A stretch of DNA of 64,000 nucleotides from Octopus vulgaris (taxonomy: Eukaryota): contig OX597836.1 in the NCBI GenBank assembly GCA_951406725.2, forward strand, positions 21,266,001 through 21,330,000, given 5' to 3'. Below are positions 1 through 64,000 of this stretch, piece after piece. The notes under the pieces were generated by a model that was not told the origin of the DNA, ran no database searches, and worked only from the letters and a program-made list of their open reading frames with translations. The stretch's first letter is position 1, and the number at the start of each line of letters is the position of its first letter. The position numbers and the translations under genes were made by a program.

Positions 1-741
1 GGCATCCAGCCGTAGAAACATTGCCAGATCAGACTGGGCCTGGTGCAGCCTTCTGGCTTCCCAGACCCCAGTTGAACCGTCCAACCCATGCTAGCATGGA
101 AAGCGGATGCTAAATGATGATGATGATTTGAGATTTCAATGATATGATTGCTTATTTTTAGAATGACATTGTAGGGTAGATGGGAGAAGCCAGATCTGGC
201 TGGTCTGAACATAAAAGACACCGATTCCTCTATCATGCTTTCATATCCTTCAGTATTGTACCCTGCTCAGTTAAGAGGGCTTTGTCTTGCAGGTACTTCA
301 TGACCTCAATAGTGCTGGTGCTATACAAAACAGCACCCAGTGCATTCTGTAAAAAGTGGTTGATACTAGGAAGGGCATCCAGCTGTAAAAACCATGCCAA
401 AGCAGACATTGAAGTTCAGTGTAGCCTTCAGGCTTGTCAGTCCTGATGATTCTTTCAGTTTCCTTCCATTAAATCCACTCACAAGGCTTTGGTTAACTCA
501 AGGCTGTAGTAGAAGCTACTTGCCCAAAGTACAGTATCATGGAACTGAATCCAAAACTACATATGGTTGGAACTAAGCATCTTAACCACACAGTCATACC
601 TATTCCTCTTTTCTCATCAGAATAAATTAGTAATTAGCCTTTCTTTAATATCTTAAAGGCTACTTACTCTATTTTTGGTTTTTGGTATGTTTTGCTATAT
701 TATTTTCTTATTTCTTCTTCTTATTACAAATTTTAATCTAG

Positions 742-1441
742 TTGAAACAAAAGCCTAATGTATCAGAGAAGCCGATAAGTTTGCTGCAGCATAATTCAAT
801 CAAAGACCCTCTGTCAACCACTCTAGCATCTGTGACCACAGCACAACCCACTGTTTATACTGTTAATACAAAGAGGAAAAAGCCTCCTTCCCATCAAAAT
901 GGTATGGTGTCACCACCTTGTAGTGTTGTTGTCAACTCCATGGACTTGATATCTGTTAACAGCGACAAGATGAACATCTCCATCACCAACCTTGATGTTC
1001 TGACTCCACTTGACCAAAACAAAGCCACATTGAATAGTGAGTCTGAGGATGAAGACATTGATGTTGACATTGAAAGTGTGGATAACTTGGAAAACAACCA
1101 AGTCTTGAACAATCGGTCAGCATCTCCAAACTCTGTCTATTTCGCACTTTTGAAGTCTGCCAACATCAAGAAACAGAATTGTGCAAAAGTGAAAAAGAAA
1201 CTGCCTCCGTCTAATCCAGTCTGCATTAATGTAGCCCAGACCTGTGTCAATGGGAATTCATTGGTGAAACCTGATCCTGTGGTGTCATTGGCACAACCCT
1301 GTCCTCAGCCTGTTGATAATGATGCAGCTCCTGGTCCCGAAATTGACTGTGATACAGATATGACAAAGAACCCACAAGATGAGGAACTGGCTTCACCAGC
1401 TGTAGATGAAACAGAGGAAATGGATAATTTTGACAGCCTTT
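742..1441 (+). CDS. MYSM1: MYSM1 internal exon (low-complexity linker, includes DEDIDVDIE acidic motif); upstream exons lie before the window
   Basis: tctag acceptor at 740-741, long open frame, T|gtaagt donor at 1442. Its phase 1 end joins the next exon (T+CT=Ser), which is clearly MYSM1. Confidence 0.85.
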
Positions 1442-2027
1442 GTAAGTTTAATCTTGTTTCTATGATTATTCTAATAAATTATTATTTTTCTGTTTACTTC
1501 ACTTTTTATACTAAATGCATGCAGGTATGGTTGTATGGTTAAGAACTTTGTTTTGCAATAATGCGACCCCTCCACACTTCCTGGTTCAATCCTACTGTTT
1601 GACATCTTGTCCAAGTGGTTTTATCTATAGCCCCAGTTCAACCCAGAAGAGATGGGAACAGGAAGTCTGTCAGATGGACTAGGTCTGCTGTCAATGGACT
1701 TAATCTAGCATCTGATTCAACACCACACTTGGCCCTTTACCTGTTTAATAGGGACCACTCTGTTACAAGCATTTGGGCCACATTCTAATGCTGAAGATAT
1801 CAAGATCTTATTTTCCCATCAACCAGTCTTGGAAGTCCTGCAAAAGGGTCACGAGTATGGTTCTTATTCTGCTAAGATATGGTGGCTGGTGGGTATGTGG
1901 TTAAGAAGTTTGTTTTGGAACCACATGATCTTGGGTTCAGTTCTGCTGTGAAGTATCTTCAGCAAATGTCTTCCACTATAGCATTGGGCTGACCAACATG
2001 CGTATGTACTTGTGTGTGTGTATGTGC

Positions 2028-2066
<39 letters not shown>

Positions 2067-2092
2067 ATTTAATGAGTATTCTTTTCATTCAG

Positions 2093-2258
2093 CTGAAGAC
2101 AAAGCAATCCCTTGCATAGTACCGAGTGAAGAAGTAGTCCTTGACTATGAACATATCAGTGAAGAAGAAAAAAAGGCTTTTCCAGAATTCTTTGATGGAA
2201 GACTTTCCAAAACACCACAACGATATTTGAAAATTAGGAATTACATGTTGGATTGCTG
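2093..2258 (+). CDS. MYSM1: MYSM1 exon, SWIRM domain N-half
   Basis: ttcattcag acceptor; [32 protein letters not shown]; TG|gtaagt donor. Confidence 0.95.
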
Positions 2259-4348
2259 GTAAGTGTTTCTTAGGGTTTGAAAAAAAGGGGTGGGGAGTTT
2301 ACTTAGTCTTCCTTTCTTTACTGTTATGTGATTAATTGGCATGCTAGAGATAGCAGCTAAATCTGGCTCAAATCATAGCTGATAGTCTTAAAGTCAAGAA
2401 GGATACATAGAAAAGTTAGTCCTAGATGTAGATATAGTAGTTATATAGTTCCTTCCTGAGTCATGTGGACTCATAGGGCTGGTTTAACGGATTCTCTGAC
2501 ACATATACTCCCTTGGACAGGACTCTGGTCCATCGCAGTAGTCCTAGATATACTGCCTGAACTAAAGATTTGATGCTCATGATTGGAATGCCTTTGATTA
2601 TAGGTTTGTTCATTCGGAGCTCGTCTGGAGGTAGACAACAATAACATGAGAGTAAAGTCACCAGTGATGTTCTATTTCTGGAACTCGTTGTTCGAAGTAA
2701 TTAGCATTATCTTCATCATTACCATCATCATTTTACTGTTCACTTTTCCATGCTTGCATGGATTGAACAGAATTTGCTGGGGCAGATTCTCTATAGCCGA
2801 ATGCCCATCCTCCCATCAACCCATACCTGTTTCCAAGTAAAGTAATATTTCCCCATGATCAGACATGTTTTCATGGAAGATTGAAAATGAACGACACTGC
2901 TTGTTTGACAGTGACACTCATTTACATCTATTACAGTATCCAGGCAACAAGACAATAACACAAACACACAGACATGTACATGAACACACACACACACACA
3001 CACATACATATATATCATCATCATCATCATCATCATCGTTTAACGTCCGCTTTCCATGCTAGCATGGGTTGGACGGTTCAACTGGGGTCTGGCAAGCCCG
3101 AAGGCTGCACCAGGCCAGTCAGATCTGGCAGTGTTTCTACAGCTGGATGCCCTTCCTAACGCCAACCACTCCGAGAGTGTAGTGGGTGATTTTATGTGCC
3201 ACCGACACAGGTGCCAGACGAGGCTGGCAGACGGCCACGCTCGGATGGTGTTTGTTACGTGCCCTCAGCACGGAGGCCAGTCGTTGCGGTACTGGCTACG
3301 GTCATATATATATATATATATTCACATATACACAATGAGCTTCTTTCATTCTGTGTCTACCAAATTCACTCATAAGGCTTTGGTTGACCAAATGCTATAG
3401 CAGAAACACAAAACACTAAGGTGGCTCACCAAGGGACTGACTATGAAACCATGTGATTGACAAGTAAACTTCAGTGAAATATGATTGACTATCATCTTAC
3501 TATCATCATTATTTAACATATGATGATGATGATGAGTAAGATTGTTTGACTGGAGCTGGTAAATGGGAGAGCTGCACCAGGCTCTAGTCTGTTTTGGTTT
3601 GGTTTCTACAGCTGGATGCCTTTCCTAATGCCAACCATTCAACAGAGTGTACTGGGTGCAATTTAGATTCAAATGAATATGGTACTTAATTTAGATGCAC
3701 CAGAATTTTGTATGGTGTTACCCATAAAAATTTGCAGGGTGATTATAATCAGAAATAAGCAACAAGAATGACTCCGGTTGTAGTGCGAAACAATTGTACC
3801 AAATTACCAGAGTCATTCTTGTTGCTTATTTTTGAGTATATATGTATATATATATATATATATAGTAGAAATATGTTACAAAAAGAAAATATAAAATACA
3901 CGTGGAAATGTAAGGGTAAAATATGAAAAATCAACGAAAATGCACATTGTAAATAAAAAAAGGCTTTTTATGACAGGTAACGACAAATATATACATTTAG
4001 ATTGACTGACAGACACACACACACGTGCACACACAGACATATACACATACAAATAAACATACATAGTTAATTTTGTGACCTCGTGTGTACCATTGGTGAT
4101 TTTTTTCCTCTGTCTTCCCTTCTCTGGATCTTTCCTTCTCCTATGTTTCCGACGAAGAGCTCCGCTCAAAACGTTAAACCCTCCTTCTTTCCTTCTTTCC
4201 TGAGCGTCCAATAATACTATATTTGTTCCACGTCCTTGCGTTATGTTTTTTTGTGCTTTCTTGTTTGGATTAACTATATATATATATATCTATATATATG
4301 ATTTAGCACCAGTAGTATAATAATTTGCTATCATCTTTGTTACAACAG

Positions 4349-4479
4349 GAAAGCCTGCAAACCTTCATTCTTAAATAAAACCTCAGTCCGTCCTGGTTTG
4401 AAAAACTGCGGAGATGTGAACTGCATAGGTAAAATCCATACTTATATTGAAGGCATTGGCGCCATAAATTTTGGATGTG
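4349..4479 (+). CDS. MYSM1: MYSM1 exon, SWIRM domain C-half
   Basis: [43 protein letters not shown], near-identical to the vertebrate MYSM1 SWIRM segment as I recall it; aacag / G|gtaag boundaries. Confidence 0.96.
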
Positions 4480-5028
4480 GTAAGAATAACTTTAAATTCC
4501 TAATCGAGGGTTTATTCAATTTATTCATGGTCTTCTATTCTATTTGTTTGTTTGTTTTATATCTGTTTTTTTTTTGTGCTAGCATGAGTTAGTTGTGTAC
4601 ATATTATTGAACCATTGTTGTAAAGCCAGTTGCCCTTTCTGTCATTAATTAACCTTCACCTAGTTTTTGAGTAAGGGATTTATTTTTAGTCTGTACATCT
4701 TTGGAAGTGTAAAGCTGGTGGAAGATTCGTTGACTGGGAATTATCAACATCGTTCTCTGTTTTATGTGTGTGTATGTGTGTGTTTCTTTCTCTCTCTTTA
4801 TGTCTGTGTGTATTTCTCTATAATTCTCTCTCTTTTTCTCTTTCTTTTACTTATTTGTCTCTTTCTCTCTTTGTATGTATGTATGGCTCTCTCACACTCT
4901 CTCCTTCCCTTCTGCCCTCTTTTTCTCTCCCTTTTTCCATCCCTCCTTCCCACTCTCCCATCTCCCTCCCTCTCTTTTGTATATGTCTCTACCTTTCTGT
5001 TGTTCTCTATCTTTATTTTGCTTCCCAG

Positions 5029-5135
5029 AACAAGCATTTTACAATCAGCTACCAAAATCTTCAACATCAACAACGAAGAAGACATGTGCAAGTGAAGAGG
5101 TTCAGGACCAGCAGGCTAGCAAGTTAGATGCTATG
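5029..5135 (+). CDS. MYSM1: MYSM1 exon
   Basis: cttcccag acceptor; (E)QAFYNQLPK...KLDAM; ATG|gtgaat donor; phase continuous. Confidence 0.88.
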
Positions 5136-6625
5136 GTGAATATTTACTTCATAATTATTTTCTTTAACTCTTTGGTTACCACACTTTCTTTGAAATACAC
5201 TCTCTTTGTTTCAATAAATCTTGAAAATAATGAAGAATTTGTAGTAAAGATTGTTTGCCAACACAACATGGCTGCCCTGGTTTAGGACGAATGTTGCTGT
5301 AATTTAGCCCCAGGAGACATCGTCTCCAGCTGGCTATACGACACAAGCTGTGTCCTTATATTTTTGAACAAGGGAATCTAGCACCACCACTCAGCTCAAA
5401 ACGTTGTGAGATTTAAAAATAGTAATTTTGTAATGAAGAATTTATTAAAATAAGTTTATCATTATCAACCTGGAGTTTGGAATATAAATGAACATGGAAT
5501 TTTAATGGAAGGTTTTAATTTAAATGGCTTTGAAAAGGGAAGTTTGTATCATAGAACCAGGGGGACAATTTCAGGTGAGTTGGTATCAAAGGGGTTCAAA
5601 GAGTGCTTAATATCAATCTTTATATATTTTACCTGTTTCCGTCATTGAACTGTGGCCATGCTGAGGCACACTGTCTTGAAGGGTTGAGTTAAACAAATTG
5701 ACCTCAGTACTTACTTTTAACCCTTTAGCATTAAAACCAACCATATCTGGCCAAAATATTCTACCTGTTTTATGTTCAAACTAAGAAGATCTGGCATCTC
5801 ATGCCAATCATCATCATCATCGTTTAACGTCCGTTTTCCGCGCTAGCACGGGTCGGACGGTTCGACCGGGGTCTGGGAAGCCAGGAGGCTGCACCAGGCT
5901 CCAGTCAGATCTGGCAGTGTTTCTACAGCTGGATGCCCTTCCTAATGCCAAACATTCCATGAGTGTAGTGGGTGCTTTTTACGTGCCACCGGCACAGGTG
6001 CCAGGGGAGTCTGGCAGCGGCCACGATCGGTTGGTGCTTTTAACGTGCCACCGGCTCTAAAAACAAATGGTTACCTCATCAAAATCTCAGAACTATAAGA
6101 TAATGCATAATTAATTCAAAACAATGTGAATACTAAAGGATTAAACCTGGTACTTATTCTGTCAGTCTCTGCTGAACTAAGTTACAGGGATGTAAACAAA
6201 CCAATACCAGTTGTGAAGTGGTGGTGGTGGTGGACAAACACAAAAAGACACACACATTCCCATACATCACTTTGTAGTGTATTATGGTTGCGTAACGAAA
6301 TACAGTGACCCTACACATCATTAATATTCACATACATATATGTACGACAGGTTTCTTTCAATTTCTGTCTACCAAATCCACTCACAAGGCTTTGATAGGC
6401 CCACAGCTATCTCTCTCTCTTTACTCTTTTACTTGTTTCAGTCATTTGACTGCGGCCATGCTGGAGCACCGCCTTTAATCGAGCAACTCGACCGTGGGAC
6501 TTATTCTTTTGTAAGCCCAGTACTTATTCTATTGGTCTCTTTTGCCGAACCGCTAAGTAACGGGGACATAAACACACCAGCATTGGTTGTCAAGCAATGC
6601 TAGGGGGACAAACACACATACACAA

Positions 6626-6660
<35 letters not shown>

Positions 6661-7013
6661 CATATATACGACGGGCTTCTTTCAGTTTCTGTCTACCAAA
6701 TCCACTCACAAGGCTTTGGTCAGCCCGAAGCTATAGTAGAAGACACTTGCCCAAGGTGCCATGCAGTGGATCTGAACCTGGAACCATGTGGTTGGTAAAC
6801 AAGCTACTTACCACACAGCCTCTCCTGGAAGGTATATGCCTAAAGTGCCATGCAGTAGGACCTTACTCAATAAAAATGAAGATATTAGAAGGGGTCTGTT
6901 AGTAGCAGAAATAGTTACCAAACCCCTGAAACTCTAACCTTAGAAACAGAACTTGCTGCTCTAAGACAACACTTTTGTAACTGTTTCAAATTTTGCTTGT
7001 ATATTTGTTTCAG

Positions 7014-7091
7014 AGACCCAGACGAAAGCGTGTAAAAGATGATGAGGGTTTCTGGGTTTGTGATACAATTTTTAAAGACAAAACAGCCGAG
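7014..7091 (+). CDS. MYSM1: MYSM1 exon
   Basis: gtttcag acceptor; RPRRKRVKDDEGFWVCDTIFKDKTAE; GAG|gtaaat donor; 78 nt, phase 0. Confidence 0.88.
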
Positions 7092-7253
7092 GTAAATCTT
7101 GATTTTTTTAAATCTTTTATTTTCTGCTATTTCTTCAGTAAAATATCATCATCATCATCATACATCCATTTTTCATGCTGGCATGGATTGGATGGTTTAA
7201 CATGATCCAATGGTTGTCCAGCAGTGATGGGGGTCAAACATAGACACAAAGAT

Positions 7254-7284
<31 letters not shown>

Positions 7285-7558
7285 CAACAAGATTCTTTTA
7301 GTTTCCATCTTCCAAATCCACTCACAAGGCTTTGGTCAACTGGAAGCTATGGTAGAAGACACTTGCCCAAGGTACTATGCAGCGGGACTGAACCTGAAAC
7401 TATGTGGTTGAGAAGCAAACTTCTTACCAAACAGCCCTGCCTGCATGTATGCATGATGATGATGATGTTTTTCTTTTAAGATAGCGACAAAAATTGTATT
7501 TTGTGTGAAAATCAGTCATAGCTAAACCACTGATAAAATTGGTAATCAGTATTAAATA

Positions 7559-7786
7559 TGTTTCTTTATTACCCACAAGGGGCTACACACAGAGGGGACA
7601 AACAAGGACAGACAAACGAATTAAGTCGATTACATCGACCCCAGTGCGTAACTGGTACTTAATTTACCGACCCTGAAAGGATAAAAGGCAAAGTCGACCT
7701 CGGCGGAATTTGAACTCAGAACGTAGTGGCAGACAAAATACGGCTACGCATTTCGGCCAGTGTGCTAACGTATCTGCCAGCTCGCC
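7559..7786 (-). mobile_element. tRNA-derived SINE family A (~230 bp), full-length monomer
   Basis: A-box-like ggcagatacgttagc and B-box gagttcaaattcc; perfect 18-bp TSD ggtaatcagtattaaata (7541-7558 / 7787-7804). Other monomers at ~12770-12998 (+), 22674-22887 (-, 15-bp TSD) and 26371-26602 (-, 13-bp TSD). Confidence 0.9.
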
Positions 7787-9180
7787 GGTAATCAGTATTA
7801 AATAGGGTACAGGTAGGTGTGGCTGTGTAGTTTGCTTCCCAACCACATGGTTTTGGTTTCAGTTTCATTGTGTGGCACCTTGGGCAAGTGTCTGCTACTA
7901 GAGCCCTAGGCCAATCAAAACCTTGCAGGTGGATTTACTAAGCAAAAGCTGAAAAAAAGCCCATCAAATATATGTGTGTGTGTATGAGTGTACCTTAAAA
8001 GGTTTTTGTAATGAATTCTTGATAATGTCACAATATTTGAAGAAAGATTTTCTTAAATTTAATTTTTTTTTATTATACTTACTTTTACTTTACTTTTACT
8101 TGTTTCAGTCATTTGACTGCAGCCATGCTGGAGCACCGCCTTTAGTCGAGCAAATTGACCCCGGGACTTATTCTTTGTAAGCCCAGTACTTATTCTATCG
8201 GTCTCTTTTTGCCGAACCACTAAGTGACGGGGATGTAAACACACCAGCATCGGTTGTCAAGCAATGCTAGGGGGACAAACACAGACACACAAACACACAC
8301 ATATATACATACATACGACAGGCTTCTTTCAGTTTCCGTCTACCAAATCCACTCACAAGGCTTTGGTCGGCCCGAGGCTATAGTAGAAGACATTTGCCCA
8401 AGATGCCACACAGTGGGACTGAACCCGGAATCATGTTGTTCATAAGCAAGCTACTTACCACACAGCCACTCCTTTAAAAAAAACAGAATGATATGTCCCT
8501 TTGGAAAGGAAATTTTCATATTGCGTTAAGCAGTTTTGCTGTTTACAGTTTTACAAACATGCAATATTATGGGGTAATTTGTATTATCTATGTTTATGTG
8601 TCCTTACCACATGTTAGTTGTAAATGAGTGTCACTATCATACAAACAGGGTCATTCATTTCCATTGTCCGGGGGAACACGTCTGACCATGAAAAATATTA
8701 CCTTGCTTGGAAACGGGCGAAGGTCGGCAAGAGACAAAACATTCGATCATAGAAAATCTGCATCGGTAAATTCCACCTGACCCATGCAAGCATGGAAAAG
8801 TTGAAGTTAAGAGGACAATGATGATGATGATCATCATCATTTAGCATCCGCTTTCCTTGCTAGCATGGGTTGGACGGTTCAACTGGGGTCTGGGAAGGCA
8901 GAAGGCTGCACCAGGCCCAGTCTGATCTGCCAATGTTTCTATGGCTGGATGCCCTTCCTAACGCCAACCACTCCGTGAGTGTAGTGGGTACTTTTTAAGT
9001 AGCACCGGCACAGGTGCCAGACGGGGCTGGCAAACGGCCACGGTCAGATGCTGCTTTTTACGTGCCACGGTAATGACAATGGACATGCTCTTAATAACAA
9101 CCATAGTAACCACAACAATAACCTGTCTACGTTACCTGTCCATCAACAATCTAATTTGTTTTTAATCTTTTCTTTTGTAG

Positions 9181-9282
9181 AACAAGGAATGTAATAAAGC
9201 CTCCCAACCCAAAATGAGCCGAACTAAACTTATTGAAGATCCATTCCGGTTAATTCCATGCCAGATGTTCCCAGAAGAAATG
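9181..9282 (+). CDS. MYSM1: MYSM1 exon (not in ORF track)
   Basis: ttttgtag acceptor; NKECNKASQPKMSRTKLIEDPFRLIPCQMFPEEM (DPFxLIPC motif just before the MPN domain); ATG|gtgagt donor. Confidence 0.9.
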
Positions 9283-9833
9283 GTGAGTTTTGTTGATTTA
9301 TGTAGCTATGTTACCCAGCTTGTGATGTGGCAGGGTCATTAGAATGTTAGATAAAATGCTATACAGTACTTGTTTCAACTTTCTGTACTCTGAGTTCAAA
9401 TTCCACTGAGGTCAACTTTGCCTTTCATCCTTTCGGGGTCAATAAAATAAAACAAGGACCAGTAAATTGGTGTGTCTTCGTATCTGTGTTTGTCCCCCAC
9501 TGCCGCTTGACAACCAGTGTTGGTGTGTTTATGTCCCAGTAACTTAATAGTTTGGCAAAGGAAAACAGTAGAATAAGTACCAATTTATATAAAAGGTAAG
9601 TCCTGGGATCAGTTTGTTCAACTAAATTTTTTTCAAGGCAGCGTTCCAGCATGGCTGCAGTCTAATGACCGAAACAAGTAAACTGTAAAAGAAAAAAGAT
9701 GTATATGTGCAGATTCCTGATGAAACCTGGCTGACAGAGGCCCTAGATTAGCCAGGTTAACTACTGAGACAATTAGATTAAAATAGAGTGTTTTTACCTA
9801 AGGGCTGCCTCATAATTCCTTTTAATTTTTCAG

Positions 9834-10020
9834 GCTCCTTTACATATAGATATTGAATCCTCTGCTCTAATCACCATGGATGTACATGCCCATATGTTTA
9901 AAACAGAAGTAGTTGGGCTTTTAGGAGGGGAGTGTTCTCCCGAAGGCAACCACATGAAAATAAAAACTGCTATGCCTTGTCGGAGTATAAGTACAGGTAT
10001 TCAGTGTGAAATGGATGCAG
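9834..10020 (+). CDS. MYSM1: MYSM1 exon, MPN/JAMM domain start
   Basis: APLHIDIESSALITMDVHAHMFKTEVVGLLGG...PCRSISTGIQCEMDA; tttcag / G|gtaagt. Confidence 0.96.
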
Positions 10021-10699
10021 GTAAGTACCTCCTTGCATTTTTTTTTCTTTTTAATTCTTTAAATTCCTTTTTTCTTCTTTCTCTTTTTATTATCACCATC
10101 ATCATCTTTTCAACATCCATTTTTCCATGCTTGCATGGGTCGGATGGAATTTAGTCGAAGTGTCACCAACCCTCATCTGTTTCTATGTAATATTTTCCTA
10201 TGACCAGATATATTTTCATAGAAAACGAATGAAGGATTTCGCATGCATCTTCATCATCATCGTTTAACGTCCGCTTTACATGCTAGCATGGGTTGGACGG
10301 TTCAACTGGGGTCTGGGAAGCTCGAAGGCTGCACCAGGCCCAATCAGATCTGGCAGTGTTTCTACAGAATGCATGATGATAACATTTGTTTACAACTTCC
10401 ATGCATTGTCAAGACAAAGAGACAATAACACACATAAACACATGCATATATATAAACCTTCTTCGTGGTTTTTCCACTTTTCTCACTGTCCAGTGTCCTT
10501 GTTTTTTAAAATATATATAACACATAAACAGGGCCTGAAAAATTGCTTGGAGATACATGGAATATTTTATAAATATGCCTGTTCAAGTATCATAAAAGCA
10601 TGAAACCATTAGTAGTTCTTTCAATTGGTGTATTAAATTGATATTTATCTCTCACTGGATGGAGTACTTTTTTTGTTGATTCTACCTTTATTGGATCTA

Positions 10700-11457
10700 A
10701 TTAAGGACCTCTTGCTCAGTGTGAAAGGTAGACTGTATGATGCATGTGTGCAAACTGCCACGCTACATGGCTGTGAAACATGGGCCATGACTGCTGAGGA
10801 CATGCGTAGGTGTGAAAGAAACAAAGCTTGTATGATCCGCTGGATGTGTAATGTCAGTGTGCATACACGACAGTGTAATCGCCCTGAGAGAAAAGTTGGT
10901 CATAAGAAGCATCAAATGTGGTGTGTAAGAGAGATGACTGCATGGGTATGGTCATGTGTTACATATGGCTGAGGACAGCTGTGTGAGCAAGTGCCACTCC
11001 CTAACTGTGGAAGGAACCTGAGGAAAAGGTAGACCCAGGAAGACATGGGATGAGGTGGTAAGCATGACCTTCGTACATTGGGCCTCACAGAGGCAATGAC
11101 AAGAGACCGAGACCCTTGGAGATATGCTGTGATTGAGAAGACCCAAACATGGCCGATGCCAGTACTCCTTGACTAGCTCCCGTGCTGCTGGCACGTAAAA
11201 AGCACCATCTGAACGTGACTGCTGCCAGTACCCCCTGACTGGCCCCCATGCCGGTGGCACGTAAAAAGCACTCTCCGAACATGATCAATGCCAGGCTCAC
11301 CTGGCTGGCTCCTGGGTGGTTGGCATTAGGAAGGGCATCCAGCTGTAGAAACATTGCCAGATCAGATTGGAGCCTGGTGCAGCTGCTGGCTTTCCAGACC
11401 TCAGTCAAACCATCCAACCCAAACATGGAAAATAAATGTTAATTGATGATGATGATA
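10700..11457 (+). mobile_element. 5'-truncated RTE-clade LINE (end of RT ORF + 3'UTR + (GAT)n tail)
   Basis: KGRLYDACV...LHGCETW...MIRWMCNVS followed by the aggaagggcatccagctgtagaaac 3'UTR. The many short (CAT)n-associated repeats (1-125, 3015-3300, 5808-6055, 8830-9070, 39393-39630, 60870-61174) share this 3' end. Confidence 0.8.
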
Positions 11458-11954
11458 TTAATCTGATGGTCTGTTCTGCACAACTAAACACAGCCAATCA
11501 CTTTCTCTCTCCCTCCCCCTCTCCCCAACAACTGCCACATGTAAAAATTAAAAAAAACATTCTGGGGTCAATATGCTAGGACACAACAACCTCCAAAGCA
11601 GACCGACTGCAAATATGAACAGCATATGGGAACCCGTATTAAGGAAGGATAGGAGAATATTAGATTTATAAGCCCTAAAATTCATCATCATCATCAACAA
11701 CAACAACAGCAACAACAACGAAAAATACCTTAGGAATGAGAACCCAGCTTTGAAATTTCCCCAAGAACATTGAGACCAGCAGTGTATAACAATATCCAAT
11801 GGTCTGGTTGATAAAGTGATATTTTAAAAAGCTAATTATGTTTATTGACATTTTTATAATCTAATTGTCATTGATAAATTTTATAAGTTTGTCTTGAGCG
11901 TAGAATGTTACCTTAATTATTTTCTTAATTTCTTTGTCTTTCTGTTTATTTTAG

Positions 11955-12082
11955 TGTCTCAAACTGAAGTGGGTACCGTCATAACTGAGTTAGGACAGTC
12001 CGTCGTTGGATGGTATCATTCACACCCTACATTTGCAGCCAACCCTTCCACTAGGGATATTGAAAGTCAACTAAAATATCAG
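11955..12082 (+). CDS. MYSM1: MYSM1 exon carrying the JAMM metalloprotease motif
   Basis: [23 protein letters not shown] = intact HxH-x7-S-x2-D JAMM motif; ttttag / CAG|gtgaga. Confidence 0.97.
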
Positions 12083-13473
12083 GTGAGATCATCGGATTTT
12101 GTTCTTTGTTCTGGGTAGATGGTAAGCTAGCAGAATTGTTAGAGGGTTAGAAAAATGCTTTGCAGTATTTCTTCCAGCTCTGTATGTTTTGGTTTCAAAT
12201 CCTGCTGAAGTTGAATTTGCCTTACAACTGTTTGGGAAGGGTCTCCGTAACAGGGAGTATCAGTGGACCAGTGAAATACTAGGGTTAGTGATATAGACTA
12301 ACTCATTCCTCTCAAAATCTCTGGCCTTCTGTCTAAATGAGAAACAATTATTATTCAGTATTTTTATCGCGTGCTTTCACTACATTACCAAGCACAGCTC
12401 TGTGTGCCTTGGGTATGTGCTGTGGTTTGTTGTGATGCTCTTATTTTCACTGTATTGAAATTCTTTCACATAGAATGTGTGCGGGTCCTAGTAGTGCTAT
12501 TTTTTATATCGTTATATATACTTGTAAGACATCATCATCACCACCACCACCACCATCATTATTATTAAGGCAGAACGCTGGCAGAACTGTTAGCATGTCA
12601 AGCAAAATGCTTTGCAACATTTTGTCTGTCCTTACTTACTGAGTTCAAATTCTTTTCTGGTTTGATAAATCAAGTACTAGTGAAACACTGAGATCAATCT
12701 AATCTTCTCATCCTCTCCCCCAAAACGGCTGCCCTTGTGGCAAAATTTGAAACCATTATTATTATTAGGTGGCGAGTTGGCAGAAACATTAGCACGCCAG
12801 GCGAAATGCGTAGCCATATTTCATCTGCCGTTATGTTCTGAGTTCAAATTCCGTTGAGGTCGACTTTGCCTTTCATCCTTTCGGGGTCAATTAAATAAGT
12901 ACCAGTTACGCACTGGGGTCGACGTAATTGACTTAATCCCTTTGTCTGTCCTTGTTTGTCGCCTCTGTGTTTAGCCTTTTGTGGGCACTAAAGAAATATA
13001 TATTATTATTATTATTTTCGTTATTATTATTATTAAGAAGGTAGTGAGTTGGCAGAATTGTTAGCATGCCAGCCAAAATGCTTAGCAGCATTTCATCCGT
13101 CCTTACGTTCTGAGTTCGAATTTCGCTAAGGTCAGCTTTGCCTTTCATCCTTTAGGAGTTGATAAAAGAAGTTTAGGAGTTGATACAGCATAAATCAACA
13201 TGAAACTTTAATGAAAAGGTTTAATTTAGATCACTTTAATCCTTTTGTTACCATATATCTATTAAAGTACATTATTTTTATTTCAGTTAACTTAGTAAAA
13301 TAACTTTGTCATGATTAAGCTGGTGTTTGGAACATAGATTAAGACAAAATTTTTAAGGAAGGTTTTAATTTAAATTATTTTAAAGCCAGAAGTCTGCATC
13401 ATTGAACCAAGGTCTCAGGCCTGGTTGATATTAAAAAGGTTAAACATTATTGTTGTTGTTGTCGTTGTTTCAG

Positions 13474-13594
13474 GAATGGTTTGCTCGTGGTGGATCAAAG
13501 TATGTGGCTTTTATCGTCAGTCCATATATGGGCAAAGTTCATTCTGAAATGTGTTGTTTGACAGTTGAGAAATCCATGGAACCTGATTTAAAAC
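13474..13594 (+). CDS. MYSM1: MYSM1 exon
   Basis: EWFARGGSKYVAFIVSPY...; tttcag / C|gtaagt. Confidence 0.93.
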
Positions 13595-13931
13595 GTAAGT
13601 TAATTATTCCTCTCCCACAACTTCACCCCCCCCTCCTCTGTTATATGTTTATATATATACATATATAAATATATTGATGCTGATTCCACCAAGTGAGCAA
13701 TAAAGGACCTTTTGGATAATAACTGAAGAATTAGCAACATCTTGTCCTCTGTGTGAATTTTCCATTAGTTCCTTTTTTTCATTTCTATTCAAAGTTTGAA
13801 AATTATGGCACACACACACACACATATATATATATATTGATAAAAATGGTAAGACAACAAAAGAAAGAAAGAGACCTCGATATTGTGTAAATAGAGGAAT
13901 TTATCTGTAAATGTAATATGTGACAATTATT

Positions 13932-14011
13932 CGATAGCCATGATAAAACTCCAAGTTTCGGATGCCAAGGTGGAAATCCATGCTACCATCTCTTCAGTTA
14001 TCTGGCCATCG
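13932..14011 (-). ncRNA. Type I hammerhead ribozyme-like motif in a (TA)n-flanked, probably Penelope-derived repeat
   Basis: Minus strand: cgatggccagataa-CUGAAGA-gatg...catc-c-GAAAC-uugga-GUU-ttatcatggctatcg. Stem I is 14 bp with one bulge. Confidence 0.7.
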
Positions 14012-14309
14012 GAAAAAATTATATATATATAAGACAAGGTATAATGGTCATTATATGCTTCCTTTATTGTAATAAAGAAAAATATGTAATGACCATTATT
14101 TATACTTTATATCTTGCATGTCACTGTATAAAAACCCATATAACGGGAGCACAACCATGGATTTACAATATAGAATGCTGATGAACTTATAACCTTGGAC
14201 CCTGCCATAAGAATATTTGGAGTTCTTTACTAAACTAAGCAATAGTTAGCCTGGTGTACTAACAGAGAGCTCATAAAGTATTTCATCCAGATTGATAATC
14301 CCTCACTAA

Positions 14310-15270
14310 CATCATCATCATCATCATCATTCAATGACCATTGTCCATGCTGGCATAGGTTGGATGGTTCAACCAAGGCTGGTAAGCTGAGGGGCTGCAT
14401 CAGACACCAGCCTGATTTGGCATGGTTTCTATGGCTGGATTCCCTTCCTAATGCCAACTGCTCCAAGAGTGCAATGGGTGCTTTTACGTTCCACTGGCAC
14501 AAGTACCAGTATCCGCTATGATTACTATTTCACTTGGCTTGATGGGTCTTCAACTCAAGCATGGCATATTGCCAAATGTTTTGGCCTTCATGAGGCCCAA
14601 TACTTGACAGGTGCTTTTTATGTGCCACCAGCATTGGCCACATTGCCTCCTTGAGGCCCAATGTTCAAAAGGTGCTTTTTACATGTTACTGGCACAAGTG
14701 CCAGTTATGTGACACCAGCCTCAACCATAACTATGATTTCACTTGGCTTGACGGGTCTTCTCAAGCACGGCATATCACCAAAGGTCTTAGTCACGTGTCA
14801 TTGCCTCCATGAGGCCTAGTTCTTGAAGATCATGCTTCACCACCTCGTCCCATGTCTTCCTGGGTCTACCTCTTCCACAGGTTCCCTCCACAGTTAGAGA
14901 TCAGCACTTCTTTACACTGCTGTCTTCATCCATAGGCATCACATGACCATACCAGCACAGTTGTCTCTCTTGCACACCACATCTGATGCCTCTTATTCTC
15001 TTGACACTTACACTCTATCATACATGCACAATGGCATTGCACATCCAGTGAAGCATACTAGTTCCATTTCTTACAAGCCTACACATGTCTTCGGTGGTCA
15101 CAGCCCATGTTTCACTATCGTGTAGCATGGCTATTCACACACAGGCAACATACAGTCTATCTTTCAATCTGAGGGAGAGGTCTTTGTTACCAGCAGAGGT
15201 AGGAGCTCTCTGAACTTTGTCCAGCCTATTTTCATTCTTGCAGCTATGCTCTCGGAGCATCTACCTCTGA
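14310..15270 (-). mobile_element. RTE-clade LINE remnant, same family as 10700-11457
   Basis: Reverse complement of the same ORF end/3'UTR and (GAT)n tail; interrupted frames. Confidence 0.75.
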
Positions 15271-15351
15271 GAGTGTGTATAATTTATATTCAGTTGTGTT
15301 TAAAACTGACAAAGGATGTATTTTTTTTACTTTTATACCAATCTATTACAG

Positions 15352-15518
15352 ATGTGCCTTTCAAACATACATACCAAGAACTGAATAACGTTTTGGACAT
15401 GGAGAAATGTCTGGACATCATAGAGCAGCTATTGTCTGACCAACATTCACAAATGGAGAATAAAATTGACCTCAATAAACTCTACGACCATTCTACAGAA
15501 GTCACCTGTCTTTCAAAG
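15352..15518 (+). CDS. MYSM1: MYSM1 penultimate exon
   Basis: ttacag acceptor; (H)VPFKHTYQEL...VTCLSK; AAG|gttagt donor; phases match both neighbours. Confidence 0.88.
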
Positions 15519-15700
15519 GTTAGTCTTTTCCTCTCATTATTTTCCAGCTTCATCATATTCTCACAATTCCTATCAATTCCTTTTCTCAATGGTTTCTTCT
15601 TTTTCAGCTCCTCCTCTTCCTCCTCCTCCTCCTCCTCCTCCTCCTCCTCCTCATCCTCCTCCTCCTCATCCTCCTTGCTATTGTCTTCCTTCTCTTAGAC

Positions 15701-15940
15701 CAGTGGTTCTCAACCATTTTTTATCTATGGACCCTTTGATTCTTATTTTACGTGAGCGGACCCTCATAACCATTCCATGTTTAAAAATCCTATTACATTT
15801 TTATTAGGAATTGTATGAAAAATTCTTAAAATATTTCCTGCATTGTAGACGTATAAGCAAATTATTGAGCATAAACTTGAAGCACAAAATTTCATATGGA
15901 CCCCACCCAGGGCCATATCAACCTCATTTAAGAACCACTG
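15701..15940. mobile_element. hAT-type MITE
   Basis: TIRs cagtggttctcaa / ttaagaaccactg; perfect 8-bp TSD tcttagac. Confidence 0.9.
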
Positions 15941-16715
15941 TCTTAGACTCTCTCTCTCCCCTCCCTCTTTTTCCTCTCACATCTCTCCATCCATAATTAC
16001 TTTACTCTTCATTAGTCCAGTAGTTTACATCTCATCTAATTACAAAGCTCCATCCCTTGCAAAATGAATTCCTTTACTTTGGTGGTAACTGTTTAACAAT
16101 AAATGATTTTATTCTTTTATTGTTCTTTAATTATTGTTGGTTAACCCAGATCAGCTGCAATCAATAAAATTTATGATCCAAGGTGTTCCTATGAGGGCCT
16201 ATAGGAAAGGTGTTTAGCCAGTATGTTGGCCTGGAGGAGGCCAAAGAGCCAAGGAAAGGACCCATGAATATCTGGTGGGCCTCTCTTCCTAAGAAAAAGC
16301 TCCTCGCAGCCTCCTTGAATTTTGAGGGGAGCTTCTCTCTCCTAGGTCTTGAATATATATATATATATATATCATAAAACCCACACATGGTTAAATCAAT
16401 TGAATTCATAATTTAATTAAAATTTAACAGAAAATCATTGTTGGAATATACTGATCTCAAATTTTTAATTTTTAAATGAGCATCATAGTTACTACATTCA
16501 CTGAATGAAGCAGAGTCATTGCTATGTCATTGCAACATGGCAGGATCTATGTAAACTTACATTTTTTAGCCACTCACTTCCGATGATGGGGCTTTGTGCC
16601 TGACATATATGATGGTTACTTTACTTTCCTATTTTGCATTGTTAAAAGCTTTCCATGTTCATTGCTTCTTATTTGAAATTTTAACTTTTATTTTTATTTT
16701 AATTCTCTTCTGTAG

Positions 16716-16862
16716 ATGGTTATGTCTATTGGAAGCTACATCTCAAAAGACCATCCACAGAGGCAGCAGTTTCTAGAAGCAGTTGAGAAATGCTTTGAGA
16801 AGTCACCACAACTTCAGGAAGACTCTCTTCAATTTAATGCTGATTTAAGCAAGGAAAAATGA
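16716..16862 (+). CDS. MYSM1: MYSM1 last coding exon
   Basis: Long polypyrimidine tract + tgtag; MVMSIGSYISKDHPQRQQFLEAVEKCF...SKEK-TGA. Confidence 0.82.
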   Translation: MVMSIGSYISKDHPQRQQFLEAVEKCFEKSPQLQEDSLQFNADLSKEK

Positions 16863-17026
16863 CAGAATAGAATCTAGTTGTGACAGAATAGAATCTAGCC
16901 ACTAACAATGGCATTCAAACTTATTGCATGTTTTGGAGAAAGAAATTCCATTTAGTTGTTTATTAATGGTTCAATTCAAACAAAGTGCACTAATTATTGA
17001 TTGATAAAATCAATACCAATTTGTAT

Positions 17027-17480
17027 AAGGTACCTTTGTGTTATTGACAGCATCTGTGTACTGGATAGTACTTGTGTGCTGAAAGATATTTTGTGCCGGA
17101 AGATACTTGTGTCCTGGCCGGTACCTGTGTGCAGGAAGGTACCTTTGTGTTGAAAGGGATCTGTGTGTTGGAAGGTACCTGTGTGCTGGAAGATATTTTG
17201 TACTGGACGATACCTGTGTGCTGGAAGGTACTTGTGTGTTAGATAGTACCTGTATGCTGGGAAGTACCTTTGTATTGGATGGTATCTGTGTGCTGGAAGG
17301 TACCTTTGTGCTGGAAGGTACCTGTGTGCTGGAAGGTACTTGTGTGCTGGAAGGTCCCTGTGTTCGAAGGGATCTGTGTGTTGGATGGTGACTGTGTACT
17401 GGAAGGTACCTGGATGCTGGAAATACCTTTGAGATGAAAGGTACCTTAGTGGTGGAAGATACCATTGTGCTGGGAGGTAG
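17027..17480. repeat. 18-bp minisatellite (ctggaaggtacctgtgtg)n, about 25 degenerate copies, just 3' of the MYSM1 stop
   Basis: Visible 18-nt periodicity; translates to PSSTQV / VLEGTC / GRYLCA repeats. Confidence 0.9.
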
Positions 17481-18289
17481 CTATGACTTTCACTGGGCCC
17501 CTCTGTTCAAGTCAGGTCATGGTATACAGCTTAGGTTTTAATTTTCATCAATTAAGAGACTATATGATATCCTGGGCGTTATTGTTAGGCTAGCAGCCAT
17601 TTTGCTTTGCTGTAAGGACTACTACATTAGTTCAACTGTATTCAAGGACATTGGTGGTTGGGGGTTTATCCAAAAGATAAAAAAAGGAGGAGAGTGATTA
17701 AAATTAAAGTCAATCCCTGTGAGATTTCCAGCCAGAAACTTGAGTTTTGAGATCTGTGAAGATTTCCAGTCAGAAACTGGAGTTTCGAGATCTGTAAAGC
17801 AGTTTAGACTCAATGATAAAGAGTTTATAGAATACTTAGAAAAATGATTTAAGTCTCTCATTTCAAGGCAGCAAATCTATCTGTCTATTTATCAATCTGT
17901 CTGTCTATTTATCTGTTTATCTTTCTGTCCATTTGTCTGTCTGTCTGTTTGTCTATCTAACTTTCTGGATTATCATATAGCATATTGTTATGGCCACAAT
18001 GACCAAAAAGGAATCTATAAAAAATCTCCAGTCCCACTGCGTGGCACTTTGGGTAGGTGTCTTCCACTATAGCCCTGAGCCGACCGGAGCTTTGTGATTG
18101 AATTCGGTAGGTGGAAGTTACTGCCGTGTGTGTATATGTGCGTGTAGGTGCTTGTGCCTCTCCGAAAGAGAGAGAGGGAAAACCAGTTCCTTTATACATT
18201 GTATACAGTGGCAAGCATACTATCTCAACTGAGAAGAAGAAAGGATAAACAACATTACAATTGATGAGGAAATGCAGCATCTAGTCAGA

Positions 18290-19330
18290 AATACTCACTG
18301 TCAAATCTGGAACTGGTTAGATTCAAGGATGATCTTTGGAGTATAGATAAGGACATCAAATTCTGCAAATTCCCTCTGAGGAGGAACCAACACCTTGGGA
18401 AACTACACACACTAGTGAAGGAACTCAAGAACAAAAAATTATTCAAGTTCTTCAAAGGCAGGGGGCTATCTGTCTCTATAGAGGACAAACATACCATAGT
18501 CAACTTCTTCAATGTTGCACTAGATCTGAGCAATTGAATGTTAACTAATAACCCATTTTCTATAGCGATGTTTGAACAAAATTTTAATAATTTTATATTT
18601 TGTTGAATTTACCTGTATCTACCTGCAATTAGAGTCACTTTGTGACGCTTATTCAAACCATACCACAAGCCTAATGACAACCTTAAATACACAAACTTCA
18701 GTGGTAATCACCTCAAGTGAATAACTCAATCCATGGTCAAAAATATTTCCAACCACTTATCTAGACTGTCGGCTAATGAAGAGATATTTAAATTAAACGA
18801 GAAATACTATAACAACATGATAGAGGAAAAAGATAGAGATACAAAGATAAATCCTCATCACAACAAACCTAGTATATGTTCTTTTTTTCTTTCTCCTATC
18901 TCGCATAATAAATACCACAGCTACGGAAATTTTGCTATTACTAATAACTTGACATGGAAATGCACCACCCTAAAATATATTTTATAAGAACTAATTACTT
19001 GCAACTAAGCATATTAAGAACCATCTCCTACATTATAAAAAATAAACCTGCTAATATGATAAAATACAATTTGACCTAATTAGATAGTATTCCAACTTCA
19101 ACCAGAAAACTGGTGTGAAGCCGAGGTGAACACTAGAATCTACAACCATATCAGATTTCAGATTCAAAATAGCCTCTCCCCGCCACTTTCCCCTGAATCC
19201 TAACCACTAAAAAATAAGCGAATTCAGTCATCTTTGAGCCAATCTGGTTGAAAGACACTGAACAAAGCTGCACAAATAATTATGCCTGGTTGCATATACA
19301 ACCAGCAGAAACATGTAGGTCATCATAACA
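18290..19330 (+). mobile_element. Degenerate Penelope-like retroelement (RT thumb region)
   Basis: Broken frames KFFKGRGLSVSIE...VNFFNVALDL; KPYHKPNDNLKY...NH; VKNISNHLSRLSANEEIF, typical of Penelope RT C-termini. Confidence 0.65.
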
Positions 19331-19424
19331 ATAAAAATATGCAGTATTACAAACTGTTAAGTAAAAGAAACATTTTGAGGATGTACCAGTCTTCATGGAA
19401 AGTGGACGTTAAACGATGATGATG

Positions 19425-19461
<37 letters not shown>

Positions 19462-19510
19462 GCCATGATAGATTGGTAGCCACCACACACATTTTTTTCT
19501 CTCCTTGTTT

Positions 19511-19546
19511 CTTTCTGTGGAAGAGCATAGGCTCGAAACATAAAAG
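19511..19546 (+). ncRNA. Minimal hammerhead-like motif with variant core (CUGUGGA)
   Basis: cuuu-CUGUGGA-a-gagc-auag-gcuc-GAAAC-AUA-aaag inside a ~180-bp element flanked by (TA)n on both sides. Confidence 0.4.
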
Positions 19547-19636
19547 ACTTTTTCAATTCCTGAGCATTATACTAATACATTTGTTTGTTTTCTACACCAC
19601 CTGTCTTCGTCTTTTGTTTTTTTCATGAATTCTCCC

Positions 19637-19686
<50 letters not shown>

Positions 19687-20512
19687 GTCTGTCTGTCTAT
19701 TTATATGTTAATCTGTCTATCTATCTGCCTACTTGTCTGTCTATCACTTTCTCTTTAATCTCTCATACACACACATACAGAAGAAAAATAAATATTTGAA
19801 TATTGCCCAACCCTTACTAGCATGGAAAAACACATGAGACAAAAGTGTGAGTGCATGCTTGTATGAATATTTATACCATAATGGGCTATGAAATCCTGGG
19901 GAAAAATATCATTCATGTATGATGTGCACTGATGTTTCCTTTAGTATTATGATGCAGTTGAAAAATAAGTTTTTAGTCAGATTTATTATAATTGCTCTCT
20001 AAATGACGTTGAAGGAATTAATGCATTCTAAGCAAAACAAAAAGCAAATTTGAAAGTGACCTTTTGAATTTTACCGGTGTAGGCTGTAAAAGTGTACCTT
20101 CTGTAAAGTAAACACAGTGAAAAAAAAAAAACAACATATCTCTTCGTTTTTCAATTATTTTTTGTTTAATCAGAATTTTAATAAATTGAAATATGACCTT
20201 TTAAATTTTCAGAAAGTGTAAAAACACTTGAAACCACTCCATCAAGTGATCACATTTGATGGCATAAAAAAAAAAAAATGGGCACATTAAGGCAAAGAAA
20301 GAAAGTAGTTATTAATAAGAAGGGGTTAAAATTAATGCCTGCAAGATTTCAAAGTTCTAGCATCACTCCTTCATAGTCAACCAATGAACTTTTTCAGCCC
20401 ACCCACATATATGTGTATTTATATACACATATAAATATATACATACATGTATGCATATATATATACACACACACATATGTACATATATAATACATACATA
20501 TACATATATATA

Positions 20513-20810
20513 CTAGCAGTATCGCCCGGCGTTGCTCGGGTTTGTAAGGGAAATAACGATATAAGCATTTTTAGAGAGTTACTTCCCTTATATAAACCGA
20601 GCTAAAAATGCATAAAAATGATGGTAAATTTTTTTTTAAATCGTAGACTCATTGTAGACGTGTGCTAATACCCAGAAGGGCTTGATATGAATCACGACTA
20701 TAAGATACCCGCTTTTGGTTAAACTGCACCGCAAAATGTGGGAGCAGTTAGGAATCTAAATCGAAGTAGACAGACACTCACACACACAACTTCAGTTTTA
20801 TATATAAAGA
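20513..20810 (-). mobile_element. Non-autonomous Helitron
   Basis: Minus strand 5'-TCtttatatataaaa...; GC-rich hairpin cccgagcaacgccggg shortly before the 3'-CTAG; inserted between A and T with no TSD. Confidence 0.88.
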
Positions 20811-21251
20811 TTTGTGTGTGTGTGTGTGTCCTTATCTTGACATCATGGTTTATAAGCAATAATTATAAACAAGCATCACCATCATACATGCCAAGTGATG
20901 TTGTTCCCTGAAAACGTATCATGTCATGCTTTGAAACAGGTGAGTGTTAGCCACAAGAATAACATCCAACCATAGAAAAACCTGTTTCAATGAATTCCGC
21001 CTGATCTATGCAAGCATAGAACGTTAAAGACGATGATGATGATGATGTTGATGGTAACAGGAAGATCTTCCTACCATAAATCTGTCTCGACAAATTTCAT
21101 TTGACCCATACAAGCATGGAAAAATAGATGTGCAAGCACTGATAACAATACTGATGATGATGCTGGTAGTGGTGTATTGGTAATGATGATGTTCATGATG
21201 GTGATGCTGATGGGTGTTTAAATTACTAAGATGACTGATGGGATTTAATCA

Positions 21252-21562
21252 TTACATTGTTTCCTGTAATCCCATTCTTTCAATCCTTTTCCACCAGTCA
21301 CTCTGTGGGGGCACGTTGTTGACCAGACTCAAATATTCATCACGTGTTTTATTAAAATGCCATTCTTCCAAGCAGGCATATGGTAAGTTTCTATAGAATT
21401 TGTTGGCAAACAGATGTTTTTCTAAAGTAATTCGTTTGAGGTCTTGAAGTCCAAAAGCACATACACTGCGTCTAAAAGATCCGTAACATATACTTTCGTT
21501 TTTATTTTTTGTATCCTGCCAAACAACATATTTTGCCAGTTTGTAAATCTGAGAATATGAAC
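21252..21562 (-). CDS. GCNT-like last exon, distal copy (3B)
   Basis: tttattccag acceptor, phase 1; SYSQIYKLAKYVVWQDTKNKNESICYGSFRRSVCAFGLQDLKRITLEKHLFANKFYRNLPYACLEEWHFNKT...LQETM-TAA. Confidence 0.88.
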
Positions 21563-22028
21563 CTGGAATAAATTGAAAGATATAATCATATCAGAAGAAA
21601 TAAGATACATCAATGCATGGAATAACACTACTCTCTTTTACTTGTTTCAGTCATTTGACTGCAGCCATGCTGGAGCACCACCTTTAATCGAGCAACTCGA
21701 CCCCGGGACTTATTCTTTTGTAAGCCCAGTACTTATTCTATCGGTTTCTTTTGCCGAACCGCTAAGTAACGGGGACATAAACACACCAGCATCGGTTGTC
21801 AAGCAATGCTACGGAGACAAACACAGACGCACAAACACACACACACATATATATATACATATATACGACGGGCTTCTTTCAGTTTCCGTCTACCAAATCC
21901 ACTCACAAGGCTTTGGTCGGCCCGAGACTATAGTAGAAGACACTTGCCCAAGGTGCCACGCAGTGGGACTGAACCCGGAACCATGTGGTTGGTAAACAAG
22001 CTACTTACCACACAGCCACTCCTGCGCC

Positions 22029-22504
22029 TGTGTAACATGATTTTTGTCCTTGGGTAGCCACTGTTATTTTCTATTTGCTTAACCCTAGAAAGTATGAAAA
22101 ATGGCTGATATTTCCCTTCAAATTTTGTTTTTGTTACATTTATTCAAACCCCAAAGAATCTTTCTCAATACATGGCTAAGATGCTCCCCCATTACTCCTG
22201 CTCGTGATCAGAGGTGCACATATTGTCAGCCACATGCTCAAGTGATTAAGGTCAAGTAAATGACAAGAAAATCTGTAGTATTGAGCAGAATATTTGCTAT
22301 AACAATATTTCTGCTTCAGCAACTCAGCACTGAATGCATCCGAAATGTAATGGAAAATAAGTCGGTTTCAAAACATTAATGTCCAGGTCACAAAAGCAAA
22401 ATTTGAAGGGAATGGCAGTCATTTCCTTTGATTTCTAGATAGAAGTAAATAGAAAATAACACTTACTTACCAAAGACAAGAAAACTTAATATTTTGTTAG
22501 ACAG
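22029..22504. mobile_element. Non-autonomous TIR DNA element (~480 bp)
   Basis: Imperfect terminal inverted repeats ctgtgtaaca...; homologous copies at ~61495-61986 and, inverted, ~50190-50597. Confidence 0.65.
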
Positions 22505-23033
22505 TGTAATAGATGGCAAGCTGGCAGAATGGTTAGCACATTGAATGAAATGCTTGGTGGCACTTTCTCTGGCTCTCTATCTTCTGAATTCAAATCCCAC
22601 CAAGATCAAATTTGCCTTTCATAATTTCGGGGTCAATAAAATGAAGTACCAGTCCAATACTGGGGCTGATATATATTTCTTTACTACCCACAAGGGGCTA
22701 AACACAGAGGAGACAAATGGATTAAGTCAATTACATCGACCCCAGTGCGTAACTGGTACTTAATTTATCGACCCCAGAAGGATGAAAGGCAAAGTTGACC
22801 TCGGCGGAATTTGAACTCGGAATGTAACGGCAGACGAAATACGGCAACACATTTCGCCCGGCATGCTAATGTTTCTGCCAGCTTGCCACTGGGGCTGATA
22901 TAATTGATTTGTCACCTCCCTTTAGAATTACATGCCTTGAAACTTGTAACTGATCAGCATCCCATTTAGGGGAAATATCATGATACCAGTCACTTAATGT
23001 GCCATGAAACCTAGGTTGTTACCTTATGGGTCC

Positions 23034-24297
23034 CATAAGGATGGGCTGAAAAGTTCATAGGCTGACTATGAAGGAGTGATACTAGAACTGTGAAATCTTG
23101 CATTCATTAATTTTAACCCCTTTCTTATTAATAACTGCATTGTTTCTTTCCAGGTAAACTGACATCTCACTGTTCAAAGAAGGCTTCAAAAGTAACTAGT
23201 TGTGATTTCTCTTGAAAATGGGGAAAATTTGGCACCACGGTGTTATCAAGTATCTGCAGAAAAAGGGTTTAGTCCCCAAGGACATTGATGCTGACGTGGT
23301 TGCTACATTAGGAGAAGACACCCCAGCTTTATCAACAGTGCAAAAGTGAGCAGCTGAATTTAGGAGAGCAAAAGGGGGTCTTAAAGATGACCCAAGGTCT
23401 AGATGTCCTGCAATTACTACCACCAAGGAAAATATTGATCATATTCACCACACAGTGATGAATGACAGGCAATTGACTATAAATCAAAGAGCCAATGTTT
23501 GTATATCTTGTGTGAGAGTTGAGAATATTCTGCACAATGAACTTGGCATGAAAGTTTCTGCTTGGTGGATGCCACGTCTCCTGACACCCGATCAAAAGTG
23601 CACCAGGCTGATCATATTAGGGGAAAATCTGACATTGCTTGAGGTAGATCCAGCTGGTTTCCTTGAATGTTTCCTCAGCCAATGGCTTCATCACTTTGAG
23701 CCAGACACAAAGGCAATCCCTCCTTACCTGCTCCAATGAAGGCCAAGACCATTTTATCTGCAGGCAAGGTGATGGCCCCAGTTTTGGGGATGCAAAAGGC
23801 ATTGTATTTATTGAATTATTTCTAAAGGGCCACACTATCAATGAAGAGTACTATGCCAACTTTCTGAGGCAGTTATGAAAGGCTATCAAGACTAAATACC
23901 CAGGAAAACTGACTAAAGGGGTCTTGTTTCACCAGGACAATTCTTCAGCACACAAGTCCTTGGTTTCAACGGCTGCTGTGCATGTCTGTGGCTTTGAACT
24001 AGTTGATCATCCTCCCTATTCTAATTTGGCCCCATCTGACTATCATCTGTTCCCCAATATAAAAAAAAATGATTGGCTGGGAACCATTGTTGCAGTGATG
24101 ATGATGTCATGTCTGCAATTGATGACTTTTCTGACCAGCAGGAAGAAAGCTTCTTCACCAATGGGATCGAAGCCCTGCAACACCGATGAAAGAAGTGTAT
24201 GGACTGCAAGGAAGACTATGTTGAAAATAGGCCTAATTTGGTCATGTTCCATGAGAGTATCTTTGTCAGCCTATGAACTTTTCAGTTGACCCTTGTA
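23034..24297 (+). mobile_element. Full-length but inactivated mariner transposon
   Basis: ~33-bp TIRs (ctgaaaagttcataggctgac at both ends). Transposase from ATG 23218 with WMPRLL, FHQDN and HPPYS-LAPSDYHLF motifs, broken by stops and frameshifts. Confidence 0.92.
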
Positions 24298-24610
24298 GGG
24301 ATGAAAAAAGATTTTAAAAATATATGATAATTGATAGAAAATGAGAAATTGTATACAATAATTATTCTTTGGCTTTGGAAAGTCACATTGAAGCAAGGAT
24401 CTTTTTTACTAGTTTCAGTCATAAGACTGTGGCAATGGTATTGCATTGCCTTGAAGAATTTTAGTCATATAAATTAACCCCAGTACTTTTTTTAAAAGCC
24501 TAGAATTTATTCTATTGGTCTCCTTAGCCAAACCATTAAGTTACAGGAGCTTAAGCACACCAATACTACTTGTCAAGCAGTGGTGGCGAACAAACACAGG
24601 ACAGACACAG

Positions 24611-24656
<46 letters not shown>

Positions 24657-25125
24657 TTCCATCCGCCAAATTCACTCACAAGGCTTTGGTTGGTCTGAGG
24701 TTATAGTAGAAGAGATTTGTCCAAGATTCCAAACAGTACGACTGAACCTGGAACCACACAGCCATGCCTACCTTGCATGGCTGTATTGTTAACAATTTCA
24801 CATCTGATCCATGCAATTAGGGATTTGGTCCTATTGTCTGAATGTTGCCAGCTAGTGATCCATACCAAGTAGCTCCTAACCTTCTTTTAGCTCATGCCCT
24901 ACCCTGCATTGAATCTTGAATATTTCTGTGCTCCCTTCTCTCCATGGCACCGTTAACGTAAATAGTACTTCAATTTTGTGTCATATGGTTAATAGTAGAA
25001 ACTGGTCTCTTTTAAAAAGAATTTAAAATCTTTAACAAAATTTGTAAAATTTATTAAATAATAACAAAATTTTAGACAGCTGAGTGGTTGAGAAACATTG
25101 CATTGTTTCCTGTAACCCCATTTTT

Positions 25126-25391
25126 TCACCACCCCCATCCATTACCATGGGTACGCATGTCATTGGCTAGATTCACATATTCATCACATGTTTTATTAAA
25201 ATGCCATTCTTCCATGCAAGCATATGCTAAGTTTCTCTCGAATTTATTCACGAAAAGATGCTCTTTTAATATAACATGTTTAAGATCTTCAAGCCCCAAA
25301 ATGCATACACTGTGTTTATAAGATCCGGAACATGGCTTTTCACCCTTCCAGGCAACATATTTTGCTAATTTGTAAAGGTGAGAATGTGTAC
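25126..25391 (-). CDS. GCNT-like last exon, proximal copy (3A)
   Basis: tttcttccag acceptor, phase 1; THSHLYKLAKYVAWKGEKPCSGSYKHSVCILGLEDLKHVILKEHLFVNKFERNLAYACMEEWHFNKT...GWGW-TGA. Confidence 0.8.
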
Positions 25392-25538
25392 CTGGAAGAA
25401 ATTAAAGAGATACACAGATCAGGAGAAATAAGATAAATCAATACATGAAACAGTTCTATATTTAAGAGATGAGGAATTATGTACATTATTTACATTAGTT
25501 ACATTCAACGGATATTTGTCCGCATCTTGTTTGTTGTT

Positions 25539-25584
25539 AACACAATGTTTCAGCTGATATACCCTCCAGCCTTCTTCAGGTGTC
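25539..25584 (-). ncRNA. Minimal type I hammerhead-like motif
   Basis: gacac-CUGAAGA-a-ggcug...cagcu-GAAAC-AUU-guguu. Stems I and II pair; stem III is mismatched in this copy. Confidence 0.55.
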
Positions 25585-25643
25585 TTGGGGAAATTTCGAA
25601 CCTGGGTTCTCATTCCTAAGGCATTTTTCGCTGTTGTTATTGT

Positions 25644-25693
<50 letters not shown>

Positions 25694-25724
25694 GGTGTTT
25701 GTGTGTGTGTTTGTTTGTTTGTGC

Positions 25725-25755
<31 letters not shown>

Positions 25756-25989
25756 CTGCTCTTCAAAACTATAAAGCCAAAACACTGTTTTTTCTGGTGA
25801 ACTATACTCCCCAAATTCATGAAACTCACCTCAAGATAGGAAATGGAATAGAAGAAGGCATTTGAAATCCCAAAATAAATTAGATAATAAAACACAGAAA
25901 CAGAAACCCCTTGTTCAAAACTGTATTGCCAGGTTGAATAATGTTGCAAAAATGATGCAAAACAAGGAAATTATGATATATTTCAATGA

Positions 25990-27190
25990 TATTCTCATGC
26001 AATACATCAATAATTGTGCGTTTGACCACCACCTTTCTGAATTACTTCAAAGACACATGATTTCATGCTCTCAATCAATTTCTGCTGCAGAACAAGTGGA
26101 AGCTCTTCCCAGGCCTTCTTTACGGCTGTTTTAAGTTCATCAACAGATGACTACTGCTTGCCTTCCCTGTACCCAACATTTGTGAGATATTCTCAGGGAT
26201 TCTCTGTAGGATTAAGGTTGGAACTTCTTGTTGACTTCAAACCCTGTTGCATGGAGGAAATCCAAAGTTGCCTTTGCTTTATGAATAGGGACACTGTCCT
26301 GTTGAAATATAAAGATTTTGTCATGGAGCTTTCTTCCTTCTGACTCAATGTGAGCCCTGTCCAACATACCTATTTCTTTACTACCCACAAGGGGCTACAC
26401 ACAGAGGGGACAAACAAGGACAGACAAACGGATTAAGTTGATTATATCGACCCCAGTGCGCACCTGGTACTTATTTAATCGACCCCGAAAGGATGAAAGG
26501 CAAAGTCGACCTCGGCAGAATTTGAACTCAGAACGTAGCGGCAGACGAAATGCCGCTTAGCATTTCGCCTGGCGTGCTAACATTTCTGCCAGCTCGCTGC
26601 CTTGTCCAACATACCGATGTATGATGCAGCATTGAAACGGCCATCCATGATGGCAAGTGGCAGCTTCCCATTGGTAGATATTGCTCCCCAATAAGACCTC
26701 TTTTGCTGTTCAGTCACTTGGAATAAACAGAAATTTGTAGACATTTATCTGCCCAGTAATACTTATAACCGTTGGGGCCATCCAACTTCCATTTCTTCTC
26801 ATCAGGGAACACAACTCTGGTCTATTCACTATCCCATGTCTGATGCTGCCAAGCAAATACCAGTCTAACAGTTTTGTGTGAAGGGGACAATAGCAGACGT
26901 CCTAGCTGCTTCTTCCGGTGGAAACCATTGTTCAAAATCACTCTTCTTATGGTGGATGTCAAGGTTCCTACTTCTGCTGATGCCTTTATTTTGGAAACAG
27001 AAGAGCAGCATGACTTCTTCACAGCTCTGACAATGGTCCTTTCAGCCCTTTCTTGTAGCTGTCAAGATCTTTCACAAAATTGTCTACTGGTATACTGCTT
27101 CACTGAATCTTCTTGGCAATCTTCTAGTTACCCATTCCTTCCACTTTCAGTGCAAGAATCTTCCCTAGCTCAATTTTGGAAAGCTTTGTA
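25990..27190 (-). mobile_element. Degenerate Tc1/Tc3-like transposase fossil, interrupted by a family A SINE
   Basis: LLLSPSHKTVRLVFA...W and FPDEKKWKLDGPNG (FSDEKKFNLDGPDG-like) on the minus strand. Confidence 0.7.
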
Positions 27191-27598
27191 GCTTTAGGCA
27201 TACTGGAAATGTAATCTAAACCATGGAGATTTCGGTTGAGCTGAATATTTTCTGCAACAATTTGTAAAGAAATGAAAATATATTAGTGGCTTTATAGTTT
27301 TGAAGTGTTGATAACCTAGGGAAAATTAGAAAATCAGATGTTGTAATGTGATAATAAAGATACAAGGTTTTCATTTCAATGTATTCATGAAATGCTCATT
27401 TACAATATATTATGCCCCTTAGTCCACTTAAATACAGAGCTAAATTTCTAAATAACTTTAAAAAACAGATGGGTTTATAGTTTTGAAAAGTAGTTCATAC
27501 ATATATATATAGGGAAAGTTTACGAAAAAAACAAAAGACGAAGACAGGTGGTGTACAAAAACAGATGTATTAGTATAAAGTTCAGGAATAGAAAAAGT

Positions 27599-27634
27599 CT
27601 TTTACGTTTCGAGCCTACGCTCTTCTACAGAAAG
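27599..27634 (-). ncRNA. Minimal hammerhead-like motif with variant core (CUGUAGA)
   Basis: cuuu-CUGUAGA-a-gagc-guag-gcuc-GAAAC-GUA-aaag; sister copy at 19511-19546 (+). Confidence 0.45.
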
Positions 27635-28847
27635 GGACACAGAAAAAACAAGGAGAGAAACAATATATATATAATCCATTATCATTGAGTTTGACAAAAT
27701 ATACACACTGTTTTGCCAACTAATAATTACAGATTAAATATTTTTCCACTCCGAGACTCATCAGACATAGCTTCTTCTTGAACTTGTCAAACTCTGGGAT
27801 AATAAACACATACACACACTCATATATGATGGGATCCCACACAGTTTCTGCTTACTAAATTTAGTCATAAGACATTGGTTGGTCCGGAAGTATAGTAGAA
27901 GAAACTTGCTCAAGGTGTTGCACCATGTGACTGAATCAGAAACCATGTGGTTGTAAAGCAAGCTTTTTAACCAAACAGCCATACATGTGCCTAGCTATAA
28001 AGGAATAGATCGGCCATTTATTGCAGCAGCTATCCACTAAATATATTTATGCTAAAATATGAATAAAATCATTCTTTGAAGTAGTTAGAGAAAATTTGGC
28101 CAAAGAATTAAAGAATAAAGTTTTCATTTAAAATTCCTAATTCAGACACCTTTTACCTTTTACTTATTTCAGTAATTAGACCGTTGCCATGCTGGGGCAC
28201 TGCCTTGAAGAATTTTTAGTTAAATGAATGGATCTCAGTGTTTTATTTTTTTTTCAAGCGTGGTTCTTATTCTATTGGTCTCTTTTGCTGAACCACTAAA
28301 TAGATAAACTTACCTGCATTTCAACAAGTTTTCTGTAGAGGGCAAAAATTGGAGAGTAGACAAAGAAATTTAGATGTCATTTTAGGGATTTCAAAGTAAA
28401 ACTAAGAGAAAACAACATCATAATCCTTAAGGATTAAGATGCATAAACACAACCAAATTCTTCCAGAGAGAAAGGAGAAAAAAAAAGGAAGAACCTAATA
28501 CCCAACTGGTACTGGATTATTTATCAATCCCTAAAGAATGAAAGGCAAAGCTGACTGCTGTAGAATTTGAATTTGTAATGCAGAGATCTGGAACAAATGC
28601 TGCAAAGCATTCTGTCCACTACTCCAACATTTCCTCTCATTCGCTCACTCACTTTTAGTAGTTGGGACCTAAGTTGAATTACTACTGTATGTAGTTTTTA
28701 TTGAAATCCTATCATTGACATAAAGTTATGCATTTAAAGGAAGGGTACATTGGTCAAATTCAGCACACTATTTGATTGCTAGTTGATTTTATCAAACTCA
28801 CAGGGATAAAAGGCAAAGTTGACTTCAGTGAGAGTTGAACTCAGAAC

Positions 28848-28932
28848 AGTCCATATACAGATAACACTTAGCTGTATATGGGCTTAGTTGTATATGGACT
28901 TAGCTGTATATGGTCTTAGCTGTATATGGACT
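28848..28932. repeat. 16-bp tandem repeat (cttagctgtatatgga) x4 plus one inverted partial copy
   Basis: Directly visible; agtccatatacag at 28848 is the reverse complement of the unit core. Confidence 0.85.
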
Positions 28933-28971
28933 ATTTCACCATAACAAATACAGTTTAAAAATTTAACTTAC

Positions 28972-29207
28972 TATTATAAGGATGTGGTGATCCAATATGT
29001 GTATTATAAAAAATGGTGGGGTATACAGATTCATCTGGAATAGTTGTGTTTCTTAGCCAATTTATTAAATCCTGAGCAATTCGGTTATTGACTGTATAGT
29101 TTATAAAGTCTCGAGTTACTGCAACATAGTGTGACCCTTTAGCTAACGTGATATTGTGTGGTACTGGTTTCTGTTTTAATGCTTTCCTCCATCTGTGTAT
29201 CCAACGT
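28972..29207 (-). CDS. GCNT-like coding exon 2 (not in ORF track), contains the catalytic PDE motif
   Basis: ttttctgcag acceptor; RWIHRWRKALKQKPVPHNITLAKGSHYVAVTRDFINY...WLRNTTIPDESVYPTIF; A|gtaagt donor. Phase 2 in, phase 1 out. Confidence 0.94.
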
Positions 29208-30325
29208 CTGCAGAAAAGTAAATTTAAAAACCAAATTTAAGAGAGAAGAGAATGCATTTTAACAGTCAATCTATTGTATAAATGGTAACATACTCACCTG
29301 TCAGGAAGGAAACATGTGTGTTCCAAGAACCCTCAATGACTGTTTTTTTTTTTTTTTCATATTAGTGTTGGTCTCTTGAAGGTTATTCACAGGGTCCTGA
29401 AAGATCCAAGGCAGATGAGACCCTTCAGCTCTTTAGTTGTTCATCTGAGAGAAAGTAACTCCATGCAGGTCCTACAACCTGATAACCTCCTGGGCTCATG
29501 ATACTTGCTGTACCGGAACAAAATAATTTTGAGGCATGAAAGAGTAGGACTGGCTCTGCACAAACCATGCCCATTATAACAATAAACCCCTGCAGCCTTG
29601 TGAGCATTTTACATCAGCTAAAGGATTAAACCTCCACAGAAAATCCAAATTGGGTGATCCTAAGGCAGATGTGTACAGTTGTACTTCACCAGTATCAGGC
29701 ATTCCCTGTTACTCTATGTATGCTACAAACATATTAATTTGTTTTTCCTTTGTATTATATTTACGAATGAAGAGGTGGTAAGTATACTTAGGGCTAGACA
29801 CTTGCTTCTGGGTACAGGCTAGGTATGGTAGATGGGGTTAAGTTACAGTCTCTGCAACACCACTGACCAATGAAGCAAAAAAGGCCAACCTTTCAAGATA
29901 TACAACCCAATAATTTATTTATATTGCAATATTACATTAAATACTATGAATATAATTTAACATAATATTATATAACATAAATAATTATAAAAACCAAGTT
30001 GGCCTTTTATGGTCTTAGAAATTGTTGTAGGTCTCTGCTACATATATATATATATATATATATATAGCTCATTTATACCTGCCTTTATGGCTTATAGGTT
30101 AAATAGGTATGACTACTAAACAGCTGTCAGTTTTGATTTATTTGCATATTATATTTGAAATTTTTACTTATATCTCTTTATCTTTTACTATTTACTGTAT
30201 ATCTCATTTCATTTTATATATTGCCTTTACTCATATGTAATGGTGTATTAAAGTATGGATTGAGTATCATCGGATAGTTGATGTTTTACTGATTTAAGTA
30301 TGTTTCTCCATTCTCTAATTTTGTA

Positions 30326-30390
<65 letters not shown>

Positions 30391-31107
30391 GATGAGAAAA
30401 TTAATGTCTGATAGAAAGCTTACAATGTTGCAGCAGTAAAGCATATGTAAATTTGAAAAACAAAAACCTATTTAGTTCAATGTGTGTAGACAGGTTTTTT
30501 TCAAGTGCATTCAATGCATGTCACCTCCAAAGATAGGGCTGCTATTTCTAGCACGCCGTGCTACCACGTAACAGTTGTTTGTGATAAAGGACCAAAAATA
30601 CTTGTTATGAGGTATCAGGGCATCACCAGAGTCCATCATCCAGCAGTACCCACAGCGGTGGATTGGTTGAGAGGACAGCCTTCCTTTTCTAGTTGCCAGC
30701 TAGGGATTTTACTACTACTACTGCTGCTGCTACATCATCTACATCATCATCATCATCATCATCATCCTCATCATCCTCATCATCATCATCACATTCATCA
30801 TCATCTATATTTAGGGAGAGTATGTCCAAATGCCCTAACTATGACTAACCCATCTACCTATTTCCAAGTGAAGTAATAAGTCTACTGAATGACAAACAGC
30901 CTGGACAATGTTTATATGGAAAACTGGAAATAAATGACACTGTGTGAATGAACACTTTATTTACAAAGATTGCATAACATGTCAAAAATCTGAATGCGTT
31001 CTTGCAATGGACTGCAAACAAACGGCGCCATTAGTGAAATCATTCTTCAAATTAATTATATATTGTATGTATTGTATGTATTAAAATGTCACAAACGTGA
31101 AGAAAAA

Positions 31108-31620
31108 GAAATAAGGAATTATCAAATTATTGAATGTGAAATTTAGATGTTTTCAAATAATAAATTTTAAACAGTAGGAAAGCAAATAAATAAGAAATTA
31201 TCAAATTATTGAATGTGAAATTTAGATGTTTTCAAATAATAAATTTTAAACAGTAGGAAAGCAAATAAATAAGAAATTATCAAATTATTAAATGTGAAAT
31301 TTAGATATTTTCAAAAATTAAATTTTAAACAGTAGGAAAGCAAATAAATAAGAAATTATCAAATTATTAAATGTGAAATTTAGATATTTTCAAAAATTAA
31401 ATTTTAAACAGTAGGAAAGCAAATAAATAAGAAATTATCAAATTATTAAATGTGAAATTTAGATATTTTCAAAAATTAAATTTTAAACAGTAGGTAAGCA
31501 AATAAATAAGAAATTATCAAATTATTAAATGTGAAATTTAGATATTTTCACAAATTATTAAATGTGAAATTTAGATATTTTCAAAAATTAAATTTTAAAC
31601 AGTAGGAAAGCAAATAAATT
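31108..31620. repeat. 79-bp AT-rich tandem repeat, about 6.5 copies
   Basis: taagaaatta recurs at 31191, 31270, 31349, 31428 and 31507. Confidence 0.93.
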
Positions 31621-31660
31621 TGATTGAAAGTAAATTAAGAAAAAGCAATTTGATTCATAC

Positions 31661-32391
31661 CTGAAGTCAAGTTCGACAATATTTTTTCCATTAAGTCCTC
31701 GAAGAAACCTGACTATCTGAAGATTAGTTTTTAAAGGGAAATCCATTCCACAAAGATTAATGTAATAACGCCATGATGAAAAGCGCAACAAGTCTCTCAT
31801 CACTACCAGATCTGCTTCAACAAGGCTAAAATCACCCCACTTTATAGCAAATCTTTTACTGCTTAGAAACACATTTGGGAAGCATTCAGCAATTGATTTG
31901 GCGACATGGTAGTCAGAAATGGCTGCTTTTTGGTCCAGATGGATGACATATATGTTCTGTGGGCGGTATATTGCTCTTAGAAGTTGCTCCATTTGTGTGA
32001 CTTGATTATGAAAGAATATTCCATAGGCAATTGGGAAAGATTCCTCTTCTATTGTCATACTGTTCGTGAAGTATCCTCTTTCAGTTATCAACCTTGAACA
32101 GTTTTTTGACAGCTTCAACAAGTCTTCTGCAGGATGTGGATATTTCTTTGCTTGCTCCTTTAATTCAGGTGATGTTTGAAAATCATTATCAAAAATCTTG
32201 GCACAGTTAAAAGAATCAACTTTGCGATTTGAAAGTGTCATCAAAGCTTTCCTTACGAATTCTGATTTTAACATTAGTATTGACTTTCTTTTCCTGCTAG
32301 TAAACATTATTATTATCATCATAAGGATGAATAAAATTACAAGTGTTGAATAAGATTTTCTTATTGAAGACACTTTTCTCCAAAAGTTCAT
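31661..32391 (-). CDS. GT14 beta-1,6-N-acetylglucosaminyltransferase (core-2/I-branching, GCNT-like), coding exon 1
   Basis: Type II TM anchor, then FPIAYGIFFH, LLRAIYRPQNIYVIHLD, CFPNVF, WGDFSLVEADL, YYINLCGMDFPLKTN; AG|gtatga donor at 31660. Confidence 0.95.
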
Positions 32392-32899
32392 TTTTTTTAT
32401 AGTTTGTTCACTGATATTTTTTTAAGGAATTATTCCAATTTTCATCTATACTTCATGTATTGTATTTTCTCTTCTCTATTTTTTGAAGAAGAATCTGGTG
32501 AATCAGACAAAAATGTACAGCAGAATACTCTTTGTATTCACTGGGCTTCACACTGTTAGACTTTTCATTATGGGAATACTTAAAAGAGAGAATTTACAGT
32601 ACAAATCCAACAACAGCCAATGAACTGAGGACAGCCATGGAGCAATTAAATTTAAATGTGTCATAACTATGAGAAATTAACATTTTTTATCCTTACAGCA
32701 AAAATCATGTATACTACCAAAAGCAAACTAAGCAAAAATAAAATATCTCACTGTTTTTTTTCTTTTGTGCAGATTAGGAAAGAGAATTATATTTGCAAAG
32801 TGTTCCAGCTTTTAAAAATATGTTAAAGATTATCATTTCCTTTTCTTTTTCTTCGTTTTTTTATTTATTCTTTTCTTTTACATTTATTTTATTTTATTG

Positions 32900-33070
32900 T
32901 AATCTGACGTAAGGAATTGATAAGAAATAGATAAATAATTTTTTTATGGAAGTTAGCGGAAGTTCCCATCCTTTCTACATGCTTTTAATCATCTGCGATT
33001 GGTGATTTGTACTGGAAAAGTAATCAATAATATTTATTGGTACGATTTACAGCCATCTGCCAATCATAGA
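32900..33070 (-). promoter_or_regulatory. Candidate promoter-like motif cluster upstream of the GCNT-like gene
   Basis: CRE-like TGACGTAA (32905), ETS-like CGGAAGT (32957) and three CCAAT/ATTGG boxes in about 170 bp of repeat-free DNA. No TSS data. Confidence 0.3.
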
Positions 33071-35199
33071 GAATCATTTCACAACTGACTGTTCTATTTG
33101 TTTTGTTCAATTTGTCGTATTTATACTGGGATTATACCTACACATAAAGTATATCATGTAGGTAGATAAGATAAAACTCCAACTGTTTCTTCTTAAAGTT
33201 CCTCTGCTTATTCTAGGATTACAATCCAGTATGTATAGGTAGTTTGTTGCTGTATTGATGTGAGTTATATATCAGAGTTGAAAATTCTGGAAATATAGTT
33301 TGCAGAGTTTTTATATAACAAAACAGGAAGTTGCAAAATTTTTTGGTATTATTTATACACCATTACACATGTTTCATTTTCTAACAGGAATTAGTGTTTT
33401 ACATGTTAGATGGACATGTAAGGAATTTCCTATAGGAAATTATTCAGTCAGAGAATTAAAACAATACAAATTTTACATCTGGAGGAAACGTTATTAATCA
33501 GGAGTAATATAGATAGTTGGGGTGAAAGAAGAAATCAAATATTACAGAACCTACATGTGTATGATTCTGTGTGTATGTGTGTGTGTGTGTGTGTGTGTGT
33601 TTGCATGTGTGCATGTGTGTGTGTAATTTATTTATGGGACACTACATGTCTCTAAGTGGTATAGATAGTTTTATATAATGAGAAATATCTCAAACATATC
33701 CATCAGGCACAAACCATGTATCATAACGAACTAAAAAATTGAATAAGAGAAGAAAGGCAAAAAACAAAAAAAAAAAACTGAGAATGCAGCATATAGAAAA
33801 CATGAAAAGAATGGAAAAAGAAAAACAGAAAACAAAAACTAAAATTTAAAAAGTAAAAAGTAAAAAATGTAAAAGAGTTATCCTCCTTACACTTTAAATT
33901 ATAAGGCTGGAAAGATATCAACAAGTTAATTAGGAATAGGCAGAATTTTCCAGTTCTTCAAGATATATTTATTCATATACTTGCAACTGCTGAAAATTTC
34001 TGACCTGGAGTTCAGTAGAGTTAGGGATCTTAGATCTGAACAGGATCTGTGCTCTTTCAGCTAAGCAAAGCTTACATTTATTCAATCCATTAACATATGG
34101 TATGGATTTCTCAATTATTTTCTACTTAATTACATGTGGCATTTTGTTATCTTTCAATATTATCTCAACTTTTTTGTTCCTTCTCAAGCCATGCCTGGCT
34201 CATAAGGGCTGGTTTCCCGGTTTCCTTAGCATATAGGTTCCCCACCTGGATGGGACGCCGGTCCATCACAGGTGAGCTGCAAGATGCAGGAGGAAAGAGT
34301 GAGAGAAAGTTGTGGTGAAAGAGTCAGCAGAAGTTTGCCATTACCTTCTGTGGGAGCCGCGTGGAGCTTAGGTGTTTCGCTCATAAACACGGTCTGAGAT
34401 TCGAACCTGCGATCCCTTGACTGCGAGTCCACTGCTCTAACCACTAGGCCATGTGCCTCCACTATAATCTCAACTAATACTGTGGAATTCCTGAAGTAGA
34501 TCCAACGGAAATATACCCCAACTGTAGATGATACCATGTAGCCCAAACCGTGCTAGTGCTTCACTCAACATATCAACATACTAATTGACATATATCCATT
34601 AGTCCAAAATATTACATATATATATATATAAATATATATACAACTTATAAACAAGGGCAAAAGAAAAAATTCTAATGCCAAATATGCCGAAAATAGACAA
34701 ATTGTCAATAACCATATAATTTATCACTATAAGCACGCGTCTCAAAGTAAGCTGGCAAAAATTTCTTAAAAATTCTGTTATTATCGTATTGGTTCTAATT
34801 TCTGAGTTAATTCATAAGAATTTTCTCCTCATCAGCAATAAATATGAAAGAAATAAATGAAATACTTACTCATACCCAAGTATTTCATTTATTTCTTACG
34901 TATTTATATGCTTGCTTCCAGGCACAGATACGCTCTTACAATTGCACAATCTTGCACTCACCATTCCTCCATTTGTACTTTCTTCTCCACAGAACCACAT
35001 TCCTACCCATGTCCTAGCTCCTCATCAGTAGTCTCCCTCTCTCTCTCTCTCTCTCTCTCATTCACTAACTGTTCTTCTTTCTTACCTCCACTATACTTTC
35101 TCTTCCTTCCAACAAAGTGCTAATGTCCAAAATATTATGATGTTCTTTTCTCACTAAACCGAAGGAGGAGAAAGCAAAAACTTTTGAGCAGTAAGTAAC

Positions 35200-35745
35200 T
35201 TGGGGTCTCCTTGGAAACAAAGGTACCGCTTAAATGACAAGTCACACAAGTTAGAAATCATAGCCATAAGTGAGACCAAACTCCATAATCCACTGGCCCT
35301 AAAATCCATGTTTGGTGGATGGTTGAACATTTATTTTTCTCCCTGTCTGCCAAAAATGGGTGGTAGTGGCACAGTGGTACTTTTTTGCAAGAATCTGGAT
35401 CTCGATGTAAAGACAATATTCATAGACCTGGAGGGTAGACTGGTCATCCTGGATGTCAACAGCAGCAATGGGTGTGCTTTTCGACTCATATCAGTCTACG
35501 CACCGCCTTTAACAGGTCGGCCAGATATCTTTCGATGTCTAGAAGTATTCTTAGGAACGTCTCGTCCTTTACTTTTAGTGGGGGATTGGAATGCTACTTT
35601 GGACACGCATCTAGACTACGTGGGCAGAAATAGGAATAGACAGGGGTGCAAATGCCTCAGAGACCTGCTCAGATGCTTTCAACTGTCTGACAGGCACCGA
35701 CTCGACCACCTGAATGTGACAACGTGGACATGGAGCAACAGTGTG
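35200..35745 (+). mobile_element. L1/Tx1-clade LINE apurinic-endonuclease fragment
   Basis: IIAISETKL, GRLVILDV, LISVYAP, LLVGDWNATLD, TWTW motifs of APE domains; no RT follows. Confidence 0.82.
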
Positions 35746-36224
35746 TCTCCTTATCACAAGAGTGCAAGGAAAAGGTCTGGCCCATTTTTTTTGCTGTTCA
35801 GGTAACTGCATGATTGCAGGAGGAATTACCCTGGTCCGGGAAACCATTCAGGTGACAAACTGAATGACCATCCTCCTCCAATCCACTGCACACCACACCA
35901 GCACCCCTCCCCCATCCCATCAATCAATCATTTTTGCTTGTTTTTGTTTCTCTCTCTTTTTTTTTTGCTTTTTTTTTGGGGGCCCTTACAAGATCTTTCA
36001 TGAAGTGTAATGCTAACATTCCTAACCCACCCTCATACGGCAACACCTGGGATCATCTTTTTCTTTTTCTTCTCTCTTGGAGATTTTCTCGTGACTAAAT
36101 AGAAGTGCTGGAGACATGAAGGCACCATACAAATATAAAGAACAACTGGCTCTACAGGTAATTGATATATAACAATTGAAATGTATGTATAATACATGCC
36201 ATGGTCAAACATGCTTGCATAAAT

Positions 36225-36233
36225 ACATACAAC

Positions 36234-36321
<88 letters not shown>

Positions 36322-36612
36322 GTATATGTATGTATATGCATATATATATATATATATATATACATATACACATATATATATATGTATATGTATGTATATG
36401 TATATATATATACATATATATATATACATACATACATACATACATACATACACACACATATGCATACCTATATGCATATATACATATGTACACATACGCA
36501 CACACACACACACACACGTACACATACACACACATATGCATACATATATGCATATATACATATGTACACACACGCAGACACACACGTACACATACACACA
36601 CACACGAGCACA
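36225..36612. repeat. Long compound (TA)/(TACA)/(CA) microsatellite
   Basis: Low-complexity run that generates many spurious YI/HT ORFs. Confidence 0.95.
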
Positions 36613-36963
36613 CAAAAGACAGTGAAAGAGAGAACAACAAAGGGAGATTGACAAAGCTTGCACACGTAAAAATGTGTAAAGTGTTAGCGATAAATTCAGA
36701 AGCATGCACACAGGTACACATGTACACATGCAACAACCTAACATGCAAGTAATTCGCACGCGGACAAGTGGACAAGCATTGTGACAGATAGACAAGTAAA
36801 TAGGCTGGAAGGCTGTCGAGGAAATTACTTACTGACTGTCAGACAGGAAAGATAAACACGTTCAAGTAGTCAAATGCCTTCTTTTAACTTCACACGTTCC
36901 TGCATTTATTATTTGTGTATATGTGTGGTTGTGTATGTGTGCATGGGCATATGCATACATATA

Positions 36964-37007
<44 letters not shown>

Positions 37008-37051
37008 AAATATGAAAGAAATAAATGAAATACTTACTCATACCCAAGTAT

Positions 37052-37088
<37 letters not shown>

Positions 37089-37149
37089 CATATATATATA
37101 TATATATATAATGTTGAAAGATTTAAAAGGCCAAAAACAATGCAAATAG

Positions 37150-37520
37150 ATTTTAAGATGAGGTAACTCCACCCGTCTAACACCCGTGGACATATTTACA
37201 ATGTCAGAAAACAGCACAGCACCCATGACTTTTGGAAACATTTTTTCACGCTAAGAGTTGCTGAAGCATGGAACAAACTGCCGGCATCAGTTGTTAGCTG
37301 TCGGAGCACTGCATCCTTCAAAACTTCTATGCTTTCTGAGATTCGCCAACACTACACCTGATTTTCTCCCCTCCATACACACACAAGCATGTATCTGACT
37401 CATACATTGTTCGCTTTCCACACATTTGTACATTATTGCATATACTTTATATGCACTTTCTGACAAGTTGTGGTGCACCTGAGCACTGTATACAATAATT
37501 TCATTATTATTATTATTATG
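37150..37520 (+). mobile_element. CR1-clade LINE 3' end with (ATT)n tail
   Basis: TRGH...HFFTLRVAEAWNKLPASVV...FK, characteristic of the CR1 ORF2 C-terminus. Confidence 0.75.
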
Positions 37521-37794
37521 TAAACTAAAAGTAAGTTACCTGGTAAACTTTGGTCTTATATGTATCCAATATTTCAGGACATACAAGTCCCTTCTTCAGT
37601 GTTAAAAAGGTACTGTCCTTGGTAAGATGCATTTTTTGTTGGAGATAAAAATAATTCGATGATTGTTTTTGAATTTTCAAGCGTTTCTCAACTCCATGAA
37701 TGTTAGTGATGGCGATTATTAACTTATCGTTCCACAAATCAATTTTCATTACCTCTTTTCTAATATGTAGCTACATATTTATATTTTGTAGTTT

Positions 37795-39047
37795 ATGAAA
37801 CTTATGACTAGGTGGAAAACTAATCTTGTTCTGGTTACATATTGGTGCTTGGGCCTTCAGCCTCAGAATTCTAGAGTTCAATTGCTTGAACAGAACCAAA
37901 TGGTTAATGCAGAACTCTATGTTCGACAGAAGGTGCAACTCAACACCGCTATTCAAGAGGAAAGACCTAATTGGCAGCATGGAGTTCTTCTGCTGCATGA
38001 CAACACCCGCCCTCATATCACCAATATGACCAAAGAAGCCATTCAAATGCATGACTGGAAAGTGCTGCCACAACCGCCGTACTCTCCTGATTTGACACCA
38101 ATGGATTTCCACCTCTTTCAATCTCTTTCAAATGCTATGCGCAGAGTTTCGTTCAATACTGATGCAGAATTGAGAGCTTGGTTGGATCAATTTTTCGAGT
38201 CAAAATCGGGTGATTTCTACCAACGAGGTATTGAAATTCTTGTTGAACATTGGGAGGAAGTTGTAAACCAAAACTTTCAGATAGGGACTGTCAAACTCTT
38301 GTGCAAATTGTTAGAAAGGATCACAAAAGTACAGCTCCCAAAATTACTGCAGAGCTTAATGACCAATTTAAGAACCCAGTTTCCACAAAAATTGTTCACC
38401 GGAAGTTGCACAAAGCTGGATTTCATGGGAGGGCTGCAATCAGAAAACCACTACTTTCAAAAACAAATGTTGCAAAGCGTTTAGAGTGGAATAAAAACCT
38501 AACCTACAGAATTGGTCCTTGGAGCAGTGGAATAATGTTATTTTCTTGGAAGAGTCCTCCTTTACCTTATTTCCAACCACTGGCTGAGTATACGTGTGGA
38601 GGAGGATCTGTGATGATCGGTGGGGTGGGGGTGGGGCTATATCTTGGAAATCCACCAGTCCAATGGTTTCCCTTCATGGCAGAATTAATAGTCAAATCTT
38701 TTTAAGCACTTTATCTGATCAAATTTATCCTATGGTTGTGGAACTGTTCTAGTGAAGTTGAACAACTTATCTGGCCACCACAGTCCCCAGATATCAATAT
38801 TATTGAACATTTATTGTGCATTTTAGAAAACAAGTATGGAGTCAATATCCTCCACCATCACCACTACAAGAACTGGAGACTGTTTTAGCTAAAGAATGAA
38901 CAAAAATTCCTTTGGAAACAATTCAAACTTTGTATGACGCCATACCTCATGGAATTCAAACTATAATTACTGCCAAAGGCGGTCCTACCCCATATTACAA
39001 TAAATTTGTTTGAAATTTTAAGGTGTTTCCATTATTTTGTCCAAACC

Positions 39048-39052
<5 letters not shown>
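37795..39052 (+). mobile_element. Mariner transposase C-terminal fragment fused to a Tc1-like element 3' portion
   Basis: LLLHDNTRPH and PPYSPDLTPMDFHLF (mariner) up to ~38265, then RKPLLSKTNVAKRLEW and WPPQSPDINIIEHL (Tc1), with a right-hand TIR ending ccctg before (TA)n. Confidence 0.8.
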
Positions 39053-39078
<26 letters not shown>

Positions 39079-39081
39079 CAT

Positions 39082-39379
39082 TGTTGTGGCAAGAGTCACA
39101 ACACCCCTTGCAAGAATAGACTGACCGAACGACTATAAATAGTAGCGGTCTGAGTGAGATAGGAGTCAGAGTAGGCGTTAATCGCAGGAAGTCGTAAGGT
39201 GGCATTTTGGTGGCTTGTCAGAATATCATTTGTTGGTTCATGTATATTTTGTGGAGAGTTTGTTGGATTGTTATGTTGTTGTTACTCTGCTTCATTATAT
39301 ATTATATTGTTACTACACAGTTATAGTGGAAGCAAGTATTGTCATAAATAGTGTTGATCCTACAATAACTGGCGATGAG
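39082..39379 (+). mobile_element. LTR-like fragment with Gypsy-type primer-binding site
   Basis: Starts TGTTG, TATA-like tataaata at ~39134, ends ...ACA followed closely by tggcgatgag (TGGCGACGAG-like PBS). Confidence 0.55.
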
Positions 39380-40631
39380 TAACTATGTTACAATCATCAT
39401 CATCATCATCATTTAGCGTCCGCTTTCCATGCTAGCATGGGTTGGACGGTTCAACTGGGGTCTGGGAAGCCAGAAGGCTGCACCAGGCCCAGTCTGATCT
39501 GGCAATGTTTCTATGGCTGGATGCCCTTCCTAATGCCAACCACTCCGTGAGTGTAGTGGGTGCTTTTTACGTGCCAGATGAGGCTGGCAAATGGCCATGA
39601 TCGGGTGGTGCTTTTTACGTGCCACCGGCATATATATACACATATATATATATGTGTGTGTGTGTGTGTGCGTGTATGTATATATATATATATGTATGTG
39701 TGTGGTGGGGTATGTGTGTATGTATGTATGTATATATTTGCATATAAGTATGTGTGTGCCTTTGTGTCTGTGTTTGTCTTCCTCCTCACCACTTGACAAC
39801 CAGTGTTGGTGTGTTTATGTCCCCATAACTTAGTGGTTTGGAGAAAGAGACCGACAGAATAAGCACTACTGGGATTGATTCATTCAACTAAAAATTCTTC
39901 AAGCAAGTGCCCCAGCATGGCCACAGTCTATTGACTGAAATAAGTAAAAAAGAAAAAAAAAAAGATAGCAAGAAAGAAAGTAAAAAAAAATTACAAATTG
40001 TTTATTTGATTGTTGTAAATATGTTTTTTGTAATTTCTAACTCCAAGCTTTAGGTTTCTCAGAGTTAAATGATCCCCTGGGCCACAACACATGGCTCATA
40101 TTGATCCATACGTAAATCCAGTCTGAAGTACATAGCACAGAGTACACCATACATTTGCACACTACACAGTGATGTTAATACCTAACCATGTAATTTGTTC
40201 TTTTGATCAATTTCTAAAGACAGCCTAGAATATATTAATTTATCTCCTTGATAAATTGTCACGCTATCAACTTATTTACTTTAATTCTTAAGGACATTGT
40301 CTGTCTGACACATTTTTTTGCTTAATTTTTTCAGCTTTTCTCTTTCCTTTTATAAGCCTTTTGGATCTTTTGTTTGTAGTTTTAATGTTGTTTTTTTTGG
40401 GGGTCTTTTGGTGGCCTTGAGTAATTATTCTGTAAGGTAATATGTCTCTCTCTCTCTTTCTCTCTGCTTTGCTCATGTTTGTCTATCTTTTTCTCACATG
40501 CTAATTGACTCTCTCTGTATTTCTGTCTCTGTGAATGTGTCTCTCTCATTCTCTTCTCTCTTTCTATTTCTCTCTCTCTCTCTCCCTTTCTATCTTTCTA
40601 TTTCTCTCTCTCTCTTCTCTTTCTATCTTTC

Positions 40632-40676
<45 letters not shown>

Positions 40677-41001
40677 ATTTCTCTCTCTCTCTCTCTCTCT
40701 CTTTCTTTCTTAAATATATGGATTAGATTGGGGGAACGTTTGTGTGTACAAACAATAGGTGGGGAAGAGACAAAAAACTCAGGAACTTGAAACCCAGCAA
40801 TAGAACTGAAGAAGCTTCAGCTGCTAATATAAGAAACAATAGAAACTGCATATACATATACATACATGCATAATTTGTGTATGTGTGTGTGTGTGTGTGT
40901 GCATTTGTATAAATGTATGTATTTATATGTGTATACGTATTCATATATATGCATGTGTGTATGTATACATATGTATGTATGTATGTGTGTATGAATGTAT
41001 G

Positions 41002-41036
<35 letters not shown>

Positions 41037-41192
41037 ATGCATATGTATGATTATAGCTATAACAATCGATCTATCTGTCTACATACATACACAAACATGC
41101 ACACATATATATATGTATGCATATATATATATTTATATACATGAATAGATAAATGTGTGCGTGTATGTGTGTGCCCGTGTGAATGGGGTATG

Positions 41193-41299
<107 letters not shown>

Positions 41300-41777
41300 G
41301 TATAGAAATTTTGCTTTACATTTCATCATTTCATGGTCTGCAATGATGAATAAATGATTGCAAAACTAGTTTTAAAGCAGCCAACAAGCTAAATGTTCTT
41401 CACGCGGATTGGAACCTGAAACCTTAAACCTTTGAGTTTACTAAATATACCTATCTTCTTCAAATCACTCGTTATCATCTTCACAAAATAAAAAAAAAAG
41501 GGGGCTGTGTTATATGACTAAATCATCTGGACTGGCCTTGAATTACTTGGATTATGTTTGATTGTAACATATAAATCAGAATTGGCAGAGCTAAAGCATT
41601 TTTGATGGTATCGTAAGTTTGTTGGATTTGATCTAACCTTTAGTGAGTGCTAAACAATAATAACAACAGCAACCACCACCACCACAACCACCACCACCAC
41701 TACCTCCACTACTACAAATTCAATACAAGCTAGTGGAGCAGATTTTATATATATGGTCACTCAACCTGCTGGAAATA

Positions 41778-42168
41778 TATTTCTTTACTACCCACAGAGA
41801 GGACAAACAAGGACAGACAAAGAGATTAAGTTGATTACATCGACCCCAGTGCGTAACTGGTACTTAATTTATCGACCCCAAAAGGATGAAAGGCAAAGTC
41901 AACCTCGGCAGAATTTGAACACAGAACGTAGCGGCAGACGAAATACCTATTTCTTTACTACCCACAAGGGGCTAAACACAGAGAGGACAAACAAGGACAG
42001 ACAAAGAGATTAAGTTGATTACATCGCCCCCAGTGCGTAACTGGTACTTAATTTATCGACCCCGAAAGGACGAAAGGCAAAGTCGACCTCGGCGGAATTT
42101 GAACTCGGAACGTAACGACAGAGGAAATACGGCTATGCATTTCAACCGGCGTGCTAACGTTTCTGCCG
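41778..42168 (-). mobile_element. SINE family A head-to-tail dimer
   Basis: Two units joined at cgaaatac|ctatttc (41946/41947). Confidence 0.88.
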
Positions 42169-42325
42169 AATTACCTTCAAATTGCATTTTAAGACAGTAA
42201 TGCCTTGCAATGATGTAGTGTTGGAATACACAGTGTATCTGGAAAAACCAAATGCTGGATGAATATGGGAGAAACATCTTTCTATCATTGCTCTTTTGGC
42301 TGGAGACTGACTTGATGTTAACAAT

Positions 42326-42327
<2 letters not shown>

Positions 42328-42395
<68 letters not shown>

Positions 42396-42430
42396 CCACC
42401 CACAACAACAACAACCACCACCACCACAAT
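42328..42430 (+). repeat. Compound trinucleotide repeat (CAG)n(CAA)n(CAC)n upstream of the GPCR ATG
   Basis: Directly visible. Confidence 0.95.
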
Positions 42431-42535
42431 AATAACAGAAATAGCTTTAAAATGTAGCAGTAATTCACTAATATTAAATGAAAGTGAATCAGGAAAGAAA
42501 AAAAAAAGATGCTCCAGCTAGGGCTTTAAAAGCCA

Positions 42536-43430
42536 ATGATTGTAACAAAGATTAAGGATAAAATTTGGCAAAAAGTAAATGAACAAGCAAAAACAGATAA
42601 AGATCTGACGATGAACATGTCAAATAACTTTTCAGATCTTTTAACGAAGACTGTATTTCACGAATCTCTTGTGCTTCGCATTGTGGAAGTCAGTATCATA
42701 GTAATTCTTATTGTTCTCTGTGTAGTTGGTAACTGTTTGTTGTTTTACATAATAGTTACCACTAGTCCACGCTGGTGGACGACACCAGCAAATTTCTTCA
42801 ATGTCAATCTGGCATTTACAGACTTGATGGTCGGAATCGTAGTGCTGCCGTTCATGGCTATGTCAATCAGCTGGCAGTCGTGGCTGCTATCGGACATCCT
42901 GTGTCAGAGTACGGCGTTTGCCACGATCCTGCTCATGGCAAGTTCCACTCTGACATTGTCGGTTATTTCACTTGATCGCTACTTCTGCATCTGTTTACCA
43001 CTTCGTTACCAATCTGTAGTGACCACTGAGAGGGTGGCCTCTGTTGTCGCTGTTTTGTGGCTAACAAGCTTCCTATTGGCTAGTATACCACTGTTTGGTT
43101 GGGGTAGGTACACATTCCGTCCTCAGTCCATACCGATATGCAGTGTGCTTTTGGAAGGACAGCAGCGCCACGTCATATTGCTTTGGTCCTTCATGATAAT
43201 ATTGCCGGTAACAGTGATGATCTATTCTTACATGCAAATTCTAAAGGTTGCTCGGAAACAAGCAAATCAGATTGGATGTGTTGAGAACCATTTCAATTCT
43301 AGGATGATGACGGGAACTAATGAAACCATTGGAACATCCCAGAATGGAACCATTTCCTTTGGGAACAACGACAGCAAGCACTTCGTGTCTCGCAGTTTGA
43401 AATCCTTGAAAATCGTTTCAATTATCATTG
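42536..43430 (+). CDS. Class A (rhodopsin-family) orphan GPCR, exon 1 (TM1 to start of TM6)
   Basis: GN (TM1), NLAFTD (TM2), C3.25...SLDRY, W4.50/PLFGWGRY, LP/YSY (TM5); G|gtgagt donor. The true start could be a downstream ATG (about 42611). Confidence 0.93.
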
Positions 43431-46177
43431 GTGAGTAATTAAAAAAGGCATTTCTTCCGTATATCCTCCTTATCATCCTCATCATCAGCACCAGCACCAC
43501 CAGCACCACCACCACCATCACTCCAGTCCACTCAGCTGGCAAAAATGAGTAATGCTGCCATAGACTGGCATCCCGTCCAGCTGGGGAACACATACGCCAT
43601 AGAAACCGGGCCCATGAGCCTGGCTAGGCTTTAAAAGGGTGCATTTATTATTTTTATTATATCCCACAAAATTGATTTCTTCGTCTGCCGTAAAGGCATT
43701 TTTTTCCAAATACGCCAGCTAAGCTAAGTTGAACTGTCTAAAGTCGAAAGACACCTGTTGTTTTTGTCCTGTTATTATTATTATTGTTTTTTGTACTTAT
43801 ATTCGTGTGGCATCGTCCGTTTTTCTGTCCTTGTTTCGTATACATTCGATCCTTTTTCCAAGAAATCTAATGCTTGTAGCTTAGTTTTGTCTTGGGGCTG
43901 GCCGGATTGGAGCGATCTCAAGATTAATCAGCCGAAATTGCGAGGATGATCCGGTTCTTGACTGAAGATTAGAGGCTTCAAATGACCCGTCCGTTTTTTT
44001 GTGTCGTCTATTTGAATGTTTTGCGTTCTTGTCCCATTTTGTATTTTTATATATATTTTTTATACATATATATTATATATATATATATATAAGAAAACAA
44101 TATATGGGCTTCATGGATGTGATGATAACAAGTGACTGAGACCTCTGGCGATATGCTGTGTATGAGAAGACTCATCAGGCCGTGTGACCAAGACCTCTGG
44201 TGATAATCTGTGAATGAGAAAACTGATCAGGCCAAGTGCAATTGTAGCTGGCCTGATCAGTTGTAGCTGTGGCGGTATCATATAGATGGCACTTGTGACA
44301 AAGTGGTTGTGGCCATTGCTGGTGCCATGAAAACGGCGTCTGTGAAATTGGAGTTGGGCAGTCACTGGTGCCTTGTAGATGAATCATAGTCATAGTTGTG
44401 GTCATTGACAGTGCCATGTAAATGACACCCATGTATTGTAGTCATGGTGGTTGCCAGTACCATATAAAGGGCTCCCATGAATCCTTGTGATCACTGTGGG
44501 TGCCATGTGAATGGCACCCATGCTGGTGGTATGTAAAATCACCCATTACACTCCCTGGAGTGGTTGGCATTAGGAAGGGCATCCAGCCATAGAAACACTG
44601 CCAAATCAGACTGGAACCTGGTGCAGCTCTCTGGCTAATCATCACCAGTTAAACCATCTAACCCATGTCAGCATGGAAAGTGAATGTTAAATGATGATGA
44701 TGATGATGATGATGATGACATACATACATACCTAGATACATACATACATACCTACATACATACATACCTACATACATACATACATATACATACATACATA
44801 TACATACATACATATACATACATACATACCTACCTACATACATACAAACATACATATACATACATACATACCTACCAACATACATACATACATACAATGA
44901 GCTTCTACACAGTTTATGTCTACCAAATTCATCTACAATGCATTGGTCAGCTTAGAGCTATAGCAGAAGATATTTGTCCAATGTGCCATGCTGTGAGATT
45001 GAACCATTCCCAGCCCCATAGCCATGCCTATACCTTTCCTGATTAATACCTCCAATCTGTTTTTGAATTTTGACCTTTTGAATTTTGACCACAGATGGTG
45101 CATTGAGAATGACTACATTGTTAAGTTTTGTGTGTATTTATAGAAATGACTTATTGCTGATTTAGTCACGGAACAAACAAAATCACAATCGTTTTCACCT
45201 TAGGTAGTTTTCTCACATTGATTTTAAAATGCAAATAGATGTTCACTGATGTTAAATTTTGTTGTTGTCTACATACAAATATATCCAGCTGTGCTGTATT
45301 TACTATTCATGTTCTCTTGTCTCAAAGCTATTGAATAAAATATAAAGCTTAACATAAATGTGTCACCAACTACATGTGTTACCAACATAAATGTGTTACC
45401 AACTACATGGTTCCGGGTTCAGTCCCACTGCATGGCACCTTGGGCAAGTGTCTTCTAGTATAGCCTCGGGCCGACCAATGCCTTGTGAGTGGATTTGGTA
45501 GACAGAAACTGAAAGAAGCCTGTCGTGTATATGTATATATATATATGTGTGTGTGTGCGTGTATGTTTGTGTGTCTGTGTTTGTCCTCCTAGCATTGCTT
45601 GACAACCGATGCTGGTGTGTTTATGTCCCCGTCACTTAGCGGTTCGGCAAAAGAGACCGATAGAATAAGTACTGGGCTTACAAAGAATGAGTCCCGGGGT
45701 CGAGTTGCTCGATTAAAGGCGGTACTCCAGCATGGCCGCAGTCATATGACTGAAACAAGTAAAAGAGTAAAGAGTATGTGTGAAAGAGCATGGCTCAGTG
45801 GTTAGAGCATTAAGCTCATAATCCTGGGGTAGTGAGTTCAATTCCTAGACCAGGCTGTGCATAGTGGTCTTGAGCTAGACACTTCATTTCTCATAGCTCT
45901 AGTTTAGTCAGCTGCAGAAATGAGTCGTGATGCCCTTGGCGCCAAGTTGTATCAGCGTTTGCCTTTCTCTTGGATAATATCAGTGGTGTGGAAAAAGGGT
46001 GGTTTGTATGCGTGAGCAACTGTTGATCATCCATAAACCACCTTGTCCAGACTTGTAGCTTAGAGGGGAGCTTTCAGGGTGCAATTCCATGGCTACTAAT
46101 GACTGAAGGGAGTCTTTGCCTTTACCTTTTAAATCTGTATAATGTTATATGTGAGTTTGTATGCCTATGTGCATGCA

Positions 46178-46208
<31 letters not shown>

Positions 46209-46814
46209 GCGTGTTTGTGCATGTATACATACATATACACATGGACTAATCTCTACTCTCAAAATTGTTGGCCTTGGGCCTAAATTAGGAACCATTGTTA
46301 TTTTCATTACTTAGAACTATGATGGCAAGCTGGCAGAAGCATTAAAGTGTCAGAAAAAAATACTTAGTGGCATTTTTCTGATTCTTCATGTTCTGAGTTC
46401 AAATCTCACTAAGGCTTACTTTGCTTTTCATTCTTTCAAGGTCAATAAAATAACATACCAGTTCAGCACTGAAGTCAGTGTAAACGATTAGCCTTTCCCC
46501 TTAAAACTGTTGGCCTCATGCCAAAATTAAGAAGAATTATTTAGAACATAATTTAACATGACATTCTCATAAATTATCTTAAACGGAAAATTTATGTCAT
46601 AGTAGGTGAGCTTAGTCACAGGTGATGGCCATCTAAAGAATTTTGTGTGTTTGACAATAGCTTGTTCAATTAATGATAAATCAATAGATTTACTTGTAAA
46701 TCATCCGCAGATGTTTTAGTTAGAGAAGATTTATGCAGATCAATTGTTGCTGTTGTGGTGGTTTGTTGTTGCTGTTTTGATGTTGTAATTGTTGTTGATG
46801 ATGGTGTTGATGCT

Positions 46815-47300
46815 GACCCCTAGGTCCTCACCACCCTTGCCAGAGCACGTTCCGTGGACTGTGCACCTGCTCTCTACCCCTGCACTCATCCTTCCGTCTC
46901 CCATCTCCTGTTTCCCCTCATCTACCACCCCACCACCCTATCTCTCCAACACACCATTCTTGGAGCCTTCCGGTAACTCCAGTCTGACCCCTCCACTTCA
47001 CACATCTTCCCTAACCGACCCCTCTCCTCCTTCAAATGAGCCCACAACCTACAAGACCTCTTGGTCCACAGCTTCTTCCCTAACCCAATCTCCCAACCTG
47101 GCTCATTTCCCTGCTCCCACCCATGCTGCCACACTTGCCCTTACCTCTCCAACACCACCCATCATCGACCCTATCATGTCACCAACTCCTTCACCTGCAC
47201 TTCTACCAATGTCATCTCCTGCATTCTCTGCCCTTCTCTATACACCGGGCAAACAGGACGCCGCTTGGCTGACCAGTTCATGGAATACCTCGGAGACATG
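46815..47300 (+). mobile_element. Penelope-like element GIY-YIG endonuclease remnant in the GPCR intron
   Basis: PGSFPCSHPCCHTCPY (Zn knuckle), SFTCTSTNVISCI, LYTGQTGRRLADQFMEYL (degenerate GIY-YIG). Confidence 0.75.
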
Positions 47301-50300
47301 TACATTGATAACACTGGGTTGTGGAATCAAATGGGTCCATTTGAGTAAAATAGGAATCAAATGGATCCATGGGTAAAATGGTTTAGAATTCTTCTTGGTG
47401 GTTCTTCTGCTTATTCCTGTAATGCTCAGAGTTCCATATCCCTTACTCAGACTACAACTTGCAAACTGTTAATTGCCAACCTCTACTAGCAAACACCTCT
47501 TGTAGTGGTCCCCCATTAACTTCTAGTATTTGGTTCCCTTCTTCTCTTGAAACTCCTCCCAGGTTATTGTTAACTGCAATAGGGTTAGCTGTCCTGTCGT
47601 CTTGGAAACCAAGATGATATCTGGTTAGACTGCCCTCCCACATCCCAACAAGTTTTAAACTCAGAAACTAAACATTTCATTTGGCACTCTACCAGTTCTT
47701 CCAACCCACCACCCTGACCCCCTGACAACACCATAACATTAAAAAAGAAAAGCTTAATTTGGAATGTTTAGGCTGAAGTGATCTCCATTAAATTAACTCA
47801 ATCTTCAGACCAAAGTACAACCTAGAGGGTCAGCAACTATCTTTTATTTTTTACCTGTTCAAGTCATTAGTCTGTGGCCATGCTGGGGTACTGCATTGAA
47901 TGAATCGACCTCAACACTTTATTTTAAGCCTGGTACTTATTCAGTCGGTCTCTTTTTGCTGAACTCCTAAGTTATGGAGGGGTAAACAAACCAACACTAG
48001 TTGTCAAGCAGTGGTGGGGACAAGCACACACACACACATATGTGACAGGCTTCTTTCAGTTTCCGTCTACCACATCTGCTCACAAGGCTTTGGTCAACTC
48101 GAGGCTATAGTAGAAGACACTTGCCCAAAGTGCCACGCAGCGGGACTGAACACAGAACCATGTGGCTGGGAAGCAAGCTTCTTACCACACAGCCATGCCT
48201 GCACCTTTCTTTCTTTCTTTTCTTTTTACTTGTTTCAGTCATTTGACTGCGGCCATGCTGGAGCATCGAATTTTAGTCGAGCAAATCGACCCCGGGACTT
48301 ATTCTTTGTAAGCCCAGTACTTATTCTATCGGTCTCTTTTGCCAAACCGCTAAGTGACAGGGACGTAAACACACCAGCATCGGTTGTCAAGCAATGCTAG
48401 GGGGACAAAGACAGACACACAAAACATATACACACACACTTATATATATATATATACATATATACGACAGGCTTCTTTCAGTTTCTGTCTACCAAATCCA
48501 CTCACAAGTCTTTGGTCGGCCCGGGGCTATAGCAGAAGACACTTGCCCAAGATGCAAGCAGCGGGACTGAACCCGGAACCATGTGGTTGGTTAGCAAGCT
48601 ACTTACCACACAGCCACTCCTGCACCTATGTTGAAAATTTCAAAAGGCTGCAGGGTAAAATGTATAATTATTAAACCTTTAACTGTGGAATTAAATTTCA
48701 TGGATATTCCAGGAATGATATTAAATATCAACCAAAAATTTTTCTGCAAGTCATGTTGCCCCAATGAAGGCACATGGCTCAGTAATTAAAGCATCAGACT
48801 CACAATCATGAGGTAGTGAGTTCGATTCTTGGACTGGGTTGTGTATTGTGTTCTTGAGCAAGACCTTTCCATTCATGTTGTTCCAGTTCTCTCATCAGTA
48901 GAAATGAGTTGTGATGTCACTGGTGCCAAGCTGTATCGACCTTTGCCTTTCCCTTGGTTAATATCAGTGGCATGGAGAGTGGTGGTGGTGGGGGGTATGC
49001 ATGGGCAACTGCTGGTCTTCCATAAACAATCTTGCCCAGACTTGTGCTTTGGAGGGAAACTTTCTTGGTGCAATCCCACAATCATTTATGACCAAAGGGG
49101 GTTTTTACCCTTTCAGTGAAGGGTAATGAAATTTTGGGTGGCTATATCTGATTTTCACAGTAAAAGGGTTAATAACATGTAGTTATCCATGTGGTAAGAA
49201 GTTTACTTCCTAACCACATAGTTCTGGGTTCAGTCTCACTGCATGACACCTTGGGCAAGTGTCTTGGACCAACCAAGTGAGTGGATTTGGTAGACAAAAA
49301 CAGAAAGACGCCCATACATATACAACAGCTTCTTTCAGTTTCCATCTATCAAATCCACTTACATGGCTTTGGTCAGCCTCAGTTTATAGCAAAAGACAAA
49401 TGCCTGAGGTGCTGCACAGTGGGATTGAAACCAAGACCACATGGTTGGTAAGCAAACTTCTAAACCCTTTAGCATTCATATTACTCTGTCAAATGCAGCA
49501 CATATTTACCCATTGATTTGAATTAATCCTGTGTTATCTTGTAGCTTTGAGATTTCAATGATGTGTTTGTGTTTTGAATGATGTTGTCAGGTAGGTGGGA
49601 AAGGCCAGAATGTGGCCAGTTTTAACATAAAACAAGGAGAATATTTTGGGTTGGACTTGGCCAGTTTAACCCTTTAGAGTTCAGATTATTCTATCAAACA
49701 GAATGCTTATTGATTCACATTGATTTTAATTAATCATGCATTATCTCATATCTTCAAGATCTTGATGGTGTAATTACTTAATGTAGAATAACATTGTAGG
49801 GTAGGTGTGAGAACATAAAACAGATTAACTATTGTGGCCGGATATGGCCAGTTTAAATACTAAAGGGTTAAATGCTAAAGGTTTAACCTTTTTGTTACCA
49901 ACCTGGCTGAAACCAATTCTGTTGTACAAATGTCTTGTTTTCTTAAGGTTTCAATTAAAATCTTCCACCAAACCTTAGTCACAATTTATGTTCCTAATAC
50001 AAGCTGAATGATAACTAAGTTATTTTACAAAATTCTTTGTTATATTTAAAGTAATTGAAAGAAACACAGAACATCTCAAAATAAATACAGTAACGAAAGG
50101 GTTAAGCATGCAGCCATCCCCCAGTACCAATAGAATTACATTTATTTATATTTTTTTAATGTCTGTTGTCCATGCTGGCATGAGTTGGACTGTGTAATAA
50201 AATTTTTGTGTTGTTTCCAATTTGCTTCTACTTAGAAATCAAAGGAAATAACTATTATTCCCTTTAAACTTTGCTTTTGCGACCTGGACATTAATGTTTT

Positions 50301-50646
50301 GAAACTTACCAATTTTCCATTACATTTTCAGAGATTTAGCACTGAGTTGCTGAAGCAGGTTTTTCTAGAATTTTTCTAAAAGTTACAAGAATTTCTAGAA
50401 CATTCTAGTAACATAAATGGTAGTATAAATACAGGGATCATAAGCTCAACAGTTCAGTTTACTTCTAGCTGTCCAAGAGGAGACAGGTTTTAGGAAAGCA
50501 AATTTTGGAGAAAATATTAGCCATTTGTCATACTTTTTAGGGGTAAGCAAAAAGGAAACAACAGTTGCTACCCAAGGATAAAAATCCTGTTACACAGTGT
50601 TGTCTTTTATTTCTTTCTAAGTGTTTTTCATATTTTTATTTTTCAG

Positions 50647-50852
50647 GTACTTTCTTTTTGTGTTGGGGTCCATATATAGGATTCAACTTCTGGTGCCTGG
50701 ATAATGCTAAACCAATTCCTTATCTGGGTGATTTATTGACAACGTTCTTGGCTTTCACGAACAGTTCCGTTAATCCGTACCTTATTATAATGTTCAACCG
50801 AGATTTTAAAATTGCATTTCGAAATATTTTCAAGAGCAGGCAGCAGGAATAA
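50647..50852 (+). CDS. Orphan GPCR exon 2 (TM6-TM7-helix 8)
   Basis: tttttcag acceptor, phase 1; GTFFLCWGPY (CWxP), NSSVNPYL, NRDFKIAF; TAA. Confidence 0.93.
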
Positions 50853-50974
50853 AGGAAAATGAAGAAAAAACAGTTTGTGTGAACCATTGTAAAAGATAGC
50901 AAGAACATGACCCAGGCATAGAGCTTTACATTGGACCTCATAGAAATAGCAACCAAATCTGAAGTCGCACACAT

Positions 50975-51389
50975 ATACCTATTTCTTTATTACCCACAAG
51001 GGGCTAAACATAGAGGGGACAAACAAGGACAGACATAGGTATTAAGTTGATTACATTGACCCCAGTGCATAGCTGGTACTTAATTTATCGACCCCGAAAG
51101 GATGAAAGGCAAAGTCAACCTTTGCAGAATTTGAACTCATAACGTAACGGCAGACGAAATACCTATTTCTTTACTACCCACAAGGGGCTAAACATAGAGA
51201 GGACAAACAAGGACAGACATAGGTATTAAGTTGATTATATCGACCCTGGTGCATAGCTGGTACTTAATTTATCGACCCTGAAAGGATGAAAAGCAAAGTC
51301 GACCGCGGCAGAATTTGAACTCACAACATAACAGCAGACGAAATATCGCTAACGTTTCGGTGTGCTAACGTTTCTGCCCGCTCACCGCC
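50975..51389 (-). mobile_element. SINE family A head-to-tail dimer in the GPCR 3' region
   Basis: Same junction at 51162/51163; flanked by tcgcacac(ac)atatac direct repeats. Confidence 0.88.
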
Positions 51390-52380
51390 TTTCGCACACA
51401 CATATACTTTTTAGCTTTATCTGTACCTGTTTCAGCCACTGGACTGCAGGCCATGGTGGGGCAAGCCTTGAAGGGTTTTAGTCAAAAAAATTGACATAGG
51501 TATGACTGTGTGGTAAGAAGTTTACTTCTCAACCACATGGTCACAGGTTCAGTCCCACTGTGTGGCAACTTGTGCAAGTGTCTTCTACTATAGCCTTGGG
51601 CCGACCAAAGCCTTTGTGAGTGGATTTGGTAGACAGAAACTGAAAGAAAGCAGTCATACACACATGTGTGTGTGTGTGTGTGTGTCTGAAAGAAGTCCAT
51701 TGTATATGTGTGTGTGTGTGTCTTTGTCCGTTACCACTACTTGACAACCGGTGTTGGTGTGTTTACGTCCCTATGACTTAGTAGTTTGGCAAAAGAGACC
51801 AACAGAATAAGTACCAGGCTTAAAAAGTACTGGGGCCAATTCATTTGACTAAAAATTCCTCAAAGCAGGGCTCAAGCACGGCTGCAGTCGAATGAATGAA
51901 GTAAGTGAAAAAAAAATATGAGGGGGTAGATGTAGTGAATGATGGAGAAGGGGGCGGAGTGTATTCAATCATTTGTGTTCATTTTTCCATGCAAACATGG
52001 GTTAGAACAGCAGTTCTCAACCAGGGTCAGCAATAGCATTTTAAGGACCCCCTGGAAAAATTTTGCTTTAGATGTATGTATTGGTATGTATTGCAAAAAA
52101 ACAGCTAGGTTTCTTTATTTAACATTTTACATAGTTTAACCTACACAAGTGAATGTGGGAAAAACAAAATAGGAATTTAGAAAGAACTTTCTCTGTAACT
52201 AGATTTTTAAATACTGAATGGCTAGGGAGGTCCACCAGAATAAGATAGTAATCAAAGGGGTTCATAGATAAAAAATGGTTGAGAATCCTTGGGTTAAAAG
52301 AATGTATTGGGGTAACATAAGAATTAGTTGCCCAAAACTTTTTTTGAATTAGAAAGCAAAAAACTTTGAAAACATTATGT

Positions 52381-52386
52381 TTTATT
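52381..52386 (-). terminator. Probable MPP10 polyadenylation signal AATAAA
   Basis: tttatt on + strand about 30 nt downstream of the stop codon. Confidence 0.5.
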
Positions 52387-52414
52387 TACATTTGAAACTT
52401 AGAACCAATTTAAT

Positions 52415-52558
52415 TTACAGCTTTAACGATATTGCAGATTTGTGGCTCACTTTCTGCTTTTTGGCAGAATGTCTTGATGAAATATCATTGGACCTGACTT
52501 CATTTTGGAGTTGACTGAAGAATGCAGCTGAAGAATTCACCTTTTTCTTATCTTTGGT
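52415..52558 (-). CDS. MPHOSPH10: MPP10 last exon
   Basis: NSSAAFFSQLQNEV...SAISLKL-TAA; conserved SSxxFFxxLQ motif and C-terminal LKL. Confidence 0.95.
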   Translation of the reverse strand, partial: TKDKKKVNSSAAFFSQLQNEVRSNDISSRHSAKKQKVSHKSAISLKL

Positions 52559-53484
52559 CTGAAAATTTTTTTTAAAAATAAGATGTTAGAATTAATGAAA
52601 GAATAAAGAATATTAAAAGAAGAGAAAAAAAGAAAAGGAGAAAGAATGAGACAAAGAATATAAGAGTAAAAATATATGAATAAAAAGAAAAAAAAACAGA
52701 AAGAAAAGAAACAGAAAAGACAAAAGAAAGTGAGAGAAATAATGAAAGAGAGAGTCATCATCAACATCATCATCGTTAATGTCTGCTTTCCATGCTGGCA
52801 TGGGTTGGATGGTAAGAATTCTGCATTAAAAAGTCAGAATGAATGAATAAGGATAAAGAAAAAAAAAATCAAAGAAATGTATAGAAGAGAAAAAGTAAAA
52901 AAAAAAAAGAATGAGAAAAGAAAGGAAAGATGAGATGAAGAAATCTGAAAGAAAAATCAAAAACAAATAAAAATAAGAGTAAGGAGAGTGCCAAGCATTT
53001 CACATAGTGCTCTACTGATTCTGTGAAACCCACCACCTTATGACTCTGAGCCCTGTACTCTAACCCCTTGTGACAGTTCTTGACACACTGTCTGAATAAA
53101 AGATAGGGAGGCCATAACTGGAAGGCCTTTGATAATAGGCCTTGCTTAATCAGAGCTGACTCGGGGTAAAAAACAAGAACAATCACTTGATCATTTTATC
53201 TTAATAAATCAATGCTAGATGTGTCGAAACAATTGTCGTGTTTAATAATTAATTCTTGTATATTCCATCTTCCATTTGCTATATATATATATATCTTTTT
53301 ACTCTTTTACTTGTTTCAGTCATTTGACTGCGGCCATGCTGGAGCACTGCTTTTAGTCGAACAAATCGACCCCGGGACTTATTCTATCACTCTCTTTTGC
53401 CGAACCACTAAGTGACGGCGACGTAAACACACCAGCATCGGTTGTCAAGCAATGCTAGGGGGACTAACACAGACACACAAACAT

Positions 53485-53520
<36 letters not shown>

Positions 53521-54164
53521 CTTTCAGTTTCCGTCCACCAAATCCACTCACAAGGTTTTGGTCGGCCCGAGGCTATAGTAGAAGACACTTGCCCAAGATG
53601 CCACACTGTGGGACTGAACCCGGAACCATGTGGTTGGTAAGCAAGCTACTTACCACACAGCCACTCCTGCGCCTATATATATATATATCATCATCATCAT
53701 CATTTAATATCCATTTTCCATGTTGGCGTGAATTGGATGGTTTGACTGGGACTGATAAACCGGAGAGCTGCACCAGGCTCCACTCATTTGCTTATGCTTG
53801 GTTCTATGGCTGGATGCCCTTCCAAATGCCAACCATTTGTACTGGGATCTTTTACATGTCACCAGTATGGGTGCTTTTTACATGTCACTGGCAATGACCA
53901 TGGGTTCATTTAGCTTGACACGTCTTCTCAAGCACAATATTTATAAGTGTGTGTGTGGGGGCGGGTATTTATTTAGCAATATAATGAATTATATCCCTTC
54001 ATTCTAAAAAAAAAAAGGGGGGGGGGGTCAAACTTCAACATTCAATAAATAAAAACCCATAAAAAAAAAAAGGAGACTAAAATAAATGCAGGGATTTTAT
54101 GATTGAAGGCCCTGTCCCAACAGGGTCAAAGTCCCAAAACCTGTTACAACAAACCAATACCAAC

Positions 54165-54392
54165 CTTCAGAATTGTTATTCGTTTGCTCCCTTTACTCTG
54201 TTTTTCCAGTTTCCTCAATGCCATAGCTTTGGCAGTCTTTTCTGAATTTGGATTCAAGCCTTCTGTTGCTTTCTGTTGCTTTTCTTTCTCTTTCTGTTTC
54301 AATTTGTACAAATTTTTCTTCATTTTCCGCTGACGTTTCTTGTCAGCAGCAGAAAACTCTGATTTTCCCTTCAGGGTCGTTTGGAGAGGTTC
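54165..54392 (-). CDS. MPHOSPH10: MPP10 exon (basic coiled coil)
   Basis: EFSAADKKRQRKMKK...KEKEK...; ttcctag / AAG|gttggt; 228 nt, phase 0. Confidence 0.92.
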
Positions 54393-54584
54393 CTAGGAAA
54401 AAAAAAAAAAGAAAAAAACTCACAACACTAACACACTCGAGTGGGAATTTAGTGGAGAGGGAATGTGGCTTTATACAAAGTTGCTTAGGCTAATATGACA
54501 GTGAGGACAGGAACAGGTTTGTTGTGGTAAAGATACATGGCAACCTTACATTACATAAAGGTAAGTGGGAGTAATTGGGCGGCG

Positions 54585-55035
54585 GGCAAGTAGAGACTTC
54601 AAACTTGAAATCTTCAAAGCCACAGTCGAACCAATTCTACTATATGGCTCAGAAACCTGGACGTTATCAAAGAAGCTTGAGAGGCGGTTGGATGGAACCT
54701 ACACTCGCCTCCTTATGAGAGCTCAAAATCTCTCGTGGAAGCGCCATCCAACCAAAATGCAAATATATGGGAAACTACCACCTGTGTCATCTCTTGTGAA
54801 AGGTAGGAGAGTCCAGTTTGCTGGACATTGTTGTAGATCCGAAAATGAGGCAATTTCTACTCTTCTCCTCTGGAAGCCATCTACTCGCAATACCAGAGGG
54901 CACACACTCTCCTACCCTGATGTAATCTCCAGGGATACAGGCATCCAGCAACAGGACCTCAGTAATGCTATGATGGACCGTGAAGTCTGGCGTAGCATGG
55001 TAAATTCCATTGTCTTGACCATGGTCAAACAATGA
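54585..55035 (+). mobile_element. RTE-like LINE RT C-terminal fragment (second family), antisense in an MPP10 intron
   Basis: IFKATVEPILLYGSETWTL...RRVQFAGHCCR...AMMDREVWR. Confidence 0.8.
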
Positions 55036-55296
55036 TTGTGGGGGGGGGGGGAGATAATGTGTGAAAGTGTACCTTAAGGTATAAGAAGATGAAGAGAGGG
55101 TATGAACAGAAGATCAAGAAGAGTGGCTGCCAGAGTGTGTGGCGGGAGGGAGTGATGGTTAGATGGGGGCAGGGGTGAAAGTCGTGAATGGTGAAAGGGG
55201 TGGTTTATGGTAAATATGAGTCGGGGAAAAGTTATGTGATGTGAATGAGGGATGGATGTCAACAGAAGTGAAGCAAACATGAAATAAATGACTTAC

Positions 55297-55404
55297 CAGT
55301 AATTCTTTGGGCGCCGCCAGCTGTAGTTCACTGACTGATACAGGAGCAACTTCTTCCATGGTGATGGATGGTAGATTAGACACTATTTTCACGTCAGATA
55401 TTGG
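55297..55404 (-). CDS. MPHOSPH10: MPP10 exon
   Basis: VKIVSNLPSITMEEVAPVSVSELQLAAPKEL; tttcag / CTG|gtaagt. Confidence 0.97.
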
Positions 55405-56730
55405 CTGAAATTAACACACATTTTAATTAAAGAGGAAAATATACATACAGTAATTAAATATATAATTGCAATAAATATAGTACAGAAGTGCAATTACAAG
55501 TCTGTGTGTGTGTGTGTGTGTGTATAGGCGCAGGCGTGGCAGTGTAGTAAGAAGCTTGTTTCCCAAACACATGGTTCTGGATTCAGTCCCACTGTGTGGC
55601 ACCCTTGGCAAATGTCTTCTACTATGTGGAAGCACTCCGTCGGTTACGACGAGGGTTCCAGTTGATCCGATCAACGGAACAGTCAGCTCGTGAAATTAAC
55701 GTGTAAGTGGCTGAGCACTCCACAGACACGTGTACCCTTAACGTAGTTCTCGGGGATATTCAGCGTGACACAGAGAGTGACAAGGCCGGCCCTTTGAAAT
55801 ACAGGTACAACAGAAACAGGAAGTAAGAGTGAGAGAAAGTTGTGGTGAAAGAGTACAGCAGGGATCACCACCATCCCCTGCCGGAGCCTCGTGGAGCTTT
55901 AGGTGTTTTCGCTCAATAAACACTCACAACGCCCGGTCTGGGATTCGAAACCGTGAGTCCGCTGCCCTAACCACTGAGCCATTGCGCCTATAGTCTACTA
56001 TAGTCTCAGGCCGACAAAAGCCTTGTGATTGGATTTGGTACTTAATTTATCGACCCCAAAAGGATGAAAGGCAAAGTGGGTTAGGAAGGCTTTGAAAAAT
56101 ACATAAATTTTCAAAAAACTTTTCTTTTCTTAACCAAAAGGTATCTCTTATTGTTTTTGAGTTCTATAGGATGGGTTGAGTGGGAGAAGGGGGAACCCAG
56201 GGCTCTCCTACATTTTATTTCTTCACTGTTTTACATCAACTTTAACAATTAATGAAACCAAATGACATACCACCAAGCCCTCAACAATTTTTTTTTTATA
56301 TTTGAACTGGTTTCAGTCACTGGACTGTGGCCATGCTGGGGCACCACCTTGAAGGATTTATTTCCAACAAATCGACCCCAGTACTTATTTTGTTAAGCTT
56401 GGTACTCATTCAGTTGGGTTTTTTTTTTCCACCAAAGCAATAAGTTACAGGGATGTAAACAAACCAACACCTGTTGTCGAGTAGTGGTGGGGGACAAAGA
56501 CAAAGGCACACATACACAGATACATATTAACTTCATTCATAAAGCTTTGGTTGGCCCAAGGTGCCATGCAGTGGGACTGAGCCTTGAACCATGTGATTGG
56601 GAAGTAAACCTCTTACCACATGGTCACACCTGCATCTAATTCTAAGTGCTGATTGTAAATTTGTTTTCTCTAACGCAGTCACATACACTCATTGATACAT
56701 AAAAGAGAGAGATTTCTCTTTGTAGCTTAC

Positions 56731-56850
56731 CAACTTTGGTGTGAAGTGGAAGTTTGACAGGGCATCTAATTTCAGAAAAAGGGAATTCATCATTTTGTCA
56801 ATTTCTTCATGTAATGGGTCTTCTCCTTTCTCCTTGTCATTTGTTTCAGG
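56731..56850 (-). CDS. MPHOSPH10: MPP10 exon (not in ORF track)
   Basis: HEEIDKMMNSLFLKLDALSNFHFTPK; poly-T+cag / TTG|gtaagc. Confidence 0.97.
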
Positions 56851-57288
56851 CTGAAAAAAAAAAAAGGCATCAGAACATCAACAACATTATCATCATCAAC
56901 TTCAGCAAAGTCATTACCACCACCACCAAGGTGGGCAGAAAAACTGCTTCAAGGATACACAAAAAGCCTCACTGAAGTGCTTTTAGATCAACCCTGACAC
57001 CTGAGAAATGCAAACACAGGACCAATCTGCCTGGCATAGCTGCTCCAACAGAGGTACCACCTCCTACAAACAGAATAGAATGTCAAATAATCGCATCAAA
57101 GTCTCAAAGCTGAAAGACAATGCTGCATGATACATTAAAAACAATGTGAATAAATAAGCATTACAGTTGGCAGAGAAATCGTGAATGCCAAAAGGCTAAC
57201 GACATTTTAGTCTTGTGTTCAACATTCATTTAACTATGGTGACTATGACTGTTTGTTCTGCTGCTCTGTAGGATTAAGATTATCTTAC

Positions 57289-57426
57289 CTGCTGTTGTTG
57301 AAGGAATTCTTTCTCATAGATTTCTCCAAGACTCAATTTACTCTTCTCCTGGTCGAGTACAACAGCTTTCTTGTATTCAAATGGTGCCACGGGTACTTTG
57401 GATTTTCGTTCAACATCATCCCAAGC
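57289..57426 (-). CDS. MPHOSPH10: MPP10 exon
   Basis: AWDDVERK...YKKAVVLDQEKSKLSLGEIYEKEF; ttgcag / CAG|gtaaga. Confidence 0.97.
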
Positions 57427-58804
57427 CTGCAAATAAAAGGGTAACATGCCATCATTATCATCATCACCACCATTACCATCATCACCACCACTATTCCCCT
57501 CCTCTGCCATCACAATAACAATAATAATCCTTTCTACTAAAAGCACAAAGCCTGAAATTATTGGGGAAGGGGCTAGTTGATTACATCGACCCCAGTGTTT
57601 CATTGGTACTTAATTTATCGATCCCGAAAGGATGAAAGACAAAGTCGACCTTGACAGAATTTGAACTCAGAACATAAATAATAATAATGATGGTGATGCA
57701 CGTGCCTGGTGTACCCTTATCAGACAGGCAGTCATGAAGGGTATGTTAGCCTTTGTATATTTGTACCCCAATGTCACTTTGATGGTATGCCTTGCTCTTT
57801 CACTCAATAATAATAATTGTTTAAAATTTTGGCAAAAGCCCAGCAATTAGAGAAGGAGGGGGCAAGTTCATTACATTGATCCCTGTACCTCACTGGTCTG
57901 ATCGCTCTGACAGGAAATGCAAAGTCAGTCTTGGCAAAATTTGAACTTAGAATGTAAACAGGAGTGGCTGTGTGGTAAGTAGCTTGCTAACCAACCACAT
58001 GGTTCTGGGTTCAGTCCCACTGCGTGGCATCTTGGGCAAGTGTCTTCTGCTATAGCCCCGGGCCGACCAATGCCTTGTGAGTGGATTTGGTAGACAGAAA
58101 CTGAAAGAAGCCTGTCGTATATATGTATATATATATAAGTGTGTGTGTATATGTTTGTGTGTCTGTGTTTGTCCCCCTAGCATTGCTTGACAACCGATGC
58201 TGGTGTGTTTACGTCCCCGTCACTTAGCGGTTCGGCAAAAGAGACCGATAGAATAAGTATTGGGCTTACAAAGAATAAGTCCCGGGGTCGATTTGCTCGA
58301 CTAAAGGCGGTGCTCCAACATGGCCGCAGTCAAATGACTGAAACAAGTAAAAGAGTAGAGTAAAAAGAACTTGAAGTAATGCCACTAAGCCTTTAGTCGT
58401 TGTCGTCATTGTCAGCAGCAGCCACCACCACCACCACCACCAGCTGCTGCTGCCATCCTGTCCCCTTTCCCATGCTTGTGTGAGTCTTTCTTTCCAACAC
58501 AGCTACCACTTGTTGCAATCCTTTGTCACCGGTTTTGTGGAAGTTCAGTTTCCTAAGATCATCCTTCACCACTTTTGGCCATGTCTTCCTTAGTTTTACT
58601 CCTCCCTTGGATCTTTCCACATTAGTCTCCTGCACATTACATGTCCATATCACCATAGCCACCGGCCTTGCACACTACAATCGATTCTTCTCATATGCCC
58701 AGTTTTTCTCTCAGTTCCTCTTATATCTCGTCATTCATACGCATCAACATTCCACACACACAGAACAGATCATGCTTACTTCATTTCTTTCCATCCTTCA
58801 CATA

Positions 58805-58975
58805 GGCGCAGGAGTGGCTGTGTGGTAAGTAGCTTGTTTACCAACCACATGGTTCCGGGTTCAGTCCCACTGCGTGGCACCTTGGGCAAGTGTCTTCTAC
58901 TATAGCCTCGGGCCGACCAATGCCTTGTGAGTGGATTTGGTAGACGGAAACTGAAAGAAGCCCATCATATAAATG

Positions 58976-59008
<33 letters not shown>

Positions 59009-59200
59009 TTGTGTTTGTCCCCCTAGCATTGCTTGACAACCGATGCTGGTGTGTTTATGTCCCCGTCACTTAGCAGTTCGGCAAAAGAGACCGATAGAAT
59101 AAGTACTGGGCTTACAAAGAATAAGTCCCGGGGTCGAGTTGTCGATTAAATGCAGTGCTTCAGCATGGCTGCAGTCAAAATGACTGAAACAAGTAAAAAG
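58805..59200 (+). mobile_element. tRNA-derived SINE family B (~400 bp, internal (TA)n(TG)n microsatellite), representative copy
   Basis: Head ggcgcaggagtggctgtgtggtaag...gggttcagtccc, CORE-like accttgggcaagtg, tail ...gactgaaacaagtaaaagag. Other copies at ~6420-6830(-), 8095-8473(-), 21631-22030(-), 45396-45775(+), 48225-48625(-), 53300-53675(-) and 57960-58360(+), plus many older fragments. Confidence 0.88.
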
Positions 59201-59813
59201 AGAAAAAAGAAAGAAAGAGATATTCTCTGCATTCAGTGCTCTCCACATCTCATTACAATTCATACACGAGTCAAACAATCTACCCTTTTATTCACAAGGA
59301 CAAATACATTGTCAACAGCAACCACCATCATCTGACGTCCACCTTTCCATGCTTGCATGGGTCAGACAGAATTTATTGAAGCAGATTTTTTATGGCTGGA
59401 TGTTCACTAGTTTCCAAGTACAGTGCTATGTTCCTGTTACCAGGTATGTTTCTCATGGAAAACAGGAAACAAACAACCTCGCTTGTATGACAATGATGCT
59501 CGTTTACAACCATCATTATGTCTAGACAAGAGTTCACATACACATACAGAGGGCTGCTTTCAGTTTCTGTCTATCAAATCCACTCCCAAGGATTTTGTTG
59601 GTATGGGCTATAGTGGAAGAAACTTGCCCTAGGTGTCATGCAGTAGAACTCAATCCAAGATCATACAGTTAGGAAGCTCTTCAACCATGCATTTTCCCCA
59701 CTTTTAACCAAAACACAACATAAGCAATGTATTTTGTTAAGAAATGTGATCAGGATATTTTTAAGATAATTAGCAGAGACGATTATAGGAAGAAAACTAA
59801 TTAACAAATTTAC

Positions 59814-59881
59814 TTGGTCTTTGATTCTTTGAATAATGAGGTCTTCAATTGTCTTTGTAGATTCTTCAGTGATATCAGGGG
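59814..59881 (-). CDS. MPHOSPH10: MPP10 exon
   Basis: PDITEESTKTIEDLIIQRIKDQ; tttcag / CAA|gtaaat. Confidence 0.96.
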
Positions 59882-60243
59882 CTGAAATATTAAGGAGATT
59901 TTGAGTGTTGTAGTATCTGATTATATATGCACATTTTATATACATATATATACACACACACACATACATGTGTATGTGTGTGTGTGTTTATACAAACATA
60001 CATGTACACACACACAAGGTGCATTCCAAAAGTTCTGAGACTTTTTCAGGTGAGACATTTATTGCTGAGTACTTTAAGACATGTATACCCTTAACTTAGT
60101 TCGTAGGGCGATTCAGCATGACTACTCATTTTGCCAGTTGAGTGGACTGGAGCAACAGGAAATAAAGTGTCTTGTTCAAGGACACAATGTGTTGCTGGAA
60201 ATTGAACTCACAACCTTACGATTGTGAAGTGAATACTCTAACC

Positions 60244-60440
60244 CAGTGGTTTTCAACCAGGGTTCTGCGGAACCTTAGGGTTCCGCAAGAAGTTACAAAA
60301 ATGCTAAAATCGGCAGTAATTTTTAATTCTCCTGTGCAGATATGTGTGCATAAGACTATTAAATTATTGCACAGGGGTTCCTCGAGCCAGTGGAATGTTT
60401 CCTTGGGGTTCCGCTCCAGCAAAGAGTTTGAAAAGCACTG
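60244..60440. mobile_element. hAT-type MITE
   Basis: TIRs cagtggttttcaa / ttgaaaagcactg; 8-bp TSD ctctaacc. A further degenerate one at 52008-52291 (TSD ggttag/aaa). Confidence 0.88.
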
Positions 60441-61227
60441 CTCTAACCACTAAGTCAAGCACACACATCATCATCATCATAAACATCCATTTTTCCATGT
60501 TTGAATGGGTCAGATTTTGTATGGCCAAATGTTCTTCCTGTCATCAACCCTCGCCTGTTTCCAATCGAAGTAATATTTCCCCAAAGCCAGAAATATTGTT
60601 GCAGAATATTGGAACGACACTGCTTGTATGACAGTGACAATCATTTACAACTACCACACAATGTCAAGACAAAGAGACACAAACATATGCAGACACATTA
60701 TATGTATGTGATGGGCTGAGTTCAGTTTCTCACACTGATTTGGTTCACCCAGAGCTACAGTAGAAGACAAATGCCCAAGGTACCATGCAGTGGGATTGAA
60801 CTTGGAACTGTGTGGTTGGGAAGCAATCCTCTTACAACAGAGCCAATCTGTGTATCATATATATATATTCACATAAAAAACATTTGAGCGAGGTCATTGC
60901 CAGTGCCGCTGGACTGGCTCCTGTGCAGGTGGCACATAAAAAACACCATTTGAGTGTGGCCATTGCCAGTACCACGTGACTGGCCCTCATGCCGGTGGCA
61001 CATAAAAGCACCCACTACACTCTTGGAGTGGTTGGTGTTAGGAAGGGCATCCAGCTGTAGAAACTCTACCAGATCAAGATGGGAGCCTAGTGTGGCCATC
61101 TGGTTAGCCAGTCCTCAGTCAAATCGTCCAACCCATGCTAGCATGGAAAGCGGATGTTAAGCGATGATGATGATTCAATTAAAAAAAAAAAAGAGAAAAA
61201 AGTTCTCCTCAAGCCCAAAATACTTAC

Positions 61228-61369
61228 GTAACTTCAAGGTGGAATCAAACTGAACATGTTCTTCTAGAAGACTATTTTCAGGTCTGGCAGTAGCGTTAAT
61301 TTCCCCTTTCAGTTGCCAGGGACTCTCAGAAACACTTGCTTTTTCAAGCTTAGCAATTTTGTTCTTCAA
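61228..61369 (-). CDS. MPHOSPH10: MPP10 exon
   Basis: KIAKLEK...PWQLKGEINATARPENSLLEEHVQFD, a signature Mpp10 motif; tttgtag / C|gtaagt. Confidence 0.97.
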
Positions 61370-62057
61370 CTACAAAATGAAAAAAATATTGAAATGAAAT
61401 TGAACAAAAGTCATTATGATGATGATGATGATTATTATTAGCAAGATCACCACTATCATCATCATTGTCATCACTATCATCATTATTGTGATCCATGTAA
61501 TATGCTTTTTGTTCTTGGGTAGCAACTGTTATTTCCTATTTGCTTGCACCTAGAAAGTATCACAAATAGCTAATATTTCCTTCAAACCTTGCTTTGGTTA
61601 CGTTTATTCTAACCCCAAAGATTCCCTCTCAACACATGGCTATGATGGTCCTCCCCCCCACTACTCCTGCTCAAGATCAGAGATGCACATATCGTCAGCC
61701 ACTAAGGGACATGGTCAACTGATTACGGTCAAGCAACTGACGAGCAAATCTGTGGTATTGAGCAGAATATTTGTATACTGATATTTCTGCTTCAGCCACT
61801 CAGTGCTGAATCTGTGTGAAATGTAATGGAAAAATAGGTCAGTTTCAAAACAATGATGTGTAGGTCACAAAAGCAAAGTCTGAAGGGAATAGTAGCGATT
61901 TCCTTTGGTTTCTAGATAGAAGCAAAGAGGAAATAACATTTACTGACCAAAGACACAAAAAAAAAGATAAAAATTTTGTTACACAGTATAATTACTCATC
62001 TACCAGTCATACACACCCACCAGCCTCCCAGGCATATTCACTACATAAAATACTCAC

Positions 62058-62145
62058 TCTCTCTTGCCGTAGTTCAAATGTAGATTTATTCGCCTGGCCA
62101 CCAACAATCTCTGAAATGTCTTCTCCTTCTTCACTCTTGTTTTCA
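62058..62145 (-). CDS. MPHOSPH10: MPP10 (U3 snoRNP protein) internal exon; upstream exons lie beyond the window end
   Basis: ENKSEEGEDISEIVGGQANKSTFELRQER; ttcacag / AGA|gtgagt. Confidence 0.9.
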
Positions 62146-62466
62146 CTGTGAAATGAAACAAAAGAAAAAAAATTAAAAATGGAATCAATTCTGAAAGAGA
62201 AAAAGACGAAGAGAAAGAAAGAATCAACACTGCTGCTTGACTGACTGGTGTGGTATTTATTGACCCCCACCACCAAAACAAAGTTGACCTCTGCAGGATT
62301 TGAACTCAGAACAGAGAGTCAGAACAAATACTGCAAAGTATTCTAACCAGTACTCTTCACCACTCTGCCAATGCATATGTGAGTGTATGTGTGCATACAT
62401 GTGCATGTGTGTGTGTGCGTGCGCGCAGGTGTGTGTATATGCATGTGTATATATATATATATATAT

Positions 62467-62604
62467 AAAATAAGCAACAAGAATGAATCCGGTAATTTAG
62501 TACAATTGTTTCATACTACAACATTTTATTAAAAGCTTTTAATAAAATGTTGTAGTATGAAACAATTGTACTAAATTACCGGATTCATTCTTGTTGCTTA
62601 TTTT
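62467..62604. repeat. Perfect 138-bp palindrome (69-bp arms, no spacer)
   Basis: Checked base by base; centre aaaag|ctttt at 62535/62536. Confidence 0.97.
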
Positions 62605-62737
62605 TTATTATAATCACCCTGCATATGTTTATGGGTAACACCATACAAAATTCTGGTGCATCTAAATTAAGTACTATATACATTTGAATCTAAATTGTTG
62701 CTGATCTTATAATTCCATATATATATATATATATATA

Positions 62738-62941
62738 CAGGGTGTCTCAGAAGTCATGCACCATTCTGGTTTTCATTTAAAATAATTAAAGCATTTTATT
62801 TTATATACTTTTCGGCATGTTTTATTGTAGAGGATTCACAATTTGAGCATTTGTTATGATTAATTTCAATAAAGTGCTTTTGAAATCAATAAGGGTGTAT
62901 TCTTTTAAAAAACCAGGACGGCGCGCAACTTCTGGGACACC

Positions 62942-62944
<3 letters not shown>
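62738..62944. mobile_element. Tc1/mariner-type MITE in (TA)n
   Basis: TIRs cagggtgtctcagaagt / acttctgggacaccctg. Confidence 0.85.
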
Positions 62945-62977
<33 letters not shown>

Positions 62978-62985
<8 letters not shown>

Positions 62986-63272
62986 ATCACGTGACCGACC
63001 AGACCATCAGATGTTGCTACACATCGCTGGTCACAATGCGTTTGCATTGTTTTAGCCTTCGAATGACGCCACCCCGCTGGCTAAGCGAGCAGGCCAACAG
63101 AAGAAAGAGTGGTGAAGGAGTACAGCAGGGATCACCACCACCCCCTGCCGGAGCCTCGTGGAGCTTTTAGGTGTTTTCGCTCAATAAACACACACAACGC
63201 CCGGTCTGGGAATCGAAACCGTGATCCTATGACCGCGAGTCCGCTGCCCTAACCACTGGGCCATTGCGCCTC

Positions 63273-63275
<3 letters not shown>
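62978..63275 (-). mobile_element. tRNA-derived SINE family C
   Basis: Head ggaggcgcaatggcccagtggttagggcagcggactcgcggtc...ggtttcgattccc. Related copies with different tails at ~34175-34462 and ~55626-55990. Confidence 0.85.
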
Positions 63276-63311
<36 letters not shown>

Positions 63312-63478
63312 TGATAATACCATAACAGCCAATATAAATGTTGATTAGTTAGGTGGTTGATTTCTCCAGTCATGCTTTATTTGGTGTAGAGAGAATGGGA
63401 GAGAGAGTAAAAATCAGATACAGAGGAAGTTAATTAACATAAGCAGTGCAGTATGAGTATCTTTTAACTTTCTGAATA

Positions 63479-64000
63479 TATTTCTTTACTACCCACAAGG
63501 GGCTAAACACAGAGAGGACAAACAAGGACAGACAAACGGATTAAGTCGATTACATCGACCCCAGTGTGCAACTGGTACTTATTTAATCGACCCCGAAAGG
63601 ATGAAAGGCAAAGTCGACCCCGGCTGAATTCGAACTCAGAACGTAACGGCAGACGAAATACCTATTTCTTTACTACCCACAAGGGGATAAACACAGAGAG
63701 GACAAACAAGGACAGACAAACGGATTAAGTCGATTACATCGACCCCAGTGTGCAACTGGTACTTAATTTATCGACCCCGAAAGGATGAAAGGCAAAGTCG
63801 ACCCTGGCTGAATTCGAACTCAGAACGTAACGGCAGACGAAATACCTATTTCTTTACTACCCACAAGGGGCTAAACACAGAGAGGACAAACAAGGACAGA
63901 CAAACGGATTAAGTCGAATACATCGATCCCAGTGTGCAACTGGTACTTAATTTATCGACCTCGAAAGGATGAAAGGCAAAGTCGGCCTCGGCGGAATTTG
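63479..64000 (-). mobile_element. SINE family A tandem multimer (at least 3 units, 184-bp period), runs off the window end
   Basis: Junctions at 63661/63662 and 63845/63846. Confidence 0.9.

Follow-up and report, generated by a model that had tools for sequence, protein, structure and literature searches.

The minus strand of the window (the whole 64,000-nucleotide stretch of Octopus vulgaris DNA analysed here) carries a gene of the GT14 family (GCNT-like) in which exons 1 and 2 are single but the last exon exists as two homologous copies, 3A and 3B. Its features are as follows:

32391-31661 (731 nt), minus strand: coding exon 1, with a signal-anchor helix, the stem, and the N-terminal half of the GT14 (Branch) domain
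29207-28972 (236 nt), minus strand: shared exon 2, with the PDE motif and a phase-1 donor (exon-final A, then GTAAGT)
25392-25450, minus strand: duplicated acceptor region 5' of 3A, identical to 21563-21622 in 50 of 60 columns
25391-25126, minus strand: last exon 3A of the 410-aa isoform (W337, W-to-C spacing of 6 residues, C343, His349, C352, K372, C381)
25303-25309, minus strand: internal donor within 3A (exon end 25309, GTATGC)
25050-25055, minus strand: AATAAA 3' of the 3A stop, a candidate proximal poly(A) signal
21632-24756, no strand: spacer separating 3A from 3B, filled with repeats (short ones in many copies and an element with terminal inverted repeats)
21632-22033, 22514-22888, and 24400-24756: multi-copy short repeats in the spacer
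23032-24299: spacer element with 40-nt terminal inverted repeats, presumably mariner-like
21563-21622, minus strand: duplicated acceptor region 5' of 3B, homologous to 25392-25450
21562-21252, minus strand: last exon 3B of the 425-aa isoform (W337, W-to-C spacing of 11 residues, C348, Arg354, C357, K377, C386)

Each last exon lies behind a ttccag acceptor and starts with GT, which forms Ser with exon 2, and the spliced frames of 410 aa (3A) and 425 aa (3B) contain only the terminal stop. The exon coordinates, acceptors, phase, and open frames proposed in an earlier sequence-only reading of this DNA are all borne out by the spliced model, which matches the annotated isoforms P0001 and P0002 at 99%.

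The encoded proteins belong to family GT14, with a predicted GT-A fold like that of C2GnT-L, a PDE-motif catalytic Glu, and a predicted N-terminal membrane anchor. Exons 1 and 2 match Pfam PF02485 (E = 5.9e-25, 88.7 bits, and E = 1.6e-9, 38.2 bits, respectively; cut-off 23.4); 3A and 3B lie past the end of that model, and both match mouse GCNT1 (PDB 2GAK) by sequence. GCNT1 is the best sequence match of both isoforms (E ~1e-62 to 1e-63; 34-36% identity, with a shorter segment around 243-254 in octopus). As the sequence-only reading had suggested, the isoforms were modelled and compared with GCNT1, and both are predicted to fold like it (pLDDT 90.5 and 90.2; best match 2GAK, E ~1e-33; TM 0.69-0.73 by query). 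Glu303 (29032-29030, exon 2) aligns in 2GAK with Glu320, the catalytic base, and equivalents of Glu320, Trp356, Cys372, Cys381, and Lys401 of the mouse enzyme (PDB 2GAK, 2GAM, 3OTK) are present in both isoforms. Identity as a xylosyltransferase (XYLT1/2), which would call for a Xylo_C domain and for XT1 as the nearest match, was rejected: XT1 matches at E ~1e-16 to 1e-17, against 1e-62 to 1e-63 for GCNT1, and the proteins have 410-425 aa. The UniRef xylosyltransferase label on P0067 does not fit.

The two last exons are 74.5% identical over 376 nt, including ~60 nt of upstream intron, which upholds the proposal of a local duplication. A search of the 64-kb window likewise found no extra exon 1 or exon 2, as had been claimed for the interval between the two last exons; of 10 exon-1 matches in the genome, only one falls on this contig, the runner-up being 50-52% identical. 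The assembly yielded no further close copy of either 3B or exon 1, so a processed copy is unlikely. In a tree of 37 last-exon segments, 3A and 3B form a clade (100/100) in which copies group by exon (95/94 for 3A, only 89/10 for 3B), and both exons are retained in three octopus sequence sources. Going by these sequences, the duplication is older than the split from O. bimaculoides. Its age is bounded only from below, because no squid or cuttlefish orthologue was recognised among the homologues found; the available text of PMC9795677 gives no date for the split needed to age it. Behind P0002, even the top representatives reach ~43% identity or less when the whole domain is compared, and the eight of the top nine matches other than the octopus paralogue P0190 are a flatworm protein, proteins of other molluscs, or entries with truncated names. 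Two C-terminal motifs in one protein occurred in 0 of 153 proteins. Sinanodonta ACJMK2_038522 was considered as a parallel duplication and rejected, its isoforms being truncations, not homologous swaps. The late frameshift that the sequence-only reading ascribed to 3A does exist, in that the 3A and 3B tails differ in frame, but it is not peculiar to 3A: the 3B tail also differs in frame between species (P0002 vs P0066).

Both isoforms are already in RefSeq (as X1 and X2), in two octopus species. The annotated pairs P0001/P0002 and P0067/P0066 each have their first 322 residues in common and end in 3A (P0001, P0067) or 3B (P0002, P0066). Junctions were sought in contigs of public runs, whose RNA status is presumed, not on record. 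The two joins that the sequence-only reading had called for, 28972 to 25391 and 28972 to 21562, were both seen in spliced contigs: the exon 2-3A join in three of the four runs examined (X1, X5, X11), with loose letters at the contig joins that equal the end of exon 2, and the exon 2-3B join in one 588-nt contig (run X3, contig 18) in which 241 nt of exon 2 are followed by 215 nt of 3B. Contigs cover exon 2 end to end in runs X1, X2, and X3, and those of run X1 branch at its end. Contig depths are 42.8 (3A) and 14.2 (3B) in run X1 and similar for both exons in runs X2 and X3, values that cannot rank the isoforms. A contig of run X11 reads through the AATAAA at 25050-25055 and has 3B sequence 3' of the 3A stop, i.e., as untranslated tail. 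Run X14 has no contig over 3A and is uninformative. No difference at 25313 that would correspond to CAC (His)-to-Arg editing was seen in contigs of three runs, contigs being an assembly product that drops rare variants.

Two further gene models bear on how the exons are read. The 25309 donor joined to 3B yields the frameshifted 396-aa RefSeq isoform P0065, whose C-terminus is reproduced exactly; this join was not seen in contigs of the runs examined. Model P0069 (508 aa) strings exon 2, a cryptic exon, and then both 3A and 3B into a single frame, and a usable GT is present at 25145 in 3A, as would be expected if 3A and 3B were read in tandem in one frame. However, contigs of three runs cross 25145 without a loose end, and one contig joins exon 2 straight to 3B. 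The related possibility of a collapsed second gene is opposed by the single exon 1 on the contig, and the two-isoform layout recurs in annotations of two other species. Explanations by artefact or tandem reading are largely refuted, and we regard them as very improbable.

Pip of Drosophila is a Golgi glycan sulfotransferase. Together with PGRP-LC and CG42235, it is among the genes described as having 3' variable regions, in which, as in the octopus gene, the 5' exons stay the same and splicing adds one cassette from a tandem 3' set (PMC6191721); Pip has 10 multi-exon cassettes, as against two single-exon cassettes here. Docking/selector control of such a region would call for conserved RNA pairings that compete with each other; the pairings found in octopus are mainly repeat-derived: 198 inverted pairs were found in this one genome, and those among the 25 shown are mostly repeats or microsatellites. 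Human substitutions derived from tandem exon duplication are reported as 236 events, 77 of them C-terminal and effected by alternative poly(A) use, with >90% of the events dating to the teleost ancestor (PMC8373072). The C-terminal class resembles the octopus gene, where homologous tandem last exons are each spliced to the same upstream exon and a duplicated 3' coding exon yields isoforms that differ only in a homologous C-terminus; in contrast to the human events, the octopus enzyme is apparently lineage-restricted (next homologues ~43% identical). Within the same enzyme family, human GCNT2 (IGnT A/B/C) has alternative first exons in front of common exons 2-3, and each isoform is described as an IGnT enzyme (PMC5147899). 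It too is one locus with isoforms made by a homologous coding-exon swap, although in octopus the swap is at the 3' end and takes in the loop as well as the two basic positions that bind the donor; the two are likened by family, not orthology. Octopus-directed literature searches, judged from their listings, yielded no account of the isoforms of this gene, and the available text of PMC8976471 mentions only a Gcnt1-like transcript. The design of the gene is itself of a known kind and its isoforms are already in RefSeq, so a specialist in splicing would find nothing surprising in its structure by itself.

What distinguishes the isoforms lies in the swapped exon, where the donor/acceptor loop is encoded together with the positions of Arg378 and Lys401. 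The exon has four invariant columns (C343, C352, K372, and C381 in 3A numbering), and neither copy has lost any of them. The W-to-C loop and the His (3A) or Arg (3B) residue differ as first described, and alignment confirms that the variable residue occupies the position of mouse GCNT1 Arg378 (His349, codon CAC, 25314-25312; Arg354, codon CGC, 21470-21468). Both basic residues that replace the metal ion (Arg378, Lys401) are thus in 3B, and 3A has the Lys401 equivalent together with His at 378. The W-to-C spacing is 16 in mouse GCNT1, compared with 6 in 3A and 11 in 3B. Tyr358 is important in GCNT1, and its position is Gly or Asp in the octopus isoforms. We take GCNT2 to have His at the 378 column. 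The equivalent loop is described as having a part in donor and acceptor recognition (PMC5992326); Arg378 contacts the UDP beta-phosphate (PMC3961637; PMC4202792), and R378A in mouse GCNT1 abolishes activity (PMC3961637).

One reading of these differences is a switch, in which 3B would give a GCNT1-like core-2 enzyme and 3A a GCNT2-like I-branching one or, in a wider sense, the isoforms would form different linkages on different acceptors; the presence of both the loop and the Arg378 column in the swapped exon speaks for it, as does the His of GCNT2. Arg378 is, however, a donor-phosphate residue, and acceptor-side parts lie in exons 1-2, common to both isoforms. The sequence-only reading took His with a short loop as the mark of an I-branching enzyme, but this combination is not diagnostic: His occurs at the column in 20 of 101 motif-matched homologues, and loop length is unrelated (medians 8.5 for His vs 9 for Arg proteins, p = 0.87). 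The GCNT1-like sequence P0255 has His with a 16-residue loop, and Arg with a short loop occurs in other paralogues of this genome. Nor does 3B qualify as GCNT1-type; it has the expected Arg but lacks the GCNT1 loop length (11 or 10, depending on species, vs 16) and has Asp or Thr in place of Tyr358 at W+2, where neither exon has Tyr. If residues W328 and G348/G350 in the table of PMC5147899 are taken as the GCNT2 loop, its spacing is 20-22, compared with 18 (3A), 22-23 (3B), and 28 (GCNT1), which is only a lead against 3A as the GCNT2-like copy. In a search with the GCNT7 C-terminus, nearly all of the 120 listed out of 262 matches were named GCNT7 and none GCNT2; of 113 new matches in that listing, 64 had the motif (50 with Arg, 11 with Gln, 3 with His) and 49 lacked it. 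Among the matches listed in the homologue searches there was no vertebrate sequence named GCNT2, and literature searches found no functional test of His at this column in GT14. GCNT3 knockdown is reported to have lowered an I-branched glycan in one cell line (PMC11609255), and GCNT3-like P0023 has Arg at the column; the cephalopod paragraph of a 2015 review names neither a core-2 nor an I-branched glycan. On balance, we consider such a switch improbable.

A second alternative is that both exons are spliced but the duplicate is redundant or decaying, 3A being equivalent to 3B or weakened under relaxed selection, with the His and loop differences as tolerated drift. The dN/dS check proposed in the sequence-only reading bears on this point. 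Between 3A and 3B, dN/dS is 0.33 over 69 codons (bootstrap 0.15-0.75, loop left out), below 1; for 3A between the window and run X11, it is 0.73 on 17 changes (13 non-synonymous, 4 synonymous), compatible with neutrality (p = 0.39). Decay would also accord with the longer stem of 3A in the tree (0.39 vs 0.06 for 3B, the root of the pair being weakly placed), with the fast change of the whole gene (exon 1 differs from P0067 at 25 of 244 residues), and with the frameshifted tails and the varying 3B loop length (11 vs 10 between species). So would the differences between 3A and 3B, which are only weakly depleted at conserved columns (3/17 vs 24/54, p = 0.08). Against this, every one of the three 3A sources retains an open frame, the cysteines, the equivalent of Lys401, the His, and the spacing of 6 residues despite a dS of 0.54 between the copies, both acceptor flanks are conserved, and His is common in the family. 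The acceptor flank (50/60 identical), picked because it is alignable, is more conserved than synonymous sites (15.5/40.2 differ; Fisher p = 0.02), a similarity that could also come from gene conversion. We judge decay or redundancy unlikely, though deserving of weight.

The explanation that we find reasonably probable is one GT14 gene with a tandem duplication of its last exon, in which exon 2 is spliced to either copy to give what are likely two active Golgi isoenzymes with a common catalytic base and different donor/acceptor loops. Exon choice would come about as the near acceptor of 3A, its use coupled with 3'-end formation past that exon, competes with the more distant one of 3B. Both proteins are predicted to fold as complete enzymes, 3B retaining the usual Arg378/Lys401 pair and 3A being the putative derived copy, with His and Lys401, a Lys beside the His, and a shorter loop. 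His is a natural state that recurs at this column, which also differs between the sister paralogues L016 (Arg) and L017 (His) of this genome. As far as the residues indicate, the isoforms would probably both remain within beta-1,6-GlcNAc transfer and differ there in rate, pH, or preferred acceptor; a clean GCNT1-to-GCNT2 switch is likely not involved. The His could weaken 3A, since loss of Arg378 by R378A abolishes mouse GCNT1 activity (PMC3961637). A bolder proposition, which we hold to be rather unlikely, is that the last-exon loop swap gives two enzymes with different acceptors or linkages and that Arg-to-His is a recurrent functional switch in GT14. This genome shows the change two times, and one homologue in five has His; if the proposition is true, the switch would be testable on an otherwise identical protein.

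The locus is a natural experiment, in that its two proteins have 322 residues in common and diverge only where the GT14 loop and the Arg378 column lie. Although the mouse enzyme cannot do without Arg378, His stands there in a fifth of homologues, and the pair could show the role of that His. It could also reveal whether acceptor choice depends on the loop and whether the octopus tunes glycan branching by splicing.

The gene occupies the minus strand with one exon 1, one exon 2 and two last exons, an anatomy that the sequence-only reading had described with correct coordinates. The list below also gives a cryptic exon and a GPCR exon elsewhere in the window:

32391-31661, minus strand: exon 1 of the gene model
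29207-28972, minus strand: exon 2 of the gene model
27130-27251, minus strand: cryptic exon in intron 2, with an acceptor before 27251
25391-25126, minus strand: last exon 3A, beginning 3580 nt after the donor of exon 2
21562-21252, minus strand: last exon 3B, beginning 7409 nt after the donor of exon 2
42530-43435, plus strand: Rhodopsin-family GPCR exon (PF00001, E=5e-39)

A single open frame continues from either join, encoding 410 aa (3A) or 425 aa (3B), and 3A and 3B share 74.5% identity across 376 nt, ~60 nt of which is intron. Exons 1 and 2 both exceed the Pfam Branch cut-off. As genome query, 3B returned at least 8 matches (3A, 3B and six on other contigs) and a partial exon 1 at least 10 (one on this contig); every one of the other six last exons lies near an exon 1 of its own, and among scored candidates only this gene has two last exons. 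An AT-rich tandem array (unit ~65 nt, roughly seven copies; window ~31100-31640) lies at the start of intron 1. Elsewhere, a plus-strand frame (50547-50849) contains an NP-x-x-like seventh-helix stretch, perhaps the last exon of the GPCR, and the terminal stretch of a minus-strand frame (57283-57609) presumably resembles the U3 snoRNP protein MPP10.

The two-isoform arrangement was already annotated before this analysis. Database protein P0002 (XP_029649954.1, 425 aa) ends in 3B and P0001 (XP_029649955.1, 410 aa) in 3A, with 5 and 6 residues, respectively, differing from the window; from the accession series, both are likely from O. sinensis. The O. bimaculoides pair is P0066 (3B) and P0067 (3A). 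Use of both last exons, as previously proposed, is borne out by exon 2-3A and exon 2-3B joins in contigs of public runs, which are guessed to be RNA and whose contigs give neither isoform levels nor transcript ends. Four runs were surveyed across positions 21000-29300 of the window, and four for 3A only. The exon 2-3B join lies in a 588-nt contig of run X3 (241 nt of exon 2, then 215 nt of 3B). For exon 2-3A, the evidence comes from X1, X5 and X11, in which 3A contigs reach 25391 and then carry 28, 21 and 27 loose letters, respectively, matching the end of exon 2; three of the four runs in the 3A-only survey have this join, and X14 has no contig on 3A. In X1, the contig on exon 2 breaks off where the exon ends, and 3A and 3B are covered by different contigs with 31 and 30 extra letters. 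The joins excise GT-AG introns precisely, although the RNA status of the runs is presumed. Layout, both joins and conservation are matters of observation.

Other models depart from this pattern. P0065, a minor model, splices from a donor inside 3A into 3B with a frameshift, and its C-terminus was reproduced computationally; P0068, also minor, is truncated (326 aa), and its KNIQ end points to the cryptic exon, which P0069 also uses. The exons of P0069 match the window, with both last exons strung together. That the arrangement reflects an artefact or such tandem inclusion is very improbable; the contigs lend tandem inclusion no support.

The choice would arise from competition between a nearby acceptor at 3A, followed by 3'-end formation downstream of that exon, and the far 3B acceptor, a mechanism reported for duplicated C-terminal exons (PMC8373072). 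AATAAA follows 3A, and an X11 contig reads through. This 657-nt contig (window 24902-25245) comprises the 3A end, the 3A untranslated tail, 287 other letters (161 would be the start of 3B; 126 are unaccounted for) and a 73-nt piece whose 7 differences match 3B, preserving the genomic order 3A then 3B. No docking/selector pair stood out among the inverted pairs listed. Complementary microsatellites (24601-24655 and 25695-25752, ~1040 nt apart) flank 3A, and an inverted short-repeat pair (22582-22662 and 28766-28846) spans it; either could loop out 3A, although such repeats are ubiquitous in this DNA.

By sequence and predicted fold, the gene is assigned to GT14. Mouse GCNT1 gives the best alignment for either isoform (E 1.7e-63 and 4.4e-62), and complete folds are predicted for both (pLDDT 90.2 and 90.5; 87-row alignments), with the GCNT1 structure 2GAK as top structural match to both models. 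The catalytic Glu lies in the common exon 2. The exon swap nonetheless does reach the active site, because the last exon carries the donor/acceptor loop (Trp356 to Cys381), the Arg378 column and Lys401; alignment and modelling against GCNT1 agree with the earlier claim on this point. Positions 378 and 401 are 23 residues apart in the structure and in both exons. In GCNT1, Arg378 and Lys401 are reported to take the role of a metal in binding the UDP beta-phosphate (PMC3961637, PMC4202792), and an Ala mutant of either is inactive (PMC3961637). The equivalent loop is involved in donor and acceptor recognition (PMC5992326), and GCNT1 is listed as one of the enzymes that contact the acceptor through this late variable region (PMC7948508).

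3A and 3B fall together as one clade (100/100) in a tree built from 37 C-terminal segments, in line with the local duplication first proposed, and across sources the segments cluster by exon (3A 95/94; 3B only 89/10); therefore, the duplication was local and older than the O. bimaculoides split. Tree paths are 0.61-0.69 between copies vs. 0.17-0.18 between species. Divergence of the two exons gives a dS of 0.54 and a dN/dS of 0.33 (bootstrap 0.15-0.75; 69 codons, loop and tail excluded), but for recent change in 3A the window and X11 (standing for P0067 3A, with 86/87 residues reproduced) differ by 13 non-synonymous and 4 synonymous changes; this dN/dS of 0.73 is compatible with neutrality. 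It favours 3A being redundant or weakened, which we consider rather unlikely overall. Identity between the acceptor flanks (50/60) exceeds that at synonymous sites (p=0.02), which maintenance of both acceptors would predict; gene conversion could give the same result, and so could selecting the flank that aligns. The reading frame at the end of 3B differs between P0002 and P0066, and tails beyond the last conserved helix are unconstrained.

A mapping of 3B to core-2 and 3A to I-branching activity had been suggested from the 378 column (Arg354 in 3B, His349 in 3A), as GCNT2 is taken to have His there. This mapping is weak, with a single residue, the His attributed to GCNT2, as its support. Among 149 homologues surveyed, the motif was matched in 101 (unmatched in 48), with Arg in 77, His in 20 and other residues in 4, and His is not tied to loop length (median W-to-C spacing 8.5 in 14 His rows vs. 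9 in 63 Arg rows; p=0.87). The other multi-exon paralogues of the genome have Arg (6/6), several with 3A-like spacings of 6-8, and P0255, a herpesvirus GCNT1-like protein, has a 16-residue GCNT1-type loop yet His. Both 3A and 3B lack Tyr358 and depart from GCNT1 in loop length. Two intronless GCNT-like sister paralogues (98/93) also differ in this column:

G000:C16:2713242-2716616: L016, Arg
G000:C7:4460310-4463684: L017, His

These represent a second, independent Arg/His difference in the octopus genome. In L017, Lys immediately precedes His, like 3A. Distinct branching activities of the isoforms are improbable, although different acceptors are compatible with these results. We lean, modestly, towards the prediction of two active isoenzymes that would differ in rate or preference, with the customary Arg/Lys pair in 3B and with 3A as the derived copy.

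In its homologous tandem last exons, each spliced to the same exon 2, the gene agrees with C-terminal tandem exon substitution; 77 human cases are catalogued (PMC8373072), and Drosophila Pip offers a precedent on a larger scale (PMC6191721). In human GCNT2 the first exons are the ones exchanged (PMC5147899), whereas the octopus gene swaps last exons. Among the literature matches listed for octopus, there is no publication on these two isoforms. Their chief value is as an existing isoform pair in which to test His at the Arg378 position.
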